Part shown: in pieces, positions 1 to 64,000 of the stretch
How the letters are laid out: each line of letters starts with the position of its first letter
Position numbering within the stretch: position 1 is the stretch's first letter
Origin: an uncultured virus (IMG/VR IMGVR_UViG_3300009187_000024)
Taxonomy: Duplodnaviria; Heunggongvirae; Uroviricota; Caudoviricetes
IMG/VR virus record: IMGVR_UViG_3300009187_000024
Length of the DNA: 64,000 nucleotides
Reading direction: 5' to 3' (one strand)
Notes under the pieces: generated by a model
Seen by the model: only the letters and a program-made list of their open reading frames with translations
What the model was told of the DNA's origin: nothing
Databases searched by the model: none
Translations under genes and position numbers: made by a program

Positions 1-942
1 CAATGTTCCATCAGCTGGTGAAAACATTCCACCGTCAGTATCATTGGTGCCAAAAGAATATCCAGCAACACCCGTTCCATAAGTTGCACCACCCAAAGCC
101 CTGATACCACCATTCACATCAAGTCTTGCGGTTGGTGAAGTTTGATTGATTCCCATATTACCACTAGAATCAATACGCACACGTTCAGCTGATGATGTAT
201 ACAAACTTATGATTCCATTGGCAGCACTTCCAAGTTGCCCAATATGCATTACCATATTATTTGCAATAGAAAACATTCTGGGATTATTTGTACCAGCAAC
301 ATCAACATATAAGCCCACGGTTGTATTGTCTGGGTTTAGAAAATTTATTTCTCCACCTTCGCTGCTGCCGCCATTTAAGAATGTACCAACACCATCAGTT
401 TTACTACCACCAACTACATGCAATTTACCAGTGGGAGATGCCGTACCAATACCTACGTTACCATTAGCAACAAAATAAGCTGAAGTTCCAATAGTGAATG
501 TGTTAGTAGAAGAGCTATTAGCAAATGTGGCAGTGCCTTGGTAAATTGTAGAATTAACGGTTACACCTGATATAGAAATCTGACCTGCAGTTATATTTGT
601 ATTTACTGATGTATTGCCGACATAATGCGTTGTAGCATTGATAAATGAATTTGTACTAACATATAAAAATGAGCTAGAAGATAAAGTGACATTGCCAGAC
701 ACATTAGCGGCGCCAACAATATCAAGTTTTGCTGTAGGAGATGCAGTACCAATACCTACGTTTCCATTAGCAACAAAATAAGCTGAGGTTCCAATTGTTG
801 CAACATTGGTCGTTGTGGTCAAATTAGCCGAATTAGCAGTACCAACAGACATCGATGTAATAGCAGTCGCATTAGCGGTTATGCTATTATACATAGCATT
901 TGCTATAAAACCAAAATTTGAGAGATCATTTGTAATAGTCAT
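1..942 (-). CDS. Tail fibre protein, partial (runs off the window start; missing from the ORF track)
   Basis: ATG at 942 overlaps the upstream stop (ATGA). The open frame MTITNDLSNFGFIANAMYNSITAN... contains GNVGIGTASP repeats and ERVRIDSSGNMGI, typical of phage fibres. Confidence 0.8.
   Translation of the reverse strand, partial: MTITNDLSNFGFIANAMYNSITANATAITSMSVGTANSANLTTTTNVATIGTSAYFVANGNVGIGTASPTAKLDIVGAANVSGNVTLSSSSFLYVSTNSFINATTHYVGNTSVNTNITAGQISISGVTVNSTIYQGTATFANSSSTNTFTIGTSAYFVANGNVGIGTASPTGKLHVVGGSKTDGVGTFLNGGSSEGGEINFLNPDNTTVGLYVDVAGTNNPRMFSIANNMVMHIGQLGSAANGIISLYTSSAERVRIDSSGNMGINQTSPTARLDVNGGIRALGGATYGTGVAGYSFGTNDTDGGMFSPADGTL
434..795. repeat. Near-identical ~59-bp direct repeat (434-492 and 737-795) encoding IGTSAYFVANGNVGIGTASP
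   Basis: The sequence ggagatgc.gtaccaatacctacgtt.ccattagcaacaaaataagctga.gttccaat appears twice. Confidence 0.85.
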
Positions 943-1133
943 TGATTATTACTTTCTTCTGCTGGCTTGATAATAAGATCGTCAGATTCAACTAATTGCA
1001 TGATGTTGGCGTAGTCAGTGTTGGCTGGGTCGATGGGCACAGATGAAGTAACGCCATTGATATCGACCCTTATGCCGCCAATTGTTGACGTGCCTAAAAT
1101 GCAATAATATTGCGCGTTTGTGTATTTCTGCAT
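939..1133 (-). CDS. Small tail-fibre-associated (assembly chaperone-like) protein, 64 aa; paralog of 2158-2352
   Basis: Likely start is MQKYTNAQY at 1133. The C-terminus VP(I/L)DPANTDY..IMQLVES.DLIIKPAEESNNQ is shared with 2158-2352. It sits directly after a fibre gene. Confidence 0.7.
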   Translation of the reverse strand: MQKYTNAQYYCILGTSTIGGIRVDINGVTSSVPIDPANTDYANIMQLVESDDLIIKPAEESNNQ

Positions 1134-1135
1134 TA

Positions 1136-2161
1136 TTAAAGCTCCGCTGCAAAAGTTAAATAAGTAGTCGAATCTATTGTAGAAAATGCAAACCCGGCTG
1201 GAACAGACACTGCCGCAAATCGCATTGCCATTGAACCGCTGCCCGCAAATATTGATGGAGTTCCAGATATATTCCCTGCCGTCCATGTACCAACAATTGT
1301 TGCAGTTGGATTTGCTCTCATTGTTGCTGGATAAGTCAATGTTAAAGTGCCGTAGTTACCCGAAGTGGCATATCCAGCAAAATAAATATCAGCAGCCGTG
1401 TTGCCGCCAAGCTTTAAAAAATACCGCTGGCACAGCATCAACGTCTCGCCAATCGGCAGCCGCTCAAATGGAGTAGCTACACTACCAGCTTCTAGTTGAA
1501 CATTGCCAATTGTCCAGGTTCCGGAAGTCTGCGCGCCCACCGTCAGCACAATCTCAATCCCGGTTGTGGCTGCGCTCGGGACGCTGACAGAAGCTGTGTA
1601 GTTAGTGACGGTGCTAGTCACGGTAAACGTGCCGGTGGCAATCTGCGTGCGCGTGGGGCTTGCTAACGTGCCAAAGGTATCAGCCGTATTGGCGTAGTAA
1701 GCCGTCCATGTCACTGTAGTCAGCAGCGAGTTTGCCAGATCAACGCTAAAGGTTGCCGTGCCGTTGTTTAGATCATAACTATTGATAGCCTCAACTCGCT
1801 GACCAAAACCGATTGCAGTAACGCTCGCCGCTCCTGTGAACCTGTAACGATACTGATCGATACCAGAACCAGCAACACGTTGCCCTGTTACGTTAGCTCC
1901 AGTACAATAACCATAGAAACGATCCACGCTGTAGGCTAGAGCAGCTGCAGCAGTAAATGTTTGCGCCGATCCAGCATTGCGCTGGTCAACAGCCATACCG
2001 CCATTAATGATTCTATTACGGCGATATCCATTTGTTAATGTTGGTAATACCGTAGTACCATTGATTGTCATTCCAGTCACTGCAGTATTATTAGCAGTTA
2101 TGCTATTATATACAGCATTAGCTATTGTAGCTACCTTGGAAAGACCTACTGAATCAGTCAT
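1136..2161 (-). CDS. Tail fibre / receptor-binding protein (RNRIINGxM...CQRY domain)
   Basis: Contains RRNRIINGGMAVDQRN...FERLPIGETLMLCQRY, followed by a variable tip ending in AEL. Confidence 0.75.
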   Translation of the reverse strand: MTDSVGLSKVATIANAVYNSITANNTAVTGMTINGTTVLPTLTNGYRRNRIINGGMAVDQRNAGSAQTFTAAAALAYSVDRFYGYCTGANVTGQRVAGSGIDQYRYRFTGAASVTAIGFGQRVEAINSYDLNNGTATFSVDLANSLLTTVTWTAYYANTADTFGTLASPTRTQIATGTFTVTSTVTNYTASVSVPSAATTGIEIVLTVGAQTSGTWTIGNVQLEAGSVATPFERLPIGETLMLCQRYFLKLGGNTAADIYFAGYATSGNYGTLTLTYPATMRANPTATIVGTWTAGNISGTPSIFAGSGSMAMRFAAVSVPAGFAFSTIDSTTYLTFAAEL

Positions 2162-2352
2162 TGATTATTGCTTTCTTCTGCTGGTTTGATAATAAGATCA
2201 CCAGATTCAACTAGTTGCATGATGTTGGAATAGTCAGTATTGGCTGGGTCAAGTGGGACAAACGAAAGCACTCCATTGATGTCAACAGAAATACAAGTCA
2301 CGATACCGCTGTATTTATCTGTAATATATTGAATATTAGTGTATGTAATCAT
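2158..2352 (-). CDS. Small tail-fibre-associated protein, 64 aa
   Basis: Paralog of 939-1133 in the same position after a CQRY-type fibre. Confidence 0.7.
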   Translation of the reverse strand: MITYTNIQYITDKYSGIVTCISVDINGVLSFVPLDPANTDYSNIMQLVESGDLIIKPAEESNNQ

Positions 2353-2354
2353 GA

Positions 2355-4475
2355 TTATAACTCCGCTGAAAGAATACCAGGACCTGAGTAAACTAGAGGT
2401 TGACCAATTGTACCAGCATTGGATGTTGAAGTACCGTCAAATTTTATTCCTTGATTGTTTATAGAAATATTTGCAACAGTTGCTGTCACACCTCCAAAAC
2501 CAATAAGTTGAAAAGATGTTGAAGTTCCACTAAGAGTTGGAGCTGCGCGCATTGTCCCAGGAAACTTAAAAAATGTTGCCCCGGCATTAGTACTATACAT
2601 GGTTCCCACCGGACCAAACTCCCCAGAATTAGGCAGCACATTGCAATATCGCTGACATAACATTAGCATCTCACCAATCGGCAACCGTTCAAATGGTGTG
2701 GCTACACTACCAGATTCTAGTTGAAAATTACCAATAACCCAAGTTCCAGAAGTCTGAGCACCTACGGTAAATACAATCTCGATACCAGTTGTGGCTGCAG
2801 CTGGAATACTAATTGAAGCGGAATAATTTGTCACTGTGCTTGTGACAGTAAAAGTTCCTGTTGCAATTTGTGTGCGTGTAGGACTTGCTAGCGATCCAAA
2901 TGTATCCGCTGTATTTGCATAATAAGCAGTCCACGTCACTGTTGTTAATAATGAATTTGATAAGTCAACACTTAAAATGGCTGTGCTATTATTTAAATCA
3001 TAGCTATTGGAAGTTTCGATACGCTGCGCAAAACCAATTGCTGTAACACTTGCTGCACCAGTAAACTGATAACGATATTGTGTTGTACCAGAACCAGCAA
3101 CACGCTGACCTGTTACGTTAGCACCAGTACAATATCCATACCATCGATCCACACTATATGCTAAGGCTGCTCCTGCAGTAAAAGTCTGTGCTGAACCAGA
3201 ATTGCGCTGGTCAATTTGCATTGCACCATTGATGATTCTATTACGTCTGAATCCACCAGTACTTGGATATACAGAATTGCCATTCATTGAAATAGCAGCT
3301 GCAGTAATATTTGTGTTTACAGTTGAATTGCCAACAAATGCAGAAGTTGCATTGACAACAACATTTGATCCAACTAAAAGAGAAGCATTGCTGACTGATA
3401 AGTTAGCAGTGAAACTTAGTGTATTAGACCAAGTGTATTGAGCTGTTGTATTGATTGCAGCAAGTGAAACCGAATTATATCCAACAACATCGACGATATC
3501 ATTTGATAAAGCTGCAGCAGCAAGAACAACAGTTGAACCATTTGTTGCTGTTACTTCAGTACCATTGATTAGCTTCACACCATTCTTGTATACGTCAATA
3601 TAGTTAACAGTATAACCGCCAGTTATAGTAAATGATGTATTGACAGTGGAGTTAGCCGTGAATGTTTGTCTGACATAAGTTGCTCCACTTATAAGTGATC
3701 CAACACCTTGATAACCAAACACATCAACAACTTGACCATTCAATGGAGCAGTAGTAAAGTTAACAGTTGAACCTGAAGTGACAGTCACATCAGATCCGGG
3801 AACTTGTTTTACACCACCGACAAAAACTTCAATAGCAGAAGGTATGTAACCGCCAGCTATGGTGAAAGTATTACTAGTGCCGTTAGCTGTAAACTGTTGA
3901 GATATGTAAGAAGAATAGCTATATGATCCGGTACTAAGTGTACCAGCATTGAATGCAACAACATCAATAACTGTATTACTTGGTGCAGCAGCAGCTAAAG
4001 TAACAATGCTACCACTTGTTACATCAACATCGGTGCCATTGATTAGTTTTACACCGTTCTTGTAAACATCAATATAACCGGGACTATATCCACCCACTAT
4101 TGTAAATGTCGTATTTACCGTAGCATTAGCAGTGAATGTTTGTCTTATAGAACTAGCACCCGATGAAGAGCCCCAATAAACACCAGATCCATTTGATGTT
4201 AAAATCTGATTAGCTGTTCCAGTAGAACCATTTGCAATCAATCTTTGCGAATTACCGATAGCAACTGTTGTTGTATTAACCGTAAAACGCGAAGTTGCAT
4301 TACCAACAGCAATAGTTGTATTGTTCGATCCAATTTCGAAAATACCAGTAGCGTTAGCCGAGAATAAAATTCCGTCAGTAGTATTGATAGCAAGCTCTCC
4401 GGAAGACACTGTTGTTGTCGTTGGACGAGTACCACTTACTGCATTTCTTCTTAGCTGAAAGACTGTATTAGCCAT
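2355..4475 (-). CDS. Tail fibre protein (Mtd_N-like N-terminus, three repeated beta domains, CQRY tip domain)
   Basis: Starts MANTVFQLRR...GELAINTTDGILF, has three QxFTAN...GGY...IxVxxxGVK repeats, and its C-terminal domain is paralogous to 1136-2161. The start at 4475 overlaps the upstream TAA. Confidence 0.8.
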   Translation of the reverse strand: MANTVFQLRRNAVSGTRPTTTTVSSGELAINTTDGILFSANATGIFEIGSNNTTIAVGNATSRFTVNTTTVAIGNSQRLIANGSTGTANQILTSNGSGVYWGSSSGASSIRQTFTANATVNTTFTIVGGYSPGYIDVYKNGVKLINGTDVDVTSGSIVTLAAAAPSNTVIDVVAFNAGTLSTGSYSYSSYISQQFTANGTSNTFTIAGGYIPSAIEVFVGGVKQVPGSDVTVTSGSTVNFTTAPLNGQVVDVFGYQGVGSLISGATYVRQTFTANSTVNTSFTITGGYTVNYIDVYKNGVKLINGTEVTATNGSTVVLAAAALSNDIVDVVGYNSVSLAAINTTAQYTWSNTLSFTANLSVSNASLLVGSNVVVNATSAFVGNSTVNTNITAAAISMNGNSVYPSTGGFRRNRIINGAMQIDQRNSGSAQTFTAGAALAYSVDRWYGYCTGANVTGQRVAGSGTTQYRYQFTGAASVTAIGFAQRIETSNSYDLNNSTAILSVDLSNSLLTTVTWTAYYANTADTFGSLASPTRTQIATGTFTVTSTVTNYSASISIPAAATTGIEIVFTVGAQTSGTWVIGNFQLESGSVATPFERLPIGEMLMLCQRYCNVLPNSGEFGPVGTMYSTNAGATFFKFPGTMRAAPTLSGTSTSFQLIGFGGVTATVANISINNQGIKFDGTSTSNAGTIGQPLVYSGPGILSAEL

Positions 4476-4930
4476 TAGCTCCAATCATCTTTCTTTTTAT
4501 TTACTTTTTTCTCTTCGCTTGGAATTTTTTGATGTGAATCAAGTAGTGTTTGATATTCAACTTGAAGTTTTTGATAAGCATCATTCACCAAATTATAATT
4601 ATTCATATGCTCTTCATAGTTCTTTTCGATCTTGTCACATTTTTCTTTCAGATCACCAAGAGCAATGATTTCATCTCTATACCTTGCATGTTCATCACGA
4701 TAGGTATCTCTTTGAATAGTCGTAGCTTCAAGACCAGCTAGAAGTTGTGTGACTTGTTCAGATAGAGTAAAATTTTTATCTGTCTCTTCTCTGATGGAAG
4801 TATCTTTTGCTTTTAATGAATCATTAAGCAGAGAGATTTTAGCCTCAGCTTCAAGACATCTTCTCATAACATCAATGATAAATGTTTCTTGACATTTCAT
4901 GTAAGACAAAGTAAATTTTTCATCAGTCAT
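4475..4930 (-). CDS. Hypothetical coiled-coil protein (possible fibre chaperone)
   Basis: Charged, heptad-rich 151-aa ORF translationally coupled within the fibre operon. Confidence 0.6.
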   Translation of the reverse strand: MTDEKFTLSYMKCQETFIIDVMRRCLEAEAKISLLNDSLKAKDTSIREETDKNFTLSEQVTQLLAGLEATTIQRDTYRDEHARYRDEIIALGDLKEKCDKIEKNYEEHMNNYNLVNDAYQKLQVEYQTLLDSHQKIPSEEKKVNKKKDDWS

Positions 4931-4945
4931 AATAAAATTCTCCTA

Positions 4946-7909
4946 TTAGAAGGAACCACCATCAAGTGTTCCATAAACGAGCGTTGAGCCATTGGATTGT
5001 AGAACATAACCATTTGTTCCAAGATTTAGTTTTGATAAAGATGTAGATCCACTTGCAACAATAATATCACCAACAGCAAACGAAGTCAAACCAGTACCAC
5101 CAACGTTTGCAGACAAAGTACCAGTTACAATATTCGTGGCGTCAGTATAGTAAGTGGCTGGTTGACCATTTAGATTTGTAGCATTACTAGAAGTACCACC
5201 ATAGCTAGTCGAGTTAATCGTGACACCGGATAGTGATATCTGACCTGCGGTAATATTGGTGTTGACCGTAGAGTTACCAACGAAGTGCGACGTTGTATTT
5301 ATGTAAGAATTTACACCGGCATATACAAAGCCGAAGTTCGTGTTCGTGCCAGTGAAGTTAATATTACCGGAAACTGTAAAGTTACCAGATGTATTAACAA
5401 CGGCGGAACTCAATCTAGCATCGGGTAATGTACCAGTCGTAAGATTGGTTGCATTAGTATAAATGGCTAAACCATTTACAAAGAAACCATTCGTATTAAC
5501 TACAGCATTGACTGTAGCATTACCAACTGCTAGAGACGAACCATTCAGAATCGCTGTATTACCGGCATTGATTGTAATCGACGAATTTGTAGTCGATACA
5601 TTGATTGTAGAGTTACCAACAATTAGATTTGCCTGGAATGTTTGAGTTCCAGTTATTGTAAATGCTGCTGATGTATTAACAACATTGGCGCCAAGCTGCG
5701 CGTAAGGAAGTGTACCGGTCGTAATGTTAGTTGCGTTAGTATAGTAAGACGCAGGCTGACCATTCAGATTATTGGCGTTATTCGCCGTTCCTTGATAAAT
5801 CGTAGAGTTAACAGTTACACCAGAGATAGAAACCTGACCAGCGGTGATGCTTGTATTTACAGTTGTGTTACCTGTAAATAATGCCGTAGTACTAACTACT
5901 GTATTCGCACCGACATACACCGCACTGAAATAGTTGTTAGTACCAGTGAAATTGATATTACCAGCAACTGTAAAATTAGCCGAAGTGTTTACGTATACAG
6001 AAGCTGCAGCGCCAGCAAGATTATTGGCATTGTTAGCGGTGCCAGAATAATTGGTCGCAGTGATTGTCGCACCAGAGATGCTAATCTGACCTGCAGTGGT
6101 GTTTGTATAAACTGTGGCATTACCAACCGCAACCATGGTTGTATTGATAACAACATTTGCACCAACAAACAATCCGTTATTAAAATAATTATTTGTTGAT
6201 GTGATATTTAAATTACCGCCAATAACAAAATTACCAGAAGTGTTTACGATGGCTGAACTATGTCTAGCATCAGGCAATGTTCCGGTAGTAATGTTGGTAG
6301 CATTAGTATAATAAGAAGCGAGTTGCCCATTCAGGTAAGTTGAATTATTTGACGTACCGCTGAAATTCGTAGCATTAATCGTACCGTAAGTTGTAGTGTT
6401 ACCTACGTAAAGATTATTTGCTTGGAACGGAGCGATATTGAACGAATTGTTTGACTGATCAATGTAAACACTTGCATCTGGTTCTGGAATATAACCATCG
6501 AATACTTTCCAAACACCAGTTACGTGGTCTCTGAAGAAACCAGTATGGTGATATGTTCCGTCATTATAAGCAGCAGCAAAACCAAGATCCGGATTTGTAT
6601 CTGACTGACCTCTAGCAAGACCACCTGATGTATAAGCAGCTGAGTTAGTATTAGCAACTTTAAACGTAGTCGAATTAGCTACCGTAACAACATAAGTGCC
6701 ATTATAGGACGAAGGTGTTACATTAGTTACTAGAACAGACCAAGTAGGAGCAAAATTATTATTTGCAGTGAATGTAATAACACTACCATTTCCGCTGATA
6801 TTACTGATGTTTGTCAGAACACCTTGGTTCAAGAATAGCATGTTATCGGTATACGCTACGGTATTACCATTGATAACATTATAAGAACCACTAACCGTTA
6901 AGTTACCTGTGATTACTACAGAGCCACCTAGATTAGTATTTCCAAGTGTTGAAAGAGTTCCAGTGTTTACGGCAGTAGAGTTTACAGTCGTGTAAACGCT
7001 GGTATTACCAACAGTGATTTGAGTTGTGTTAACAACGACATTTGCGCCAACAACAAGACCGGAAGCATAAACATTTGTAAACTGATTATTCGCACCAGTA
7101 AAATTGATATTGCCTGCTACGGTATAGTTACCCGAAGTATTAACATAAGAACCAGAAGAAGCGCCGCCAAGATTATTAGCGTTATTCGCCGTACCGGTGT
7201 AAATTGTAGAGTTGACTGTCGCACCAGAGATTGCAATCTGCCCAGCCGACATATTTGTATTGACTGTAGCATTACCAACAAACGCAGAAGTTGTGTTAAC
7301 AGTTACATTGGCACCAATGTATAAACCCTGGGTGAAATAATTGTTGGCTGCAGTTAGATTAAGATTGCCACCAACCGTAAAGTTACCAGATGTATTGACG
7401 TATACAGATGCCGCAGCTCCGCCGAGATTATTGGCATTGTTGGCTGTACCGGAATAATTGGTTGCATTTACAGTACCAGCGCCGATACCGACTGTATTCG
7501 TGGTTTTATCAAACGTGAAACCAGCCGAAGCGTTCAGAGATATAGAATCGTTAAACTGAATTTGAGTATTAGAACCAGCAACTCCTGGTAATGGAGTGTA
7601 CCAATAAACGTTTGCTCCATTGGTTGCAAGTAATTGCCCAGCACTACCTAAAGATCCATTTGCATAGACAGATCTGACGTTTACCGTAAGGACTTTAATC
7701 TGATCTAGGAAACCGGTAGAGTTTGCTACAAGAGCTTGATTGGCGGTTAATACGCCTGGAAATCTAGCACCACCAATAGCAACAATTGAACCGTTCGGGC
7801 TACCAATAAAAAGTTGATCGCCATTAGAAGTATAAGCAAGCTCGCCATTGGCCAATCCAATAGGATTAGCATTGGTAGTACTACGCTTGATTTGAATCTG
7901 ATTAGCCAT
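4946..7909 (-). CDS. Long tail fibre protein with internal repeats
   Basis: MANQIQIKRS...LANGELAY N-terminus, repeated GTANNANNL / YYTNATNITTGTLP / VNTSGNFTV modules, C-terminal LDGGSF. Confidence 0.8.
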   Translation of the reverse strand: MANQIQIKRSTTNANPIGLANGELAYTSNGDQLFIGSPNGSIVAIGGARFPGVLTANQALVANSTGFLDQIKVLTVNVRSVYANGSLGSAGQLLATNGANVYWYTPLPGVAGSNTQIQFNDSISLNASAGFTFDKTTNTVGIGAGTVNATNYSGTANNANNLGGAAASVYVNTSGNFTVGGNLNLTAANNYFTQGLYIGANVTVNTTSAFVGNATVNTNMSAGQIAISGATVNSTIYTGTANNANNLGGASSGSYVNTSGNYTVAGNINFTGANNQFTNVYASGLVVGANVVVNTTQITVGNTSVYTTVNSTAVNTGTLSTLGNTNLGGSVVITGNLTVSGSYNVINGNTVAYTDNMLFLNQGVLTNISNISGNGSVITFTANNNFAPTWSVLVTNVTPSSYNGTYVVTVANSTTFKVANTNSAAYTSGGLARGQSDTNPDLGFAAAYNDGTYHHTGFFRDHVTGVWKVFDGYIPEPDASVYIDQSNNSFNIAPFQANNLYVGNTTTYGTINATNFSGTSNNSTYLNGQLASYYTNATNITTGTLPDARHSSAIVNTSGNFVIGGNLNITSTNNYFNNGLFVGANVVINTTMVAVGNATVYTNTTAGQISISGATITATNYSGTANNANNLAGAAASVYVNTSANFTVAGNINFTGTNNYFSAVYVGANTVVSTTALFTGNTTVNTSITAGQVSISGVTVNSTIYQGTANNANNLNGQPASYYTNATNITTGTLPYAQLGANVVNTSAAFTITGTQTFQANLIVGNSTINVSTTNSSITINAGNTAILNGSSLAVGNATVNAVVNTNGFFVNGLAIYTNATNLTTGTLPDARLSSAVVNTSGNFTVSGNINFTGTNTNFGFVYAGVNSYINTTSHFVGNSTVNTNITAGQISLSGVTINSTSYGGTSSNATNLNGQPATYYTDATNIVTGTLSANVGGTGLTSFAVGDIIVASGSTSLSKLNLGTNGYVLQSNGSTLVYGTLDGGSF

Positions 7910-8268
7910 TAAAAGCTGCCCCCGTCTAGGTCCATTTGTCTAATGACATATTTATTGTTTGTTGTATTGAACACCAGCGTGCTGTTATTTGCCGGAGGAT
8001 TTTGTGAAAGCTGAACGTCGGAAATCGAAGACACGGTGATATTCGCTATACTATTAGCTACAAGATTTGATGCATAAACTATCGCGTTCGCGTAAGTCGT
8101 GGCATCATTAGCCAACATAACAGTCGAATTAGAATACCTACTAAGATCAGAAATGGCTGAAGTGGTTACAACAGGAACACTGGATGGCACTGTCAAAAGC
8201 GAGCCGTTTTGATTGACTACCTTAACTTTATATTGGTTATTCGTTATCGATTTAACTACGAAAGCCAT
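7909..8268 (-). CDS. Virion structural protein (fibre-associated), ending LDGGSF
   Basis: ORF in the late operon. Contains ISDV...NNSTLVFN and has the same C-terminal hexapeptide as 4946-7909. Confidence 0.6.
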   Translation of the reverse strand: MAFVVKSITNNQYKVKVVNQNGSLLTVPSSVPVVTTSAISDLSRYSNSTVMLANDATTYANAIVYASNLVANSIANITVSSISDVQLSQNPPANNSTLVFNTTNNKYVIRQMDLDGGSF

Positions 8269-8270
8269 GA

Positions 8271-8597
8271 TTACCTCGTCACTTGTGGAGTGACCGTTAC
8301 AATTCCTTCAACAATACGCGATCGAACCCCAGTAAGATCTTCGACCTCAACATCATATACATAACGACCTGCAACAATACTTCCCGTTGTTGCAGCGCCC
8401 ATAGAAAGAGTTACTTGTCCATTACTATTCAATCCGACATTGAATGTGTAAGCGCTCGACGAAGAATATGTTTTTCTAATCTGAGAATTAGCCGTATAGC
8501 CTGTGAAATCGATTGGCTCGTCTGATATGTTGTGGATTGTATACGTTGTATTGAACGTAGCTCCCTGGTCGATTACAATGTTTATTTTAGCTGCCAT
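8271..8597 (-). CDS. Conserved virion structural protein (BppU-like Ig fold)
   Basis: IVIDQGATF...GRYVYDVEV...RIVEGIVTVTPQVT, a motif set common in T4-like cyano/alpha phages. Confidence 0.7.
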   Translation of the reverse strand: MAAKINIVIDQGATFNTTYTIHNISDEPIDFTGYTANSQIRKTYSSSSAYTFNVGLNSNGQVTLSMGAATTGSIVAGRYVYDVEVEDLTGVRSRIVEGIVTVTPQVTR

Positions 8598-8606
8598 GTC
8601 AACCTC

Positions 8607-10214
8607 TTATGGAACTATAGAAGTTCTGATGAATTTAGCAACAACATTTGCTGTAGATGGTGTTAGCTGTAATGCAATATTACCACCGTTAATAATAACG
8701 TCAAAAGTTCCAAGAGAAACGATGTTGAACAGAGTCCCGTATTCAGTTAGGTAAGGAGTTGTTCCGTCGTGTATAATTGAAATTTTTGTGATGTGGTAAT
8801 AAGGATTTGGCGTCACCGTAGAGTCCGAAAGCTGCACGGTGTATTCGTATGAACGATATGTGGATGCCGAGACGCTGTCTATATTAGCAGCTGCTGTGCT
8901 ATTCGTGAATGTATAACTATTTGCGAATTGATGACTGATACCGTTTAGTAACATTCTACCAGCCACAGCAACATTGGAAGATAATGTTGTCACACCAGCA
9001 ACAGCCAAAGTATTTGAAAGCGTTGCGTTGCCTGTAACGACGATCGTGTTAGTAAACGTTGCGTTGCCCGTCACAGCTATTGTATTCGAAACAGTTATTG
9101 CCGAATTTACAGCAACTACGGTTGTGTTTACCGTTAGTATTTGCGACCCACCTGCAGTTATTCCAAAAGTTGCTGTTGCAGGTCGATAAATTCCCGTGTC
9201 AGTGTTACTAGTGAACGTAATCGCAGGAGCTCCAGCAGTGCCAGCTGGAACGAAAACATTATTTGAAATTATTACATTATTAGGATAAGAATTTGAAACG
9301 TATATTGAGTTCCAATACGCGGTCGTATTACCTAAACTGTAAACAGCATTTGACGAAGGAAGCAAAGAATTCGCGAAACTGGTCGTTCCAGTAACGATAA
9401 GATTTACTGTATTCGTGGTAGTTCCGTAAATGCTATTCGCATATACGACGGACCACCAACTGTTGGCATTACCGAGTTTGATAAAATTGTTTGAAAAAGG
9501 TATAATATCTCCACCACTAGTACCGGCATATGCTAGATTTCCGCCAATTGAAACGCTACCCTCAATTCTCAAATTACCAGCAATATTACTCGTCACTGCT
9601 CCAGAAACGTTCAGCTGGTTTACATTAGCAAGACCACCAATCAAAACAGAATTAGCAAAAGTTGTATTGCCGACAATCGTAGTATTTGTTGTGTTTGCTA
9701 ATAGCGTATTGCCGTTAATTGTAAGAACGGAAAACGAACCGTTTGCTTTTATTGCCGTATTACCGGTTATTGTAGCGATAGCATTAACGTTGAAGGAGGT
9801 AGAGGTTACATTTGTTACAGATGAATTGACGTTCAGGTAATTACCACCAAGCGTAGTATTGCCGCCTGTCGGAACGATATAAACAGCATTAGACGTGATT
9901 ACAACATTCGAAAACGTAGAGTTAGCGTTGAACGATACTAGATTTGATCCAACGTAAGTGAAAGCTGTATTTGTTATTAGATTGAGCGTATTACCGACAG
10001 CAAGAGTTCCTCCGGCAATACCCGTATAAGCCACGAGAGTGTTCGCTCCGAAATAACCATTTACATAGCCATTACCGGTCGACAAAGAACCGGCAGTAGA
10101 TGTGTCTATGGTAACTGCGTTTTGAGATGCGATACTAGCAAGAGTATTTGTTACGGTTATCCAAGTACCGAAGGTATCTGTATTCGATACGACGTTGGCT
10201 ACTGCAATAGTCAT
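8607..10214 (-). CDS. Virion structural / fibre protein
   Basis: N-terminal DTFGTW, a PAITFTSNTDTGIYRP motif, and a C-terminal YRSYEY...IIHDGT...TEYG domain. Confidence 0.7.
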   Translation of the reverse strand: MTIAVANVVSNTDTFGTWITVTNTLASIASQNAVTIDTSTAGSLSTGNGYVNGYFGANTLVAYTGIAGGTLAVGNTLNLITNTAFTYVGSNLVSFNANSTFSNVVITSNAVYIVPTGGNTTLGGNYLNVNSSVTNVTSTSFNVNAIATITGNTAIKANGSFSVLTINGNTLLANTTNTTIVGNTTFANSVLIGGLANVNQLNVSGAVTSNIAGNLRIEGSVSIGGNLAYAGTSGGDIIPFSNNFIKLGNANSWWSVVYANSIYGTTTNTVNLIVTGTTSFANSLLPSSNAVYSLGNTTAYWNSIYVSNSYPNNVIISNNVFVPAGTAGAPAITFTSNTDTGIYRPATATFGITAGGSQILTVNTTVVAVNSAITVSNTIAVTGNATFTNTIVVTGNATLSNTLAVAGVTTLSSNVAVAGRMLLNGISHQFANSYTFTNSTAAANIDSVSASTYRSYEYTVQLSDSTVTPNPYYHITKISIIHDGTTPYLTEYGTLFNIVSLGTFDVIINGGNIALQLTPSTANVVAKFIRTSIVP

Positions 10215-10217
10215 TTG

Positions 10218-10433
10218 TTACTTCTGCCCTATCAGTTGTCTCAGCAGAGATTTGATCTCTTCTATATCATTTTTCATTTGTTGATTTTCGTCGACGATCT
10301 TCTTTAGTTTCATTTTCTCTTCGCGTTCTTCTTTGTATTTATTTAACTCTTTTACATTAGTGTTGAGAATCGCATTGCTTTGTTTTTCTCTGATTAAATT
10401 TTTATTGTCTTTTACTTTTAAAAATTCCGTCAT
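10218..10433 (-). CDS. Conserved small hypothetical protein
   Basis: KVKDNKNLIR...AILN followed by a coiled coil; this type commonly follows VrlC-like genes. Confidence 0.65.
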   Translation of the reverse strand: MTEFLKVKDNKNLIREKQSNAILNTNVKELNKYKEEREEKMKLKKIVDENQQMKNDIEEIKSLLRQLIGQK

Positions 10434-10434
10434 G

Positions 10435-12933
10435 TTAGACCTGCAGAGCCAAACATCTCATATCGGACATTTTGGGAACGATTTGATACGTGTCGGACAC
10501 GAGAACGATTTTAACGGCAAACACTTTAAACGTATCAAACACGCCGTCTGCAGAAGTTATGTAACGCGCAATACTGTTATTGTTGGCGTATTTGAACGCT
10601 CCAGCCTGAGACTGCATACCAGGAATCAAACCAACAGCGCAGTTAGAAGAAACGAACGAAAGGTTAGAAGCCAATACCATCGAAGTTGAATTTGCGATTT
10701 GATTTACCTTTCGTACGTTAATTTTTCCGGTTGTATTGTCTGTGATATAGATAAAATCACCAGCATTGAAAGGATCGGTTGATCCGACCGAAACATTAGC
10801 TGAAGTCGCGTTAACACTAGCCGAATTGGCGACGATCTGAACAGAAGTAGGAAGATCGTATACGAGTTCTACATAGTCTTCTTTGTTCACAAGACTGCTT
10901 ATGAGAGCCGTACTTGTCGTTTCAACTAATGCAGACCAATCTTTAGCTTGAAATGTATCGCTGTCAGAACCAGCAAGGAATTTACCATACACTTTTAAAT
11001 CAGTGCCTGGGGGTCTATATGCAGTTACGTAACAAACCAAATCTTCAGCATCTTGCTGTTCGGCTAGAATAACATTTTTTGAAATATAACGAGTCGCGCT
11101 CGAAGAAATATTGCCCGTCTCTCCGAATGTGGCGACAGCCGTTATGTTAGCCGTAATAGCCTGCGTGGCGTTATAAATGCTGGTGTTTGAGATATTGAAA
11201 GTCGAGATCGAAGAAACATTTGATGACACTACGTTTGTAACGTGCAGTATAGATGAGTTACTGAAGAATACAGTACCGTTGGACGTAACGGTAGAATTAG
11301 CCTGTTGAACGGCATCGCCAATTGCGAAATTACCAGCAGAGTTGCTGTAAGATATGACGAAACCGTTTATTGAAGTATTCGGATAAACAAGATTATGTGT
11401 GGTCGTTACAGAGTTTCTGATTGTGTCAATGTACGGAGTGATTTTTGTATTCGATGTTTGAAGAGTCGCTGTTACAGTTAGAGAACTGTTTCCTACACCA
11501 GCTGATGGCGGATTAGCGAATTCGCTACTTCTTGACATAATTATTCTAGTTTTATCTATGAAATCATATGGAATTTCGTTGGCGATTGAATAGCTCGCGC
11601 TATCGCTTGTTCTTCCGGTATTATTACCTGTGCCAGAAAAATTCCAATATGTTGCTGTCATATTAGGCTCAACATCTGGAATCGTAGTCGTGATACCTTC
11701 ATACATCAAATCGTAAACGTCGCTAATTACAACGGAAGCTCCAGAAGTTCTACCTATCAACAGAGCGCCTTGACAATTAGCAAAATTAGACGTTGCATTA
11801 ACAGCGACCGAAGTCATTGTTAAAAACATATTGTCCCCACCAGTTATGCTTGAAAAGTTACCGGTAAGATTGGCATCATTTTTTACTCTACCAATGATAG
11901 CTGCAGGATCAGTAAACTTTAAAGCTCCAGAAAGAGTTAGCGTTCTAGAAGCAGCCGAAGCGCTGTTAACTTGTAAAATCTGAAAGTTAGTTTTTGCGCT
12001 CGTACCAACGTAGATAAAATTGCCTACGGCGAAATCTGTTGTCAAAGAAGTGTTTGCGTCGGGAACTGTTATTACGTTACAAGCTGAGGTTGTTGCAACG
12101 TTTGCGTAAACAGCAGAAGGAGCGGTTGTTATAGTATTAGATGTAGCCCCTCTCAGACCGCTAACGGCATCAAAAGATCCGTAAGTATTGCTCAATAATA
12201 CTTTGGTGTTGCTTGCGTAATAAACAGTACCATACGCGGTGGATTGCGCGAGGTTCGCTGTTGAAGTTCCCAGAGGTTGGAATACCATTTCGCCGTTCGC
12301 AAAGGTATTGGAACCGGAGATTGTAAGAGATGTATTACGCATATAGTTGTTTGAGACTACCAGCTTCTCTTGTTTTAAAAAATCACCAATTTTATCAGTT
12401 ACAACCAGGTGATCCGTCAACGCATTATTAAACACCGCTGTCGCCGAAGAAGAAGTAAAATTAGCGATATATGCGGTGTACTTTAAACTTTCGTTTTGCG
12501 CTGGAGTGAAATTTAAATCGTTTGAAGAGATAAACAGAGAACCAAGTTGATTGTTGTTGGTGATAGGAACGTTCGAAGATACGTCAGTTCCTCCGAGAGC
12601 ACCAACCCAAATTTGATATTTTGAATCATTGGCAACTGGAGCAACAATAATCGCGTACTGCTCATTCGTTCTCAACATTACTGGAGTATCAAATTCAAAT
12701 GTCGTCGCACGAGATGCGTCCGCGCTTGTAGTCACTGCCGATGATTCGATAGTCTTTGATCCATATGGAACCACTATGTTTGTCGGAACACCATTATTCG
12801 TTTCTCTAATCTGAACTTCAACTCCAAAAATAGTCGATTTTTGCTGAAAATAAAGATCAAGCTTTGTTAGAAAAACTGCTTCGACGCCAGTAGAAGGCTC
12901 ATTAATGATGAATGTTTGTGCAATTGGTTTCAT
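10435..12933 (-). CDS. Virion structural protein corresponding to the C-terminal part of VrlC/DUF4815-type proteins
   Basis: PIAQTF...FLTKLDLYF...RYISKNV...FAVKIVL...P...DMRCLAL. Confidence 0.7.
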   Translation of the reverse strand: MKPIAQTFIINEPSTGVEAVFLTKLDLYFQQKSTIFGVEVQIRETNNGVPTNIVVPYGSKTIESSAVTTSADASRATTFEFDTPVMLRTNEQYAIIVAPVANDSKYQIWVGALGGTDVSSNVPITNNNQLGSLFISSNDLNFTPAQNESLKYTAYIANFTSSSATAVFNNALTDHLVVTDKIGDFLKQEKLVVSNNYMRNTSLTISGSNTFANGEMVFQPLGTSTANLAQSTAYGTVYYASNTKVLLSNTYGSFDAVSGLRGATSNTITTAPSAVYANVATTSACNVITVPDANTSLTTDFAVGNFIYVGTSAKTNFQILQVNSASAASRTLTLSGALKFTDPAAIIGRVKNDANLTGNFSSITGGDNMFLTMTSVAVNATSNFANCQGALLIGRTSGASVVISDVYDLMYEGITTTIPDVEPNMTATYWNFSGTGNNTGRTSDSASYSIANEIPYDFIDKTRIIMSRSSEFANPPSAGVGNSSLTVTATLQTSNTKITPYIDTIRNSVTTTHNLVYPNTSINGFVISYSNSAGNFAIGDAVQQANSTVTSNGTVFFSNSSILHVTNVVSSNVSSISTFNISNTSIYNATQAITANITAVATFGETGNISSSATRYISKNVILAEQQDAEDLVCYVTAYRPPGTDLKVYGKFLAGSDSDTFQAKDWSALVETTSTALISSLVNKEDYVELVYDLPTSVQIVANSASVNATSANVSVGSTDPFNAGDFIYITDNTTGKINVRKVNQIANSTSMVLASNLSFVSSNCAVGLIPGMQSQAGAFKYANNNSIARYITSADGVFDTFKVFAVKIVLVSDTYQIVPKMSDMRCLALQV

Positions 12934-12945
12934 TTACTTCCTACT

Positions 12946-15900
12946 TTATCTTCTTGGTGGTCCGAAGCCTTGACTGATCTGTGAGATATTTGGTGGTTCA
13001 TTTTCAGGTGGGCAATGCGGATTTGGAATGCTTGTATCAAAATACTGCCAAGTGTCAGTCATCACTTGATTTTGATAAACAGTTCTCGTTTGTTTTTCTT
13101 CTTCTATATTTATCGTTCCAGATCTCACCTGTAGATTTGTTTTGCTTTTTTGGACAGATAAAGCAGAACAGAATAGCTTGGTTGAACATTGAGTTTCAAC
13201 TGCGCCTTCGCCTACGGTTAGATTACTAATGTCAGTAATGCGGAATTCAAGTTCGCCTTGTTTGAACAATCCAGCTGGGATAGCCAGAATACCATAGGCA
13301 TTACCTGATGCATTGCTGTATAAAGCTTTACCCCAATCTGTAATACCAGCGTACTGGAAATTACCAGAAGCTTTAGAAATATAAACTAAATTTCCTGCGT
13401 CAGTGAAATTATTACCACCGGAAGGAACTAAAGCTCCGGAGTAAGGAGCAAGAGGAAGAACGTCTTGATCAAGAGCAATTCCGTCTAGAAAGACGTGCAG
13501 CCTTGTATTCGGTTTCATACCTCTCGCGTAGAAAAAAATCTGCCTAGCTGGAACAAACTTCTGAACCGATACATCCGTAACATAATTTCCGATTTCTACA
13601 TTTGTATCAGAAACGGCTGTGCTAAATCTTTTGTTGATCTGTTGCTGTTGTTTAGAAAGAGTTGTTGTAACATTAGTTTGCCAAGTTTGAAGCTGACCAG
13701 CTGCATAGTTACCACCGCTATTTCCGATTTGATTGTCACTAGATTGTTGACCAACAAATTGCGCTGACCCATAATCAGTCCAGTTACCGTATTGCGTTCC
13801 AAACATAGAGTTTAGAGAATTTGTAGCGTTAATAAAGTTAGACGACAAATCTAGATTACTATTGATCACCGGACCTTGTGTGATATCCGAGTCAAGAATA
13901 CCAGGGGGATCAAGAACAACTGTGCCGCGATACGTATATTCACCTTGTGTGCATTTTAAATATTTCGAAGCGAAAGGCTGTTGTTGAATTATGTTGTTTG
14001 AAGTATGAGGAAGCATTACGACATAACCCTTTATAACCGCAGTAGAAGCGGAAGGATTAAATTTCATACCAATAGTCTGCTGACGGAAATAAGGTCTAGC
14101 CTCAGATTTAGTTTCATCAATCGCGATCATATAATTAGGATCGTTTGTATTACCGATTGAATGGTTCTTAAACGGATCAACAAGGATACCATTTTTAAAA
14201 CGATTCTGACCTGTATCGCCGCTACGAACAAGAAGCGAAGATGTTGCTTGTTCAAGCAGAGATAAAGAGGTGTAGTATTCTAGTCTGTCAATACGCGTAT
14301 TGATTTTATTGATATCAGCCATCGTATAACGTTTTGTTTGTAGAATGCTGGTCTGAACAGCATAATCATAACGATTATATGTCTTGGCTTCTGCTGGAGT
14401 TAGCGAAGGATAAGGTGCAACAGTAGCAATACCAATGGTCATCGATCCAGGAAGTTCCGGAGGCGGTGCCGGGTTGATTGCTGGCGTTCCCTCGGTTACG
14501 AGAATCTCACCGGAAGTTGCTAAGGAGATTCTATCTTTTCTTGGGAGATAATATTGAATTGTTGACTGGTAGTTTGTTCCCGGAGTTGGTAGATACGAAC
14601 CATTCGCGCCATAAGAATAAAGAGTCAAAGTGCCCGAAGGATTGATCGTAGCAGACCCAACAGAAGAAGCGTTCGCGACTGCCGTATTAACAGCGTAAGG
14701 GCGGAAATCGACGCTATCTCTCAGATCAAACAAAGAACCGATTGTTGAAGTGTACTGAGGAATCTGATAAGTTTGAATAGCCGAAGTATTTGATGTGTTT
14801 GCATCATCGACAGGGTAAGAAGCTGCGTTGAAGAAACCTACACCCTGAGAAGGGGACGCAACAAAATTATCTACAGAAACAAGTAGCGTTGCGTTTGGAG
14901 CAATTGGAGCTGTTGTTGTAAGATAAGCAAACCCATAATAACTATCTCTTTGACCATTATCGATTCTGAAAGATGTAACTCTATCCGGATTTGATGTCGA
15001 ATACGTTCCGCCGCTGTTATCAACGTAAACAGAATTCAATTTTAGAACATCAGGGATACCAAGGCACCAAGGACCAGTTGTTCCTCCGGAGTTTGTATTA
15101 GCCTGGATTTTTACGTAAGTCGATTTATTGATAATTTTGTCAATAGGTTTAGTGCCAGAACGAAGAATATCAAAGTAAACAGATGCATCGAAGTTAGCAT
15201 TGGCTGTTTCACCAAGAGCGATGTTTGCTGTCGTTGTTGAAGTAATATTGATTGTTCTGGTTGAAGTCTGAAAGTTTAAAGGAGATCCAGCTGGCCAAGT
15301 CTTTTGATGATTAAGACCTGAAGAAACAAAAACGAATGCCGAATCAACAACCATAGACGTATTGTTAGAAATCGACTTGATAAGTTTCGTTGCTGTATTA
15401 CAATACAAATAATCACCCACACCGTAATCGGTCAAGAACGTAGTAGAAGAACCAACGACGTTTGGAGAAGAATTACTTACAGAAACCGTTCCAGTTTTGT
15501 TATTACTATAGCCAGTTGTTACAGGAATTACAATGAACGTATTTTCTGCAGACTCTGTCAGATATCCTGTTCCGTAATTAAATGTTTCTGTTCCCGATCC
15601 AACCGCAGAAGCTAGAGTAAGAGATAGAGAACCACTTGTCGCTAGGAATGTAGCGTTTGCTCTGTTTCTGTAAGCATACTGAGCTGTCGAAGAAAACCCT
15701 TCGCGGCGAATAGCTTTTTGTCCAAAAGGAAATATCGCTGTTTCACCAGCAGATTCTTGAATCTTAGCAATAAAATTTCCGTTGAAATTTTTATCTAGAA
15801 TGATATCAGCTACTGCCTTTAAGCTTCCATTATAGTAGATAACGCTTCTAACATCATCAATTTTCTGACCAGCAGACATAGAGATATTGAAAACATAAAG

Positions 15901-17238
15901 GGAGTATTCAGCGTCGACTCCAGGCACACCAGAGTAATATTCAACGCCTCGTACGTAAGCTGTACCAATTTTTGTAGAGGAAGAATAAGATGTACTTAGA
16001 AACGTCTTTCCGGCTATGGCTGTTTTTGCGACGCTGTGTAATTCGACTTGCGCAAGTTGATCATTATTGAAATCGCCAACAAACTGATTTACATTAAAGT
16101 AATATCCGAAATTGGAAGTGACAAGCTGATTTGTTAGTGTTACATAATCAGTTGCTTTACGTAGGTCGGCTGCATTGTTGTTGATAAACTCTACTCGATA
16201 ACCCTTGACGTAACCAATACCTGGAGAAGAAATAATACTGAGATAAGTTGAATTAGCCGTGTTCTCTGTGTAGTTGTATTTTTTGTCAGTGCTCAGAAGA
16301 AACGGATTTACAATATAGTCACCGTTCGTTTCAAACGTGCGGCGAGCTGTATCTTTTGCTATAGCAGCATATTGAGGATCATTCTTAATTGAAACTGGCA
16401 AACCATTCTTAAAATCACAAAGCGAAAAGAAAGTTGCCGTATTAGATACAGAGTTTGATGCTCTTGAAACCAACATAGGGACGAGCTTTAAACGATGAGC
16501 TCCGGGAGCGTCGTAGTTTGGAGAGCCAGCAGCATTATCAAGAAGCGATGTGTCAATTTCCGGTGTAACGATTTCCTCATCAGCTTCAAATCCGACAGAA
16601 ACCCCATCAGGTATATTATTGTATCTGTTAACAACCAAAGTTTGAGGTTCGACGCGAATGAAAAATCCTTTTTTGAAGATTACACCCTCGGTTGTAGTGA
16701 AGGCATAACCTTTACCAGTTGAATTTGTAACAGTCGCTACAACTACATTACCAACATTAACAGCGGAGTCAGTTTTGATCTGAACAGTCTCATTGTTGGC
16801 GAATACGGTTTGCTGAAATCCATTCGCATACGTTGATGAATTCAAATATTTAAGATAAAGCGTATTCAGATTAGGATTTTCTGATTCGTAACCACTCAGA
16901 GCGTTTACAACGCGAGCTTGAAGACCGTTTGTGTTAATTGCAATTTTACCGACGAAATCGTTAATGTTAGAAATAGCGGAGTTGTTTGCATAGTTGTCTT
17001 TGATTTTTACGTAATTGTAAGAATTGTCGAATGTGAACGCGCAACCTTCAACGACAGAACCTTCTTTGAAAATATGACGACCGAACTTGTCAATCTGATC
17101 TTGTAGAATAGTCTGCATCTGATTGAGTTCGCGTGCCTGAACAGCCGAAGCTGGACGATAAAGTACGCGGTAAAAATTCTTTTTTACGTCGTAATCGTCG
17201 AAGTAAGGCTTGCGCGAAAGATCTGTGTCTAGTTCCAT
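12946..17238 (-). CDS. DUF4815 / VrlC-like large virion structural protein
   Basis: PYFDDY...FYRVLYRP...VQARELNQMQTILQDQI; KRYTMADI...RLEYYTSLSLLE; RFKNGILVDPF. Confidence 0.8.
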   Translation of the reverse strand: MELDTDLSRKPYFDDYDVKKNFYRVLYRPASAVQARELNQMQTILQDQIDKFGRHIFKEGSVVEGCAFTFDNSYNYVKIKDNYANNSAISNINDFVGKIAINTNGLQARVVNALSGYESENPNLNTLYLKYLNSSTYANGFQQTVFANNETVQIKTDSAVNVGNVVVATVTNSTGKGYAFTTTEGVIFKKGFFIRVEPQTLVVNRYNNIPDGVSVGFEADEEIVTPEIDTSLLDNAAGSPNYDAPGAHRLKLVPMLVSRASNSVSNTATFFSLCDFKNGLPVSIKNDPQYAAIAKDTARRTFETNGDYIVNPFLLSTDKKYNYTENTANSTYLSIISSPGIGYVKGYRVEFINNNAADLRKATDYVTLTNQLVTSNFGYYFNVNQFVGDFNNDQLAQVELHSVAKTAIAGKTFLSTSYSSSTKIGTAYVRGVEYYSGVPGVDAEYSLYVFNISMSAGQKIDDVRSVIYYNGSLKAVADIILDKNFNGNFIAKIQESAGETAIFPFGQKAIRREGFSSTAQYAYRNRANATFLATSGSLSLTLASAVGSGTETFNYGTGYLTESAENTFIVIPVTTGYSNNKTGTVSVSNSSPNVVGSSTTFLTDYGVGDYLYCNTATKLIKSISNNTSMVVDSAFVFVSSGLNHQKTWPAGSPLNFQTSTRTINITSTTTANIALGETANANFDASVYFDILRSGTKPIDKIINKSTYVKIQANTNSGGTTGPWCLGIPDVLKLNSVYVDNSGGTYSTSNPDRVTSFRIDNGQRDSYYGFAYLTTTAPIAPNATLLVSVDNFVASPSQGVGFFNAASYPVDDANTSNTSAIQTYQIPQYTSTIGSLFDLRDSVDFRPYAVNTAVANASSVGSATINPSGTLTLYSYGANGSYLPTPGTNYQSTIQYYLPRKDRISLATSGEILVTEGTPAINPAPPPELPGSMTIGIATVAPYPSLTPAEAKTYNRYDYAVQTSILQTKRYTMADINKINTRIDRLEYYTSLSLLEQATSSLLVRSGDTGQNRFKNGILVDPFKNHSIGNTNDPNYMIAIDETKSEARPYFRQQTIGMKFNPSASTAVIKGYVVMLPHTSNNIIQQQPFASKYLKCTQGEYTYRGTVVLDPPGILDSDITQGPVINSNLDLSSNFINATNSLNSMFGTQYGNWTDYGSAQFVGQQSSDNQIGNSGGNYAAGQLQTWQTNVTTTLSKQQQQINKRFSTAVSDTNVEIGNYVTDVSVQKFVPARQIFFYARGMKPNTRLHVFLDGIALDQDVLPLAPYSGALVPSGGNNFTDAGNLVYISKASGNFQYAGITDWGKALYSNASGNAYGILAIPAGLFKQGELEFRITDISNLTVGEGAVETQCSTKLFCSALSVQKSKTNLQVRSGTINIEEEKQTRTVYQNQVMTDTWQYFDTSIPNPHCPPENEPPNISQISQGFGPPRR

Positions 17239-17252
17239 TCTATCCTCTTAAA

Positions 17253-20200
17253 CTAAAATTTAATAACAATACGTATTTCTTCTTTGGAAGTCGCCGAACG
17301 AGTAACTGGCGTGAAACTTTCAGTATAAATCATTTTTCCAGAATCTCTAACTAGATCTGGGTTTGTAATCAGTAAGTAATTATTGCAAGTGCCAGCAGCG
17401 CCCGAAGTTTGTCCGTTAATAGCGTTCGAACCAGCCTGAAAATTATTTACGTCAGATACATCATTCAATACGAGTACTGGATACACCCCAGTAACGTTTG
17501 CTGTTGCAGCAACTCCATTATTTATAGTGCGACCCGAGCCGAATGACAGGTTTGCGCTTACAGAAGTCAATTTTAAGTAAGTCGAATTCGCAAAAGTGCA
17601 AATACCGTTAGCGTTGGTTGTCGTGTCCGTGACTGTTTGACCGATCGTAAAAGCACCGCTGATTATTGAAATAGACAGATCTTTTTCGTCGGTCGCTGAA
17701 ACGATTCTACCACTAGCCATCGAAATATCTTGCTGAACATACTCGTTTTTAGAGAACGCGCCAGTATTCGCAGTGAGAGTTACTCTCGCAGTTTGATTGA
17801 AACGATTACCGAAATTCGAAGATACATCGATAGTTCCGTTTGAAGCGTAGATACTAGAAACCGTAGCGTAAGCATTTACGATGGCGTCGTACATAACATC
17901 GCCAGTAGCAAACTGACCAACAACGTTGCTCATGAAGTATACAGTATTGCTTATTACTGAAGTGATTACACCAACAGAGCCTGAATTCGATTGCGTAATG
18001 ATCTCAGCCGAGTTTCCGACAGGGAAGTAGATTGTATTAGCGGTAACAACATTTGACGTTGTGTTCGAATAATAACCTTGAACTGTGTTAGAAATATTGA
18101 ACGTTCCCTTTACATTCTTTAATTGAAGGAACGTAGAGTTACCATATACAACAATTCCTGCAGCATTTGTACTTGACTGTAAAGCGACCTCGCCATTCGC
18201 CCAAGTTCCAGAAGTGCTGTTTAAAGTCAAATTAACACGATCAAAATCGGTAAGAGTTATTTTAATGTCTCTGAATTGTGGATTTTGTAAGATACCTACT
18301 TTTCTGTAAGAACCATAGCCAAGGATCTTATAGCTCTCGTTTGTAATTGTGTCAAACTTAGCGTCAACCCCAACGTATCTTCCGCCTAGTTCGGTTACAG
18401 AATCGTATCCATGCCCGTACAATGGAGAGATAATTGCTCTGGCTTTAGCTCCGATACCGTAGTTTGTGTTGGCGTAAATTGAAACGTTAGCTTGAGTGTA
18501 TCCGGTGCCTGGATTTACAATGTTAATACCAACAACGTCGTAGCTAGAATTAGCTGCAGTGTTGACAACAGCAATAGCAATGGCATTCGAACCATCTCCA
18601 GTTATGCTTACGGTCGGTCCGATCTGATATTCGGTCTGATCGTTCGGGAGGTTTAATTGAGAGACTAGAGTCGCATTACCACTCGACGCGCTGTTCGCTG
18701 TCGTTTTAAAAAATACTGGGTAACCGAGTTTAAACGTTCCGTTGGGCTTGTTGATTGTAATATTCGGATTACTTTGCACAGACACAATCTGCGAAAGCTG
18801 TAGCGAAGATTCTCCATTTACGTAAAATTGAGTTCCTCCGCTGTTAGCCTGCCAGGATCCCGATACGCTCGATAAGATTACAGTCGAAGAGTTTGAATAC
18901 GCGATAATTGCATTTGCGCCTTGGTTAACAAGACCGGAATTGGTCATATTAACTTTCTCACCCACGGAGAAATACACTCCAGCAATAGAAGAATTTGTAA
19001 TAGAAACCTGCACAGAAGTTAGGTTAGTGTTCGAAACGTACCCATTCGTTCTTTTAATTACAATAGATGCAGGCTGCGCCGCTACATTCATTTTATAGTG
19101 AGAATTGTTAGAGGCTGTAAAGGAAACACCAAAAGGTAGATCTGTAATCAAAACAGTGGTGTTTACGTTGTTTGCAACCCTACGAATATTACTTACTGTA
19201 TTAGCACCAACTCGAATATATTCTCCGTTCGCATAACCATTAGCTGAATCATTCAGCTGAGTTCCGTATCCGCGAACAATCTGATTGTCACAATACATAA
19301 TAGCTGTAGCGGTCTGACCTTGAAGAGTATGCCCAGTTGAACCTACACCTTTGGTTAAAGCTATGCGGGAACCTGTTGCAGTTGCTTTTAGAGCAACAAC
19401 AGTTGAGTTTGCAAATTCAATATAATAAGTTGTACCAGATGTAAGACCGGCTATTGCCGTATTACCAGCAGAAACTGTATAGGTAATTAGATCGTTGGCA
19501 GTATAAAAAGCTGTGGCAGAAGCTACGTTTGCGACCAAATAAGTTACGGTCGTATTACCAGTAGCTGTTCCACCGGTTGAGTTAGTGATAGCTATATTTG
19601 ATACTGGAATAGTTCCAGATAAATCAAAACCTACTCCAGTATTCGCGATTGTAAACGCGAGACTACCACCTGTTGAGTTTGTCGTAAAAGTGACAGTGGC
19701 ATTGGTTGTTGCCGATTTAACTGTTATGATATCATTATTGTTATACCCAAGAGCGATTCCTCCAGACAAAGAAATATTGTCTAAACGAGTAAGATTAATA
19801 ACGTTATTTGAACCACCACCAGTTCCAGCAGTGACCGCAGTGTTAGAGTTGAATGTCTGAGCAGCAGGAGCGGATATTGTAAGAGTTGGAGCTACGAAAT
19901 AAGAATTACCCACAGCTGTAATATTGATAGCTGAAATCTTACCACTAGCATTAGCCTGAGCATTAGCAGTTGCTCCGGATCCAGTTCCATTGGCTGTGAT
20001 TGTTACTGTAGCGTTAGCTGTATAACCGGAACCAGCAGTTGTAACAAAAGCAATATTACAAGATCCAACGTTACCGACAGAGACGTTTCCGGTCTTTAAG
20101 GTTCCTGAGTACGCTGCGTCAACGATTGGAAACCCATTCTGGAAAAGTGTGTTCGCTGCATATCTTGTTATCTGCACGACAGAACTATTGGTTGCTAATA

Positions 20201-21152
20201 CCTTACCAGAAACGCCGGTATCAGACTGCGACACCGTAGAATTAGAATTAAAGTAGCCTTGCGCATACAAGTAATTAACTTCATCCACAGGCTGTTCGAT
20301 GAAATATCCCGTCGCGACAGTTCCAGACACATCGGCGAGATCTAGTCTTGTGTAAGTATCAAACGGTTCGTTTACGTATATCTGCTTTGAAGTTCCATTA
20401 GACGAAGAAATTTCGCGAATCTGACCTGCTCCGAACCCTGATTTTAAATATATCGAAGATTTTACATAATAATCGTCTGTGTTAGAAGACGATTGAGGAA
20501 GCTGAATTACGTAATTACCGACCGTTCCGCCGATATAGCCAGTTTCATAAACGAAGTAACTATTTCCTCCATCGGTAATTTTAATAACATCAATAGAACC
20601 CGGAGTTGTGTTTCCTTGAACAGCAGCGTTCGTGCTAACTGGAATATAATTTGCGGTTGTGAATTTAGAGTTTGATGATGCGTCGATCGTATACATGTAT
20701 TTCCAGACGTAACCATCGCCAGTTTTAAACGTCCCGGAAGTGGACGTAAGAGTTGGTTTTACGTAGGATGTAGTGCCGTTGTTATTGTCGATACACTTAT
20801 ACACTTCGTATTTGTCGGTTACAACGTAGAATTTTTTTGAATAGAGATCGGTAACCGTCTGATCGTAAACGTCGTACTTGGTGTTGATAACCCAGTCGTA
20901 ACGCGGAATCAAATTACTAACGTCTGAATCAGTAAGAAGTTTACCGTAAAGCAGATCGTCATATACGGTTTGTTCCACCTGAGCAACCGAATTGTTAGTT
21001 CCTAATACTGCATAATCGTCATCACCACCAGAGCTGTTAGCCCAAGGTTGTGGTCTAGACGCAAACATGTAATAACCATTTCTGTTATTACGAATGTCAG
21101 TGATGAAACCGTTTGCCTGATTTATGTAATGGTTAATCGTAAGTGTTGCCAT
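17253..21152 (-). CDS. gp8: Baseplate wedge subunit, gp8-like, greatly expanded
   Basis: FYVVTDKYEVYKCIDNN...DGYVWKYMYTI, GHGYD..ELG, YRKVGILQNP, C-terminal EEIRIVIKF. Confidence 0.85.
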   Translation of the reverse strand: MATLTINHYINQANGFITDIRNNRNGYYMFASRPQPWANSSGGDDDYAVLGTNNSVAQVEQTVYDDLLYGKLLTDSDVSNLIPRYDWVINTKYDVYDQTVTDLYSKKFYVVTDKYEVYKCIDNNNGTTSYVKPTLTSTSGTFKTGDGYVWKYMYTIDASSNSKFTTANYIPVSTNAAVQGNTTPGSIDVIKITDGGNSYFVYETGYIGGTVGNYVIQLPQSSSNTDDYYVKSSIYLKSGFGAGQIREISSSNGTSKQIYVNEPFDTYTRLDLADVSGTVATGYFIEQPVDEVNYLYAQGYFNSNSTVSQSDTGVSGKVLATNSSVVQITRYAANTLFQNGFPIVDAAYSGTLKTGNVSVGNVGSCNIAFVTTAGSGYTANATVTITANGTGSGATANAQANASGKISAINITAVGNSYFVAPTLTISAPAAQTFNSNTAVTAGTGGGSNNVINLTRLDNISLSGGIALGYNNNDIITVKSATTNATVTFTTNSTGGSLAFTIANTGVGFDLSGTIPVSNIAITNSTGGTATGNTTVTYLVANVASATAFYTANDLITYTVSAGNTAIAGLTSGTTYYIEFANSTVVALKATATGSRIALTKGVGSTGHTLQGQTATAIMYCDNQIVRGYGTQLNDSANGYANGEYIRVGANTVSNIRRVANNVNTTVLITDLPFGVSFTASNNSHYKMNVAAQPASIVIKRTNGYVSNTNLTSVQVSITNSSIAGVYFSVGEKVNMTNSGLVNQGANAIIAYSNSSTVILSSVSGSWQANSGGTQFYVNGESSLQLSQIVSVQSNPNITINKPNGTFKLGYPVFFKTTANSASSGNATLVSQLNLPNDQTEYQIGPTVSITGDGSNAIAIAVVNTAANSSYDVVGINIVNPGTGYTQANVSIYANTNYGIGAKARAIISPLYGHGYDSVTELGGRYVGVDAKFDTITNESYKILGYGSYRKVGILQNPQFRDIKITLTDFDRVNLTLNSTSGTWANGEVALQSSTNAAGIVVYGNSTFLQLKNVKGTFNISNTVQGYYSNTTSNVVTANTIYFPVGNSAEIITQSNSGSVGVITSVISNTVYFMSNVVGQFATGDVMYDAIVNAYATVSSIYASNGTIDVSSNFGNRFNQTARVTLTANTGAFSKNEYVQQDISMASGRIVSATDEKDLSISIISGAFTIGQTVTDTTTNANGICTFANSTYLKLTSVSANLSFGSGRTINNGVAATANVTGVYPVLVLNDVSDVNNFQAGSNAINGQTSGAAGTCNNYLLITNPDLVRDSGKMIYTESFTPVTRSATSKEEIRIVIKF

Positions 21153-21176
21153 TAGTTCGCCCAATTACCTTTATGC

Positions 21177-21184
21177 TATTTATT
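21177..21184 (-). promoter_or_regulatory. Possible late promoter (AATAAATA)
   Basis: One mismatch to the T4 late promoter TATAAATA; intergenic, just upstream of gp8. Confidence 0.4.
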
Positions 21185-23416
21185 TTAAGAATAAGCGCGA
21201 ATTTCGATAATGTCACCAAGAGCAGCTGCCGAATTCAACGCTACTGAAACCCCATTTGTTGCAGTAAATTCAGAATTTGATAATTTGATACCCTTGAACT
21301 CATGAATTTCTCCAGCTCCAGTTCTTGTTTCCAAAATATTTGCATTGGTTCCTCCTATAGTGGTTGACAGCGCAATCGAGCTCGAATTTGCAAATGTAAC
21401 GTAGTAGTATGTATTGCCTGTTAAATTAGAAATTGCCGTATTACCGACAGGAACGCTATAGTAAATCGGATCATTCACATCGATGTAAGTGTTTGCATTC
21501 GTAACTGATAATACATCTGCGGTATTATTTGCATATGATGTGTTCGCTATAATTTTATAATTTCGGTAGACATCTAAATTACCAGCTGTATAACCAGTTT
21601 GTGGAGTAAACAAAGTCTGATTGGCTGAAGCGACGAATATATCGTATTTTGTTTTTATAAAAGCTTCTGCTTCAGATTGCTCGGACGTAAATTCATTTTT
21701 TAATCTGAAACTTCCAAACAAAGCAATACCGGATGGGTGTATCAAATCCTCGACGATGGTTTTGTATACGTTCAACATTCTGTTAACTAAAATATCGTAC
21801 GAGAAATCTTGATAGTAATAGCTATCTTGTATTTTCATAATATCGCTTACGAATCCTTTATTGCTTCTCCAGTAACCAGTTCCTTTTCCTTCCGTGTCGA
21901 TAACAGCTGCACCCGTCACAACAACTCCTTGATTTACAGGCGTCGAAAGGAAAACCGTGTCTCCGGGAGAGAAACCGAAACCAGAATCAACAACTTCTAC
22001 AGCCGTAGCCACACCTTGAGAATTAGCAACAGTTGAAGTGATTAAAGCATCTCGACCTTTGATTCCGCCGAATCCATCCGGATATCTTTGACTGGCGACT
22101 TTAGGTTCCAGTACATTGATATACGGATTTGAAGAATAACCAACTCCGGGATTAATCTGAGATAGGAATGCAATGGTGCCGGCTTCAATAGTCTCGAACG
22201 ATAACGTATCGTTAATTACAGAGTTTAAATTAGCCACAGGATTTTTTGGAGCAAAAGACCAATTGGCATTCAAATTTGCGTTAAGATAATTGTTTATGTA
22301 ATCCGTATTAACATATAAAATTTCTTTGTTAACGAGACCGCCAACTTTAAATGTCGCTCCTGTTCCACCACCACCAATGACGCTCAAGACAGTTCCTGAA
22401 GCGCCATTCGAGTTGGTTACTGTATCACCAACGTAAAAATTTAGATTAGAACTAAAATTGATCATCTGAACGAACGTTGTGTTAGAAAACGTGATAGTGC
22501 CATTCGCTGCAGTGTTCGAACTAACTAGCTTATCTCCAATCGCAAAAGACCCAATCGTATTTGAAACATTTAAATATAGAGACGTCGCGACTGTCACTAC
22601 TGCATTAACACTGTAACCGCTACCGCCGTCAATCAGGTTGAACTGAACCTTACCATTCTCGTCTCTTATACCTGCGATTCTAGCCTTACCATTAACGCCT
22701 GTTCCGGATATATCTACCAAATCGCCTTTTTTGAACCCCAAACCGCCATTTTCAATAGCAACTGCAGTAAGCGAACCAAGAATTACAGGAGCATTATTTA
22801 AATTTATTTCAGGAACTGATTCAGAAAGAATTCTCTCTCCGTATTTGAATCTACCGTCAATCGTTGAAAGATAAAGCACATGCATAAAACGATTGTTAAC
22901 GATTTTTTGATTAACTGATTCAACAACAGCAGTCGCGTTTCGGCTACTATTGTAAATTTGTTTACCAATCAATTTTTCCAAGTATTTACTGTCAGACACT
23001 TCAATGTATCTTGGAATGACCCATTCGCCATCTGATGGTTTAAAAAGAAAATCACCGGGAATGTATATTTCAATTGATTCATTATAAAGAATTCTGAACA
23101 GCAACTCGTACGCGCGCGGAGTTCCTTTTGATCTGTAAAGATCAAGAATATGCTTGACGAGTAGTCGTTTGTCCGCTATAATAGACTCTGGAAGTGATTG
23201 AAGATAAGTATTCTTAAAGTACTTAACGAAGTTTGCTTCCGTTGAATCAACGTCGACATAGTCAAGTAGAGACCTAGAGTGATACAGAGCATTACCGGGT
23301 GATTCGAGCCACTCATAATACGCTTTCACGAACGCAATGAAGTTCGGACCTTCTTCTTTATAAAAAGCAGGAAACTGCTGGGGAATGAAAGGGGATACAA
23401 GCTTCTCAATAGACAT
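21185..23416 (-). CDS. gp7: Baseplate wedge initiator, gp7-like
   Basis: FVKAYYEWLE, LYRSKGT...LLFRILY, IQDSYYYQDFSY, LIHPSG; position between gp6 and gp8. Confidence 0.75.
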   Translation of the reverse strand: MSIEKLVSPFIPQQFPAFYKEEGPNFIAFVKAYYEWLESPGNALYHSRSLLDYVDVDSTEANFVKYFKNTYLQSLPESIIADKRLLVKHILDLYRSKGTPRAYELLFRILYNESIEIYIPGDFLFKPSDGEWVIPRYIEVSDSKYLEKLIGKQIYNSSRNATAVVESVNQKIVNNRFMHVLYLSTIDGRFKYGERILSESVPEINLNNAPVILGSLTAVAIENGGLGFKKGDLVDISGTGVNGKARIAGIRDENGKVQFNLIDGGSGYSVNAVVTVATSLYLNVSNTIGSFAIGDKLVSSNTAANGTITFSNTTFVQMINFSSNLNFYVGDTVTNSNGASGTVLSVIGGGGTGATFKVGGLVNKEILYVNTDYINNYLNANLNANWSFAPKNPVANLNSVINDTLSFETIEAGTIAFLSQINPGVGYSSNPYINVLEPKVASQRYPDGFGGIKGRDALITSTVANSQGVATAVEVVDSGFGFSPGDTVFLSTPVNQGVVVTGAAVIDTEGKGTGYWRSNKGFVSDIMKIQDSYYYQDFSYDILVNRMLNVYKTIVEDLIHPSGIALFGSFRLKNEFTSEQSEAEAFIKTKYDIFVASANQTLFTPQTGYTAGNLDVYRNYKIIANTSYANNTADVLSVTNANTYIDVNDPIYYSVPVGNTAISNLTGNTYYYVTFANSSSIALSTTIGGTNANILETRTGAGEIHEFKGIKLSNSEFTATNGVSVALNSAAALGDIIEIRAYS

Positions 23417-25239
23417 TAAATTGGCACTACCGTAATGTTTAGATTAGCATGATCAATCTGAATCAAATCGTTTCCGCTTGCCATAATATCTTGATTCGCA
23501 GGCGAAGCGAAGAACTGTATTGACGACGAATCAACAAATCCGTTAATCGTTATCTGATTTAGAGATATTGCACCGTTTACGTAATTGATTGACCCTGCGG
23601 TTGAATAAGACTCGTATCCGGGAAGAGTAACGTCTCTCAGATAAACGTTCTTCGAAGAGTTCGTTACTACGATTTTACCTCCTGGTAATTGATTGATTAA
23701 GAAGGTATTATTGATTGGATTATAATCCGTATACTGGTAACTTCTACCGCCACTTATAAACGTAGTCGAAGAAAACGAACCTGGAACGATTGCATTTCGA
23801 TAATTGATATCGATGTAAGTGTCAGTGTTCAAATCTGGATTTACATCTTTTCTCATAACGATAGTTGTTTCGTTACTACTGATGCTCTGATCTGAATCGT
23901 TGATTGCGGCTTCCAGTCTTGAGAGTTTGAATTCGATATCAAAGTCAGTCAAGTATTCGGTGTCGTATATTCCTATCGCCTGGTTTACGATTGATTGCAC
24001 GTCGGCTAATGTTTTGATCGTCGCGGCACTGTCGAATTTGACTTTAGAAGTGACTAAGAGATATAGATAATTTGGATCAATGACTTTAGGTTTGATACCT
24101 AATGTGCATTTGTTTTGAAGATATGTTTCGATGTTTTGTTTCTCTAGATCTGAGAGAGGAGCTCCGGAATAGGTCACCGGAGTGATGAACACTTTACCGA
24201 ATTGAACCGAACCAACAACCGATTCGCCTCCGAACACATTCACTGTTTTGACTTCGGTAAAGTTACCAAGAACCATATTCTTGAAATCAGACATCGTAAC
24301 AGCTCTGTCCTGAGTCTGATAATGTCTTGGCGCGTTGTACCTAATAGAGTCGATTGTTTCCGCCGAAGCGCCGCCAGAGCTTCCCTTGCCGAATACAGTG
24401 ATGGTCGGACTCAAGAAACTTCCTAGACCGTTTATCACCCCGATGTTATCGTCAAGTGTGAAGTTCGTAGAGCCGTCTGCAAAGGAACCTGAGCATGTTC
24501 TATACGTCGTGTAAACCAGAGCATTATTCAGAGGCTTACGACCAAACACTCCATCTCCGAAAACAATTTCATAACGAGTGTCTTCCGTAGCCTGAAGAAA
24601 GTAAATCGTAGAGTTCGAAGTAAGACCGTAAAGGTTTGGAGCCAAATTAAAATAAGTGTTCGCCTGACTGTTATTTTCTGAGACGAGAACAACCATAGAA
24701 TCTGTATCGATATTGTCGTTTGTCATAACGAAACGCTGAGCTTCAATTGAACTGTCTACAACGAATGCATCGCTGATATATATGCCTTCGTATATGTTTA
24801 GATTGGCAGTAAAGTAACCACCCGAAGGGTAGATCACATGCGACTGGTTTGTTGTATATGTAAACGTACCGTTGCCTGATTTACCGGTAAATTTAGTTCC
24901 CGAAGGAATCGAGAGCACCGAAAGACCAGTCTGAGGAAAACGCACGTTGATTTGCGCTTCAGATGACTTGGCTGATCTTGGTATGTAGTTTAGTTCTTTG
25001 GCTCTTGAGATAACGCTGTTACGCAGCTGCGCCGAGTCTAGGAACATCTCAGATACAGCCATGTTCATATAAAATGCATTCAGGTGTGTATTGTATGTTA
25101 GGATGTCAAGCAACACAGACATATTAGAACCATTGAAATCGTAGTCAGCGAATTGCTTCTGTGTTTTCAGATACGTTTTCAAACTTGCTTTTAGACTATC
25201 GAAGTCTAGATTTACCAGACTGATTGAGTTATTTGTCAT
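23416..25239 (-). CDS. gp6: Baseplate wedge subunit gp6
   Basis: LDFDSLK...DYDFNGS...EMFLDSAQLR, FGDGVFG, QDRAVT. Confidence 0.92.
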   Translation of the reverse strand: MTNNSISLVNLDFDSLKASLKTYLKTQKQFADYDFNGSNMSVLLDILTYNTHLNAFYMNMAVSEMFLDSAQLRNSVISRAKELNYIPRSAKSSEAQINVRFPQTGLSVLSIPSGTKFTGKSGNGTFTYTTNQSHVIYPSGGYFTANLNIYEGIYISDAFVVDSSIEAQRFVMTNDNIDTDSMVVLVSENNSQANTYFNLAPNLYGLTSNSTIYFLQATEDTRYEIVFGDGVFGRKPLNNALVYTTYRTCSGSFADGSTNFTLDDNIGVINGLGSFLSPTITVFGKGSSGGASAETIDSIRYNAPRHYQTQDRAVTMSDFKNMVLGNFTEVKTVNVFGGESVVGSVQFGKVFITPVTYSGAPLSDLEKQNIETYLQNKCTLGIKPKVIDPNYLYLLVTSKVKFDSAATIKTLADVQSIVNQAIGIYDTEYLTDFDIEFKLSRLEAAINDSDQSISSNETTIVMRKDVNPDLNTDTYIDINYRNAIVPGSFSSTTFISGGRSYQYTDYNPINNTFLINQLPGGKIVVTNSSKNVYLRDVTLPGYESYSTAGSINYVNGAISLNQITINGFVDSSSIQFFASPANQDIMASGNDLIQIDHANLNITVVPI

Positions 25240-25661
25240 TAACGTACTCTTCTTAGGAACAGGTTTACACTTTGCACTTGCATACTATTTATTATTGAAA
25301 AAATGATATTGATAGCGACACGGTCCTCTTCTGAGAAAGAAGTAACACGCACTTCAATCAGATTGACTCTTGGTTCATGAAAACGAATAGCGTTTCCTAT
25401 AGCGAATCTAAGATTTTCTTCCATAATGACATCGTTAGGCTCGAATAAAGAAGCATACACATCCGAACCAATATTAGGCTGGAATGGTCTTTCGCCTAGA
25501 TTGGTTAGAATGATGTTCTTTAGTGCCTGCTTGATTGATTGCTCGTTCTTTACACGACCAAGATCTTTGGTGATTGGATGTGGAGTTAGACCGTCAAGGA
25601 AGTCCGAGAACAGATCCGGAGTTACTTTTGTTTGGGTAAAATGATCTGATCTTGTTGACAT
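25239..25661 (-). CDS. gp25: Baseplate wedge subunit gp25
   Basis: IKQALKNIILTNLGERPFQPNIGS...HEPRV. Confidence 0.92.
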   Translation of the reverse strand: MSTRSDHFTQTKVTPDLFSDFLDGLTPHPITKDLGRVKNEQSIKQALKNIILTNLGERPFQPNIGSDVYASLFEPNDVIMEENLRFAIGNAIRFHEPRVNLIEVRVTSFSEEDRVAINIIFSIINSMQVQSVNLFLRRVR

Positions 25662-25665
25662 TTGA

Positions 25666-25926
25666 TTATCCTGCAGATATATCTGAAACTGAAGAAGATG
25701 CTGAGTGACCGCAAGATGCAGAGTCTCCAGATCTGACTACACCCTTTCCATTAACAAATACTTTGCTCGATCCACCAACCATTACAGCGCTGTTGTGTGG
25801 AGTTTTACCGTGGGGAGTTACTGAATCGCCAATCAGCGCTATTTTCTTGCCATGCGCAAAAACATTGGAAGAACTTGCTATAATAGAACCACCAGCATTA
25901 TCCCCATATACACATATACCAGCCAT
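25666..25926 (-). CDS. PAAR-domain spike tip (gp5.4-like)
   Basis: GSSKVFVNGKGVVRSGD..SCGH, with a PHGKTPH metal-binding-type segment. Confidence 0.85.
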   Translation of the reverse strand: MAGICVYGDNAGGSIIASSSNVFAHGKKIALIGDSVTPHGKTPHNSAVMVGGSSKVFVNGKGVVRSGDSASCGHSASSSVSDISAG

Positions 25927-25935
25927 GTATTATCC

Positions 25936-26724
25936 TTATGGGTTAAGATTGAGCGGATTACCGACGATCTTGGTTTGACCGAAAGATTCAATCACAGTCT
26001 GACCGGTAGATAGAATATCTATGTTAGATCCTTGAATCTCAGTCTTATCTTGAGATGTCGACAGAACTCTACCTTGAGAATCGATAGTCACATCGCCACT
26101 GATTGTCTTTAGTGTAATCGTCTCGGCTTCGACCTCAAAATTCTTACACTTGATTCGTATGTTACCACTACTAATGATTTCAATATTACCACTAGAAGTT
26201 ACAGACCAATCATCGTTTAGTATTTCGGTCTTTACGCCGTTGATATGCGTTACTGAATCTGTTCCAACACTTTTGTATTCTGCTCCAGCAATACCTACTG
26301 TTTCATCGCCACCGATTGATTCATATTTATCACCAACAATAGTCTGTGATAAAACACTACCAACGCCGACGACATACTCGCCACCCGCAGCCATGTATCG
26401 GTTACCAGCGGTCTCTTCTTTGACAGAACCATCAACATTGACATTCATTACGCCTTTTACTTTTACATCGTAATGACCATCAATAGTAGTGCTGAAACCA
26501 TCGCACATATAGTAATATGCTTTACCAACTGAATTGACCACGGTTCTTCCGTCTTTATCAATTTCGGCGTAGCTACCTTTAGTATGAGCGATTCGCAGAC
26601 TTTCTTTATCCGGAGTGTCATTGATATGAATCTCATGACCGCTGCGTGTAATCGTTGATTGATTATACGGGTATTCGGCTTCGAATGTAGATTCCGGATG
26701 GCGTCTGTTATTTGCGTCTGACAT
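25936..26724 (-). CDS. gp5: gp5 C-terminal beta-helix spike protein (separate gene)
   Basis: YPYNQSTITRSGHEIHINDTP..E.LRIAHTKGSY plus 8-residue VxG repeats. Confidence 0.8.
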   Translation of the reverse strand: MSDANNRRHPESTFEAEYPYNQSTITRSGHEIHINDTPDKESLRIAHTKGSYAEIDKDGRTVVNSVGKAYYYMCDGFSTTIDGHYDVKVKGVMNVNVDGSVKEETAGNRYMAAGGEYVVGVGSVLSQTIVGDKYESIGGDETVGIAGAEYKSVGTDSVTHINGVKTEILNDDWSVTSSGNIEIISSGNIRIKCKNFEVEAETITLKTISGDVTIDSQGRVLSTSQDKTEIQGSNIDILSTGQTVIESFGQTKIVGNPLNLNP

Positions 26725-26733
26725 AATATATCC

Positions 26734-28368
26734 TTATGTTACATTCAAACCGGTACGCATGTTTTGGCGTTGCCTTGCCAATACTCCTTGCGAACGCATG
26801 AAATTGTTTACTGGCTGTGTTGTGCTACTCGACGTATACGTAGCCTGACTTATGTTAGTTTGAAATACAGAGCGAATGCCTGAAACAACAGTTGGTATCA
26901 AAGCAGCTACAACTCCAGCCATTTGAGCTCCACCAGCACCAGCACCTAATACTTTAGACATACCAAATGCCTGCGTAAAGTTAAGGCTACCAGAGACTGC
27001 CTTCGATAATGTATCAAATGACAGAGGCTGCCCACTCAGTAATGTATTACCAATAGTAGATGTGAAATGATTCTGGGCTGCAAAGGTAGTATGTTCCTGC
27101 GCGCTCGCGTAGTTCGGCTCTCCATTTCTTGGAGTGTAAACAGAAGGATTAGTTCCGTTCGGATCTTTCCATTCAATGAATCCAGGATACGGATCATTGT
27201 CAACTGTATAATATTGCTGAATGTATCCGTCAGGTGGAGTAGATAATGTATAGGTCGCGCTTGGTTTTGCTGATGTTGCTGTAGCTACAGAGATTGCAGG
27301 AGGCGCAGGAACTGACGCAATCAATGAATTGAGCTGGGAATTTGTGGCGTTAGTTATAGCAGCACCAGCTGCAGTTACTGCTCCCGTGGCAGTGTTTATA
27401 ACTGTATTGATACCACCGGTTATTGCTCCAACAGCTGTATTCAATCCACCAATAACAGAAGCCATTGCGTAGTTAGCTGTATCAAATACTCCCTGATTGA
27501 TAAGATTTACACCACATACTCGAATATTCAATGCGTTTATAAGTTTCTGAACTTCCTGTACTTTAGAGACAGCAGCATTCAGCATACCGAGAAGCTTGAA
27601 CAAACCAATCTTTTGGGCAAGTTTCAGTAGAGCGTTTTTGATCGCCTGAATTGCTGTATTTACAATTCCCGAAACAATACCGGCGACCGTGCTTCCTAGG
27701 AAACTTATTATTGAACTGATCGAAATAAGGTTGTTGTTCAAACAAGGAAGCGAGGCGAGCGTACCAAGAGGATCAACAGCGTTTACAATATCAAGAACGT
27801 TCATACTGCTGTTTTTATTATACGAAGCAGTAGTCGGTAGAGTTGGATTAGCCATTTTTGACTCTACAAGGCTAGTCAAAACTCCGCCAGTTGTGTTACT
27901 GACTGCTATGATATCAGTCTGACCCGAATCGATATCCGAAATACTTACTCTGTTTTCATTCAGTGATGTGTACGGATTGTTTGGATTACCTTGGCTTCCA
28001 GGAGGTATACTTCCGGTCGCTGTATCGATCGTCGGAGCGCCACCAGTTGTCTGACCCTCTACCGGATCTCCTGCTCTCCCGACAGCACCAAGAATAATAG
28101 GAAGCTGATGATCGGCATCAGCCCATTGCCCAAATACTCTAGATCCAACCACAAGACCAACAGGAGCAGTTCCCATACGACCATTAGCGGCTGAGGTTAC
28201 AGGCTGAACAACCTGCGCCCAGGGTAAAGCATCATCAGGTATGTTCGTTTTATCGTCGTGTCTACCGTAGATTCTAACTTTGACTCTACCTGATTGATGC
28301 GGGTCGTGGACGCTAACTACTTCAGCAATGAAAATAGCCGATACCTGCCCAAAATTACGATCTGTCAT
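26734..28368 (-). CDS. gp5: gp5 N-terminal OB-fold protein with a long non-lysozyme extension
   Basis: VVSVHDPHQSGRVKVRIYGRH...LPWA...GSRVFG. Confidence 0.8.
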   Translation of the reverse strand: MTDRNFGQVSAIFIAEVVSVHDPHQSGRVKVRIYGRHDDKTNIPDDALPWAQVVQPVTSAANGRMGTAPVGLVVGSRVFGQWADADHQLPIILGAVGRAGDPVEGQTTGGAPTIDTATGSIPPGSQGNPNNPYTSLNENRVSISDIDSGQTDIIAVSNTTGGVLTSLVESKMANPTLPTTASYNKNSSMNVLDIVNAVDPLGTLASLPCLNNNLISISSIISFLGSTVAGIVSGIVNTAIQAIKNALLKLAQKIGLFKLLGMLNAAVSKVQEVQKLINALNIRVCGVNLINQGVFDTANYAMASVIGGLNTAVGAITGGINTVINTATGAVTAAGAAITNATNSQLNSLIASVPAPPAISVATATSAKPSATYTLSTPPDGYIQQYYTVDNDPYPGFIEWKDPNGTNPSVYTPRNGEPNYASAQEHTTFAAQNHFTSTIGNTLLSGQPLSFDTLSKAVSGSLNFTQAFGMSKVLGAGAGGAQMAGVVAALIPTVVSGIRSVFQTNISQATYTSSSTTQPVNNFMRSQGVLARQRQNMRTGLNVT

Positions 28369-29603
28369 GCGCCTTCCTCAAATCTACCCTTCAATGCTTC
28401 AATGATGCAAGTATATCTAGGTCTCTCCTGAACCAAACCAATCTTATGATGGATTCTAGAAATCAAAAACTTCCCAGACATCAGAGGATCTTCTTTCATA
28501 TTATTAGTCGTCGCTGATCTGTTTGGTAGCGCACAATTGATTGTCACTCCAGCAGTCAGCTGAGTGTCGCCAGGAACTCTTATCTTCAATGCATTTTGTA
28601 ATAATTGAGCTATGTATGCCTGGAAGTCAGCAGTTGATTCTGGGATGTGAGTAACCGCTCTTTGTGATATATCGATAGGAATCAGTGATTGCGGTGGGAT
28701 TCTAGCATTGAAATAACGATTTATGAATCCGGATGAAACATCAGTTCCTTTTCCGCCATCTTTGTAGCTAGTATCAGAAGTTTGAACATCCTTCGTTTCA
28801 AACTGCCAGGTAGTAAAGTTAAAAGACGTTACTCTTCTTGGTCCACCAAACGTGATACGATCAATAGAAGAAAGCTGTTGCGGAATAGAAAATGCCAGAA
28901 TGTTATTGTCTTGTTCGTTGCTCAGCGAGTTGATATTGATAGCGCCAGACTGCTTGAACTCTTTTACAGGCTCGGTCGCAAATCTAGACTCAATCGTGCA
29001 GAACCTCAGTAGCTGCTCTTCATTTTCTCTTGTTTCAAAAAATACATATGAAGAGGAACGATTCTCTTCTGTAGAAACCGATCTAGCTCTGATCATTTTG
29101 ATTGCTTCGAATGGACTCTTGTGAGGAACTAGAACGTTCTGATTACCTCTGGTCTCTTCGACCTCAATTCTTTTTTTAGTAAACAGATATCGATCACATA
29201 TGTCTTTGACCATATTCGAACAAAGATCATCATAGCTTTTTTGAACATAATTAGTCTTGGCGTACATTGCTTCTTCTGAAACACACTTCAAAACATATGT
29301 TTTCGCTCTCTGGCTATCCAGCTGTTGCTGGTCGCCGATCTCATATAGAGCAAACGTGTAGTTGGCTTCTTTGAGGTTTGGACTTTTGAATGTGAATGTG
29401 CAAGTCTCGTCGCCAAGCAATCTTAGATTACCAATAATGTCCTGCGTATCCAGAACCGTGATGTCACACACTACTCCAGGAGTAAAAATACTCTCGTAGA
29501 TAGATGCAGACACAAACGATCTGGTTAGATTGAGACTTCCGCGCTGAGAAGTTACAATCAAATTTGATACTAGGACATCGCCAATAGACAAACTATTTGA
29601 CAT
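28365..29603 (-). CDS. Baseplate hub / tail protein (gp27-like)
   Basis: IYESIF, YVFFET, IRVPGD...SGKFLISRIHH; position between gp53 and gp5. Confidence 0.65.
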   Translation of the reverse strand: MSNSLSIGDVLVSNLIVTSQRGSLNLTRSFVSASIYESIFTPGVVCDITVLDTQDIIGNLRLLGDETCTFTFKSPNLKEANYTFALYEIGDQQQLDSQRAKTYVLKCVSEEAMYAKTNYVQKSYDDLCSNMVKDICDRYLFTKKRIEVEETRGNQNVLVPHKSPFEAIKMIRARSVSTEENRSSSYVFFETRENEEQLLRFCTIESRFATEPVKEFKQSGAININSLSNEQDNNILAFSIPQQLSSIDRITFGGPRRVTSFNFTTWQFETKDVQTSDTSYKDGGKGTDVSSGFINRYFNARIPPQSLIPIDISQRAVTHIPESTADFQAYIAQLLQNALKIRVPGDTQLTAGVTINCALPNRSATTNNMKEDPLMSGKFLISRIHHKIGLVQERPRYTCIIEALKGRFEEGA

Positions 29604-29604
29604 A

Positions 29605-30480
29605 TTACCTCAATAGAGTTTTCAGTTCTTTGGCGAGCTTACCGGAATAATCGCTCTTCAGAACTTGAATGGTTTTGTTTCTCTCGTTGATCTCATTTTC
29701 GTAATCGTAGAGGTAAACGGGATCCCAGTAATTCAGTTCCTCTGCTGGTATATTGCTGACAAGAAGTGTAGCTGCTGTATAGTTTTTGCTCTCTGCGCTT
29801 TCTCTACCAACAACTGACATCGTATTGATACCAACGTCTTCGGTTACAATACCTGAAGTATGATGTATCGTGAGAGATGTTGTTGACTTGCCACAAACCT
29901 GACCACTACCGATTAAAGTTGAATTGCGGTACACGTTTACGATCTCATCAGTTATATAGTCTGAACCATCTACATTGTAACTAACAACATTATTGGTTGA
30001 TCTCTTCCAGTCAATTGGTTTTCTCTTATAACCAAGAGGAGTAGTCGACTGGTATACATCTCCATATATGGGCTCGTAGAACTTCTTCAACGTTTGAGTG
30101 ATCGTTTCGAACTGCGAAACGGAGATAGAATCCGGGTATGAATACCAGTTGTTCCTGTAGTATTTGATCTTGGTTACTGAATTAACGTATGAACCATATT
30201 TCTTTACTATGAAGTCTTGGAAAGTTGTCTGATCCATATACCAATCATAATAAGGATCGACGATCTTGTTCGTTAGATGTAGAATCCAGCCCATATACTC
30301 ATCGTTGTAATAACGATCAGCAATGTTGTCAGCTCTTTCGCCCTCTCCAATATCATATGCGTAGTATAGCACAGGACTGCTGTAAACAGCATTTAGAACA
30401 ACTGCACGCTCTGTGATGTTACGAACGTAGTTGTTCGCGTATTGGATTATTGGGAATTTTTCGAAGTACTTCTCAGCCAT
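29605..30480 (-). CDS. gp53: Baseplate wedge subunit gp53 (LysM-like)
   Basis: YFEKFP, GERADNIADRYY...WILHLTN...DPYYDW, YDYENEINE. Confidence 0.85.
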   Translation of the reverse strand: MAEKYFEKFPIIQYANNYVRNITERAVVLNAVYSSPVLYYAYDIGEGERADNIADRYYNDEYMGWILHLTNKIVDPYYDWYMDQTTFQDFIVKKYGSYVNSVTKIKYYRNNWYSYPDSISVSQFETITQTLKKFYEPIYGDVYQSTTPLGYKRKPIDWKRSTNNVVSYNVDGSDYITDEIVNVYRNSTLIGSGQVCGKSTTSLTIHHTSGIVTEDVGINTMSVVGRESAESKNYTAATLLVSNIPAEELNYWDPVYLYDYENEINERNKTIQVLKSDYSGKLAKELKTLLR

Positions 30481-30496
30481 TTACGGAATCCTTATC

Positions 30497-31528
30497 CTAA
30501 TTAGGATTTTCTCCGGGTGTAACCCCTGTTAACAATCTAGCATTACGAGCTATAGCAGCAATATCGTCGAAAGCATTACCTTCAAAATCATTATTAGTCC
30601 AATATTCGATTTCTTGCATCTGAATGCTAAACGTTACAGCAGTCGGAGCTTGAGAACGTTTGAAAAATGACGGACCGGATCCAGCAGCGTAATTAACATC
30701 TACACTTTCAACAATACAAGGTTTGAATCTGTAAAGGAATTCGCTAGAAGGAAACAAACTTATAATAACTCTACTTGGGAAAGAGAAAAACAACCCATTG
30801 CCTTCAGAGACACCTGGGGAAGCGTGAAATTGAAATGTTCTAACCAAATCTCTGATTATACCAGATTCTTGTTCATCTCTTGGCATAAGTTTCCAGGAAA
30901 AACTGTGTTTCTTGAAATTGGGATTTTTGAATAGAACTGTCTGATAAGGATTTACAGCTATTCCAGAATAAGCAGATGCTGCAGCTACAACTTGTGGTAC
31001 TTGTCTTTGAACAGCTTCGATTGTAGCACCCTGTGCGGCAGATAAACCAGTCTCAAGCGCTTTTCCTAATCCTTCTTCAAGTCTAGAACCACCTGTAGCA
31101 GATGAACTTGTTCCAACAGCCGATTCCAAAGCAGCGCCGACAGCAGGTCCAAGAGATTCTGTTGCGTAAGAAACGCTCAAATTGTCTTTCAAATTACTAG
31201 GTAAAGGTAAACGAACAGTTCCAGTAGACCTTAAAAACGGAGAATCATTGATTGATCTTTTTTTGTATTCTTGAAAACTGAAAGAAACATAAAAATCTCT
31301 ATTGTTCTGAACGAGATCTCTAGGGAAAATAAGACCTTGCTGAAATTGAGCAGCCATTCCAGCTCTTCTGTTATACAGTTTAACAGCATCCGCAGTTGTA
31401 TAAACTGCTATTGCAGCAGCTGCTAAACCCTGAGCAGCTGCTATTCTGTTTGCTGTTATTCCAACTCTTGCAGCTACATCCGCTAAATTCGTTGGTGTAT
31501 TTCTTGGTTGGTTTCCTGTTCCCGACAT
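30497..31528 (-). CDS. gp48: Baseplate tail tube cap gp48
   Basis: LPLPSNL, NPYQTVLFKNPNFKKHSFSWKLMP, C.VESVDVNY. Confidence 0.85.
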   Translation of the reverse strand: MSGTGNQPRNTPTNLADVAARVGITANRIAAAQGLAAAAIAVYTTADAVKLYNRRAGMAAQFQQGLIFPRDLVQNNRDFYVSFSFQEYKKRSINDSPFLRSTGTVRLPLPSNLKDNLSVSYATESLGPAVGAALESAVGTSSSATGGSRLEEGLGKALETGLSAAQGATIEAVQRQVPQVVAAASAYSGIAVNPYQTVLFKNPNFKKHSFSWKLMPRDEQESGIIRDLVRTFQFHASPGVSEGNGLFFSFPSRVIISLFPSSEFLYRFKPCIVESVDVNYAAGSGPSFFKRSQAPTAVTFSIQMQEIEYWTNNDFEGNAFDDIAAIARNARLLTGVTPGENPN

Positions 31529-31543
31529 TCCTAGTTTACCTTT

Positions 31544-31570
31544 GATAAATACTGGTTGCTTCTATTTATA
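31544..31570. promoter_or_regulatory. Crossed divergent T4-type late promoters: GATAAATA (+, 31544-31551) and TATAAATA (-, 31563-31570)
   Basis: Both motifs lie in the 56-bp gap between divergent gp48 and gp4 and match the gp55 consensus TATAAATA. Confidence 0.7.
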
Positions 31571-31584
31571 ATGAAATTGAGAAG

Positions 31585-32028
31585 ATGGCAAAGTACACAC
31601 AAGGCTATTTCAAACCAAGAAACCCGAAAAAATACAAAGGCGACCCAACCAATATCGTGTATCGATCTAGTTGGGAGCTTCGCTTGATGACTCATTTTGA
31701 TCAGCATCAGGATGTCGTATGGTGGAAGTCAGAAGAGACAATCATACCTTATCGTTCACCAGTCGATGGAAAAATGCATCGATATTTCCCGGATTTTCTT
31801 ATAAATACAAAGAACAGACAGGGATTGAGCGAGACGATGCTGATCGAAGTCAAACCGAAAGCGCAGACAGTCGAGCCTAAGAAAAAATCAACGGTGACGA
31901 AGCGATACCTGAATGAAGTCTTTACATGGGGAGTTAACTCCGCCAAGTGGGCAGCTGCTGAAGAATATTGTAAAGACAAAGGCTGGAACTTCGTCATCAT
32001 GACAGAGAAAGAAATCTACGGTAAATGA
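31585..32028 (+). CDS. gp4: Head completion nuclease gp4
   Basis: PKKYKGDPTNIVYRSSWE...HRYFPDF...IEVKP. Confidence 0.92.
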   Translation: MAKYTQGYFKPRNPKKYKGDPTNIVYRSSWELRLMTHFDQHQDVVWWKSEETIIPYRSPVDGKMHRYFPDFLINTKNRQGLSETMLIEVKPKAQTVEPKKKSTVTKRYLNEVFTWGVNSAKWAAAEEYCKDKGWNFVIMTEKEIYGK

Positions 32029-32621
32029 CCGCATACATTTTTCAACAACTATCGCAGCGCGGCAAAGCAGAAGGTATAGACAGGTCTGATGTAGAAGAAG
32101 CGCGCGAATGGTTTAGACAGGCTGCGCTGGATGTTCGCACCGTCAACCGTCGCCGAATGATGAATGACAAAAAGAACATCAAGACTGTTCTGGATCAGAA
32201 GTCTATTGGCAAAATGTATACGTTCTTCTACGATCCAAAACACAAACAGACACTTCCTTACTACGATTTGTTTCCACTGATTTTTCTTGTTGATTTCAAA
32301 GACAACGGATTTTTAGGAATCAATCTACATTATCTCCCGCCTGTATTGCGCGCGAAACTTATGGATGCTCTGTATCAGATCGTAAACAATACCAAGCATA
32401 ACGATACAACAAAGTTGAAGATCTCTTATCAAGTCTTGGCTTCCGCATCTAAATATCGTTGGTTCAAGCCATGTCTGAAACATTATCTTTGGGATCATGT
32501 CGCGAGTAACTACCTAAATATTGAACCTACCAACTGGGATTCCGCGCTGATGCTACCGACAGAACAATTTAGAAAAGCGACCAAGGAAAAAGTCTGGCGC
32601 GAGTCGAGAGAGATGATCTAA
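32025..32621 (+). CDS. gp2: DNA end protector protein gp2
   Basis: YDPKHKQTLPYYDLFPL...GINLHYLPP. Confidence 0.92.
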   Translation: MTAYIFQQLSQRGKAEGIDRSDVEEAREWFRQAALDVRTVNRRRMMNDKKNIKTVLDQKSIGKMYTFFYDPKHKQTLPYYDLFPLIFLVDFKDNGFLGINLHYLPPVLRAKLMDALYQIVNNTKHNDTTKLKISYQVLASASKYRWFKPCLKHYLWDHVASNYLNIEPTNWDSALMLPTEQFRKATKEKVWRESREMI

Positions 32622-33358
32622 TGTTCAACATCGCAAGATTTTCGGCTCACATAAATAATAGTGGAACTGTCCAAACTAACAAGTTCATTGTAAGAATCCC
32701 ACCGCCCATAATTTTGCAAAATGGGTTCGAAGTGGTACAAAGATCAATCGAATACAGAGCGAACTCAGTAAAAGTTCCCGGAGTCGATCTAGACACTCAA
32801 AACGTTTCGCGTTATGGTGTGGGTCCATCACAGAAATTCCCAACCAATGTAAACTTCACGGACGTTGATATCAACTTCCTCGATAACAATAACAATGCTT
32901 TTTGGAAATACTTTGCGAAATGGATGAATGGGATATTTGACTATACTGGGGTGAGTGGAGGAAGTCAGCCTAGCTATAAAGTTGAATACAAACAGTACTA
33001 TCAGACAGATATTCAAATATTTGTTTTTGATAATGCTGGTCGTCAAACCAACGCTATCATTTTGAAAGAAGCTTTTCCGATTTCGTTGAGTGATGTTAGT
33101 TTGTCTTGGAGCGAAAATAATCGCCTGTATGAATTCAGTGTAAGATTTTCATTCAAAGAATGGTTTTACAGTGGTTACGACATGGGTGTATATGAATCTG
33201 GTGCAACTATAGGTCCTGGTCAAACAGCACAAGTAGTTCCGCAAAGAACTGAATCGCCTAGACCACCAACAGGTGTCAATCAAGCAGTTGGAAATGAAGG
33301 TTTTATTGGTCTAAATGGCGAAGTATCACCGACACCAGTATTCCAAACAGGATCATAA
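32621..33358 (+). CDS. gp54: Baseplate tail tube initiator gp54 (gp19 fold)
   Basis: NKFIV, ANSVKVPG, EAFPISLS..LSW; synteny with gp2 and gp26. Confidence 0.75.
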   Translation: MFNIARFSAHINNSGTVQTNKFIVRIPPPIILQNGFEVVQRSIEYRANSVKVPGVDLDTQNVSRYGVGPSQKFPTNVNFTDVDINFLDNNNNAFWKYFAKWMNGIFDYTGVSGGSQPSYKVEYKQYYQTDIQIFVFDNAGRQTNAIILKEAFPISLSDVSLSWSENNRLYEFSVRFSFKEWFYSGYDMGVYESGATIGPGQTAQVVPQRTESPRPPTGVNQAVGNEGFIGLNGEVSPTPVFQTGS

Positions 33359-33380
33359 ACATTAACAATGGAGATACATT

Positions 33381-34103
33381 ATGCCACTACCTAAAATCAA
33401 ACACCCAATTTACGAATTTCATATTCCATCATCTGGTTTCGATCGTAAGAAAGTAGAACCTTTCCGCCCGTTCCTAGTCAAGGAAGAGAAGCTTCTGTTG
33501 ATGGCTAAGGCATCGGAAGATTCAGGTGACATGCTCAGAGCAATCAAGCAAGTCGTAAACAACTGCGCTATCAATGATTCATTTGATGTTGATAAGCTGG
33601 CTATTTTCGATCTAGAGTATCTCTTCATTCAGCTGAGATCTGTGTCTGTCAATAACGTCGTGAAGGTTTCTTACCGAGACAACGAAGATCAAGAGCTATA
33701 CAATTTTGAAATTGATCTGAAAGAAATCGAAGTCAAGTTCCCGGAAAAGGTTGAGAGGGTCGTAAAGATCACCGACGACATGGGAATTCAGATGCGTTAT
33801 CCGCCAGCATCTTTGTTTGATGACAAAGAGTTTTTGAAATCAGGCGACGATGCATTTTACGAATTGATTGTTCGTTGTATCGATAAGATCTACGACGGTG
33901 ACGATATCTTCGATCCATCAGACTACACCAAGAAAGAAATAGAACAATTCCTTGACGATGTCGGTGTTGATGTTTTTCAAAAGATACAAGACTTTATGTC
34001 CAATGTTCCCAAGTTGTATTACAAGATCGAATACAAAAACAAGAATGGAAACAATAGGGTGATTGAGCTAACAACGCTCTCAGATTTTTTTACGTTGGAT
34101 TGA
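33381..34103 (+). CDS. gp26: Baseplate hub assembly protein gp26
   Basis: MPLPKI, FRPFLVKEEKLLL, FDLEYLFIQLRSVSV, C-terminal LSDFF. Confidence 0.9.
   Translation: MPLPKIKHPIYEFHIPSSGFDRKKVEPFRPFLVKEEKLLLMAKASEDSGDMLRAIKQVVNNCAINDSFDVDKLAIFDLEYLFIQLRSVSVNNVVKVSYRDNEDQELYNFEIDLKEIEVKFPEKVERVVKITDDMGIQMRYPPASLFDDKEFLKSGDDAFYELIVRCIDKIYDGDDIFDPSDYTKKEIEQFLDDVGVDVFQKIQDFMSNVPKLYYKIEYKNKNGNNRVIELTTLSDFFTLD
34085..34091 (+). promoter_or_regulatory. Candidate -1 ribosomal slippery heptamer T TTT TTT
   Basis: Phased X XXY YYZ in the gp26 frame; the -1 frame runs open into gp51. Confidence 0.6.
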
Positions 34104-34273
34104 ACCATAATACTCTAGAGAATTACTACGTTTCCATATTCTCGCTGGTTCAACACCATAAATATTCTGTTGCAGATATTGAAAATCTTTATCCTTTCGA
34201 ACGTGACATCTTTGTTGAAATGCTCCTGCAATATCTAAAAGAGCTTGAAGAGCACAGGAGAAAAAATGCCTAG
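34100..34273 (+). CDS. gp51: gp51-like baseplate hub assembly catalyst (missing from the ORF track; probably made as a gp26 frameshift fusion)
   Basis: LNHNTLENYYVSIFSLVQHHKYSVADIENLYPFERDIFVEMLLQYLKE. There is no ATG at its 5' end. Confidence 0.8.
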   Translation: MNHNTLENYYVSIFSLVQHHKYSVADIENLYPFERDIFVEMLLQYLKELEEHRRKNA

Positions 34274-34727
34274 ATTTGCAACACCGGATCCGGATGACGA
34301 CAATAGTTTCCCAAGACCTGCGCAGGATGAAGTGAGAGCGATCAATAACTCATCTCGAATTCCTGTGGGTACTTTTGGTTCATCTCAAACGCAGATGAAC
34401 CCAGCAGTCGGTCTGGCTCAGGCTGAGATCGATGCTATGATAGCAAAAGATCAGATAGCAAAACAAAACGATCACTGGGCTAAAACATATTGGCGTCCGG
34501 CGATGGGTTGGCTGTATATGGCTATCTGCGCATTTGATTTTATAATATTTCCGCTTCTCTCTATTATCCTACCGATATTCAGAAATGTTGTTGGTGTGGA
34601 TTTCCCATACACAACCTGGCAGCCTTTGACTTTGTCTAGTGGTGGTTTGATTCATATGGCATTCGGCGCTATTCTTGGTGTAGCTGCTTGGACACGCGGT
34701 CAAGAAAAGATTGCAGGTAGATCGTAA
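34266..34727 (+). CDS. Holin-like membrane protein (GTA 3TM holin family)
   Basis: WRPAMGWLYMAICAFDFIIFP...ILGVAAWTRGQEK; SD AGGAG precedes the ATG at 34266. Confidence 0.7.
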   Translation: MPRFATPDPDDDNSFPRPAQDEVRAINNSSRIPVGTFGSSQTQMNPAVGLAQAEIDAMIAKDQIAKQNDHWAKTYWRPAMGWLYMAICAFDFIIFPLLSIILPIFRNVVGVDFPYTTWQPLTLSSGGLIHMAFGAILGVAAWTRGQEKIAGRS

Positions 34728-37507
34728 TGGCAAAAAGAGCTCTACCGGCAGCAAATAGAGTAACATCAATTGCTAGTGGAGCTGCGCGTGCAGCAACGAG
34801 ACTTGGGTCTGCTGCGTTCAATAAAATGTTTCCTACGCTTGGTAGGATTCTAAATAAAAGTTCTGGTTCTAAAACTGACAGAGAAGAGTACGATTCTAAA
34901 AGAACTAGAACATCGTTGAATGCTTCGTTCAGCAAAAACAACGATACATTCAATGCGATTATTGACGCGCAAAGTAAACAAAATCAATTACTAGAACAGA
35001 TTCTGTCTGGTCTGAAAAGATCATCTAATCCTCAGTCAGCTTCATTATTGCCTGGGCTGTTGGGTGGTGGAGAAAACGACGGACCGAATATTCCTGATCT
35101 ACCTGGATTAGATAGACCAGAACGCCGTCAAAAACCAACAGCAAGAACTAGATCTCCTAGATCTCGCTGGTCTAGATTTATGAGATTTCTACGTAGAAGA
35201 GCGCCTGCGATATTCGCCAGAATAGGAGCTAGATTAGCTACGAGTGCGGGGTTAGCTACGGTTCCTATTGCTGGTTGGCTTGTCGCAGCAGTTACTATCG
35301 GTCTCGCTGTTTCGGATGTTTATGCTCTGTATCAACTTTGGCAAGAGTTTAATTCTTTACCTGAAAACGAACAAGACGACGATGAAGATGAAGATCAAAC
35401 TCCAGCGCCACCTCCACCGAGCCCAGAAGAACTGGCAACTGCTGAGCGTCAGCAAGAAGCTACTAGAGAAAATCTTGGCGACGTTAGCCAGATGGGTGAT
35501 ACACAAAATGTCACTCCATCAGAACAACCTGTACTCGATGCGCAAAGACAACGTTCTGAGGAAAGAAGAGAGCAGGCTGGTCTTACGGAAAATCTAGAAG
35601 ATCCCGAAAGACAAAGAATAATGGAAAGGCTAGCTCGAGCGAGAGAGTTAGCAAACAGACCAGGTCAAAATGGCGTTGCTGCGCGAAATTCTATTCCTAG
35701 AATAGAAGCAGAATTAGAAAGACACAACGCAAGAAATCCTATTTCCCAGGAAGACGCGTCTAGAATTCAACAACCATCGGCTCCAGTAACAGTAAATCAA
35801 CCAGCAGCACCAACGAATCCGCCGGTTGTAGCAGCTCCACCTGCATCTGTAGCAGCTCCAGGATTATCTGAACCGTCAGCTACGCCAGCAACAAAAGAAC
35901 CAGTTGTAGTACCAGCACCAGCATCGCCAGCTGCAACACCGGTAGCAGCAGAGCCACCAACCAAACCACCAGCTCCAGCTGCTCCAGCAACAACTGAACT
36001 ACCAGCTGCGAAACCAGTAGTAGAGCCTCCACCTGCACCAGAGACAACATCTCAACCAGCTGCAGTGCCGGTAGTAACACAACCAATAACTCCAGCTGCC
36101 GAGCCAGCAGTAAAAGCCCCATCGACTGCAACTCCAGTAGTAACTCCACCTGTTACACCATCAGCTCCAGCTGGTCCGCGCGAAACGCCAACAGAAATAC
36201 AAACAGAATATGAGACGGACGAAGAAGAAGTTCCAATGATGGAACTTGAAGTCTCAGCTGATAGAGAAACTGGTGCGCAATCGTCAAGATGGAATGTATT
36301 AGAAAAAAATGCTGGCAAACCATCGAAGCAAGCCGAGCTTCCTGAGGCATTCAATGCTATAAGACTTGAGGGTAACACTCTTATCTATGATTTTGATAAA
36401 ATTCGTTACGAAGCGGGTCTTATCAAGTTTGAAGGCGAAGGTGCTACGTCAAAACCAGCTGCTTCTCCTGTAAATAGACCAAGCCCATCCGGAGCTCCAC
36501 CACCACCTCCGCCTCCCGCGAGCGTGAATAGAGCGCCACCTGCTGGTTCTTCTGGAACTGACGCAACTCCAATCAGCGCAGGTCCTGCGTCTGCAACTAC
36601 TGGTGGCGGTAATGCAACTGGAACCGACACCGCTTCGATAAGTGCAGGTCCAGCTTCGGCTCCTACTGGTGGAGGAAACGCTACAGGTACTGACACTGCA
36701 CCAATCAGTGCAGGTCCAGCTTCTGCTCCTACAGGCGGAGGCAATGCGACTCGTGTAAATGCTCCTTCTGTAACATCAACCGGAGGAGCAACTCCATCAT
36801 TCTCTGGTGGCGATCAGCAGGCTATGGAAATGATAAAGAGACATGAAGGAAAAAGAAACGCTCCATACAGAGATAGTCTGGGATTATGGACAGTCGGCTA
36901 CGGTCACCTGATAGGAGACGGTAGATCGCTACCAGCTGAATGGAACAGAACGTTCTCAGATCAAGAAATAGATGCCTTGTTTGCACAAGATTATGCGAAA
37001 CACAAACAGGCTGCCGAGAGAATACCTGGTTTTGAAAAGGCAAACGACACAGGAAAAGCTGCTATCATCGATCTAACATTCAACATGGGTCCCGCATGGT
37101 TTAGAAGATTTCCGAACGCATCGGCTGCTTTGGCAAGAGGTGATTTTGAAACGTTCGCGAATGAAATGCAAAACTCTCTTTGGTTCCGACAGGTTGGTAG
37201 AAGAGGTCCAACGATCGTAGCTATGCTTAGAGCTGGTAGTAGTGGAGGAGCACAAACAGCTGCAACACAAACGCCAGCTGCACCTTCTTCAGGAGGTAGC
37301 GTTGCTCAGGCATCGACAGAAAGAGTTACAGCTGGTAGAGAACAAACTATGAGCTCGCAACGTATGGTTTCTAACTTCAATCAACAATCGACTCAGAGAG
37401 AACAAACAGGTAAGCCCTCGCAAACATCTGTTTCCCAGAACGTCGGCGAAATTCCTCTGAGAGTAAGAATGCTTTCTACATTCAATCAACTAGCGCAGGC
37501 GTCATAA
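34727..37507 (+). CDS. Tape-measure/hub-like Pro/Ala-rich virion protein with C-terminal GH24 (T4-type) lysozyme
   Basis: IKRHEG...YRDSLGLWTVGYGHL (E-x8-D-x5-T catalytic pattern), TFNMG, SLWFRQVGRR; one hydrophobic segment near the N-terminus. Confidence 0.75.
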   Translation: MAKRALPAANRVTSIASGAARAATRLGSAAFNKMFPTLGRILNKSSGSKTDREEYDSKRTRTSLNASFSKNNDTFNAIIDAQSKQNQLLEQILSGLKRSSNPQSASLLPGLLGGGENDGPNIPDLPGLDRPERRQKPTARTRSPRSRWSRFMRFLRRRAPAIFARIGARLATSAGLATVPIAGWLVAAVTIGLAVSDVYALYQLWQEFNSLPENEQDDDEDEDQTPAPPPPSPEELATAERQQEATRENLGDVSQMGDTQNVTPSEQPVLDAQRQRSEERREQAGLTENLEDPERQRIMERLARARELANRPGQNGVAARNSIPRIEAELERHNARNPISQEDASRIQQPSAPVTVNQPAAPTNPPVVAAPPASVAAPGLSEPSATPATKEPVVVPAPASPAATPVAAEPPTKPPAPAAPATTELPAAKPVVEPPPAPETTSQPAAVPVVTQPITPAAEPAVKAPSTATPVVTPPVTPSAPAGPRETPTEIQTEYETDEEEVPMMELEVSADRETGAQSSRWNVLEKNAGKPSKQAELPEAFNAIRLEGNTLIYDFDKIRYEAGLIKFEGEGATSKPAASPVNRPSPSGAPPPPPPPASVNRAPPAGSSGTDATPISAGPASATTGGGNATGTDTASISAGPASAPTGGGNATGTDTAPISAGPASAPTGGGNATRVNAPSVTSTGGATPSFSGGDQQAMEMIKRHEGKRNAPYRDSLGLWTVGYGHLIGDGRSLPAEWNRTFSDQEIDALFAQDYAKHKQAAERIPGFEKANDTGKAAIIDLTFNMGPAWFRRFPNASAALARGDFETFANEMQNSLWFRQVGRRGPTIVAMLRAGSSGGAQTAATQTPAAPSSGGSVAQASTERVTAGREQTMSSQRMVSNFNQQSTQREQTGKPSQTSVSQNVGEIPLRVRMLSTFNQLAQAS
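36554..36751 (+). repeat. 3 x 66-bp tandem repeat encoding GTD(A/T)xxISAGPASAxTGGGNAT
   Basis: Visible in the translation; the DNA copies differ at synonymous positions. Confidence 0.85.
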
Positions 37508-37508
37508 A

Positions 37509-40400
37509 ATGGCAAATACAAGTAATATGTCCTCGGAAACTGCAAGAAGAATGGCAATGGGTTTGTCTCCTTCTACCTTTAGAAGAGAAAGTGGCAAGGT
37601 TACAGAAAACGATATTCAAGAATTTCTCGCAGAGACCAGAGCTATGGTTTCAAAAAGAATGTCTGCCGACGAAGTCGAAGATTTTATGTACGATTTCGAA
37701 AAAAGAACACGTGCAGAAAATCCAATCAAACAACCTGTAAAGAAACCAAAAAGAGGTAGAAAAAAACTACCAACCAAACCAAAAATCGATTTGGGTGATT
37801 CGGTTGTTATTGTCGATAAAAACGAAAATGTTAGCACTGTTGTTCCTGCAGAAGCAAAACCTCAGGGAAACGTTCCGTTAGAGGCTAAGACGCAAGAACG
37901 TCAAAGCGATCGTCAAAGTTTCAAAGGAATGGCGAAATCTGGAGTTCTAGGTTTAGGTTCTGCAGCATTCAATAAAATGTTTCCGACTCTCGGTAAAGGA
38001 TTGGATACTCTAAAAAGCAGATTAGAAAAACAAGAGAAAAACACAGCAGACAACAACACTGCGAACAAATCTTATTCGCGTCAAGTCGAACGTTCTTCGA
38101 TTTTCCTCAATACTATGTCGGAAAATCTGAATAAAACAAACGACATATTACAACAGATATTGGCTGTTGTAAACAGAAATGCAACGAATAATCAAGTGCC
38201 TGCTGCAGCTGGTGGTTTGGGAGGGATCCCTAACATCGATTTACCAGATGGAAACAGAGGTGGGTCGCAACAGAGAAGAACCCAAACCGTACCAGATACT
38301 TCTCCTCGCGCAAAACCTAGAATGAGTCTCGGTAGAGCAGGTATGTTTGGCGGAATTGCTGCAGGCGTAGCTGGTTTGGGAGCTTGGGCATATAGTGCTT
38401 TCAGTGGTCGTGGAGAAGACAATGCACAACCAGAACCTCCGCAAGCTGCGCAACCAGTACCACAGGATGCACCACCAGCATCAAAACCAACCCCGCAGGC
38501 TACACCGTCAGTATCTCAGTCACCACCTGCAGCTGCTCCCGGAACAGAATACGATATCACAACTGGAGCTCCGATTGGCGCACCAGCTGCTAGAGTGCAA
38601 ACACCACCACAAGCTGCCACACCAGCAGCTACACCAACGCCAGCTACGACCGAATTGACTCCGAGACAAAGAGGTATGGTCGATAGATTTTTGAGAAGTA
38701 AACAACTACAGGAAGATCAAACCGCTAGGGAACTTGCAGAAAATATTGTTACAAGAATAAGACAAACTAACAGTTTAAGCTTAGATGAGCGTAGTTTAGA
38801 CAGCAATTATACGAGAATAAGAATTGGTCAATCGCCCATAGGTATGTTGATCGCACACCAACCCGTAATACCTGGTCAAATATTCACTAGCAATCAAATG
38901 CGCGCTATTGGAGATGGTATTATGATGAACGGCAGGCAACATTATCCAGCCGTTGTTTTAGAACAATACGATAGACAAAAAAACGGAAACGCTACGCCAG
39001 AACCAGCAGCTGCGCCAGCACCGGATAGCGCGACTACAGCGCAACCTTCAACGAATGAAGTAGCTGCATCAGAATCTAGACCTGGTATTAGAATAGGTAG
39101 AGAAATAGGTGAATCTTCAAGAGTAGCTGCCCCACCACCAACTGCTACAACACCAGCGCCAGTAGTACCACCAGCTGGAAACGAGACAGAAGATCAAATA
39201 TACAACAGACTACTACAAGAGCAACCGGAAAACTTCAGAAACAATATTGATGTTCAGAACGATGCTAGAGCTGAAGCAAGGCTGAGAGCTAGAGCGAGAC
39301 AAGCTTCACAAACAGCCACTCCAGTTTCAGCACCACCAGGACCGGTTACAGAACAAACAGCAACTCCTGAAGCTTCTGGTGCTGTAAACCCTATGACTGA
39401 TCCGAGTGGATTCAACGCACGTATTCTGAATGTTCGAGCTCAAGAGATATTATTCAAAGCTGATAAGTTTGAATATTCAGAAGGGTTTCAGTTAGCTACT
39501 GGTTCGCCAACTCCTACTCCTGGTCCTGCTGCCGGTGCTGAAGGACCTTCCTCCGCTGGCGGTGCAACTCCTGGTCCTACTCCAGCAGCGACTACAGGTA
39601 TGGCTAGTGCAGCTTCACCAGCAGGTGTACCTGGAGTTACACAAATCGGATCAGCCAATATCACTGGTCTTGATTTCGCAGCTGGCGTTGATCAGAGAAT
39701 CAACCCTGGTATCGCAGATAAGACGAAAGAAATCCAATCTGCTTTCGGTAAGAAGCTAACCGTGACGAGCGGATTCAGAGACCCAGCTAGAAATGCCAGA
39801 GTCGGTGGTGCAGGTGGTTCAAAACATCTGACCGCTGATGCTGTCGACGTTCAGTTTCCTGGTAACCAACAGGAAACCATTGATCTTATCAAGGTGGCTT
39901 CCGAAAAAGGTGCTGGTGGTATCGGCGTATACAGACCTGGTTTCTTGCATATAGATACCGGAGCAAAACGCGTATGGGGTCCGGATTATAAAGCAACGAG
40001 CATACCTGATTGGGCTAAACCCGCTCTTGATGAACATATGGGTAAACCTGCCTCTAAAGCAGGAGGTGGAGCGGCTGCGGGTGGAGGGGAAACTGCAAGC
40101 CCAATGCCAGGCGGTCAGCAACAAGCCGCAGCTGGAGCAGCATCTCCTTCAGCGCCAGCGGCAACTCCAGAGCCTTCAATGCCTTCTTCTGGAGCGGCAA
40201 TGTCTTCGGCTTCTGTTGCTGATGAAACAGCTTCCAGACCAAGCGCAGGACCAACAGCACCACCACCTGATACAACAGCACCTATAACCGCAGCGCCACA
40301 GAGTCCGAGCCTACCAGGCATTGATCCTAATAATCCAGGATCTGTTGAACCTGCGGATGCTGGAATACGTTACTCAAGATTGTTCAACATCGCGGCATAA
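37509..40400 (+). CDS. Second tape-measure/hub-like Pro/Ala-rich protein with a peptidase M15 domain
   Basis: VTSGFRD...N.RVGGA..SKH...AVD...FLHID (Zn ligands H, D, H). Confidence 0.75.
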   Translation: MANTSNMSSETARRMAMGLSPSTFRRESGKVTENDIQEFLAETRAMVSKRMSADEVEDFMYDFEKRTRAENPIKQPVKKPKRGRKKLPTKPKIDLGDSVVIVDKNENVSTVVPAEAKPQGNVPLEAKTQERQSDRQSFKGMAKSGVLGLGSAAFNKMFPTLGKGLDTLKSRLEKQEKNTADNNTANKSYSRQVERSSIFLNTMSENLNKTNDILQQILAVVNRNATNNQVPAAAGGLGGIPNIDLPDGNRGGSQQRRTQTVPDTSPRAKPRMSLGRAGMFGGIAAGVAGLGAWAYSAFSGRGEDNAQPEPPQAAQPVPQDAPPASKPTPQATPSVSQSPPAAAPGTEYDITTGAPIGAPAARVQTPPQAATPAATPTPATTELTPRQRGMVDRFLRSKQLQEDQTARELAENIVTRIRQTNSLSLDERSLDSNYTRIRIGQSPIGMLIAHQPVIPGQIFTSNQMRAIGDGIMMNGRQHYPAVVLEQYDRQKNGNATPEPAAAPAPDSATTAQPSTNEVAASESRPGIRIGREIGESSRVAAPPPTATTPAPVVPPAGNETEDQIYNRLLQEQPENFRNNIDVQNDARAEARLRARARQASQTATPVSAPPGPVTEQTATPEASGAVNPMTDPSGFNARILNVRAQEILFKADKFEYSEGFQLATGSPTPTPGPAAGAEGPSSAGGATPGPTPAATTGMASAASPAGVPGVTQIGSANITGLDFAAGVDQRINPGIADKTKEIQSAFGKKLTVTSGFRDPARNARVGGAGGSKHLTADAVDVQFPGNQQETIDLIKVASEKGAGGIGVYRPGFLHIDTGAKRVWGPDYKATSIPDWAKPALDEHMGKPASKAGGGAAAGGGETASPMPGGQQQAAAGAASPSAPAATPEPSMPSSGAAMSSASVADETASRPSAGPTAPPPDTTAPITAAPQSPSLPGIDPNNPGSVEPADAGIRYSRLFNIAA

Positions 40401-40451
40401 AAAAAGACGCCGAACAACTACTTTCGAAAAAAGTAGCCGAACGGCGTCTTC
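40399..40451. terminator. Long hairpin terminator between convergent operons
   Basis: AAGACGCCG...CTACTTT-CGAA-AAAGTAG...CGGCGTCTT, with an A-run on the left giving a U-tract for the minus strand. Confidence 0.75.
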
Positions 40452-40471
40452 CCCTGGCAGGACTCTAGAGT

Positions 40472-41407
40472 TTAGGTAGCGAGCTTCTTCAGCTTTGCAA
40501 AGAATGCCGTATCATCATCGTCATCATCGGATGTTGAAGGAGCAGCTGCTGTGCGCTCCTGCTTAGGAGCCTGCCAAGGCAGATCGTCCTCATCTTCAGC
40601 AGGCTTACGAGATGCCGCTGCCGCCCGAGCAGCCGAAGGAGCTACGCTCCCATTATCATTCAGACCCAGAACCTTATTCAGCTTCGCCTTCAGTTCCTCA
40701 TAGGTCTTGAAGTTAGAAGGAGCAAGGAAAGCCTGCAGCGAGTGTTCTTGCTTCCAAACCGACTCCATCTTATCGTCGTCTTCAAAGAGTGGTTCTGCCG
40801 AAGAGAATTCTGACTTATCGTAGTTGCGATAACCATCAACGTTACGAATCTTCAGCTTGAAGTTTGCACCAGTCCAAAGATCGAACGGGTTCATCGGCTT
40901 CTCATCCGCATACTGCGGGTTCATAGCATCGTTCAGCTTGTCGTAGATCTTCTTACCGAACTTGAACAGAAACACCTTACCGTTATTTTCCGGATTAGCC
41001 TGATCCTGAATGATGTAGACATTGGCAATATAATTCATCTTACGCTTCTGAGCACGAGCCTGTTTACGACTCGCGGACTCATCATCGCTGGACATATTCC
41101 AAAGAACGCTGTTCATCTCTGCAACAGGGTCGGTCTTACCGATAGTTGTCAGGCAGTTTTCGATATACCAGCTTCCGGTCGGACCCTTGAAGCCATGCTC
41201 GAACATCCGAATGAACGGAACTTCTTCCTCGCCAGGAGCGGGAAGGAAACGAATAACGGCATAACCGTTACCAGCCTTATCGACGTTAGGATACCAGAAG
41301 CGAGTGTCCTTGCCGCCATCGTTTTGTTGATTCAGCTTTGCCAGTTCTGCTGTCAGCTTCTCAAGAGACTGACCGCCACGCTGAGCCTTGAGTTTTGCAA
41401 AATCCAT
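40472..41407 (-). CDS. gp32: Single-stranded DNA-binding protein gp32
   Basis: DKAGNGYAVIRFLP, WYIENCLTT, FKFGKKI, GANFKLKI, acidic C-terminal tail. Confidence 0.95.
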   Translation of the reverse strand: MDFAKLKAQRGGQSLEKLTAELAKLNQQNDGGKDTRFWYPNVDKAGNGYAVIRFLPAPGEEEVPFIRMFEHGFKGPTGSWYIENCLTTIGKTDPVAEMNSVLWNMSSDDESASRKQARAQKRKMNYIANVYIIQDQANPENNGKVFLFKFGKKIYDKLNDAMNPQYADEKPMNPFDLWTGANFKLKIRNVDGYRNYDKSEFSSAEPLFEDDDKMESVWKQEHSLQAFLAPSNFKTYEELKAKLNKVLGLNDNGSVAPSAARAAAASRKPAEDEDDLPWQAPKQERTAAAPSTSDDDDDDTAFFAKLKKLAT

Positions 41408-41482
41408 ATGTATTCTCCGTATGTTTTGTGTATTTGTATAATCGTATGTCTTGTGTAGGAGTTTCCTCCAACACTATTTATA
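41408..41482 (-). promoter_or_regulatory. gp32 leader: late promoter TATAAATA (41475-41482), GAAA-tetraloop hairpin and A/C-rich unstructured operator-like tract
   Basis: The minus strand reads TATAAATA GTGTTGGAG-GAAA-CTCCTACAC AAGACATACGATTATACAAATACACAAAACATAC GGAG. Confidence 0.7.
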
Positions 41483-42070
41483 CTACGCCTTTTCAACGAA
41501 AAAGTCAAGCACTATTTTGTTGACCTTTTCTTTGTCGTAATTAACGAATGGCGTGTATTTCTTGATCAGCTGACCGATCTCTTGCCAGATGACATCTTCT
41601 TTTAGCTGTTTGTTCCAATACCTATAACACCCTACAAGATCCGTTAGGATACAGGCTGTTTCGATATTGATTTCGCCACCAAGATACAAAACCAAAAGAT
41701 GACTTAACTGGCGATCTTCGATAGCAAAATTACGATCAAAAGGAAACTGTAGTTTGCTCAAATCTTTTTGTAACAGACAAGTCAAACTCTCTTTTCGTTT
41801 TAACCAATCCTGATAGGTTTTTTCTGCCCCATCGGAATATGCTATGTCGCGTATCCAAGTCTTCGGATACTTGACAAAATTAGCAAGCATGAAACCATGC
41901 GGGTCTCTATGCTTGGCAACCTTCTCGAAAAAGAATTTATCTTTGCGCTTACTGAAAGAATTTTCAGCATCTCCTCTAACCTTACCGTAGTATTTGAAAT
42001 AATCATAAGAGGAGCTGTTGAAATGTCTACGTAGAGCCATGTAGTCTTGGTATACCTCTGACGGAGTCAT
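41483..42070 (-). CDS. gp59: Helicase loader gp59
   Basis: YMALRRHF...YDYFKYYGK...KRKDKFFFEK; synteny gp33-gp59-gp32. Confidence 0.88.
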   Translation of the reverse strand: MTPSEVYQDYMALRRHFNSSSYDYFKYYGKVRGDAENSFSKRKDKFFFEKVAKHRDPHGFMLANFVKYPKTWIRDIAYSDGAEKTYQDWLKRKESLTCLLQKDLSKLQFPFDRNFAIEDRQLSHLLVLYLGGEINIETACILTDLVGCYRYWNKQLKEDVIWQEIGQLIKKYTPFVNYDKEKVNKIVLDFFVEKA

Positions 42071-42072
42071 AT

Positions 42073-42324
42073 TCAGATTGGCAGCTTTGCTGTCTTCTTA
42101 AGGATGTTGAGGTTTTCTGCTTCAATCTGAATCATAGACTTCATCATAGGATCCTTCTTGATTAGAGTTGCAGCAAACTCAACTTCGACGTTGTTGATGT
42201 CACACCAATGAACAACAGCGTCGATGTATTCCATGTTATTTTCATTACAAAGTTTTCTTACGTCTGAAGAGAATGTTAGACACTTGGCTGGGATTTCTTT
42301 ATCTGTTAATTCTAGCTCAATCAT
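42073..42324 (-). CDS. gp33: Late transcription co-activator gp33
   Basis: MEYIDAVVHWC...IEAENLNIL...KLPI. Confidence 0.85.
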   Translation of the reverse strand: MIELELTDKEIPAKCLTFSSDVRKLCNENNMEYIDAVVHWCDINNVEVEFAATLIKKDPMMKSMIQIEAENLNILKKTAKLPI

Positions 42325-42326
42325 TT

Positions 42327-42950
42327 TCAATCCCATAGAGATTCATAATACTTGGCAAACAGACGCAGACCGTTTCTCATACGCTCTTTATGTTTTTCAA
42401 GACCCTTATGGTCGATTTTAAATGTATCGTTCGGACCATTGACCAGCTTGTCATCAATGATTTTAAAATCACTCATGCCAGAATAATAAGATTCTTGCCA
42501 ATCCTCTCTGGCATGCTGCCTAAAAGCCCAGGTCATTTCACTGAGAACCCAAGCCCAACGAGCCTCTGCGTGAGCGTCCGTATGACCGCAATTCTTCTGT
42601 TCTTCAGACAATTCAGGAGCGGAGGTCGACTTGATGTTGTCGGGAACATCGTCGTCATCCACATAAGGATAACCCTGTTTGCTTTCCTGCAGCTTCTCAA
42701 GCATAGGAACCACGATCAACGCAAGAGTGTTATCCATGTTCCATACGTCGTAACCGTGAATATGAACGCAGATCTTACGCTGCCGTTTCTCGTAAATCCA
42801 CTCGCAGAATTTACGAAACCATTTGACATCGTTAAGTTTCTCGCCCAGCTTCAAAACGAAATCTGAGTGAGGATCCTTCCAAAAGAAGATCTTCTGAACG
42901 ATCTGATACGGACCAATCCAGTCTCTATACGGTCCGATGTTAATTTTCAT
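42327..42950 (-). CDS. Conserved hypothetical protein
   Basis: 207-aa ORF with DVWNMDNTLALI...GLRLFAKYYESLWD, a phage-typical family. Confidence 0.7.
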   Translation of the reverse strand: MKINIGPYRDWIGPYQIVQKIFFWKDPHSDFVLKLGEKLNDVKWFRKFCEWIYEKRQRKICVHIHGYDVWNMDNTLALIVVPMLEKLQESKQGYPYVDDDDVPDNIKSTSAPELSEEQKNCGHTDAHAEARWAWVLSEMTWAFRQHAREDWQESYYSGMSDFKIIDDKLVNGPNDTFKIDHKGLEKHKERMRNGLRLFAKYYESLWD

Positions 42951-43212
42951 TTGAATCTCCGGTCACATGAACGCGAGCCAGTTTCTGTTCGCGAGTCCAG
43001 TCAACAAGATAATCGTTCAGTTCGTCATGAACGCGGATAGCTTCTTCGTCATCGATTTCGCGAGAAGAAACAACCATTTCACCTAGATGCATCTGACCAA
43101 ACTCATCAGCCTCTTGCATATGGACACTGTCTTCCGCCCATTCTTTTTTTTCAGTATCAACCACATACACCACGCGATACTGAGACAAAGCTTCAACTAG
43201 AAACTTAGCCAT
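42940..43212 (-). CDS. Hypothetical protein
   Basis: ORF with SD AGGAG; QMHLGEMVVSSRE motif. Confidence 0.7.
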   Translation of the reverse strand: MAKFLVEALSQYRVVYVVDTEKKEWAEDSVHMQEADEFGQMHLGEMVVSSREIDDEEAIRVHDELNDYLVDWTREQKLARVHVTGDSNEN

Positions 43213-43234
43213 TACGATCTGTCTCCTTTTTCAA

Positions 43235-43411
43235 TCATTGGCGTCGTGTGACGCAGCTCATATCTAAATCTGTACCATTCAAAACTGATACAATAACTTC
43301 GACGGTTCGCATATCTTCAAGACATGCCTCGACAGAATTCGATGTCAAGCTGATGTTCATGGGGCTGCCTCCCAGCATGAATGTTATAAGAAGCACTGTA
43401 AAAAATTCCAT
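43235..43411 (-). CDS. Small hypothetical protein with a hydrophobic N-terminus
   Basis: SD AGGAG precedes the ATG at 43411; the longer start in the ORF track would overlap a tRNA. Confidence 0.6.
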   Translation of the reverse strand: MEFFTVLLITFMLGGSPMNISLTSNSVEACLEDMRTVEVIVSVLNGTDLDMSCVTRRQ

Positions 43412-43435
43412 GATTTTCTCCTTTCGCGATAAGAA

Positions 43436-43529
43436 TGGTAGTCCCACCCGGAATCGAACCGAGACCGCGCTCCAATCCAGAGCATACCCAGTGTATAAGG
43501 CTGGCGTTCTACCGTTAAACTATGGGACC
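43436..43529 (-). tRNA. tRNA-Ile(UAU) with a long variable arm, CCA encoded
   Basis: Acceptor GGTCCCA/TGGGACT, anticodon arm CCAGC-CT TAT AC-ACTGG, variable stem GCTCT/GGAGC, T arm CTCGG-TTCGATT-CCGGG, ends ACCA. Confidence 0.85.
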
Positions 43530-43543
43530 AAACTAAAAATCAA

Positions 43544-43672
43544 TTGTGGCAGGTGAGGTATCTCCATGCGATCCACAGAACCGATGGTTCCCATTCTCCT
43601 TTTACGGATGATCAGTCCGCTCTACTGTTCTCGAGACTTGCGTAGCCATACAGTAGACTTTACTTACCACAA
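43544..43672 (-). ncRNA. Unidentified structured small RNA between tRNAs
   Basis: Terminal stem TTGTGGTAAGT/ACCTGCCACAA encloses three hairpins; no plausible same-strand ORF. Confidence 0.6.
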
Positions 43673-43677
43673 ACTTT

Positions 43678-43750
43678 TGGACCTGGTAGGACTTGAACCC
43701 ACAACCAAACCGTTATGAGCGGTCCGCTCTAACCATTGAGCTACAGGTCC
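43678..43750 (-). tRNA. tRNA with CAU anticodon, most likely Ile2 (lysidine); CCA not encoded
   Basis: GGACCTG/CAGGTCC acceptor with C4-G69 and C5-G68 (TilS determinants); anticodon arm GACCG-CT CAT AA-CGGTT. Confidence 0.88.
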
Positions 43751-44058
43751 TCAATCGAAAGCGCCTTCCGCAGTTCTTCGTAATAGCTTTTCGTATTTTC
43801 TAAATCTAACGAACTGAAAAAGAACAACACTGCACCTAGGAAAAAGAGACTGAATGACGCAGCTAAGCCAAACACAAAATAACTCGCAGCTGCTACGATC
43901 AATATCGCGTAAATATGCAGTTTCAAATCTCCGATGAAGTTTTCGTAGTCTTCATTTTGCTTAATCGTTACAGCTATAACAGCTGCAGCAAAAGACTTAG
44001 CGAAGAAATACAAAAAAACGTTAACGAAAACAATCAGCAAGACCGAAAGCATTATCAT
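43741..44058 (-). CDS. Hypothetical membrane protein inside the tRNA cluster
   Basis: About three hydrophobic segments; SD GGAG; its stop codon lies within the 5' end of the CAU tRNA. Confidence 0.6.
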   Translation of the reverse strand: MIMLSVLLIVFVNVFLYFFAKSFAAAVIAVTIKQNEDYENFIGDLKLHIYAILIVAAASYFVFGLAASFSLFFLGAVLFFFSSLDLENTKSYYEELRKALSIEDL

Positions 44059-44069
44059 CTCCGAAAAAA

Positions 44070-44145
44070 TGGCGGACCTGGAGGGAATCGAACCCCCATC
44101 GTACAGCTTAGAAGGCTGATGCCTTATCCGTTAGACCACAGATCC
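44070..44145 (-). tRNA. tRNA-Arg(UCU), CCA encoded
   Basis: GGATCTG/CAGGTCC acceptor, anticodon loop CT TCT AA, T loop TTCGATT, ends GCCA. Confidence 0.92.
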
Positions 44146-44152
44146 ATAAGTA

Positions 44153-44181
44153 ATTATACCCTACTTCCGGGTAAAAGTCAA
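44153..44181 (-). promoter_or_regulatory. Sigma70 promoter for the tRNA operon
   Basis: TTGACT-17 bp-TATAAT immediately upstream of tRNA-Arg. Confidence 0.85.
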
Positions 44182-44438
44182 TCGTTAATTTGGAACACCG
44201 AGAACCGAACACCTGGGTTTGATTCTGGCTTATACACACTGGCGTAAGACTCTTTACCACCACCGAGGCTGGGTAGAGTTACAACATAGCACTTTTCGAT
44301 AGCTCTCCAGGGTGTCATTACGTTCTTGTAATAACCGTAGCAAGGTTCTAGTCCATCTCGGTCACCGTTCTTGTTCTTACGGTAGTCAGGGACTCGGACT
44401 CGATGTCCATCGATAATCGTGAAATCGTAGCTTGTCAT
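44178..44438 (-). CDS. Hypothetical protein
   Basis: 86-aa ORF tightly packed in the operon. Confidence 0.5.
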   Translation of the reverse strand: MTSYDFTIIDGHRVRVPDYRKNKNGDRDGLEPCYGYYKNVMTPWRAIEKCYVVTLPSLGGGKESYASVYKPESNPGVRFSVFQIND

Positions 44439-44439
44439 T

Positions 44440-44447
44440 TATTTATA
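44440..44447 (-). promoter_or_regulatory. Possible late promoter TATAAATA (could drive late tRNA transcription)
   Basis: Exact consensus, oriented toward the tRNA cluster. Confidence 0.45.
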
Positions 44448-45579
44448 CCTTCAACAGAATGGTGTTTTCGTTAACTCGATGCTGTAGCACGCAGGTCTTG
44501 AGCGAGGCTATCATCTTACCGAAAGCTCTTTTACCACCACGCAGAGCGATTTCAATATGCTCCTCAGTCTTGCGACCGATGCGATAGGTTTTGCTCTTTT
44601 CCTCATCGTAATTCAGGATCGTAGCACCCTTGACGTCTAGACCCGACTTCCCTACGGCTACGAAGTGCGTAAGCGTCTTGTATCGGGTATTGAACGTAAC
44701 GAGCTCCTCAGCACCCAGAACCTTTTCTGGGTTGATAGAAACCACCTTGAAATCCTTGCTCTCTTGCTGAAACTTAAAACCCTTCAGCTTCTTATCCGGA
44801 GTGATAACCTTCTTCTTACGGATCGCAGGCTTTTTGTTGGAAGAATGCCGATCGCAATCAGCCAGGATACTGGCATAGAACGCTGCGCGCTGCTTCAGCT
44901 GCGCTGAGGTGAAGTTTGCGTAGCCTTCTTTCAGCCCAGAGTCAGCATTACGACTGATCAACAGCGCAGCCTCCTCAGCGATCGGACGAAAGAATTCTGC
45001 AACGATCTTAGCCTGGTTGGCAGGAATCTGTTTCTGCTGTAACCAATCGTACATAGACAGAGTCCAGCCATTCTTGTCAATGGCTTCGTCGAACTCGCCG
45101 ATAAACTCCGAAACCTTATCCTTGATACGGTCCTGGATATTTACCTTCGGTAGCTCGGGCTTCTTGTCTTCATCAGTCGTCTCAGTCTTAGCGCCTGCCT
45201 TAGTGAACATCTCCTTGATACGCAACTCGAGCTTCGCCATGTAGATATCGTTGAGGATACCACCACGCGTCAGAATACGCGCGAGCCAACCAGCCTGTAG
45301 GTTTACCCAGGTCTCGGGAACACGCTTCAGGGTCTTGATATCGTCATTGCGCTTATTAGCCTTGAGATACGCCTCGACGTATTCACGCGCATCCACGCGC
45401 GAGCACATGTAGTTATACCAGTTAAACACTCGAGTCAGATTGATATCGTTGACGATCTTACCCTTGACATCTGGCTCATCTCCCATATATTTTAGATCAG
45501 CGATGCGCTGCACCGTCTTACCGGCACGAACCTTTTTAGGTTTTGACGATTTGAGTTTAGCAACAGCCATACGATTCAA
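44443..45579 (-). CDS. Conserved hypothetical T4-like protein (basic)
   Basis: 378-aa ORF with FNWYNY, INPEKVLGAEEL.TFNTRYK and RVNENTILLKV motifs. Confidence 0.75.
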   Translation of the reverse strand: MNRMAVAKLKSSKPKKVRAGKTVQRIADLKYMGDEPDVKGKIVNDINLTRVFNWYNYMCSRVDAREYVEAYLKANKRNDDIKTLKRVPETWVNLQAGWLARILTRGGILNDIYMAKLELRIKEMFTKAGAKTETTDEDKKPELPKVNIQDRIKDKVSEFIGEFDEAIDKNGWTLSMYDWLQQKQIPANQAKIVAEFFRPIAEEAALLISRNADSGLKEGYANFTSAQLKQRAAFYASILADCDRHSSNKKPAIRKKKVITPDKKLKGFKFQQESKDFKVVSINPEKVLGAEELVTFNTRYKTLTHFVAVGKSGLDVKGATILNYDEEKSKTYRIGRKTEEHIEIALRGGKRAFGKMIASLKTCVLQHRVNENTILLKV

Positions 45580-45611
45580 TCCTTCTCGAGCGTTTCACAA
45601 ACTTATAACGT

Positions 45612-45640
45612 ATTATAACCCTATTTTGAAAAAAAGTCAA
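45612..45640 (-). promoter_or_regulatory. Sigma70 early promoter
   Basis: TTGACT-17 bp-TATAAT. Confidence 0.85.
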
Positions 45641-45650
45641 GAGTTATTTT

Positions 45651-46073
45651 TCAACGGCGATTCAAAACCCTATGCTCTTCTCGCTTCTGCGCGTTTTGTT
45701 TAACTGTCACCCATTCTAGATTCGAAGGATGATAGTTCTCAACAACGTGATCAATATGATTGACTTGGTATCCTCCTCGAAGCAAAGCTTTGACTGAATC
45801 AGGCGTCTGTTTCCATTCCGACTTGGTCACTCCAATTGGAACTGGAAACTTATGCCATGTTTCGCAAACAACTCTATGAGCCATTTTTGTGTGGCTCTTA
45901 CCATTTATGTTAAGAGCAACTTTTGGGTATGGACAGTTACCAGAGGCTTTAACTACGAGTTTACGTAAATAATCACCTCGCTTAGTGCTCCAAATATCTC
46001 CGTTCCGACAAACGAAATAATCCGGAATAACTTGTCCATCAACAATCACAGGCTTCATTGTATTGGTTGTCAT
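45651..46073 (-). CDS. HNH homing endonuclease (NUMOD4/HNH_3-like)
   Basis: YFVCRNGDIWS, AHRVVCETW, QVNHIDH..ENYHPSNLEWVT..QN. Confidence 0.8.
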   Translation of the reverse strand: MTTNTMKPVIVDGQVIPDYFVCRNGDIWSTKRGDYLRKLVVKASGNCPYPKVALNINGKSHTKMAHRVVCETWHKFPVPIGVTKSEWKQTPDSVKALLRGGYQVNHIDHVVENYHPSNLEWVTVKQNAQKREEHRVLNRR

Positions 46074-46155
46074 TTTCGTTTCTTTCATTTCAAAGGTGTT
46101 GGCATCGGACTGATGGGTGAAGAATTTTCGTTCTTCACCCAAGGTAATCACTGGC

Positions 46156-47112
46156 TCAAGTGGCTTCCGCCATCTCGAGCGCAGTCTCAAGAGCCTTGGT
46201 CTTCAGGTTCTTGTTGTAACCATACCAAGCCGAAGCCAGGCGAGTGTCAGCAGTACGACCTGCCAGGTGGTCCGTAAGGTAAGTCACGGTGTTGAATGCC
46301 TGCCACCAGGATCCACGAGCGAACTCGGCACCAGGCTGCGTATCAAGCACGCCGAGAGCAACGTTGGCGTTCTTGCTGATCTCCTTCTTGGCGTTATCGC
46401 CACCAGCAACCGGGAAGATGCGCTTGAAGTAGTCAACTACGTTCTCGTTGGTGTAACGCTTCGAACCCAGGAACTGAGCCATTTCCTTGTACTTCGCCAG
46501 CTTCTCAGCCGCGATGCCCAGCATCAGCTTGACGTTGTCACCATCAAACTCGCGACGGTGGGAGATCTTCACCATACGCTCCACCTTGGTATTCAGCGAC
46601 AGCGTAAGAGTGTTATTGCAGACGACACGGATCGGAGTGAACCGAACGTCAGTGCTGTAACCATACTGGTGGAAGTTCGTGAAGTGCAGGTAGGACTCAA
46701 CGCTATCGCCACCGAACAACGAGAAGCCATCCTTCAGCTTTGCCAGAGCCCAGACGATCTGACCACCGCGCAGGCTGCCAGCAGTATGCATCTCCATATC
46801 GCCCTCGGCGATGAAGTCATTGAAGAACTCGAAAGCCTCGGAGTTCTGCACCGGATTCCAGTCGTTGGAGACCACACCAAGGATCTTGTTATCGGTCTTA
46901 CGAACAAGAGCCGAGCGATCCACGGAGACGTTCTTGCCACCAACCTTGGCGAAAGCTTCAATCTTTTCCACTTCCCAATTCAGACCAGCAGCCTCGAGCA
47001 TCTGCTCGGGAGTCAGGTCGTCAGGGACGCGAGTGCCCAGACCGTGCCAGGGAAGATCCCCAGCGTAAGCCATTTGAGCCTTACCGTTAACGAATTCAAT
47101 TTCATGAGCCAC
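46156..47112 (-). CDS. DUF932 family (TIGR03299-like phage/plasmid) protein
   Basis: PWHGLG, AGLNWEV, TAGSLRGG, FTPIRVVCNNTL, WQAFNTVT; GTG start. Confidence 0.88.
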   Translation of the reverse strand: MAHEIEFVNGKAQMAYAGDLPWHGLGTRVPDDLTPEQMLEAAGLNWEVEKIEAFAKVGGKNVSVDRSALVRKTDNKILGVVSNDWNPVQNSEAFEFFNDFIAEGDMEMHTAGSLRGGQIVWALAKLKDGFSLFGGDSVESYLHFTNFHQYGYSTDVRFTPIRVVCNNTLTLSLNTKVERMVKISHRREFDGDNVKLMLGIAAEKLAKYKEMAQFLGSKRYTNENVVDYFKRIFPVAGGDNAKKEISKNANVALGVLDTQPGAEFARGSWWQAFNTVTYLTDHLAGRTADTRLASAWYGYNKNLKTKALETALEMAEAT

Positions 47113-47189
47113 TGTTCAGGTTTCCTTTTCTGTTTCAACCTTATAAAAGCATCTTAGCCTAGTTTCTGAAATAAGTCAAGCACTTTTTT
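47113..47189 (-). repeat. 77-bp promoter+RBS cassette, copy 1 (TTGACT-17-TAAGAT)
   Basis: Identical to 48922-48998. Confidence 0.92.
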
Positions 47190-47196
47190 AGAAAAA

Positions 47197-47532
47197 TTAC
47201 GTGGCAGCCGCAGCTTTCTCGCGAGCAGCCTGATCCAGCTGTTTCCAGTATTTTGCGATGCGCATCGTACCACGAGAATCAACCTTGAGACAACGCTCCA
47301 CCTGCCAGGGCTGCAGCGTCTTATGCTTCAAGAACGTCTTAGCGGTAAGAGAACCGCACTTCGCGTCCGAGCCAGTGAACCCGATAGAATTCTCGGTGTT
47401 CGTCGAGTTCGTCTGGCGCTCGGACTCCGTCTGGCGCTTGAACAGGACCAGGCAGGCTCGCCCAACGATCTGGGCTTGCTTCTCGGGGTTGGCTGCCTGG
47501 ATCATCTTAGTGAGGCTATCTTTGGTGACCAT
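47197..47532 (-). CDS. Hypothetical early protein
   Basis: Has its own promoter and SD; RQTESE...NSIGFTGSDA...KYWKQL. Confidence 0.75.
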   Translation of the reverse strand: MVTKDSLTKMIQAANPEKQAQIVGRACLVLFKRQTESERQTNSTNTENSIGFTGSDAKCGSLTAKTFLKHKTLQPWQVERCLKVDSRGTMRIAKYWKQLDQAAREKAAAAT

Positions 47533-47566
47533 ATCTTTATCTCCTTTGTTTCAACCTTATAAACTC

Positions 47567-47595
47567 ATATTAGCCCATTTTTGAAAAAAAGTCAA
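47567..47595 (-). promoter_or_regulatory. Sigma70 early promoter
   Basis: TTGACT-17 bp-TAATAT followed by TTTATAAGGTTGAAACA, a leader shared with the 77-bp cassette. Confidence 0.8.
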
Positions 47596-47623
47596 GGAGT
47601 TTTTTTGTTAAAAAAGATTAATC

Positions 47624-47863
47624 TTACCGACCGATGTCGAAATAGGACTCGGACTTGCTGCCGGCATACATCTCTAGGATGGCACGAGCCACCATGATAG
47701 CCTGCTCCTTACTCATAAGAATACTCTGCTCAACCTCGCCTTTTGACGAGACATCGCGAATCTCAACGCAGCACAAACCATCGCGGTCCGGACCAACGTG
47801 AAAATGATTTCCTGTGTCCGAGTCATGGATCTGAGTGACTCGCTCGATATAGAACTGCTTCAT
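47624..47863 (-). CDS. Hypothetical protein
   Basis: ORF in an early operon with an SD sequence. Confidence 0.6.
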   Translation of the reverse strand: MKQFYIERVTQIHDSDTGNHFHVGPDRDGLCCVEIRDVSSKGEVEQSILMSKEQAIMVARAILEMYAGSKSESYFDIGR

Positions 47864-47877
47864 CTTATCTTCCTTTT

Positions 47878-48297
47878 TCAAATTGAACCGCCATCGAACC
47901 GCGCCAGAATCAAATCCAGCTTGGCATCTAACTTACGAAGAAGCTCAAGAGTTTCGCTATCTTCTTCCTTCTGGTCTTCTGCAGCCAATTCCGGGAAAGA
48001 CTCGTTGAAGAGATTTTCTTTCTCTTTCTGAGTCATAAGTTCCCAGCAATAAACGAACAGATCGCCATCTTGATAAAGCTGCCAGCGAAAACCCTTTGAG
48101 TCAACGTAACATGCGTTGTCTAGGATGTTCTGCCAGGTTTCCCAGTATCCGCAGCTTCCAGGACCTCGTAAAAGAATCTTTACATCTTCTGGATCATAAC
48201 CTTCCCAGGAATTACTGCCTTCCAAGCTTGTTTGTGCAAACGTCTGAGGAATATAAACGCCGTGCCTATCGCTCAGAATAATATCAACACCAGACAT
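47878..48297 (-). CDS. Hypothetical protein, paralog of 48311-48631
   Basis: GVYIPQ.FA...GP...YWE.W.N...NACY.D..G..W.L.Q.GDLF.YC.ELMT. Confidence 0.75.
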   Translation of the reverse strand: MSGVDIILSDRHGVYIPQTFAQTSLEGSNSWEGYDPEDVKILLRGPGSCGYWETWQNILDNACYVDSKGFRWQLYQDGDLFVYCWELMTQKEKENLFNESFPELAAEDQKEEDSETLELLRKLDAKLDLILARFDGGSI

Positions 48298-48310
48298 ATT
48301 TCGTTTCCTT

Positions 48311-48631
48311 TCAATCGTTTTCGCGTTCAATACCGAAGAAATTACAATATTCTTCGTCGGTCATAAGTTCGAGGCAGTAAGAGAACAAGTCACCTTCCTG
48401 CCACAAACGCCAGACATTACCGTTCTTATCGATGTAACAAGCGTTAGATACGACATTCTCCCAGGCTTCCCAGTAGAACTCGTTTTCAGTATAATCAGGA
48501 CCAGAAAGAAGGCAGTCACGATCGTGATCGGACACACCCCATTGATCCATATGATAGCTCTCAGCGAAGTTTTGAGGAATATATACTCCTCGCGAGCCGC
48601 TTATCAGGATTTCAAATCCACTCATTTTCAT
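48311..48631 (-). CDS. Hypothetical protein, paralog of 47878-48297
   Basis: Same motif series as 47878-48297. Confidence 0.75.
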   Translation of the reverse strand: MKMSGFEILISGSRGVYIPQNFAESYHMDQWGVSDHDRDCLLSGPDYTENEFYWEAWENVVSNACYIDKNGNVWRLWQEGDLFSYCLELMTDEEYCNFFGIEREND

Positions 48632-48658
48632 ACCCTTTCAATCATCATCACATTACTG

Positions 48659-48686
48659 ATTATACCGGGATTGGTAAAAAAGTCAA
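48659..48686 (-). promoter_or_regulatory. Sigma70 early promoter
   Basis: TTGACT-16 bp-TATAAT. Confidence 0.75.
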
Positions 48687-48694
48687 GGACTATT

Positions 48695-48922
48695 TCAGTC
48701 CTCGACAGAAAGATCGAGTTCCTCGTCGGCGACGTAGCCTTCAGAGAGGGCACCGAGCAAATGCCGCTGAACGGCAAAGTACTGGAATTCCTGCACGACT
48801 CCTCCCCAACACACCGACACCACGTAAGCGCGAGCCATCACCCGAGCCTCAGCCAGATCGCGAGCTACACCCACCACGGAGCGCTCGTAGGAATCACCGA
48901 AATCCACAACCAAAAGTTCCAT
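48695..48922 (-). CDS. Hypothetical early protein
   Basis: The ATG directly abuts cassette copy 2. Confidence 0.65.
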   Translation of the reverse strand: MELLVVDFGDSYERSVVGVARDLAEARVMARAYVVSVCWGGVVQEFQYFAVQRHLLGALSEGYVADEELDLSVED

Positions 48923-48998
48923 GTTCAGGTTTCCTTTTCTGTTTCAACCTTATAAAAGCATCTTAGCCTAGTTTCTGAAATAAGTCAAGCACTTTTTT
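48922..48998 (-). repeat. 77-bp promoter+RBS cassette, copy 2
   Basis: Identical to 47113-47189. Confidence 0.92.
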
Positions 48999-49031
48999 CA
49001 GAAAAATCAAAAAACTTCCGGATCAGCAGCT

Positions 49032-49238
49032 TCAGCCTTTGAGCTCAGGGTAGAGGCGATCCATAAGACCGCTATTCACCATATCGCGCAGACGTTCAGC
49101 CACCAGACTGACGATACCACCCTCGCGTGCAGGGGAATGGGCTAGGACCCGGAGCAGGAGTGACCGTTCCTTGGGAGTCATCATAGCCAGGGTGTCGCGT
49201 TCATATTGGGTCATCGGATTTCTTTCTTTCATCATCAT
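49032..49238 (-). CDS. Hypothetical early protein
   Basis: Downstream of a promoter, with an ATGATGATGAAAG leader. Confidence 0.6.
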   Translation of the reverse strand: MMMKERNPMTQYERDTLAMMTPKERSLLLRVLAHSPAREGGIVSLVAERLRDMVNSGLMDRLYPELKG

Positions 49239-49244
49239 ATTATC

Positions 49245-49274
49245 ATAATAGCCTTTTTTTTAAAAAAATAGCAA
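49245..49274 (-). promoter_or_regulatory. Sigma70 early promoter (leftward)
   Basis: TTGCTA-18 bp-TATTAT. Confidence 0.6.
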
Positions 49275-49293
49275 GCATTTTCTTTTTGAATGG

Positions 49294-49334
49294 AATCAAT
49301 GGCTTACGGAATCGCTTTAGTTAAGTGGTTGAAA
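49294..49334. promoter_or_regulatory. Two oppositely oriented IHF-like sites at the transcription divergence point
   Basis: AATCAATGGCTTA (49294-49306) matches WATCAANNNNTTR; TTTCAACCACTTA on the minus strand (49322-49334) has one mismatch. Confidence 0.45.
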
Positions 49335-49378
49335 TCATTAAAAATAAAAAAAAATATCAAAAAACACGAAAAAAGTGC

Positions 49379-49407
49379 TTGACTTATTTTTAAAAATGGC
49401 GTAAGAT
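49379..49407 (+). promoter_or_regulatory. Sigma70 early promoter (rightward), cassette type B copy 1
   Basis: TTGACT-17 bp-TAAGAT, then GCAATTATGATGATGAA; A-rich UP element upstream. Confidence 0.85.
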
Positions 49408-49413
49408 GCAATT

Positions 49414-49620
49414 ATGATGATGAAAGGAAACGAAATGTATCTCGTGAGCTTTACGAATTTCGCCTACACCAAGGCATTCAATGACATCGACCTCGCGATC
49501 GCTCATATGGAGCGCGCGGGGTTTGAGTCGGTCCTCATGACCTCGGTGGGCGAACGCCTCGGCGAGTTTCGTCCCCTGGGCGGTGGATTTTCTTTCGATC
49601 GGTACCGAAAAATCGCTTGA
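49414..49620 (+). CDS. Hypothetical early protein
   Basis: Follows a promoter and SD; the true start is probably MYLVSF. Confidence 0.65.
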   Translation: MMMKGNEMYLVSFTNFAYTKAFNDIDLAIAHMERAGFESVLMTSVGERLGEFRPLGGGFSFDRYRKIA

Positions 49621-49645
49621 CTTATTTTTAAAAATAGGGTAAGAT
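49617..49645 (+). promoter_or_regulatory. Sigma70 early promoter, cassette type B copy 2
   Basis: TTGACT-17 bp-TAAGAT; near-identical to the 49379 cassette. Confidence 0.85.
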
Positions 49646-49651
49646 GCAATT

Positions 49652-49864
49652 ATGATGATGAAGGAAAAGCCGATGAACGTAAAGATCTATGAGATCGTGA
49701 CCCGTCTTGAAGCTGCCGCCCTGGCAGAGAAAAATGACGCGAAGTCCAACGCTCTGTCGCGGATCGCCGAGCGCGTCGCCGAGGTTGGCACTCCGTACGC
49801 TGGTCACTGGGACGGTCCCATCACTGCGGATGAGATGAAGATCATTCGTCAGTTTATTCGCTAA
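49652..49864 (+). CDS. Hypothetical early protein
   Basis: SD AAGGA and host-like codon usage. Confidence 0.65.
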   Translation: MMMKEKPMNVKIYEIVTRLEAAALAEKNDAKSNALSRIAERVAEVGTPYAGHWDGPITADEMKIIRQFIR

Positions 49865-49877
49865 GAGGAGAGAGAAG

Positions 49878-49952
49878 ATGGAATATACCATTCGCGATAT
49901 CCTGGTTGGTCTGGCTGTGGGTGTTACCCTCGGCTATCTGATCTTCTTCTGA
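49878..49952 (+). CDS. 24-aa membrane micropeptide (MEYTIRDILVGLAVGVTLGYLIFF)
   Basis: Strong SD GAGGAG; fills the gap between ORFs. Confidence 0.55.
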   Translation: MEYTIRDILVGLAVGVTLGYLIFF

Positions 49953-49966
49953 TAGGAGAAATTGAA

Positions 49967-50113
49967 ATGGCTGAACCCACTGGACGCGAAATCACCTACG
50001 CGTACTATATGGAACTGGTGAAAGCATATCAAAATCATACTATCACCGACGACGAACGGTACGATCTAGAGTTGGCGATGGCGAAGTATATGCCCAACGC
50101 GTATTTCCGCTGA
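49967..50113 (+). CDS. 48-aa hypothetical protein
   Basis: SD AGGAG; MAEPTGREITYAYY... Confidence 0.6.
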   Translation: MAEPTGREITYAYYMELVKAYQNHTITDDERYDLELAMAKYMPNAYFR

Positions 50114-50127
50114 TAGGAGAAATTACA

Positions 50128-50406
50128 ATGCGATACATGCTTTTCACTGGCGACAACTATTATCCTTGCGGTGGCGCAGCAGACTTTGCCGGTCGCGCTG
50201 CCACTCTAGTTGATACGATGGAACTGTTGCATCGACGCCGTCATTGGGATTGGTTCAACATCTATGACACCGTAGCCGATATTACGTACGATCGCAACGT
50301 ATTTTATGGAGTGACGTCGAATGAACAACGTCACAATTGGGCTGCGGATAGGGACGAAGAGCTCATTCGTGAGGATATGATCCGCGTTATGAATGCCAGC
50401 GTGTGA
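50128..50406 (+). CDS. Hypothetical protein
   Basis: MRYMLFTGDNYYPCGGAADF, a common phage small-protein motif. Confidence 0.7.
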   Translation: MRYMLFTGDNYYPCGGAADFAGRAATLVDTMELLHRRRHWDWFNIYDTVADITYDRNVFYGVTSNEQRHNWAADRDEELIREDMIRVMNASV

Positions 50407-50418
50407 GGAGATGTTAAC

Positions 50419-50673
50419 ATGACTGCGAATGACTATTACAATCGCATGCGTCGAACATACAAGGATCGTTATGATTTGGAATGGCAACATCAGTATCTTT
50501 GGGGTGCTGAGCAAGACTGGTATCTATGTGAAACAGCCATGAGATCTGGCATTGAGTGCAGGGCATTGTGTGCTTACTCACCATCCGAGATCGAAATGGT
50601 GGCCAATGCCATTGTTATCAAGGAAATGTTACAAAAAACAAATGGGAGTCCGCAGGAACATGAACATTATTGA
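50419..50673 (+). CDS. Hypothetical protein
   Basis: SD GAGGAG. Confidence 0.6.
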   Translation: MTANDYYNRMRRTYKDRYDLEWQHQYLWGAEQDWYLCETAMRSGIECRALCAYSPSEIEMVANAIVIKEMLQKTNGSPQEHEHY

Positions 50674-50887
50674 ACGACTTGACGAACTCGATGATCGGGT
50701 TAGTGACATTGATAGTGTGACAATTCGTGATGCTATGAACTTGATTGAACTCTACGACGATGTTCTTTTGATCATTGCAGGTATTAGTCCGAGCTATCTT
50801 TCGAGTATGTTGATTCAATACGCCAAGACGGCAATTACACAAAGTCGGCTAAACTATAACCGACCCGACGAGGAGAAATCGCAATGA
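50660..50887 (+). CDS. Hypothetical protein
   Basis: MNIIERL start with SD AGGA. Confidence 0.6.
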   Translation: MNIIERLDELDDRVSDIDSVTIRDAMNLIELYDDVLLIIAGISPSYLSSMLIQYAKTAITQSRLNYNRPDEEKSQ

Positions 50888-51102
50888 ACGTAGATAGTTT
50901 GCAAGATCGCGAAGCACTTCGCGCCACGTGTGCAGAAAAGATCCGTCGTATGGAATCCGATTTGGATGAGGTGTACCGTACAATGATTTATATTGGAGCT
51001 TCAAATGGCGTTCTAAACTACATCGCACATGTGCAAGAAAAGCTCGATAAACTGTGCATTAACGTAGAAGGAGCCGACGTTTCGCTCGGATTGGAGGAAT
51101 AA
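50884..51102 (+). CDS. Hypothetical protein
   Basis: ATGA overlap with the previous gene; SD GAGGAG. Confidence 0.6.
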   Translation: MNVDSLQDREALRATCAEKIRRMESDLDEVYRTMIYIGASNGVLNYIAHVQEKLDKLCINVEGADVSLGLEE

Positions 51103-51213
51103 ATGCTCAGTTACATTCTTTGGGGTGTGGTGGTGTTTTTGCTCGCCGCTATTATCTACATGGCTGTATATCTTTGGAATGCCGATCCCGGCGATGAACG
51201 AGAAGGAAGATAA
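51103..51213 (+). CDS. 36-aa single-pass membrane peptide
   Basis: SD GGAGG; MLSYILWGVVVFLLAAIIYMAVYLW... Confidence 0.55.
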   Translation: MLSYILWGVVVFLLAAIIYMAVYLWNADPGDEREGR

Positions 51214-51216
51214 GAA

Positions 51217-51561
51217 ATGGATGTTCTTTCAGCTTACGTAACTCGCATGCGCGAGAAAACAGTAGAAGGCAGCCTGAGCCACGAACAGGTTCCGCCTCTA
51301 GTCTGTCGCGATGGGCTCAAGTTGTCTGTGCAGGCGAGCGCTCGCCACTATTGCGCTCCGAAGAACCACGTCGGTCCCTGGACTTCTATGGAGATAGGGT
51401 TCCCCAGCAAGCCTGTTCCCGAGCTGCGAGAGTGGCGGGAAGATCTGGGCGACGATCAGCCGGACGAAGAATGCGTCTTCGGTTGGGTTCCCGTTGAGAA
51501 GATACTGGAAACCATAGAGAAGCATGGCGGCTGCGTGCAGCTTGAAAGTGTTGCGGGATAA
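51217..51561 (+). CDS. Conserved hypothetical phage protein
   Basis: CRDGLKLSVQAS..HYC.P...EIGFPS...VFGWVP...IEKHGG. Confidence 0.75.
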   Translation: MDVLSAYVTRMREKTVEGSLSHEQVPPLVCRDGLKLSVQASARHYCAPKNHVGPWTSMEIGFPSKPVPELREWREDLGDDQPDEECVFGWVPVEKILETIEKHGGCVQLESVAG

Positions 51562-51812
51562 TGTCTATTACTGATACCGAAACATTCCGTGCTCTCGTCT
51601 CGCAGGGTCCAACTGTTATTATGGTCGAGAAAACCCATATGTTGGCTCTGTTAGACGAGCGTGACGAATTGCGCGATGCTCTGGTTAATATGTTGATGGT
51701 TCTTGATTGCGCTCATCAAGCAAATGGGTTCATTTCGACCGGTCACAACAAAGACACCGAGAATGCTCTGACTCGCGCTAAGAAGATTTTGTTTGAAAAG
51801 ACCCAGGGATAA
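51561..51812 (+). CDS. Hypothetical protein
   Basis: TAATG translational coupling. Confidence 0.55.
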   Translation: MSITDTETFRALVSQGPTVIMVEKTHMLALLDERDELRDALVNMLMVLDCAHQANGFISTGHNKDTENALTRAKKILFEKTQG

Positions 51813-52035
51813 AATGAAGATGAATGGACAAGAGGATAAAATGAGTTTGTTTATTAACGTTGGTGATACGGTCATTGCTTCCTTCAATCATGGAGATCGA
51901 GGTATAGACGACGTGCGGCGCGAGGTTGTGCAAGTCAAGTTTATTGATGGTGAACAAGTTTGCGTCAAGACGCTTGAGGGCGATCTGAAGATTTATAATC
52001 GGAAGAACCTTCGTTTCATCCCTAAGAGCTTCTAG
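51793..52035 (+). CDS. Hypothetical SH3/KOW-like small protein
   Basis: INVGDTV...; the likely start is MSLFIN. Confidence 0.55.
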   Translation: MKRPRDKMKMNGQEDKMSLFINVGDTVIASFNHGDRGIDDVRREVVQVKFIDGEQVCVKTLEGDLKIYNRKNLRFIPKSF

Positions 52036-52044
52036 AGGTGTGAG

Positions 52045-52251
52045 ATGAAGAAGTTTCTGGCTGTCGTTGCTCTGGTTAGTTTATCGGGCTGTGCTGTTTA
52101 TCCCTATGAACCTACCATTGTTCATTCACCATATGTATATTCGGCTCCTCGCCCGTATTACGACGCGCCTGTTTACCGACCTTACTACAGCTATCATTAT
52201 AGCTATCGATACAGCAATCATTATCGTAATAGAAATCGACACTACAGATGA
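52045..52251 (+). CDS. Small lipoprotein, Tyr/Pro-rich
   Basis: Signal peptide II MKKFLAVVALVSLSG|C. Confidence 0.7.
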   Translation: MKKFLAVVALVSLSGCAVYPYEPTIVHSPYVYSAPRPYYDAPVYRPYYSYHYSYRYSNHYRNRNRHYR

Positions 52252-52266
52252 ACAAGGAGATTTGAC

Positions 52267-52485
52267 GTGAATGAGAATGAAGAAGCCGCAAGGAAGGCTG
52301 TTGAAAGTTCCGATCTTGCTCTCTGGCAGGCATACTGCGAGAAGAAAGAAGAATTGGAAGATGCTCAATATCTAATTGAAAGGTTGCAGAACGAGATAGC
52401 GACTCTCAAGCTTGAGTTAGCTACAGGACGAGCTTACGAAACTTGTTGTCTTGACGATTATCAATTCGGTTTGAATCGAAGTTAA
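52267..52485 (+). CDS. Hypothetical coiled-coil protein
   Basis: SD AGGAG, GTG start. Confidence 0.55.
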   Translation: MNENEEAARKAVESSDLALWQAYCEKKEELEDAQYLIERLQNEIATLKLELATGRAYETCCLDDYQFGLNRS

Positions 52486-52489
52486 AACG

Positions 52490-52517
52490 AAAAAGGAGCC
52501 GAAAGGCTCCTTTTTTT
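52490..52517. terminator. Bidirectional rho-independent terminator
   Basis: AAAAAGGAGCC-GAAA-GGCTCCTTTTTTT between convergent operons. Confidence 0.92.
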
Positions 52518-53160
52518 ATGCGAAAATTCTAAGAACTTTTTGAACGTAATCTTCTCGTTCTTTAACGAACACCTGCGTTTCCTCATGATCGACCGCTATG
52601 ATGATAACGATCTGAGGAATCTTCATACCAGTTCTTTCCTCCGCCATCATGCTGTAGCAGGTAGCCTGTAGGAAATAACTTTCAATATGATCTTCCGTCT
52701 TGATCCTTCTAGAAGTCTTGAAGTCAATGATGGAATTGATCCCGCGCCAGCCCGCGAGTAGGTCCGTTCTCCCAGCAGTTTTTAGTTTCTCTGACCAAAG
52801 AGGAACCTCCACGCCGTATATAGTTCCGACGTGTTGATCTAAATGTGGTCTGATACGAGAGAACGTATCAATGTTGGTTGGCATGGCACCTCGCTTCCAA
52901 TTCTTATCATTCATAAGATAAGCTTCAGCGAGAGCATGAATAGCAGTTCCACGAACTGCAGCCTGGTTTGAAATCTTATTGGCTTCTTCTTCACCAACTC
53001 GATTACGCCAAGCTTGCAATCCATCCTTGGAAAGTTTCTCCCCGAGAACAGTTGTTACTGAAGGAAACATTCCTCCTGGAGTGATGTAATGTCTCTTTCC
53101 ATCTACGCTGACCGTTTCTAGGTCAGGTAGGTTTATCGGATTGTGGAAGAATTCTTTCAT
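52516..53160 (-). CDS. PD-(D/E)XK (Cas4-like) exonuclease
   Basis: PSVTTVL, RGTAIH, AGRTD, IIDFKTS, YFLQATCY. Confidence 0.88.
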   Translation of the reverse strand: MKEFFHNPINLPDLETVSVDGKRHYITPGGMFPSVTTVLGEKLSKDGLQAWRNRVGEEEANKISNQAAVRGTAIHALAEAYLMNDKNWKRGAMPTNIDTFSRIRPHLDQHVGTIYGVEVPLWSEKLKTAGRTDLLAGWRGINSIIDFKTSRRIKTEDHIESYFLQATCYSMMAEERTGMKIPQIVIIIAVDHEETQVFVKEREDYVQKVLRIFA

Positions 53161-53720
53161 TACAAAGAAACTTCGCCTACGATCTTTTCATCGAGGTCGG
53201 CTTCATCAAGATCGAGTTGGCGAACTCGATTCTTCCAAGCTTGTAATGCATTCTTTTCAATATTATCATCTTCCCACAACATATCGATCTCAATTCCTGC
53301 CTCCGTCAACATCTTCTTGGATGTCTCGTAGTTGTGAATCGGTATCTTGGTCGATTGGCTGATTGGTCTTGTTACAACCCTAACGATACCCGATTGAATC
53401 AACGCTCTGGCGCAATCGGAGCAGGGGAACATAGTTGTATACGCAATACAGTTATCCGTCCGTGCTCCGTTCCTAGCAGCGTTGTAGATAGCATTACGCT
53501 CGGCGTGTTCGGTCCAGAGGTACTTCTCTGGTCGTTCATGCCGCTCTTCAACGTCATCGTCAACATATCTACAAAAACCATTGTAGCCTGTTGATCTGAC
53601 GTCTTGATTATCTGAACCAACAATCACACAACCAACCTTGGTCGATCGGTCTTTCGACTTAGATGCAACCAACTCAGCCATTTTCATAAAGTAGTAGTCC
53701 CAATGCATTGTCATTATCAT
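53160..53720 (-). CDS. cd: dCMP deaminase
   Basis: SKDRSTKVG, TGYNG, HAERNA, PCSDC. Confidence 0.92.
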   Translation of the reverse strand: MIMTMHWDYYFMKMAELVASKSKDRSTKVGCVIVGSDNQDVRSTGYNGFCRYVDDDVEERHERPEKYLWTEHAERNAIYNAARNGARTDNCIAYTTMFPCSDCARALIQSGIVRVVTRPISQSTKIPIHNYETSKKMLTEAGIEIDMLWEDDNIEKNALQAWKNRVRQLDLDEADLDEKIVGEVSL

Positions 53721-53998
53721 ACCTTAATAGGATAAAAGTGTTGATGAATCGCCAAGGAATTATCAATTCCACAGCAAAGGTAACCATACTCGTACGAATT
53801 GGGAGTGCATATCTTTGGATTGATCTCTATATTTTCCATTAGATCTTTGGTTTGTTCATCAACAACCTTCATGCACTCCGCGATGATCAATTCAGCAAAC
53901 TTTCTTTCCCACATAGTTCCAGCTATTTCCCTTGGCTGCGTTTTACAATATTCTGCAGCCTGAACAGCAAGTTCTTCAATTCGATCTTTGCTCATCAA
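53717..53998 (-). CDS. Hypothetical protein
   Basis: KFAELIIAEC motif, common in phage small proteins. Confidence 0.65.
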   Translation of the reverse strand: MMSKDRIEELAVQAAEYCKTQPREIAGTMWERKFAELIIAECMKVVDEQTKDLMENIEINPKICTPNSYEYGYLCCGIDNSLAIHQHFYPIKV

Positions 53999-54267
53999 CC
54001 ATGGATCCTATTCATATGACCTGCTTTCTGGATTGCTTGCTCTTTTGTGTAACCGTCCACAAGATAAGATTTGTATAACCAATCAAATCGCATAGGTGCT
54101 AATTCATAAATTGAAAGACTTGGTTCTACTACACCAACACAACGAAAACAAAGATCCTTGTGATCAGAACAGAACCCCACTTCTTCCAGAACCTTCCAAC
54201 AACGCTCACATTTGGTTCCTATTGCTCGTGTTATTGTTACGCCAACAGTCATATTGTCACTCATCAT
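53995..54267 (-). CDS. Stand-alone zf-FPG/IleRS-type zinc finger protein
   Basis: VGVTITRAIGTKCERCWKVLEEVG...HKDLCFRCVGVV resembles the C-terminal Zn domain of type 1 IleRS. Confidence 0.7.
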   Translation of the reverse strand: MMSDNMTVGVTITRAIGTKCERCWKVLEEVGFCSDHKDLCFRCVGVVEPSLSIYELAPMRFDWLYKSYLVDGYTKEQAIQKAGHMNRIHG

Positions 54268-54445
54268 CCAATGTCCCAAGATATTTCACAACAGGTTGTT
54301 TTTGACTTTTTGCCCAAGCTTCGGCTTCTTCTACAGTGCAGAAAGTATTATATCTCAATTCTATCCAAAATGGCCACCACCAGCGCCAAATTTGAACTTC
54401 ATATCCTCTAAAGTTATCTGCAACAATACGATAACGATTTTTCAT
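54257..54445 (-). CDS. Hypothetical protein (Trp-rich)
   Basis: MKNRYRIV...YEVQIWRWWWPFW. Confidence 0.6.
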   Translation of the reverse strand: MKNRYRIVADNFRGYEVQIWRWWWPFWIELRYNTFCTVEEAEAWAKSQKQPVVKYLGTLDDE

Positions 54446-54690
54446 TTGTCTACACTCTCCCATGCCCAATTCACAATCACCCAATCATCAATACAATCAT
54501 CTTTACAATAGCCAGCATCTACAGCTTCTTTGCCAAACTTAGACACCATTGCGTTATACCAACGATCATAGTATTCAGCGAGAATCTCTTCCTCGGAGAC
54601 GACCTCAACGTATGAATCGACGGACGGATCAGTCTTCCAAGTGTTGTAACAATAATATCTCACAGCAACTTCGCTTTCATCAAGCCCCAC
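54442..54690 (-). CDS. Hypothetical protein
   Basis: SEEEILAEYY..W...CIDDWVIVNWAWE. Confidence 0.65.
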   Translation of the reverse strand: MGLDESEVAVRYYCYNTWKTDPSVDSYVEVVSEEEILAEYYDRWYNAMVSKFGKEAVDAGYCKDDCIDDWVIVNWAWESVDK

Positions 54691-54893
54691 TCAATCATTT
54701 CCATCGCGATTTGTTTGTTTTTGTGTTGAGAACGTTCTTCGCCATACTGAGCCATGATGCCTGTAGGCTCGTGCGTGACTCTAATCGAAGACGCTGGAAT
54801 ACCAGCTTGCTGACCGCCAGGATATTGTGAAGCACCAGTCTGTTCGTATATGACTTCCACTTTACAATCAGCCTGCCAGTTCGTCACCATCAA
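54660..54893 (-). CDS. Stand-alone peptide chain release factor (RF-1 family) GGQ domain
   Basis: PGGQ...SSIRVTHEPTGI...ERSQHKNK..AM matches domain 3 of RF1/RF2. Confidence 0.8.
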   Translation of the reverse strand: MMVTNWQADCKVEVIYEQTGASQYPGGQQAGIPASSIRVTHEPTGIMAQYGEERSQHKNKQIAMEMIEWGLMKAKLL

Positions 54894-55072
54894 TCGTCAT
54901 ATCCATACGACGAAGGCAATCGTAAGTCCAACTCGTCGCACTTGTCCCGAAGACGCGCGATTTCTCTTGCGGCTTCTACAAGTACCGCATAGACTTCCGC
55001 ATCGGAATCATCTCTTGCTCGAGCCGACACTGTAATCCGAGCGTCTTCGATTCGATCAATAATATCAATCAT
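54890..55072 (-). CDS. Hypothetical protein
   Basis: DIIDRI...EAAREIARLR. Confidence 0.6.
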   Translation of the reverse strand: MIDIIDRIEDARITVSARARDDSDAEVYAVLVEAAREIARLRDKCDELDLRLPSSYGYDD

Positions 55073-55086
55073 AACAAACCTTTCAA

Positions 55087-55851
55087 TTATAAAGCGGAGA
55101 CTAGACCTTTTTCTTCAAGCTTCTCGCGCGCGATGATATAGGATTTCACTAGGTCAGAACGAACGATGTCTTCCCTCGTAAACTCTATTATACTAAAGTC
55201 TCGCATTTCGTCAAGCACTTTGAAGAAATCTTTGAAACCAGATTCTTCTCTTTTTCCGCTGAAGTCATTCTGCTTGATGTCACCAGCAAAAACCACTCTA
55301 CAGTTCTTACCGATTCTTGTGAAGACAGAATGCAGCTCGTTAGCTGTCATGTTTTGAAACTCATCAACGATGATAATACAATCACTGAGCGTGATACCAC
55401 GAACGAAAGAAGTCGTCATGAATTCAACAACGTTTTTGTTTTTGAGATATTCGTATGAATCACCTCTACCGAAAAGTTCCGAAAATATTGCGTAGTAGGG
55501 TGCCTCGTAGACTTTGGACTTTTCTTTATTTGAGCCAGGTAGAAAGCCCATGTCTCTAGTAGGAACAACACTACGGATGATTATCATCTTTTCATGCGTT
55601 TTACGTTCCATTATGTCCTGCATACCAAGATAGATTGATAAAAACGACTTACCAGTGCCAGCTGTCCCGATTAGCGCGAGATGTTTATTGTCATCATAAT
55701 AATCAAATGTGCGTCGTTGGTTATCTGTTAGAGGGCTGATTTTGCGAAGATTGAAGTTTAACTTCTCTTTCACAACCTCCGAATTTTGATCTTTTGTTCT
55801 TTTTTCTTTTCTTGACAAACGCTTTTTAGTTTGATTGTTTGATACTGGCAT
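55087..55851 (-). CDS. phoH: PhoH-like ATPase
   Basis: GTAGTGKS, MGFLPG, SFVRGIT, IVDEFQN, GDIKQND, DIVRS. Confidence 0.93.
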   Translation of the reverse strand: MPVSNNQTKKRLSRKEKRTKDQNSEVVKEKLNFNLRKISPLTDNQRRTFDYYDDNKHLALIGTAGTGKSFLSIYLGMQDIMERKTHEKMIIIRSVVPTRDMGFLPGSNKEKSKVYEAPYYAIFSELFGRGDSYEYLKNKNVVEFMTTSFVRGITLSDCIIIVDEFQNMTANELHSVFTRIGKNCRVVFAGDIKQNDFSGKREESGFKDFFKVLDEMRDFSIIEFTREDIVRSDLVKSYIIAREKLEEKGLVSAL

Positions 55852-55859
55852 TTATTCTC

Positions 55860-56108
55860 TCAAAAAGTGTTGACTGTGCTCCTCGTTAGACCACGACTGT
55901 GCGCTTTACGGATTTCTTTGAGGCGGTCCCGAAACCCGTTATCAGGTTTACGAAGTCCAAGGCGAATTGAGTCACCGAGGGCAGGAGCAGAAGTCAGTTG
56001 TTGCTGAATTTGTGGATTCTCTTTAAGAAATTCTTCCCTCTCGCTGATGGACATAATGTCAGTCCATTCTTCGCCAGTATTTAGGTTTTTAAAAGTGTAG
56101 CTAGGCAA
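55860..56108 (-). CDS. Conserved T4-like hypothetical protein (FmdB-like N-terminus)
   Basis: PSYTFKN..TGE...EFLKENP...KPDNGFRD. Confidence 0.65.
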   Translation of the reverse strand: MPSYTFKNLNTGEEWTDIMSISEREEFLKENPQIQQQLTSAPALGDSIRLGLRKPDNGFRDRLKEIRKAHSRGLTRSTVNTF

Positions 56109-56298
56109 TGATGTTTTCCTTGTACTTTTTGCGTAGTAGTTCGCGATCTTCTTGTAGCATATTAATCAATACGCCCATCGCGTTGTATTCGGTTTGATAT
56201 TCGCCAGCTTTACGAAGCAAAAGAAGAGCTACGTAGAACTCACCAACTGCCTTTTCGAGCATCTCTTCAATTTCTTCGATAGTCTTCGTATTCGTCAT
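56101..56298 (-). CDS. Hypothetical protein
   Basis: Fills an operon gap. Confidence 0.5.
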   Translation of the reverse strand: MTNTKTIEEIEEMLEKAVGEFYVALLLLRKAGEYQTEYNAMGVLINMLQEDRELLRKKYKENIIA

Positions 56299-56458
56299 CG
56301 TCCATTCCCATAATCTGATCAACATTCTTAGATCGAATAAGATTCTTCAACCGTTTTTCTTTGCGTTTCTGCTTGGTGTCCTGGTAGCTGTAACTGTCTT
56401 CATCGTCATCGTACCAGTCGCGGCGGCTACTGAAATTCTTATTCTTAGACTTACTCAT
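56267..56458 (-). CDS. Small charged hypothetical protein
   Basis: MSKSKNKN start with SD GGAGG. Confidence 0.6.
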   Translation of the reverse strand: MSKSKNKNFSSRRDWYDDDEDSYSYQDTKQKRKEKRLKNLIRSKNVDQIMGMDDDEYEDYRRN

Positions 56459-56477
56459 TGTAGTATGTTGATCCTCC

Positions 56478-56888
56478 TTACAGGATATTAGGAAATGCTT
56501 TGGTGACAACTTCTTTCGTCACGCCAGGATATGGAATATGTTTTTCTTTGACAGCAAGCAATAGCTTTGCGTCCTCAGGATCGAGTGTTTCGAGTAGCTC
56601 AATGAACAATGCTTCACGGCGAAGCTGCTTGAGATTGGGATTACCACCCTCAATGAACAGATACAGCTTACGAGCCTCAGTATATAGCCTGTTCTGTTGA
56701 TCAACAAGATCATTTACCTTGTACGGAGGAGCTCCTTCCGGCAGTAACCAAACGATCTTAGGATCATATGCTCCGCGAAGCATACTCTCTAATGCAACAC
56801 TGTTGTTTTGACGGAGCCAGTCAATACGCTGGTTTTCGTCTGTGATTTCTGATGCTTTCTTTAGGATTTCAGCAACACCTAGTTTCAT
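56478..56888 (-). CDS. Conserved T4-like core hypothetical protein
   Basis: WLLPEGAPPY...RREALFIELLE...DAKLLLAVKEK. Confidence 0.75.
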   Translation of the reverse strand: MKLGVAEILKKASEITDENQRIDWLRQNNSVALESMLRGAYDPKIVWLLPEGAPPYKVNDLVDQQNRLYTEARKLYLFIEGGNPNLKQLRREALFIELLETLDPEDAKLLLAVKEKHIPYPGVTKEVVTKAFPNIL

Positions 56889-57736
56889 ACAAAGTCTCCG
56901 ATATTTTCCATGAGATTCTTTAGTCGATTAGCAATAAAATAATCCATCAGCTTGTTGGGCTTCTTACCAAGCTGTTCCCCATAACTTTCGAGAATCTTAT
57001 CAGCGATATGTTCGGGAATCTTAGTCAGGTCAATCAGTTGCTCATTGCGCTTGTAGTTACGCAGCATCAACTCCGTACAGAAACGCTCTGGCTCTTGATT
57101 GATCCATACTTCGAGCTTCTTAGAACTGATGGGTTTCTGACGTTCACCAACAACCAGACAGTTATCAGGGCTGAGGAAGTTGGGAACTCCATCGCCTGCA
57201 TCACCCTTGATAATATGTTCCTTGAGGAACTGTTCTGGGTTGTTATGAGTGACGAACTTCTTCAGTACAGGATTATACTGACGAACGTTGAGGTAACGCT
57301 GGAGCTGAACGAAGTCTTTGTCACCAGACAGAATGAGAATCTTCTCATAGTCACCGAATTCGCGACAAAGTGTACCGATGACATCATCAGCCTCTGCAGT
57401 TTCAACATCAATAACACGATAGGGAAAAACGAGCTTGAGTTCCTCACGAATCTTGTGCAAACAATCGAAGATTGCCTTCCAATCAAGCTCGGAAGTCTCT
57501 CGGTTCTTCTTGCGATTCGCTTTGTAATATGGGAACAGCTGTCGACGCCAATAGTTTTTGTTATCGCAAGCGATAATCAACTCGCCGTATTCTTCTCCGA
57601 ACTTAGCCTTGAAAGATCGGATAGAGTTTAGGACCATATGGCGAACCATACTTTCCTCAATTTCCGCGTTGGTATGGTTACCAAGTTGAACCATAATATT
57701 GCTAAGCATAACCTGAGAAAGATCAAGAATAATCAT
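56885..57736 (-). CDS. rnh: T4-type RNase H (5'-3' exonuclease)
   Basis: YWRRQLFPYYKANR, EADDVI, SGDKDFVQL, GDAGDGVPN. Confidence 0.93.
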   Translation of the reverse strand: MIILDLSQVMLSNIMVQLGNHTNAEIEESMVRHMVLNSIRSFKAKFGEEYGELIIACDNKNYWRRQLFPYYKANRKKNRETSELDWKAIFDCLHKIREELKLVFPYRVIDVETAEADDVIGTLCREFGDYEKILILSGDKDFVQLQRYLNVRQYNPVLKKFVTHNNPEQFLKEHIIKGDAGDGVPNFLSPDNCLVVGERQKPISSKKLEVWINQEPERFCTELMLRNYKRNEQLIDLTKIPEHIADKILESYGEQLGKKPNKLMDYFIANRLKNLMENIGDFV

Positions 57737-57748
57737 TGTATACGAGCC

Positions 57749-58126
57749 TTAGCTCTTTCCTTCCTTTGGTGTGATCACAATCTTAACTTTGTCTGAAACT
57801 TCTAGATTACCATCTTCATCGACTTGATCGAAAAGATTCTCTGCAATCAGCTGTAATGGATGAGGCAAACCAGAAACTTTACAAAGAAAAGACCTGGCAG
57901 CTTCTACAATCAAAGCTCCATGCTTCATATATTTTTCTTCGTCATCTTCGTCAGGTTGAAATCCAGCAACCGAAAAGCTCTCGAACAATCTAGGAACTAC
58001 AAGCTCGAGGGTTTCCTGAATGTAAACTTGGCGAACCATATCAAGATTGTCCACGACTTCCTCAATTGTTTGAGGACCACGGACATTCTTTCCAGGAAAC
58101 ACGATGATATTATTTGCAGCATCCAT
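57749..58126 (-). CDS. Hypothetical protein
   Basis: NIIVFPGK N-terminus, HPLQ motif; follows a promoter. Confidence 0.65.
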   Translation of the reverse strand: MDAANNIIVFPGKNVRGPQTIEEVVDNLDMVRQVYIQETLELVVPRLFESFSVAGFQPDEDDEEKYMKHGALIVEAARSFLCKVSGLPHPLQLIAENLFDQVDEDGNLEVSDKVKIVITPKEGKS

Positions 58127-58132
58127 AAGCTT

Positions 58133-58161
58133 ATTATACCTGATTTTTTTTTATTAGTCAA
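58133..58161 (-). promoter_or_regulatory. Sigma70 promoter
   Basis: TTGACT-17 bp-TATAAT, about 6 nt before the ATG, implying a leaderless or near-leaderless mRNA. Confidence 0.8.
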
Positions 58162-58168
58162 GGACTAT

Positions 58169-58753
58169 TTAGAGTTTTAGATTATTTCCCTGAATCGAAT
58201 GATCTGTTCTAATCTTTTGAACAAGAGAATGTAAGATCATCATATGAGTGTCTTCTACAATTCCGTAGTTATTTGCATCAACATGAATCACCACGTCCGC
58301 CAGGTGATCCTCCAAAACTTTTCCTCCATCAAACCCCACGAGAGCGATCGTCTTCGCTCCAATAGAGTTGGAAAATTGTAGCCCACGCGTAATATTCGTG
58401 GAATTACCGCTAGAAGAAACTGCTATAGCGAGGGACGGTCTATGGTAAGAGATTTGATCCTGAAAGATATTGAGGTAACTCATATCATTAGCCAGAGCAG
58501 TCAATAGAGGACCATTGCTTGTAAGGCTCGTACACTTCGGTTTTAGATCAGTATCCGAGCGAACACCTTTTACGAAGTCAGCACAGAAATGATCAGCGAT
58601 AGCGGCAGATCCTCCGTTACCGAAGATTACTACGTTGTCCATATTTCTCAGAAGCAGCGCATATGCTTCATCAATCTTTGGTTGATCTACAGCCATAGCT
58701 GCTGCGTAAAGTTTTACAGCGTAATTGGAAAAAGAATTTGATGCAGATATCAT
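58169..58753 (-). CDS. gmhA: Phosphoheptose isomerase (SIS domain)
   Basis: GNGGSAAIADHF, TALAND, SSSGNS.N, GFDGG, VEDTHM..LH. Confidence 0.88.
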   Translation of the reverse strand: MISASNSFSNYAVKLYAAAMAVDQPKIDEAYALLLRNMDNVVIFGNGGSAAIADHFCADFVKGVRSDTDLKPKCTSLTSNGPLLTALANDMSYLNIFQDQISYHRPSLAIAVSSSGNSTNITRGLQFSNSIGAKTIALVGFDGGKVLEDHLADVVIHVDANNYGIVEDTHMMILHSLVQKIRTDHSIQGNNLKL

Positions 58754-59736
58754 AATGTTACAGCTGTGCTTCCCTGATCTGTAAAGTTGAAATTGAATCT
58801 TTTGTATTCGCGCATCGCGAGAGAAACTGATCCTCGACTAGATTCTGGAACGTAGAATAGCATATAGCCACCACCACCAGCACCAAGTAACTTACCACCG
58901 AGCGCACCAGCACTTATACCTCTCTGATACATGAAATCAATATCAGAGTTTGAGATTTTGTTTGATAACTTCTTTTTGGTTTTCCAGGCTTCGTCTAACA
59001 AAGCTCCGAAGTCATCGATCTTGTTTTTTACCAGATAACCGAGTGCCTGTTTAGCGAGGTATACCAATCTGGTTGTATTATCGAACGCGTCAACATCGTT
59101 ACTGATGTTATTGACCTGATCAGAAAGGATATCCGTGGTGTTTCTACTTATGCCTGTAGAATAACACATAAGGTTGTCATTCAACTTACGAAGAACTGAT
59201 GCCCCAATATTAAGCGGAGTAACTTCAACTCCGGATGAATCGAACCGGATAACGTTGAACCCACCATATGCTGCTGCATACTGATCTTGCTTGCCAATTG
59301 GTTCGTCGCAGAGATCGATTTCAATCTCACAAGCAGCCTCCGCAAGATCTCTCTTGTTATGAAGTAGAACCTTATGAGCATACAACGCTTTCAACAACCC
59401 TACGGTGAAAGTCGAAGAAGAACCAAGACCCGTACCCTTTGTAGGAACATCGGAGAAACTACAAATCTCGATGTTGTTTTTGATATTGAAATATTTTAAG
59501 GCTTCTCTGATACGATTGTGTCTTAACTGTTCAACCTTGTCAACAACTTCCATTTCTGAATAGACAGCTCTAATGTGATTAGTTTGACACTTGTTTAGAG
59601 CAATCTGTATATTCTTATCGATGGTAGTCGAAATGACCATCCCAGGATTTTTAGTGACACATTGATTGTAATACTGTGGAATATCTGATCCCCCTCCGAA
59701 GAAACTAACTCGGAGGGGTGTTGTTGATACTATCAT
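58750..59736 (-). CDS. hddA: D-glycero-alpha-D-manno-heptose-7-phosphate kinase (GHMP family)
   Basis: PLRVSFFGGGSD, GTGLGSSS, GKQDQYAAAYGG, GGKLLGAGGGG. Confidence 0.88.
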   Translation of the reverse strand: MIVSTTPLRVSFFGGGSDIPQYYNQCVTKNPGMVISTTIDKNIQIALNKCQTNHIRAVYSEMEVVDKVEQLRHNRIREALKYFNIKNNIEICSFSDVPTKGTGLGSSSTFTVGLLKALYAHKVLLHNKRDLAEAACEIEIDLCDEPIGKQDQYAAAYGGFNVIRFDSSGVEVTPLNIGASVLRKLNDNLMCYSTGISRNTTDILSDQVNNISNDVDAFDNTTRLVYLAKQALGYLVKNKIDDFGALLDEAWKTKKKLSNKISNSDIDFMYQRGISAGALGGKLLGAGGGGYMLFYVPESSRGSVSLAMREYKRFNFNFTDQGSTAVTL

Positions 59737-60719
59737 GTGCTATATTTGAACATCTTCTTAGGGATGCCTCTGGAACCGACTGGATACTGTTCCTTTAGAG
59801 AAGTAAGCATGTCCTGCCACTGACGAGCGATCTTGTTTATGTTGAATCGATTGTCGGCGTAGGACTTCACATAACGTAGGTAGTTCTGTGTACTTCCTTC
59901 ATGAACAACGCTGATAGCTTGGTCTAGAAGATGATAGAACTTATTGGCATGAACATTTGCATTTTCTTCGAACTGATACATTGAAGTCAGATTACCGGAA
60001 GTATCAGAAAGACCAGCAAGGTTAGGGTGCAGACAAAGAGCGCCAGCACTCATTGATTCAATAAGAGCTCGGCTATTACATTCTTGCCAAATAGAAGGAT
60101 ACGCAAAGATGTGAGCCTTCTGTTGAGCTTCTCTGACTACTTCGTTAGGAGCGAACCCATGATAAGTGATCTGTGGATGATTCTTACAGGTTTCAAATAA
60201 TTCCTTGAATTGTTCGTCCGCTCCATCCCATCCGTAGATTGAGAAACTTGAAAACACGTCGAGATGGATATTTTTTCTGTGCTTCGCGAGCTCCACGAAA
60301 ACTGGTACGAGAAGAGCCAATCCTCTTTGAGGAGTGCTTGTGTAGATGAGTCTGACTTCATCCTTGCTCTTTTCCTTATACTCAATTGGCTCAATCGGAG
60401 TGTCAATAACTGCGCACTTATCGTTCGACGGAATACTCAAAGTGTTAAGGTATTGATTGTATTGCCAGTGACCACAAAAGACCATCTTATGAAAACGGTC
60501 TCGGCTGGCAGTATCCTTTAGATGATTGGTTTCTGGATCCTGGGGAAGATCGTGCAACCAATACACTCTAATCTTGTCTTCCTCAATATTTCTAACTCTA
60601 GAGCAGATAATCTGAAACTCGTCAGCTAGACCCTCTGGCATACGCGCGGCGATCGCGCGCTTAACCATTTCAGTTCCACCAAAAGACTTGGTAGAGATTT
60701 CATTTTCCTCGAACGCCAT
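59733..60719 (-). CDS. Glycosyltransferase, GT-B (GT4-like)
   Basis: GGTE, WLHD, YTSTPQRGL, YPSIWQE.......E.MSAG. Confidence 0.85.
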   Translation of the reverse strand: MAFEENEISTKSFGGTEMVKRAIAARMPEGLADEFQIICSRVRNIEEDKIRVYWLHDLPQDPETNHLKDTASRDRFHKMVFCGHWQYNQYLNTLSIPSNDKCAVIDTPIEPIEYKEKSKDEVRLIYTSTPQRGLALLVPVFVELAKHRKNIHLDVFSSFSIYGWDGADEQFKELFETCKNHPQITYHGFAPNEVVREAQQKAHIFAYPSIWQECNSRALIESMSAGALCLHPNLAGLSDTSGNLTSMYQFEENANVHANKFYHLLDQAISVVHEGSTQNYLRYVKSYADNRFNINKIARQWQDMLTSLKEQYPVGSRGIPKKMFKYST

Positions 60720-61692
60720 TACGATACTCCCACGCAGATTTGATCATTATGTCTAAGTCATAGTGTTTATACTGGTATTGAAACCCAGTTGTTCTTATAA
60801 ATTTGTTAGGATTTGCGACTAGGAACGGCGGATCGCCTACTCTCCTAACACCGACTCTGTATTCAACTTTCCTACAAAGGTTGTTGAACATCTCGACGAT
60901 ATCTAGAACGGAGGTTCCTGTTTCGGTTCCTAGATTGAACTTCAAGGAACAAGGATCCTTGTCGTCGCTAAGGTATTTATCAGCGTGGATTAGAGCTCTA
61001 CAAACATCGACAACATGTAAGTAGTCTCGAACACAAGTACCATCTCTGGTGTCATAGTCGTCACCATGAATAACAAACGGTGTATCGCCCATTATGGCTT
61101 TGTCACAAAGTTTGTTGATGATGTGGGGAGTATCTGGTTGCTGCCCAACGTCGCCATAAGCACCAATGACGTTGAAGAATCTAAACGAAGCTACTCTCAA
61201 TTTTTTGACTTCGTAGCAAGCATCAATCATCTGCTCACACCAGAGCTTCGAAAGACCATAGTTGTTCGGGGGGCTGATTCTACTTGCTTCAGTTACAACC
61301 TTATCAGTTTCATCGTAAACCGCTGCTGTGCTTGCAAAGATAAGTTTATGTGTAGGCTTCAAATTTTGTAGAAGTTTGAGAGTCTTAGATGTGTTGTTCT
61401 CGAAGTATTCAAGAGGTAAATACGCGCTAGGTCCCAGTAAGCTACTCGCAGCAAGATGAAAGACAGTTGCTTCGGGATAATCTTTGAATACTTGCCTCGC
61501 GGGAGCGCTGGAAAAACAGTCGCCAAGGAACTCATCACAATACTTTGTTCTTGTCTTGTTTGTCATCCAACATTTTAGCGCATCGGGGTCGTTGTCAATT
61601 CCGACAACGTAGTAGTCATTTTCTTTTAGGAATTTAGTAAGAACTGAGCCGATATAACCAAACGACCCAGTTACTATAGCTACAGGTTTCAT
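60700..61692 (-). CDS. galE: NAD-dependent epimerase (GalE-like SDR)
   Basis: VTGSFGYIGS, YGLSK, RFFNV.GA, DGTCVRDYLHV.D. Confidence 0.85.
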   Translation of the reverse strand: MKPVAIVTGSFGYIGSVLTKFLKENDYYVVGIDNDPDALKCWMTNKTRTKYCDEFLGDCFSSAPARQVFKDYPEATVFHLAASSLLGPSAYLPLEYFENNTSKTLKLLQNLKPTHKLIFASTAAVYDETDKVVTEASRISPPNNYGLSKLWCEQMIDACYEVKKLRVASFRFFNVIGAYGDVGQQPDTPHIINKLCDKAIMGDTPFVIHGDDYDTRDGTCVRDYLHVVDVCRALIHADKYLSDDKDPCSLKFNLGTETGTSVLDIVEMFNNLCRKVEYRVGVRRVGDPPFLVANPNKFIRTTGFQYQYKHYDLDIMIKSAWEYRNGVRGK

Positions 61693-62291
61693 CTCTTCAG
61701 ATACACCGCATTGATAGATGTCATACGACCAAAGTTTTCAAGCGGATCAACTCGCGTGAAACCATGGTCATTATGTAAAGAATCCCACCAAGGTTCATCC
61801 TTTAGTGTAACGTGATATCCTTCATCTGGGAATGTAGCAATACCAACAGTAAAGATACCACCTTGCTTTAGGTGATTATTGATGTTTGTAAGTACTTGAA
61901 CCAAGTCGGCTTCATGAATGTGTTCAAGCACATCGAATGCCGAAATAACATCAAACTCGATACGATTACCTTCGTCGTCTAGAACTTCAAATGGTTTGGT
62001 GATATCAGCAGTGAACAGATTATTCGGAATCTTTGGCCATTCGCCATGTTCATTCTTTCTGCCATAATCACTACCTTCGATACCAACAGCAAGAATATCA
62101 TTCTTCAAGAACTGAGAAACAAACCCACCACCAGCACAACCAAGATCCATGTAACGCATATCAGGTCCAAACCTACGGATAAGTTCTCTCACATATGCGC
62201 CATTTTTAGTATTATCTTGTTTTGTGCCATTAGGAACGATGTGATCATGACTCTCGTAAGCAATCGGGAAATCAGTAACAACTCTAACCAT
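61689..62291 (-). CDS. Class I SAM-dependent methyltransferase
   Basis: MDLGCAGG, FDVISAFDVLEHI. Confidence 0.85.
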   Translation of the reverse strand: MVRVVTDFPIAYESHDHIVPNGTKQDNTKNGAYVRELIRRFGPDMRYMDLGCAGGGFVSQFLKNDILAVGIEGSDYGRKNEHGEWPKIPNNLFTADITKPFEVLDDEGNRIEFDVISAFDVLEHIHEADLVQVLTNINNHLKQGGIFTVGIATFPDEGYHVTLKDEPWWDSLHNDHGFTRVDPLENFGRMTSINAVYLKR

Positions 62292-62691
62292 TTTTAATTC
62301 TTCTCCTCAATTCAGAACTACTCCAAGTGTGATATCTCGGAATCAAAATAATCTCTATGTTTCGTTCTCTACAAATTTCCATACCAGTGTAAGATCTGAA
62401 AGCGTAATCTGAACCTATGAATCTTTTATTGATATTCGCGGTTGATAAAAAATTCACTAGATCTAACTCCGTGTCATACGGAAAGATATCGTTGACAGCA
62501 TTCAGAGCGCCTAGCTGAATGTGTCTTTCTAAAGTAGACTGCACGGGTTTGTTCTTTTCCGGACGATCAATAGTTGGGTCAGTATGCAACCCAACAACCA
62601 AATAGTCACATTGTTTCGCGGCACTATTCAAAAGATGAACGTGACCGGGATGTAGTAGGTCAAATGCGCCGCAAGTGAATCCTACTACCAT
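62284..62691 (-). CDS. Cytidylyltransferase (TagD/RfaE-II-like)
   Basis: GAFDLLHPGH, LVVGL, GSDY, SSSELRRRI. Confidence 0.85.
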   Translation of the reverse strand: MVVGFTCGAFDLLHPGHVHLLNSAAKQCDYLVVGLHTDPTIDRPEKNKPVQSTLERHIQLGALNAVNDIFPYDTELDLVNFLSTANINKRFIGSDYAFRSYTGMEICRERNIEIILIPRYHTWSSSELRRRIKNG

Positions 62692-63074
62692 CAGTTAGTT
62701 TCCATAGTAGCCTGACGCTTCAGGAAAGCTCGACGTAGAGACTTCGCGTCAAAATACTTCACAATCAAATCTTCTACGATACGTTCGTCGAATGTCTTAC
62801 AGCTGAACACATCGAGGTAAATCTCTCGATCCTGATTAGCGAAATGCGCGCAGATATTGCTAGTTTCAATCAGCTGAACAAGGCTGTAGCCTTCCTTGTT
62901 ACCAGTACCGAATTTAACAATCTGTGGTTCGCCATACGCAACCATGTCAATATCATTGACAAGCTGCTTATTGAAATTGTAGATATTGTCATAGCTGGTC
63001 ATCTTCTCGATGTCACAACCAGCGGCATCCACGATAGCGTGATAACCCCAGTAACGTTCACTCATTCCATTCAT
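62691..63074 (-). CDS. speD: S-adenosylmethionine decarboxylase proenzyme
   Basis: GYH...D, QLIETSNICAHF (pyruvoyl cleavage site), YLDVFSCK. Confidence 0.85.
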   Translation of the reverse strand: MNGMSERYWGYHAIVDAAGCDIEKMTSYDNIYNFNKQLVNDIDMVAYGEPQIVKFGTGNKEGYSLVQLIETSNICAHFANQDREIYLDVFSCKTFDERIVEDLIVKYFDAKSLRRAFLKRQATMETN

Positions 63075-63079
63075 TCCTT

Positions 63080-63355
63080 CTAGTAAGCACCCTTGACTTC
63101 GCAGTAAAAAACAGAATCAATTCGGAAAGAACGCCAACCGTTCTCGCCCAGATCCCAAACTGCGATAACGTCGGGATTTTCTTTATGGAAAGTCTTCTCT
63201 TCAGTTTGCTCTTCGAGACTACGCTGGTAGCTCTCCGGTAACATATGTTTCTGAAGAGTGCAACGCATGATGCGATTCTCTCCATTAGCCTTTGTGAAAT
63301 GAACTTCAAGCACTTGGCTACGAAGATCCTTCAGCAAGGTGTCACGCTGGTACAT
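63080..63355 (-). CDS. Conserved T4-like WYL/SH3-like protein
   Basis: VHFTKANGENRIMRCTL...VWDL...GWRSFR. Confidence 0.75.
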   Translation of the reverse strand: MYQRDTLLKDLRSQVLEVHFTKANGENRIMRCTLQKHMLPESYQRSLEEQTEEKTFHKENPDVIAVWDLGENGWRSFRIDSVFYCEVKGAY

Positions 63356-63365
63356 AATATAGCTC

Positions 63366-63620
63366 CTAACCGTTCAATTGAATCTGAGAATCATTTATAG
63401 AATTCAGATGTTCCCTAAGCTGAGTATAACCCCCAATATACATACCGTCAAGCACTATTATTGGAAAAGACTTAGCTTCCGGGAACTTTTCTAGGATTTG
63501 TTCTCTTGAGAAATGTCTACCAAGTTTATGTTCGCTGTAAAGAATTTGTTTGTCCCATAGAGCAATCTTAGCCCTCTGACAATATGGACAATCTTCTTTC
63601 GTATATAGCTCGACGAACAT
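63366..63620 (-). CDS. nrdC: Glutaredoxin
   Basis: CPYC, SFP, YIGGY. Confidence 0.88.
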   Translation of the reverse strand: MFVELYTKEDCPYCQRAKIALWDKQILYSEHKLGRHFSREQILEKFPEAKSFPIIVLDGMYIGGYTQLREHLNSINDSQIQLNG

Positions 63621-63994
63621 CAGCTGATTGTTTCCATAGCAGCCGCGCGAAGAGTAGTATATACAGCGTCTCCGTCGCTCAGACTCCGAAAGTAATTCGA
63701 ATATTTGTCAACAGCTTCTGTTTCGTGGGTAGCCTGAACCAGACGGAACTGCTTTGCTACAACCGAACCTCTACCTAACTCCCGTGGTGACATCTGCACT
63801 TCACCTTCAACAAGATAAAGTTTCGGTTGTCCGATTAAAGCATCAGACCGCTGAACTTGAGATGTTAGAATCGGGCTTGGTAGCGGTTCTGATGGAGGAA
63901 CCATCAGCGCAGCATCTTGAGTCGATAAAGTCCAGGCTGGTTGCTCGTTCCTTACAACTGTATACGCAGTATTCTGATACGAATTATCAAACAT
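63620..63994 (-). CDS. Hypothetical protein (the frame may extend beyond the window)
   Basis: 124-aa ORF coupled to glutaredoxin. Confidence 0.55.
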   Translation of the reverse strand: MFDNSYQNTAYTVVRNEQPAWTLSTQDAALMVPPSEPLPSPILTSQVQRSDALIGQPKLYLVEGEVQMSPRELGRGSVVAKQFRLVQATHETEAVDKYSNYFRSLSDGDAVYTTLRAAAMETIS

Positions 63995-64000
63995 TCCATC

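Follow-up and report, generated by a model that had tools for sequence, protein, structure and literature searches.

The 64,000-nt stretch of uncultured-virus DNA analysed here (the window) carries a tRNA cluster in which the minus strand holds, between two tRNA genes, a segment that resembles no tRNA, raising the question of whether this segment encodes an RNA of its own and what such an RNA might do. An initial annotation had described four helices and proposed an anticodon decoy or a Y-RNA-like scaffold. We find all four helices at 43544-43672 on the minus strand, and comparison with relatives indicates that the element is a real, strongly conserved folded RNA of a family missing from Rfam 15. 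The element, its parts and its neighbours are listed below in the direction of transcription.

44153-44181, minus strand: candidate sigma-70-like promoter TTGACT-17-TATAAT ahead of tRNA-Arg, matching 11 of 12 consensus positions
43678-43750, minus strand: tRNA with anticodon CAU, 5' neighbour, probably tRNA-Ile2-like; ends 5 nt before P1
43544-43672, minus strand: whole RNA element, from the outer P1 pair to its partner; a member of the new family with the two-hairpin insertion
43672-43666, minus strand: P1 5' strand UUGUGGU, with an inner GGU that varies little or not at all among members
43658-43665, minus strand: conserved joining strand, rich in purines, 5' part: AAGUAAAG (family consensus AAGGAAAG)
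43621-43657, minus strand: hp1, the 8-bp hairpin of the initial annotation, with the palindrome UCUCGAGA in its loop
43604-43620, minus strand: hp2, the "anticodon-like" arm of the initial annotation, GCGGA-CUGAUCA-UCCGU; candidate symmetric kissing loop
43601-43603, minus strand: 3' part of the joining strand, the AAA of consensus UAAA (A87-A89 in at least 87 of 88)
43591-43600, minus strand: P2 5' strand AGGAGAAUGG, containing one A of an A-A mismatch and a bulged AU of 2 nt
43564-43587, minus strand: P3, the bulged hairpin of the initial annotation, CCAUCGGUUC..GGAUCGCAUGG; length and sequence vary across the family
43551-43558, minus strand: P2 3' strand CCUCACCU, pairing with AGGAGAAUGG
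43550-43544, minus strand: P1 3' strand GCCACAA, partner of UUGUGGU
43530-43543, minus strand: UUGAUUUUUAGUUU, a tail or leader of 14 nt that separates the element from tRNA-Ile(UAU)
43436-43529, minus strand: tRNA-Ile(UAU), 3' neighbour, with a 21-nt extra arm

A conserved RNA family missing from Rfam 15

The folding energy of the window element alone is no better than chance (MFE -37.0 kcal/mol versus -34.6 ± 3.8 for shuffles, z -0.63, with 57 of 200 shuffles folding as well or better), and the case for a real fold is comparative, drawn from its relatives. Sequence collections were scanned by exact patterns and covariance models were applied to the recovered stretches, more than 100 from each of two viral-contig scans. 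Pattern scans, blastn and two covariance models, R1 and R2, gave 91 distinct members, from uncultured viral contigs, two MAG contigs and three cultured phages, namely Cobetia phage Carin-5, Vibrio phage 1.121.O and Ralstonia phage RSP15. This count leaves out four weak model matches (E 0.04-0.07) and nine loci without a match; 25 of 47 later stretches, which lacked the core known until then, were rejected as members, as were 13 matches from a genome-contig scan, all without the 3' continuation and most in coding sequence, for a scan in which we estimate some eight matches by chance. R1 matched 91 of the 91 member sources supplied, the 90 besides the window at E ≤ 7e-7. In the window, the covariance-model match covers 43540-43676, with scores of 70.8 bits for R1 (E 1.5e-14) and 65.7 bits for R2 (E 6e-14; full length, model positions 1-77 of 77), which are partly so by construction because the window sequence was used in building both models; this is the only R2 match in the 64-kb window. 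Members are 65-150 nt in size (65-90 nt for a short type) and occur once per genome in five of five records searched, as in the window.

Common to all members are the helix P1, a purine-rich strand (GGUAAGGAAAG/UAAA), the helix P2 (AGGAGAAUGG with CCUCACCU) and the variable hairpin P3. In the window, P1 comprises seven pairs, one of them U-G; this UUGUGGU/GCCACAA part of the terminal helix described initially holds, whereas its proposed extension AAGU/ACCU contains an A-C mismatch and falls away. The near-invariant purine strand and P2 (43600-43591 with 43558-43551), which define the family, had been missed; P2 is predicted by RNAfold in short members. In the 91-member alignment, 91.4% of paired cells can pair versus 74.9% in shuffles, and P1, P2 and P3 covary with a score of 0.367 versus 0.101 in shuffles, a value reached by none of 500 shuffles and compared with at most 0.075 in slid controls, all for an alignment that was fitted to the model structure and so favours it. 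Both-sided changes occur in 11 of 18 pairs (6 of 9 in P1, 3 of 7 in P2 and both pairs of the P3 foot, which show 4-5 pair types each). In P1, columns 9/233 and 10/232 each form a G-C pair in all 91 members; in P2, pair 95/225 is AU in 68, CG in 18, GC in 2 and UG in 1, pair 94/226 is GC in 86 and AU in 5, and pair 90/230 is AU in 89 and CG in 2. A hairpin is predicted at the P3 position for nearly all of 66 distinct sequences, 15-96 nt long. The covariation over 91 relatives, together with a position like that of T4 species 1 and 2, bears out the initial view of a genuine non-tRNA structured RNA in the tRNA transcription unit.

The helices vary freely and some 40 near-invariant bases lie in junctions, bulge and mismatch; every part of this core was left unconstrained in at least one scan, yet is conserved there. 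The joining strand is near-invariant over 12-13 nt with nothing opposite it (GGUAAGGAAAG / UAAA), its 5' part showing A12 in 86 of 88, G14 in 88 of 88 and A16-A18 in at least 86 of 88. The A-A mismatch and AU bulge of P2 are fixed in the family, and a small conserved internal loop, G-N-A against N-GAUA, precedes P3; in the window the bases flanking P3 are GAA (43590-43588) and AGAUA (43563-43559). The core of the window copy, AAGUAAAG..UAAA with the AU bulge, A/A mismatch and AGAUA, differs from the family consensus once, in a U for G at column 15 that is also found in 5 of 88. The U of UAAA doubles here as the last base of hp2. We assign the window copy to the family on its full-length model match, the compensatory changes in P1, P2 and P3 and this near-invariant core.

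No Rfam 15 family matches the window element, either at gathering scores or at E ≤ 10, and the Y-RNA-like scaffold suggested initially finds no counterpart in the Rfam Y RNA or YrlA families at E ≤ 10. Core 18-mers were absent from the literature searched (main texts), where 12-mers occurred only in unrelated papers, and word searches of the same scope found no paper on the motif. As judged from these comparisons, the family is previously uncurated and many large phages carry members; with the family missing from Rfam 15, genome annotation leaves these stretches blank.

Three other readings of the conserved sequence were considered and rejected. A small ORF from AAGGAGAAUG (MGTIGSVDRMEIPHLPQLIFSLVP in the window) stops after six codons in Carin-5 and after four in member L031, and members differ in their frame across the conserved 3' half, all three being used, so it is not coding. 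A Shine-Dalgarno, anti-Shine-Dalgarno or 16S 3'-end mimic is contradicted by the change of GGAGA to GGAGC, GGAAC, GGAGG and GGAAU with matching changes opposite, which indicates that these bases are kept for pairing and not as a ribosome-binding site. A transposon-like insertion, with inverted ends and an AGTTTG duplication, fails in that the repeat is found only in the window lineage. A blastn search of a short member against E. coli RNAs gave no complementary match, a result that is uninformative at that database size.

Optional hairpins with palindromic loops

The purine strand is interrupted by an insertion, the hp1/hp2 module, in 21 of 91 members, the window copy among them; hp1 is found in 20 of 91, and the 20 members that carry both hairpins keep them through compensatory changes. 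The hp1 stem, UCUACUGU (43657-43650) with ACAGUAGA (43628-43621) in the window, differs with compensation in other members (UUCAUCGU/GCGAUGAA in L031, UCUUAAG/CUUAAGA in L040). The hp2 loop of the window holds the palindrome UGAUCA (43614-43609), for which a kissing loop had been suggested, and this proves to be the best-supported part of the initial annotation: hp2 stems covary while the loop switches among three palindromes. A perfect 6-nt palindrome occurs in 14 of 20 hp2 loops (shuffle mean 2.1, maximum 7; 2000 shuffles), and one of at least 6 nt in 17 of 20 hp1 loops (shuffle mean 6.3, maximum 13), counts that are not to be read as probabilities because members share kinship. The hp2 palindromes are UGAUCA in seven, UAAUUA in six and (G)UCGCGA(C) in one; the other six loops comprise three with UAAUUG, one with GAUC and two with none. 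By loop type, the 20 divide into N-UGAUCA (7), the 9-nt AGUAAUU(A/G)A (9), AGUCGCGA(C) (1) and others (3). The UAAUUG of three loops is self-complementary only via G-U pairs. P3, used as an internal control, shows no palindrome excess (19 of 68 versus 19.7, and 8 of 21 versus 6.4).

The switching of palindromes in the hp2 loop supports a kissing-loop homodimer and not an anticodon decoy, and the tips of the two extra hairpins look built for pairing with a second RNA copy. The same palindrome switching backed intermolecular kissing loops in OLE and GOLLD (bioRxiv 10.1101/2024.12.08.627333). The hp1 palindromes could equally represent small apical hairpins with palindromic tetraloops. With 70 of 91 members devoid of the module, two-copy pairing cannot be the core function of the family.

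Genomic context of the family and of the window copy

A tRNA lies on the same strand within 300 nt of 67 of 91 members, and on both sides of 44; antisense tRNAs are found at none (0 of 91). In 39 of 59 cases no more than 3 nt separate the upstream tRNA from P1, and the downstream tRNA starts no more than 10 nt after the element in 34 of 52. No tRNA lies nearby in the remaining 24; of the 21 of these that were inspected, at least 11 precede an ORF start by 6-28 nt, no terminator intervening, and several follow directly on a -10-like box (L213, before the start of a gp43-like DNA polymerase, L182 and L268); in L217, the P1 3' strand includes the Shine-Dalgarno bases of the ORF that follows. The placement of these ORF-upstream copies suggests a 5'-UTR element acting in cis more than an RNA that is set free. 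In Carin-5, a terminator-like hairpin follows the copy after 11 nt, and Pfam gave nothing above cut-offs for the six ORFs around that copy. By our own reading, the Carin-5 P1 3' strand CUGCCAU could alternatively pair with the terminator 5' strand AUGGUAG. The hosts and phages spanned include T4-like lake phages, an Ackermannviridae phage of Ralstonia and phages of Cobetia and Enterovibrio.

The window copy probably lies between two Ile tRNAs, as had been noted initially: the tRNA-Ile(UAU) is matched by the Rfam tRNA model at 52.6 bits with a variable-region insertion, and the CAU tRNA, which ARAGORN calls Met, has its best full-length E. coli matches among genes annotated tRNA-Ile. By its match to the consensus, the candidate promoter at 44181-44153 probably starts the transcript to which the element belongs. 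A direct repeat, AGTTTG, flanks the element. In a close relative, L005 (neighbouring protein 87% identical), the element is absent and its two tRNAs stand 5 nt apart, indicating that the element is dispensable in that lineage; GIY-YIG endonuclease genes (seg-like ORFs) are inserted beside the element in L004 and lie nearby in L005. The nearest virus record among those searched, G001, has no match to the element region. Four lake-water RNA libraries contain the stretch as assembled contigs, which by their nature cannot show transcription, ends or strand; a 155-nt contig from RNA run X4 covers 43528-43680, almost exactly the spacer, and as it is read-length-sized and solitary it is no evidence for a discrete RNA.

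Possible functions

We favour, with as much reservation as confidence, a joint reading in which the element is a small RNA released from a tRNA precursor, with a partner-binding core and, in the window subtype, an hp2 kissing dimer. Its transcription would start, along with that of the flanking tRNAs, at the early-type promoter (44181-44153), and the nucleases that mature the adjacent tRNAs would release it as an RNA of ~130-150 nt, presumably by RNase P cleavage where tRNA-Ile(UAU) begins and by trimming of the CAU tRNA at its 3' end. Species 1 and 2 of T4 are assumed to be released by the same route. The invariant core may form a surface that binds a partner (protein, RNA machine or small molecule), and the retention of this core across such different hosts points to a partner that is itself conserved across them. 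In the window subtype, hp2 would join two copies of the RNA by a symmetric loop-loop contact of its 6-nt palindrome, to which the hp1 apex may add a second. A bolder version, which we hold to be possible though doubtful, is that the ~40-nt core constitutes a new RNA class (a self-cleaving or processing fold, or an aptamer whose ligand or machine is shared by very different bacteria) and that the window subtype forms symmetric RNA-only dimers or chains via its two palindromic loops; if true, this subtype would be, in principle, a 130-nt natural relative of GOLLD and ROOL, whose assemblies occupy the same genomic niche.

The position of the element in fact invites two other explanations. If the core were a catalytic fold, or a dedicated nuclease signal, cutting at the element's edge, it would shorten the upstream tRNA at its 3' end, or a 5' UTR, in the manner of HDV-like theta ribozymes beside phage tRNAs. 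Such activity would suit the confinement of ~40 near-invariant bases to junctions, bulge and mismatch among variable helices, and the occurrence of the element at mRNA starts, where self-cleaving ribozymes are also found. It would suit, too, a P1 that begins within 3 nt of the upstream tRNA in 39 of 59 cases, theta ribozymes lying within 5 nt of tRNA 3' ends (PMC10879173). Against this, tRNAs follow one another just as tightly in the same arrays (1-10 nt, L031), so the element's closeness to a tRNA needs no special explanation; no known self-cleaving Rfam 15 family matches the window or Carin-5 region at E ≤ 10 or six other member loci at E ≤ 1; and the helix order, by our own reading of the fold, does not fit an HDV-like nested double pseudoknot. 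We consider such a self-cleaving or processing RNA unlikely. About as unlikely, in our judgement, is a cis-acting regulator, whether an aptamer of riboswitch type or an element for processive antitermination like HK022 put, that would sense a ligand or modify RNA polymerase such that downstream tRNAs or genes are expressed. The tRNA-less copies just ahead of ORFs (at least 11 of the 21 inspected, several right after a -10-like box), the Shine-Dalgarno bases within P1 of L217, the alternative terminator pairing that we read in Carin-5, strict co-orientation with neighbours (0 of 91 antisense) and aptamer-like conservation of the core are all in keeping with it. With regard to a riboswitch, the core is conserved and some copies lie in 5' UTRs, yet 67 of 91 members are in tRNA arrays (44 with tRNAs on both sides), which offer no terminator or ribosome-binding site as a target of control. 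The 5'-UTR copies precede genes that are mutually unrelated, no shared expression platform is visible, and a dimerisation module is not expected of such elements.

The two remaining explanations are answered by the family comparison. Phage tRNAs counter tRNA-targeting defences, and hp2 had been proposed to mimic the anticodon arm of tRNA-Ile(GAU) as a decoy for a host anticodon nuclease or IleRS, with "exact anticodon-arm geometry". The window arm does have the 5-bp stem, the 7-nt loop, U at 33 and GAU at 34-36, and both flanking tRNAs read Ile codons; the match breaks down at position 37, a purine in tRNAs and C here. Across the family, the arm is missing in 70 of 91 members, its loop varies in sequence and size, being of 8-9 nt, not an anticodon loop, in 10 of 20 two-hairpin members, and N-UGAUCA is found in just 7 of 20; what is kept is self-complementarity and not an anticodon. 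The decoy is thus largely refuted and, to us, very improbable. Scarcely credible, finally, is the absence of any RNA function, with the segment a spacer or mobile-DNA scar kept by descent in a region churned by homing endonucleases. Single-sequence folding at chance level, loss from the close relative L005, the AGTTTG repeat around the window copy and the GIY-YIG genes beside the element in L004 and near it in L005 would all agree with a scar. This reading is contradicted by covariation, with compensatory changes in three helices over 91 members with unrelated flanks, and is further opposed by members in three differently classified cultured phages, an orientation that is strictly that of the neighbours, and the failure to see AGTTTG in other members such as L031.

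Whatever the partner under the favoured joint reading, the family is well suited to an attack on the function of non-tRNA stable RNAs in phage tRNA clusters, being abundant, small and of wide host range with a sharply defined core of ~40 positions; its members in cultured phages make deletion and end-mapping possible. The optional two-hairpin insertion, for its part, is a small natural example of RNA-RNA self-pairing that the switching of palindromes maintains.

Comparison with known RNAs

Non-tRNA stable RNAs in phage tRNA clusters are not known to have been assigned a function since the first description of T4 species 1 and 2. Species 1 (rnaC, 139 nt) and species 2 (rnaD, 119 nt) are likewise non-tRNA RNAs of similar size on the tRNA strand; they lie 1 and 6 nt from their neighbours (NC_000866 annotation), a position that the window element matches, and they adjoin segB, a GIY-YIG homing endonuclease gene, as seg-like ORFs accompany L004 and L005. 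They differ in that R1 and R2 (the latter with filters off) find nothing in the T4 region at E ≤ 10, and a MAFFT alignment of the element with the T4 RNAs gives scattered identities only. Homology to rnaD through the shared words GGUAAGU and CGGACUGAU was rejected, as their structural contexts differ and no model match accompanies them.

GAAUGGG presumably resembles the end of the HDV ribozyme. An HDV-like fold was nevertheless rejected on helix order and the absence of an Rfam match: the order P1-strand-P2-P3-P2'-P1' has no crossing pairs and, unlike HDV-like J4/2, no assignable catalytic-C junction, and the HDV family of Rfam 15, which may not cover all theta ribozymes, has no match at E ≤ 10 in the window or Carin-5 region or at E ≤ 1 in the six loci. 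Theta ribozymes are nested double pseudoknots, whereas the new family folds as a single stacked hairpin in which a large purine strand lies on one side only; the two share a place within a few nt of phage tRNA 3' ends (PMC10879173).

GOLLD and ROOL likewise come from phages or prophages, often close to tRNA islands and with no known function, and with OLE they are RNA-only homo-oligomers (Kretsch et al., bioRxiv 10.1101/2024.12.08.627333 / PMC12286853). Symmetric kissing loops in these RNAs are supported by palindromes that switch among GGCC, GAUC and AGCU, and hp2 bears the same signature, a likeness of mechanism only. By that account these RNAs run to many hundreds of nt (GOLLD often >800) versus 65-150 nt here, and GOLLD and ROOL form multimeric cages, whereas most members of the new family are without the pairing module. 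The Rfam GOLLD, ROOL and OLE models give no match in the window, the Carin-5 region or six other member loci. The HIV-1 dimerisation initiation site is a retroviral genome-dimerisation signal and not a phage small RNA, and has a loop in which a 6-nt palindrome is flanked by purines; the likeness is limited to one hairpin, in which the 9-nt AG-UAAUUA-A loops of six members share this layout.

Locus and family

We find the element in a 148-nt spacer of a tRNA array on the minus strand.

Features of the locus
44181-44153 (-), sigma-70-like promoter TTGACT-17-TATAAT, a consensus match
44145-44070 (-), tRNA-Arg(UCU)
44058-43741 (-), 105-aa hydrophobic ORF
43750-43678 (-), tRNA, anticodon CAU
43677-43530 (-), 148-nt spacer containing the element
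43529-43436 (-), tRNA-Ile(UAU)

All four helices of the initial annotation are present where it placed them. The single-sequence fold is unremarkable, with an MFE of -37.0 kcal/mol (z = -0.63) that 57 of 200 dinucleotide shuffles equal or better. Rfam 15 returns three tRNAs and nothing else at the locus at gathering scores, and no match within the spacer at E <= 10. The 105-aa ORF and the CAU tRNA overlap, because the stop codon of the ORF falls in the first 10 nt of the tRNA gene (43741-43750, -).

A blastn search of 50,697 phage records with the spacer gives one match (E 8e-4), in a part of the Cobetia phage Carin-5 genome that carries no annotation. The common part, GGUAAG...GUAAAAGGAGAAUGGG.ACC[hairpin]GGAGAUACCUCACCUGCC, does not include the hairpins initially annotated, and the outer helix is altered on both strands. 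Exact-pattern scans were designed from the blocks conserved between these two sequences, and two further members, in Vibrio phage 1.121.O and in RSP15, a Ralstonia phage of Ackermannviridae, came from a second blastn. Both were confirmed by R1, a covariance model built from the first 9 sequences.

Stretches matched in the pattern scans
Viral contigs, three early scans: 14, 15 and 33 stretches
Viral contigs, wider scan: 101 stretches; 80 loci among the matches listed
Viral contigs, helix P2 left free: at least 115 stretches; 80 loci among the matches listed
Prokaryote species genomes, later scans: 1 stretch; then 2 stretches, 1 a member

A first scan of prokaryote species genomes matched 13 stretches, all judged to be chance. 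Among 66 distinct scan stretches, 19 have a core already known, 22 are new members and 25 are unrelated, many of these apparently coding sequence; 19 new scan loci compared with R1 gave 6 strong matches, 4 weak ones (left uncounted) and 9 without a match. R1 matches all 91 distinct members submitted (E <= 7e-7), from which a second model, R2, was built. Each of the 5 genome records searched for copy number has a single copy, as does the window. A gp32-like protein occurs in two complete viral records that carry the element, with 57% and 46% identity to the window protein; Carin-5 has no match to it and RSP15 is classified in Ackermannviridae. The family therefore crosses phage groups.

Core fold and covariation

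RNAfold of the shortest members proposes a single stacked hairpin, in which the closing helix P1 is followed by an unopposed purine strand of 12-13 nt, helix P2 (AGG-A-GA-AU-GG pairing with CC-UC-A-CCU), a small internal loop and the variable hairpin P3. In the 91-member alignment, which is fitted to the model and whose members are mutually related, 91.4% of paired cells are complementary versus 74.9% in shuffles, and the covariation score is 0.367 versus 0.101, a value equalled by 0 of 500 shuffles; sliding the 3' partners by 1-3 columns gives scores of at most 0.075. Both-sided changes occur in 6 of the 9 P1 pairs and at three pairs of P2: 95/225 (AU 68, CG 18, GC 2, UG 1, unpaired 2), 94/226 (GC 86, AU 5) and 90/230 (AU 89, CG 2, the two CG being those of RSP15 and 1.121.O). 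The foot of P3, a hairpin of 15-96 nt, has 4-5 pair types. The P2 variants are not imposed by the search pattern, because they were found in the one scan with P2 free, and no conserved block was fixed in every scan, each remaining conserved where it was free. The AU bulge, the A opposite A, GGG, GAUA and CCUGCC are conserved in 86-88 of 88 sequences.

Two coding-related readings of the core were rejected. AAGGAG as a Shine-Dalgarno sequence changes to GGAAC and other forms that are compensated on the opposite strand, and is thus a by-product of pairing; the core AUG opens no conserved reading frame across the member sequences compared.

These comparisons show a conserved, structured and strand-specific RNA element whose family lies outside Rfam 15 and is not homologous to the T4 species 1 and 2 RNAs (rnaC and rnaD), the region of which matches neither R1 nor R2. 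Core 18-mers and motif descriptions were not found in the literature searched. We class the element as a new family among the non-tRNA RNAs of phage tRNA islands.

Insertion with palindromic loops

The purine strand contains nothing between AAAG and UAAA in 70 of 91 members, two hairpins (hp1 and hp2) in 20 and a single hairpin in one; the window element belongs to the minority with an insertion. The hp1 stem of the window, UCUACUGU/ACAGUAGA, differs from that of the viral locus L031, UUCAUCGU/GCGAUGAA, on both sides of four pairs, all compensated, and hp2 stems include GCGGA/UCCGU, CCGAA/UUCGG, UGGAU/AUCCA, UCGG/CCGA and others. The 20 hp2 loops are N-UGAUCA (7), AG-UAAUUA-A (6), AG-UAAUUG-A (3), and AG-UCGCGA-C, CAGAUCA, AUAAUCA and another form (1 each). 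Perfect 6-nt palindromes of three different sequences occupy 14 of them, versus a mean of 2.1 and a maximum of 7 in 2000 loop shuffles. Palindromes of at least 6 nt, of at least 10 different sequences, also occur in 17 of 20 hp1 loops (shuffle mean 6.3, maximum 13), which could alternatively fold as small hairpins at the apex, each with a palindromic tetraloop; P3, taken as a control, has no excess (19 of 68 versus 19.7 expected, and 8 of 21 versus 6.4).

For OLE and GOLLD, Kretsch et al. (bioRxiv 10.1101/2024.12.08.627333; PMC12286853) argue for intermolecular kissing loops from loops that change but stay self-complementary and are unable to self-pair. Because the hp2 loop, likewise unable to pair within itself, changes yet stays self-complementary, we read it by analogy as a putative homodimerisation loop. 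The palindrome switching favours the kissing loop initially suggested for UGAUCA, the dimer itself being a prediction.

The loop word GAAAC or UGAAAC(G), common to the P3 hairpins of seven loci (L028, L108, L117, L130, L134, L150 and L112), may be a subfamily-specific contact.

Genomic context and interpretation

With flanks of up to 300 nt, a same-strand tRNA is near 67 of 91 members (upstream of 59, downstream of 52, on both sides of 44), and an antisense tRNA near none of the 91. P1 starts within 3 nt of the upstream tRNA end in 39 of 59 cases, and for 34 of 52 the downstream tRNA follows the element within 10 nt; the adjoining tRNA species are diverse. The spacing is that of one more unit of the array, and resembles that in T4, where rnaD and rnaC sit 1 and 6 nt after tRNA-Arg.

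In at least 11 of 21 inspected members without a flanking tRNA, an ORF starts 6-28 nt downstream; several ORF-proximal members come after a -10-like box, and a terminator-like hairpin lies downstream in Carin-5 (at 11 nt) and L080 (at about 30 nt). In one lineage (L213, L229, L233) the element precedes, by about 15 nt, an ORF beginning MTEFYTNVYTRG, a start similar to the N-terminus of T4-type DNA polymerase gp43; T4 gp43 binds its own mRNA leader. Four RNA libraries of lake water, from four studies, contain the stretch as assembled contigs only, which cannot reveal ends, strand or transcription.

We give about an even chance to a composite reading, in which tRNA-maturing nucleases would release the element from the tRNA precursor, the invariant core would bind a partner that many hosts share, and the window subtype would dimerise through hp2. 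Copies in 5' UTRs would suit both a self-cleaving or processing element, which the tight abutment on tRNA 3' ends also favours and which we consider unlikely, and a cis-regulatory element, which the 67 copies inside tRNA arrays count against and which we place slightly lower. The initial annotation had likened hp2 to an Ile(GAU) anticodon arm and suggested a decoy; conservation lies in the palindrome rather than in GAU, loops of 8-9 nt make up half of the set and position 37 is a pyrimidine, and an anticodon decoy is highly improbable. Absence of function is the least probable of these readings, given the conserved fold, and the leftover probability belongs to mechanisms beyond those named.

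Gain and loss among close relatives

With a neighbouring 207-aa protein as query, 11 related viral loci were retrieved. The spacer is unchanged in four viral contigs, L001-L004 (147-148 of 148 nt), and three metagenome stretches with its first 21 nt have the tRNA layout of the window. L004 (protein 85% identical) retains the spacer and has only the first 34 nt of the CAU tRNA, with a different CAU tRNA and a GIY-YIG endonuclease ORF in place of the rest; in L005 (87%) the spacer is missing and the tRNAs are separated by 5 nt; the remoter L006-L009 have neither the spacer nor tRNA-Ile(UAU). The element is therefore a separate unit, open to gain or loss. A direct repeat, AGTTTG, lies on both sides of the element (43670-43675 and 43530-43535, -), with a single AGTTTG at the tRNA junction of L005; the repeat, absent from other members, would fit gain or loss via short-repeat recombination.

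In relatives (L004 2163-2235; L005 2582-2656; L007 2231-2306) the window-type CAU tRNA is reduced to its first 16-34 nt, a remnant in which the upstream membrane ORF has its stop codon. After it comes another CAU tRNA, whose T loop is unusual (AGCGUAA or AGCAUAA versus UUCGAAU). Seg-like GIY-YIG ORFs (MYYTVYKITNKLNGKFYIGKH...) occupy differing sites of the tRNA region (L004 about 2303-2917, preceded by the late-promoter-like box TATAAATA; L005 about 1608-2238), and segB holds the corresponding position in T4. The tRNA swap looks like homing-endonuclease-driven replacement.

Other features of the tRNA arrays

The 94-nt putative tRNA-Ile(UAU) of the window (43436-43529, -) has a variable-region hairpin of about 21 nt, yet its D arm is short and of class-I type; extra arms ordinarily distinguish tRNAs for Leu, Ser and Tyr. 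Its 5' half recurs in 8 viral stretches, and putative extra-arm tRNA-Ile(UAU) genes also occur in L017 1407-1524 (-), L019 1430-1524 (-) and L021 1501-1595 (+). The arm has compensated variants (GCUCU/GGAGC, GGCAC/GUGC, GUCUC/GAGAG) and a loop like (N)AGAUU.

Phage tRNA arrays probably hold further uncatalogued RNAs. Non-tRNA spacers of 130-200 nt without an R2 match lie between tRNAs in L019 1600-1745 (-), L021 660-775 (+) and L043 1204-1410 (Synechococcus phage S-SRM01). The flanking hairpins of the S-SRM01 spacer (UUAGAAGG...CUUCUAA and CACUGCCCUCUAAUGCAGUG) are common to L029, L035, L036, L083 and L085, with a differing middle, and L038 and L041 have only the first in common with it. Phage tmRNA genes also adjoin tRNA arrays, in L036 587-780 (Rfam cyano_tmRNA, 99.6 bits) and L011 975-1340 (ARAGORN).

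Follow-up and report, generated by a model that had tools for sequence, protein, structure and literature searches.

Why would a phage carry the C-terminal zinc finger of an isoleucyl-tRNA synthetase (IleRS) as a protein of its own? The question is raised by a small gene in DNA from an uncultured virus of the Caudoviricetes (IMG/VR record IMGVR_UViG_3300009187_000024); the whole stretch of 64,000 nucleotides that was analysed is referred to below as the window. The phage backbone is T4-like, with gp32, gp59, gp33, PhoH, and RNase H. The nearest relatives of gp32 are found in Caulobacter phage Cr30 and in cyanophages (55% to 60% identity), and the sequencing runs that contain this DNA are labelled freshwater or lake metagenomes. 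No integrase is present among the 42 ORFs scanned at 40.4 to 63.6 kb. The coordinates of the finger gene, of the parts of its product and of the features around it are given in Table 1.

Table 1. Positions in the window of the finger gene, the segments of its product, the adjoining genes, and the tRNAs.
Feature	Position	Strand	Basis or remark
Finger gene, coding sequence for a 90-aa protein	53995..54267	-	ORF list; stop codon 53995-53997
Finger gene with alternative start TTG at 54279, 94 aa	53995..54279	-	ATG at 54267 gives 90 aa
Residues 9-48, lead-in strand and IleRS-type zinc-binding domain (ZBD, treble clef)	54124..54243	-	PF06827, alignments to IleRS 8c9e and 1ffy, Foldseek
W24 codon; the equivalent Trp of IleRS stacks on anticodon base 34	54196..54198	-	Alignment to IleRS PDB chain
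Residues 49-90, family-specific C-terminal helical hairpin (predicted)	53998..54123	-	AlphaFold2 model, column counts
Upstream 75-aa gene, phrog_8363, function-unknown class	54257..54484	-	Stop overlaps the start region of the finger gene
82-aa gene, no family match	54442..54690	-	tblastn match in 10/18 family loci
Downstream 93-aa gene	53717..53998	-	Start overlaps the stop of the finger gene
tRNA(UAU) with 21-nt variable-region insertion	43439..43529	-	ARAGORN; Rfam RF00005, 52.6 bits
tRNA(CAU), most like tRNA-Ile2	43678..43750	-	ARAGORN: Met; Rfam, 70.5 bits
tRNA-Arg(UCU)	44073-44145	-	Third of three tRNAs in the window

According to the original prediction, the finger resembles the C-terminal ZBD of IleRS and is fused to about 40 unrelated residues, and both parts are borne out. 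Pfam zf-FPG_IleRS (PF06827) matches residues 19 to 44 above its cut-off (E 3.7e-5; 23.9 bits versus 21.3 bits), and a protein atlas lookup returned PF06827 clusters only. In a phmmer search against PDB sequences, the significant matches are to IleRS only, at the very end of the chain (8c9e, residues 876 to 915 of 921, E 2.2e-6; 1ffy, residues 876 to 914 of 917, E 4.5e-4), and both alignments take in the strand that precedes the first cysteine. A profile of the family finds the same chains with E-values of 7.2e-14 (8c9e) and 6.5e-9 (1ffy). The likeness to the IleRS ZBD (1ffy/1qu2 and 8c9e) comprises the 4 cysteines with their CxxC, 16 residues, CxxC spacing, the lead-in strand, and an Arg and a Trp at the positions that contact the wobble base. 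The ligands C20, C23, C40, and C43 are present in every row of the family alignment. Identity is 50% over 40 residues with 8c9e and up to 68% with alphaproteobacterial IleRS fingers, while the approximately 42 residues past the finger match nothing in IleRS.

The PF06827 model is shared with the finger of Fpg/MutM and Nei glycosylases, which is likewise a four-Cys beta-hairpin finger. The phage protein lacks a glycosylase domain, and there are no Fpg or Nei chains among the 9 PDB sequences that the family profile retrieves at E ≤ 10; its best matches are to IleRS and not to DksA or Fpg. A DksA/TraR-type C4 finger was considered and rejected, given that a Pfam scan at E ≤ 10 yields PF06827 and a sub-cut-off zf-P11 match only. 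The protein is not an IleRS enzyme either: the ORF is only 90 to 94 aa long and flanked by stops and neighbouring genes, the IleRS match is limited to residues 9 to 48, and the catalytic HUP, editing, and helical anticodon-binding domains are all missing. Compared with IleRS, the phage form is a separate 90-residue chain without a synthetase body, and it has 42 extra C-terminal residues where IleRS ends. As judged by sequence comparison, the predicted protein is a free-standing homologue of the type-1 IleRS C-terminal ZBD with a novel hairpin tail.

The AlphaFold2 model, built on an 18-sequence alignment (mean pLDDT 85.1), predicts a zinc ribbon followed by helices at residues 41 to 47, 53 to 70, and 75 to 88. 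A Foldseek search of the PDB with this model has 8c9e as its best row (38 columns, rmsd 1.7 Å, 50% identity, probability 0.99, E 0.37) and no row at E ≤ 0.001; in the VIA-align lists, the finger domain is too small to rank. For the predicted hairpin, Foldseek (PDB and BFVD) and VIA-align (wide and second-look) gave generic helical matches only, with Z ≤ 4.9. Residues 49 to 90 match no Pfam, PHROG, or PADLOC family, and Pfam searches with all 23 family members produced nothing consistent for the tail. A search for longer proteins with this tail found none, which we regard as weak evidence. Within the family, R60, F61, D62, G72, A78, A82, and N86 of the tail are invariant or nearly so, and V10, V12, A15, and G17 are conserved in the lead-in strand.

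What could a finger of this type do by itself? The original prediction held that the domain contacts anticodon position 34, and PMC3575796 backs this, describing for S. aureus IleRS a backbone contact at R888 and stacking by W890. The same paper reports that wild-type E. coli IleRS charges the UAU anticodon poorly, that the residue at the position equivalent to W24 decides this, and that replacement of Trp905 by Arg or Lys makes the enzyme accept both UAU and CAU anticodons. In the PDB alignment, where the chain number equals the query number plus 866, R22 and W24 are the phage counterparts of R888 and W890 in S. aureus IleRS. R22 is an arginine in 22 of 22 aligned family rows, and position 24 is Trp in 17, Arg in 4, and Tyr in 1. 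Since arginine at position 24 is the substitution that widens E. coli IleRS to pyrimidine-34, its presence in 4 of the 22 rows suggests that the position is tuned as an RNA-reading residue. R22 and W24 could also be kept for folding alone.

Our main reading, to which we give a probability of roughly 0.35, is that the finger protein may be a trans-acting binder of tRNA-Ile-type anticodon loops. The finger would dock on the anticodon loop of tRNA-Ile-type RNAs as it does inside IleRS: W24 would stack on base 34 (G or lysidine), the same base would be contacted by the backbone at R22, and the hairpin would contribute extra affinity, self-association, or a partner. As a factor acting in trans, the protein would take up the loop in competition with IleRS, with the lysidine synthetase TilS, or with a host anticodon nuclease or modifier, so that tRNA-Ile would be protected or sequestered during infection. 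In PMC13752280, the ZBD is presented as an approximately 31-residue treble clef that reads base 34 jointly with the helical anticodon-binding domains; a finger of that size alone, without these domains, may bind weakly, which counts against a tRNA binder. In addition, the family is not basic (median net charge 0, median pI 6.8), so that a strong RNA binder is not favoured. A finger repurposed for binding protein or DNA is almost as likely as a tRNA binder.

The tRNAs of the window bear on these readings in different ways. Two Ile tRNAs had been claimed, and this agrees with our annotation: besides tRNA(UAU), there is a tRNA with a CAU anticodon whose six best rows in E. coli RefSeq, all of 73 nt and with 77% to 80% identity, are annotated as tRNA-Ile. 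As a separate observation, the extra arm of tRNA(UAU) is unusually long for a tRNA-Ile, and its discriminator base is A; nothing similar was found among cultured phages. Together, tRNA(UAU), tRNA(CAU), and tRNA-Arg(UCU) give the phage decoders for rare A-ending codons, namely AUA (twice) and AGA. The claim of an RNA with a GAU loop finds no thermodynamic support: the minimum-energy fold of the 148-nt spacer between the tRNAs (43530-43677) lacks the candidate hairpin, and the spacer is no more stable than shuffled versions (z-score -0.63).

The suggested linkage of the finger gene to tRNA-Ile(UAU) fares no better, with co-occurrence in 1 of 3 family-bearing records that have tRNA data. On a 59-kb record encoding a 98% identical protein (L002), ARAGORN typed 12 tRNAs in the examined stretch (Rfam lists 13 tRNA matches overall, one more than ARAGORN typed); Ile(GAU) is included, and neither UAU nor CAU is among them. 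In a second record (L007, the same as L110), the finger gene lies inside a 15-tRNA array, with tRNA-Ile(GAU) 1.3 kb upstream and, on the downstream side, tRNA-Tyr at approximately 120 nt and a tmRNA at 0.5 kb; GAU is the only Ile type in this array, and UAU and CAU are both missing. An Ile tRNA is expected anyway in arrays of 12 and 15 tRNAs, so its presence carries no information. At the other family loci scanned, the flanking DNA examined contains no tRNAs, leaving the L007/L110 lineage as the only one that has them, and none were seen near the other finger types described below; L004, L014, L103, L107, and L108 were left out of these scans. The tmRNA of the 15-tRNA array (L007 6759-7078, equivalent to L110 5759-6078) is marked as permuted by ARAGORN, with a tag that ends in ...LAA.

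The two AUA-type tRNAs of the window also suit a reading in which the protein acts on host IleRS. The free finger and its lead-in strand would dock at or near the enzyme's own finger and alter the charging of tRNA-Ile, for example of the phage AUA-readers. Conservation of the lead-in strand (V10, V12, A15, and G17), through which the finger is attached to the rest of IleRS, fits such docking, as does the decisive role of the W24-equivalent residue in UAU charging by E. coli IleRS. Nevertheless, we hold this to be improbable: the window protein has W and not R or K at position 24 and so would not widen recognition, its 98% identical relative comes from a record with no UAU or CAU among the 12 typed tRNAs, and an intramolecular finger would be hard to displace.

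For the source of the finger, we scanned cellular genomes (one genome per species) with a pattern derived from the phage family. The best 80 cellular loci are all ileS 3' ends: 75 belong to frames 800 codons long or longer, 3 are truncated by a contig end, and 2 have shorter frames (L037 and L059). In 78 of these 80, the IleRS frame ends no more than 14 codons past the aligned stretch, and the hairpin tail is found in none of them. The phage finger is 53% to 68% identical to the cellular IleRS fingers. By their titles, 73 of the best 80 loci come from genera that we take to be Alphaproteobacteria (mainly Rhodospirillales, Acetobacteraceae, and Azospirillum), a count that reflects a shared motif and not an unbiased phylogeny, since the scan pattern was itself derived from the family. 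The likeliest origin of the finger is capture of the 3' terminus of an ileS gene of alphaproteobacterial type; the named cluster members offer no usable taxonomy for tracing the donor. A full-length IleRS with the finger at its end is also encoded on a 543-kb viral contig (L014, 3280-6111, 944-codon frame).

Is the gene, then, just a leftover of that capture? The two-domain family is under purifying selection. Close relatives of the finger protein are 73% to 100% identical, and dN/dS is 0.03 to 0.25 in both halves for close-relative pairs with dS ≥ 0.2 (24 of 28). Between the window and one relative (L003), the finger half has 8 synonymous and 0 non-synonymous changes. Over 221 distant pairs, mean identity is 0.55 in the finger versus 0.32 in the tail. 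A remnant without function, left over from capture of the 3' end of a host ileS, or an attP-type piece able to restore ileS upon integration, might be read from two facts: the cellular matches fall almost without exception at the very 3' end of ileS, and some phage fingers have longer IleRS-like lead-ins (L183 and L202). We consider this very improbable given the dN/dS values in both halves, the gene's own start and coupled neighbours, an extra domain that is conserved and common to phages of 41% to 71% G+C (the range of the family DNA), and a T4-like backbone without an integrase in the region scanned.

The family itself is sparse. HMMER over 1.84 billion representatives returned 432 proteins at E ≤ 0.001, including 7 at E ≤ 1e-10; the top full-length matches (84 to 112 aa) have both halves, and the remainder are IleRS C-terminal fragments. 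When a collection of 5.8 billion clusters was searched with the profile, 31 proteins passed E ≤ 1e-8, made up of 17 two-domain proteins (2 of them truncated) and 14 IleRS fragments. All 17 are sourced from metagenomes and are named "hypothetical protein", except for one that has a RecF-pathway label. Among cultured phages, tblastn against 50,697 records found no two-domain homologue and 9 matches to the finger part only, 3 annotated as isoleucine-tRNA ligase or ileS and 6 in unannotated records; megablast with 5 kb around the finger gene gave no match in cultured phages. The two-domain family is, in these searches, rare and confined to phage and metagenome DNA. PF06827 is matched by 21 of the 23 family members, the finger protein matches no PHROG family, and a PADLOC scan of the 23 members gave one match at chance level (E 0.026).

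Contigs from two metatranscriptome libraries, belonging to two studies, span the finger gene (5,444 nt in run X3 and 1,695 nt in run X5). Contigs of RNA libraries may be carried-over DNA, and these are thus consistent with transcription without being proof of it. A further feature of the gene is that the N-terminal 15 to 30 residues (54213-54267 on the minus strand of the window) are exchanged among near-identical relatives in at least 3 versions, with the break falling precisely where the finger begins; the alternative N-terminal end, with the same break, is also seen in a related strain in run X6.

The gene order in the window is PhoH, three small genes (one for an RF-1/GGQ protein), the 82-aa gene, the 75-aa gene, the finger gene, the 93-aa gene, dCMP deaminase, and a PD-(D/E)XK nuclease. 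The overlaps of starts and stops among the 75-aa, finger, and 93-aa genes suggest that the three are translationally coupled. A homologue of the 75-aa gene is found upstream in 5 of the 18 family loci searched. The 82-aa gene is the only steady neighbour, its 10 loci all being close relatives, and its homologue ends beside the finger gene in L002, L102, L105, and L010. A homologue of the 93-aa gene follows directly downstream in L001, L099, L003, L102, and L101 and is absent there in L002, where the small genes are replaced by a metallophosphoesterase. Elsewhere, the finger gene has an RNA ligase two genes upstream (L104), is followed by an ATP-dependent ligase and a metallophosphoesterase (L109), comes after portal and head genes (L011), or lies within DNA inserted between a TerS-like gene and TerL, where it overlaps TerL by 4 nt (L008/L009). 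Because the neighbours vary from locus to locus, the pattern is that of a mobile accessory gene.

Two other parts of the window deserve mention in their own right. Three genes upstream of the finger gene (54660-54893, minus strand), a 77-aa protein consists of hardly anything beyond an RF-1/GGQ peptidyl-tRNA-hydrolase domain (Pfam RF-1, 46.6 bits versus a 35-bit cut-off; the PHROG call is also RF-1 domain). L001 and L106 have the gene as well, other relatives lack it or have another gene in its place, and its product looks like a minimal ArfB-type ribosome-rescue factor. Further along, at 58169-62691 on the minus strand, there are genes for a SIS-domain isomerase, a GHMP kinase, a glycosyltransferase, a nucleotide-sugar epimerase, a methyltransferase, and a heptose-phosphate adenylyltransferase-like protein, and then S-adenosylmethionine decarboxylase; the sugar-nucleotide genes look like a putative phage-borne heptose pathway.

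The genomic surroundings cut both ways for a tRNA binder. In its favour are the translation- or RNA-related neighbours of some loci, namely the RF-1/GGQ gene in the window, the tRNA array with tmRNA in L007, and the RNA ligase in L104. Against it, there is no consistent linkage to tRNA genes and the neighbours differ by locus, which adds to the neutral charge of the family. The position of the gene among DNA-metabolism genes in T4-like loci, and directly against TerL in L008/L009, would also be in keeping with a protein that binds DNA, as a small regulator dimerised through its hairpin or as a packaging accessory, all the more as PF06827 includes the DNA-contacting fingers of Fpg and Nei. We give such a role little chance: the family profile retrieves no Fpg/Nei chain at E ≤ 10 versus 7e-14 for IleRS, the protein is not basic, and L008 has a TerS-like gene of its own 1 kb upstream, in a slot that similar genes fill in related phages. 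A small terminase was specifically considered and rejected, as that separate gene (L008, 583-960) resembles the gene before TerL in MW202867.1.

The same variability of location agrees with a finger repurposed for protein contacts. The product would then be a small, zinc-stabilised adaptor or inhibitor of a host or phage protein, for instance in anti-defence or host takeover, and the hairpin, with R60, F61, D62, and N86, would be its working surface, the descent from IleRS contributing no more than a stable fold. Besides the accessory islands that vary between phages (including the insertion between the TerS-like gene and TerL in L008), the net charge is neutral, the hairpin has conserved polar residues, and the N-terminal ends swapped among close relatives give a mosaic. 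This is a serious alternative, only a little less likely than tRNA binding; against it, the finger is more conserved than the tail, remains 53% to 68% identical to cellular IleRS fingers, and recurs with unrelated tails, and no PADLOC or PHROG family is matched.

The recurrence is seen on viral contigs, where the same finger is present with other tails in at least 6 forms. One of these, of 79 aa (L012/L013), belongs to a cluster of 16 members (P0018), one of which is found on 48 contigs; another joins the finger to pentapeptide repeats (L015/L016), and further examples are L179/L189, L183, L187, and L202. These proteins resemble the one in the window in being phage-borne and small, with fingers up to 60% identical, and they differ in their unrelated tails or N-termini, the helical hairpin being restricted to the 90-aa family. 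A degenerate DNA scan for the finger gave 25 matches, 7 of them out-of-frame chance matches (L181, L182, L193, L195, L196, L197, and L199). Since the finger recurs with at least 6 different tails, it appears to be the working part. It is possible, if doubtful, that phages have repeatedly taken the IleRS finger as a free clamp on the tRNA-Ile anticodon loop, which would constitute a new class of tRNA-targeting factor.

Phages carry tRNAs, tRNA repair enzymes, and whole synthetases. Among cellular proteins, Trbp111 and Arc1p-type domains are tRNA-binding appendages derived from aminoacyl-tRNA synthetases that exist as separate proteins, which is the same concept as that of the phage finger; unlike the finger, these modules have an OB fold, are cellular, and bind in a structure-specific manner. 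In the literature searched, we found no free-standing anticodon-reading module of a synthetase as a phage protein. A 2026 paper on IleRS domain evolution (PMC13752280) mentions, in the sections consulted, no stand-alone or phage IleRS finger, and treats the origin of the IleRS1 finger as an open question. The domain itself is known, and the phage family with a separate finger and this tail is new to the literature searched.

From the comparisons made here, an IleRS-type finger has been joined to a predicted new hairpin, and selection maintains the fusion as a small accessory gene in a T4-like phage from fresh water. If the protein does not bind tRNA, it would still be a clear case of a synthetase domain recruited for another use. 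Should tRNA-Ile prove to be its target, the protein would amount to a small natural tRNA binder with anticodon specificity; it would add a new layer to the contest between phages and hosts over tRNAs, and it would bear on how the IleRS1 finger arose. If the finger indeed acts as a clamp, tRNA-Ile could be shielded from host anticodon nucleases or modifiers, or host tRNA-Ile could be withheld so that AUA, AUU, and AUC are decoded via phage tRNAs, with W or R at position 24 setting the wobble base that is bound.
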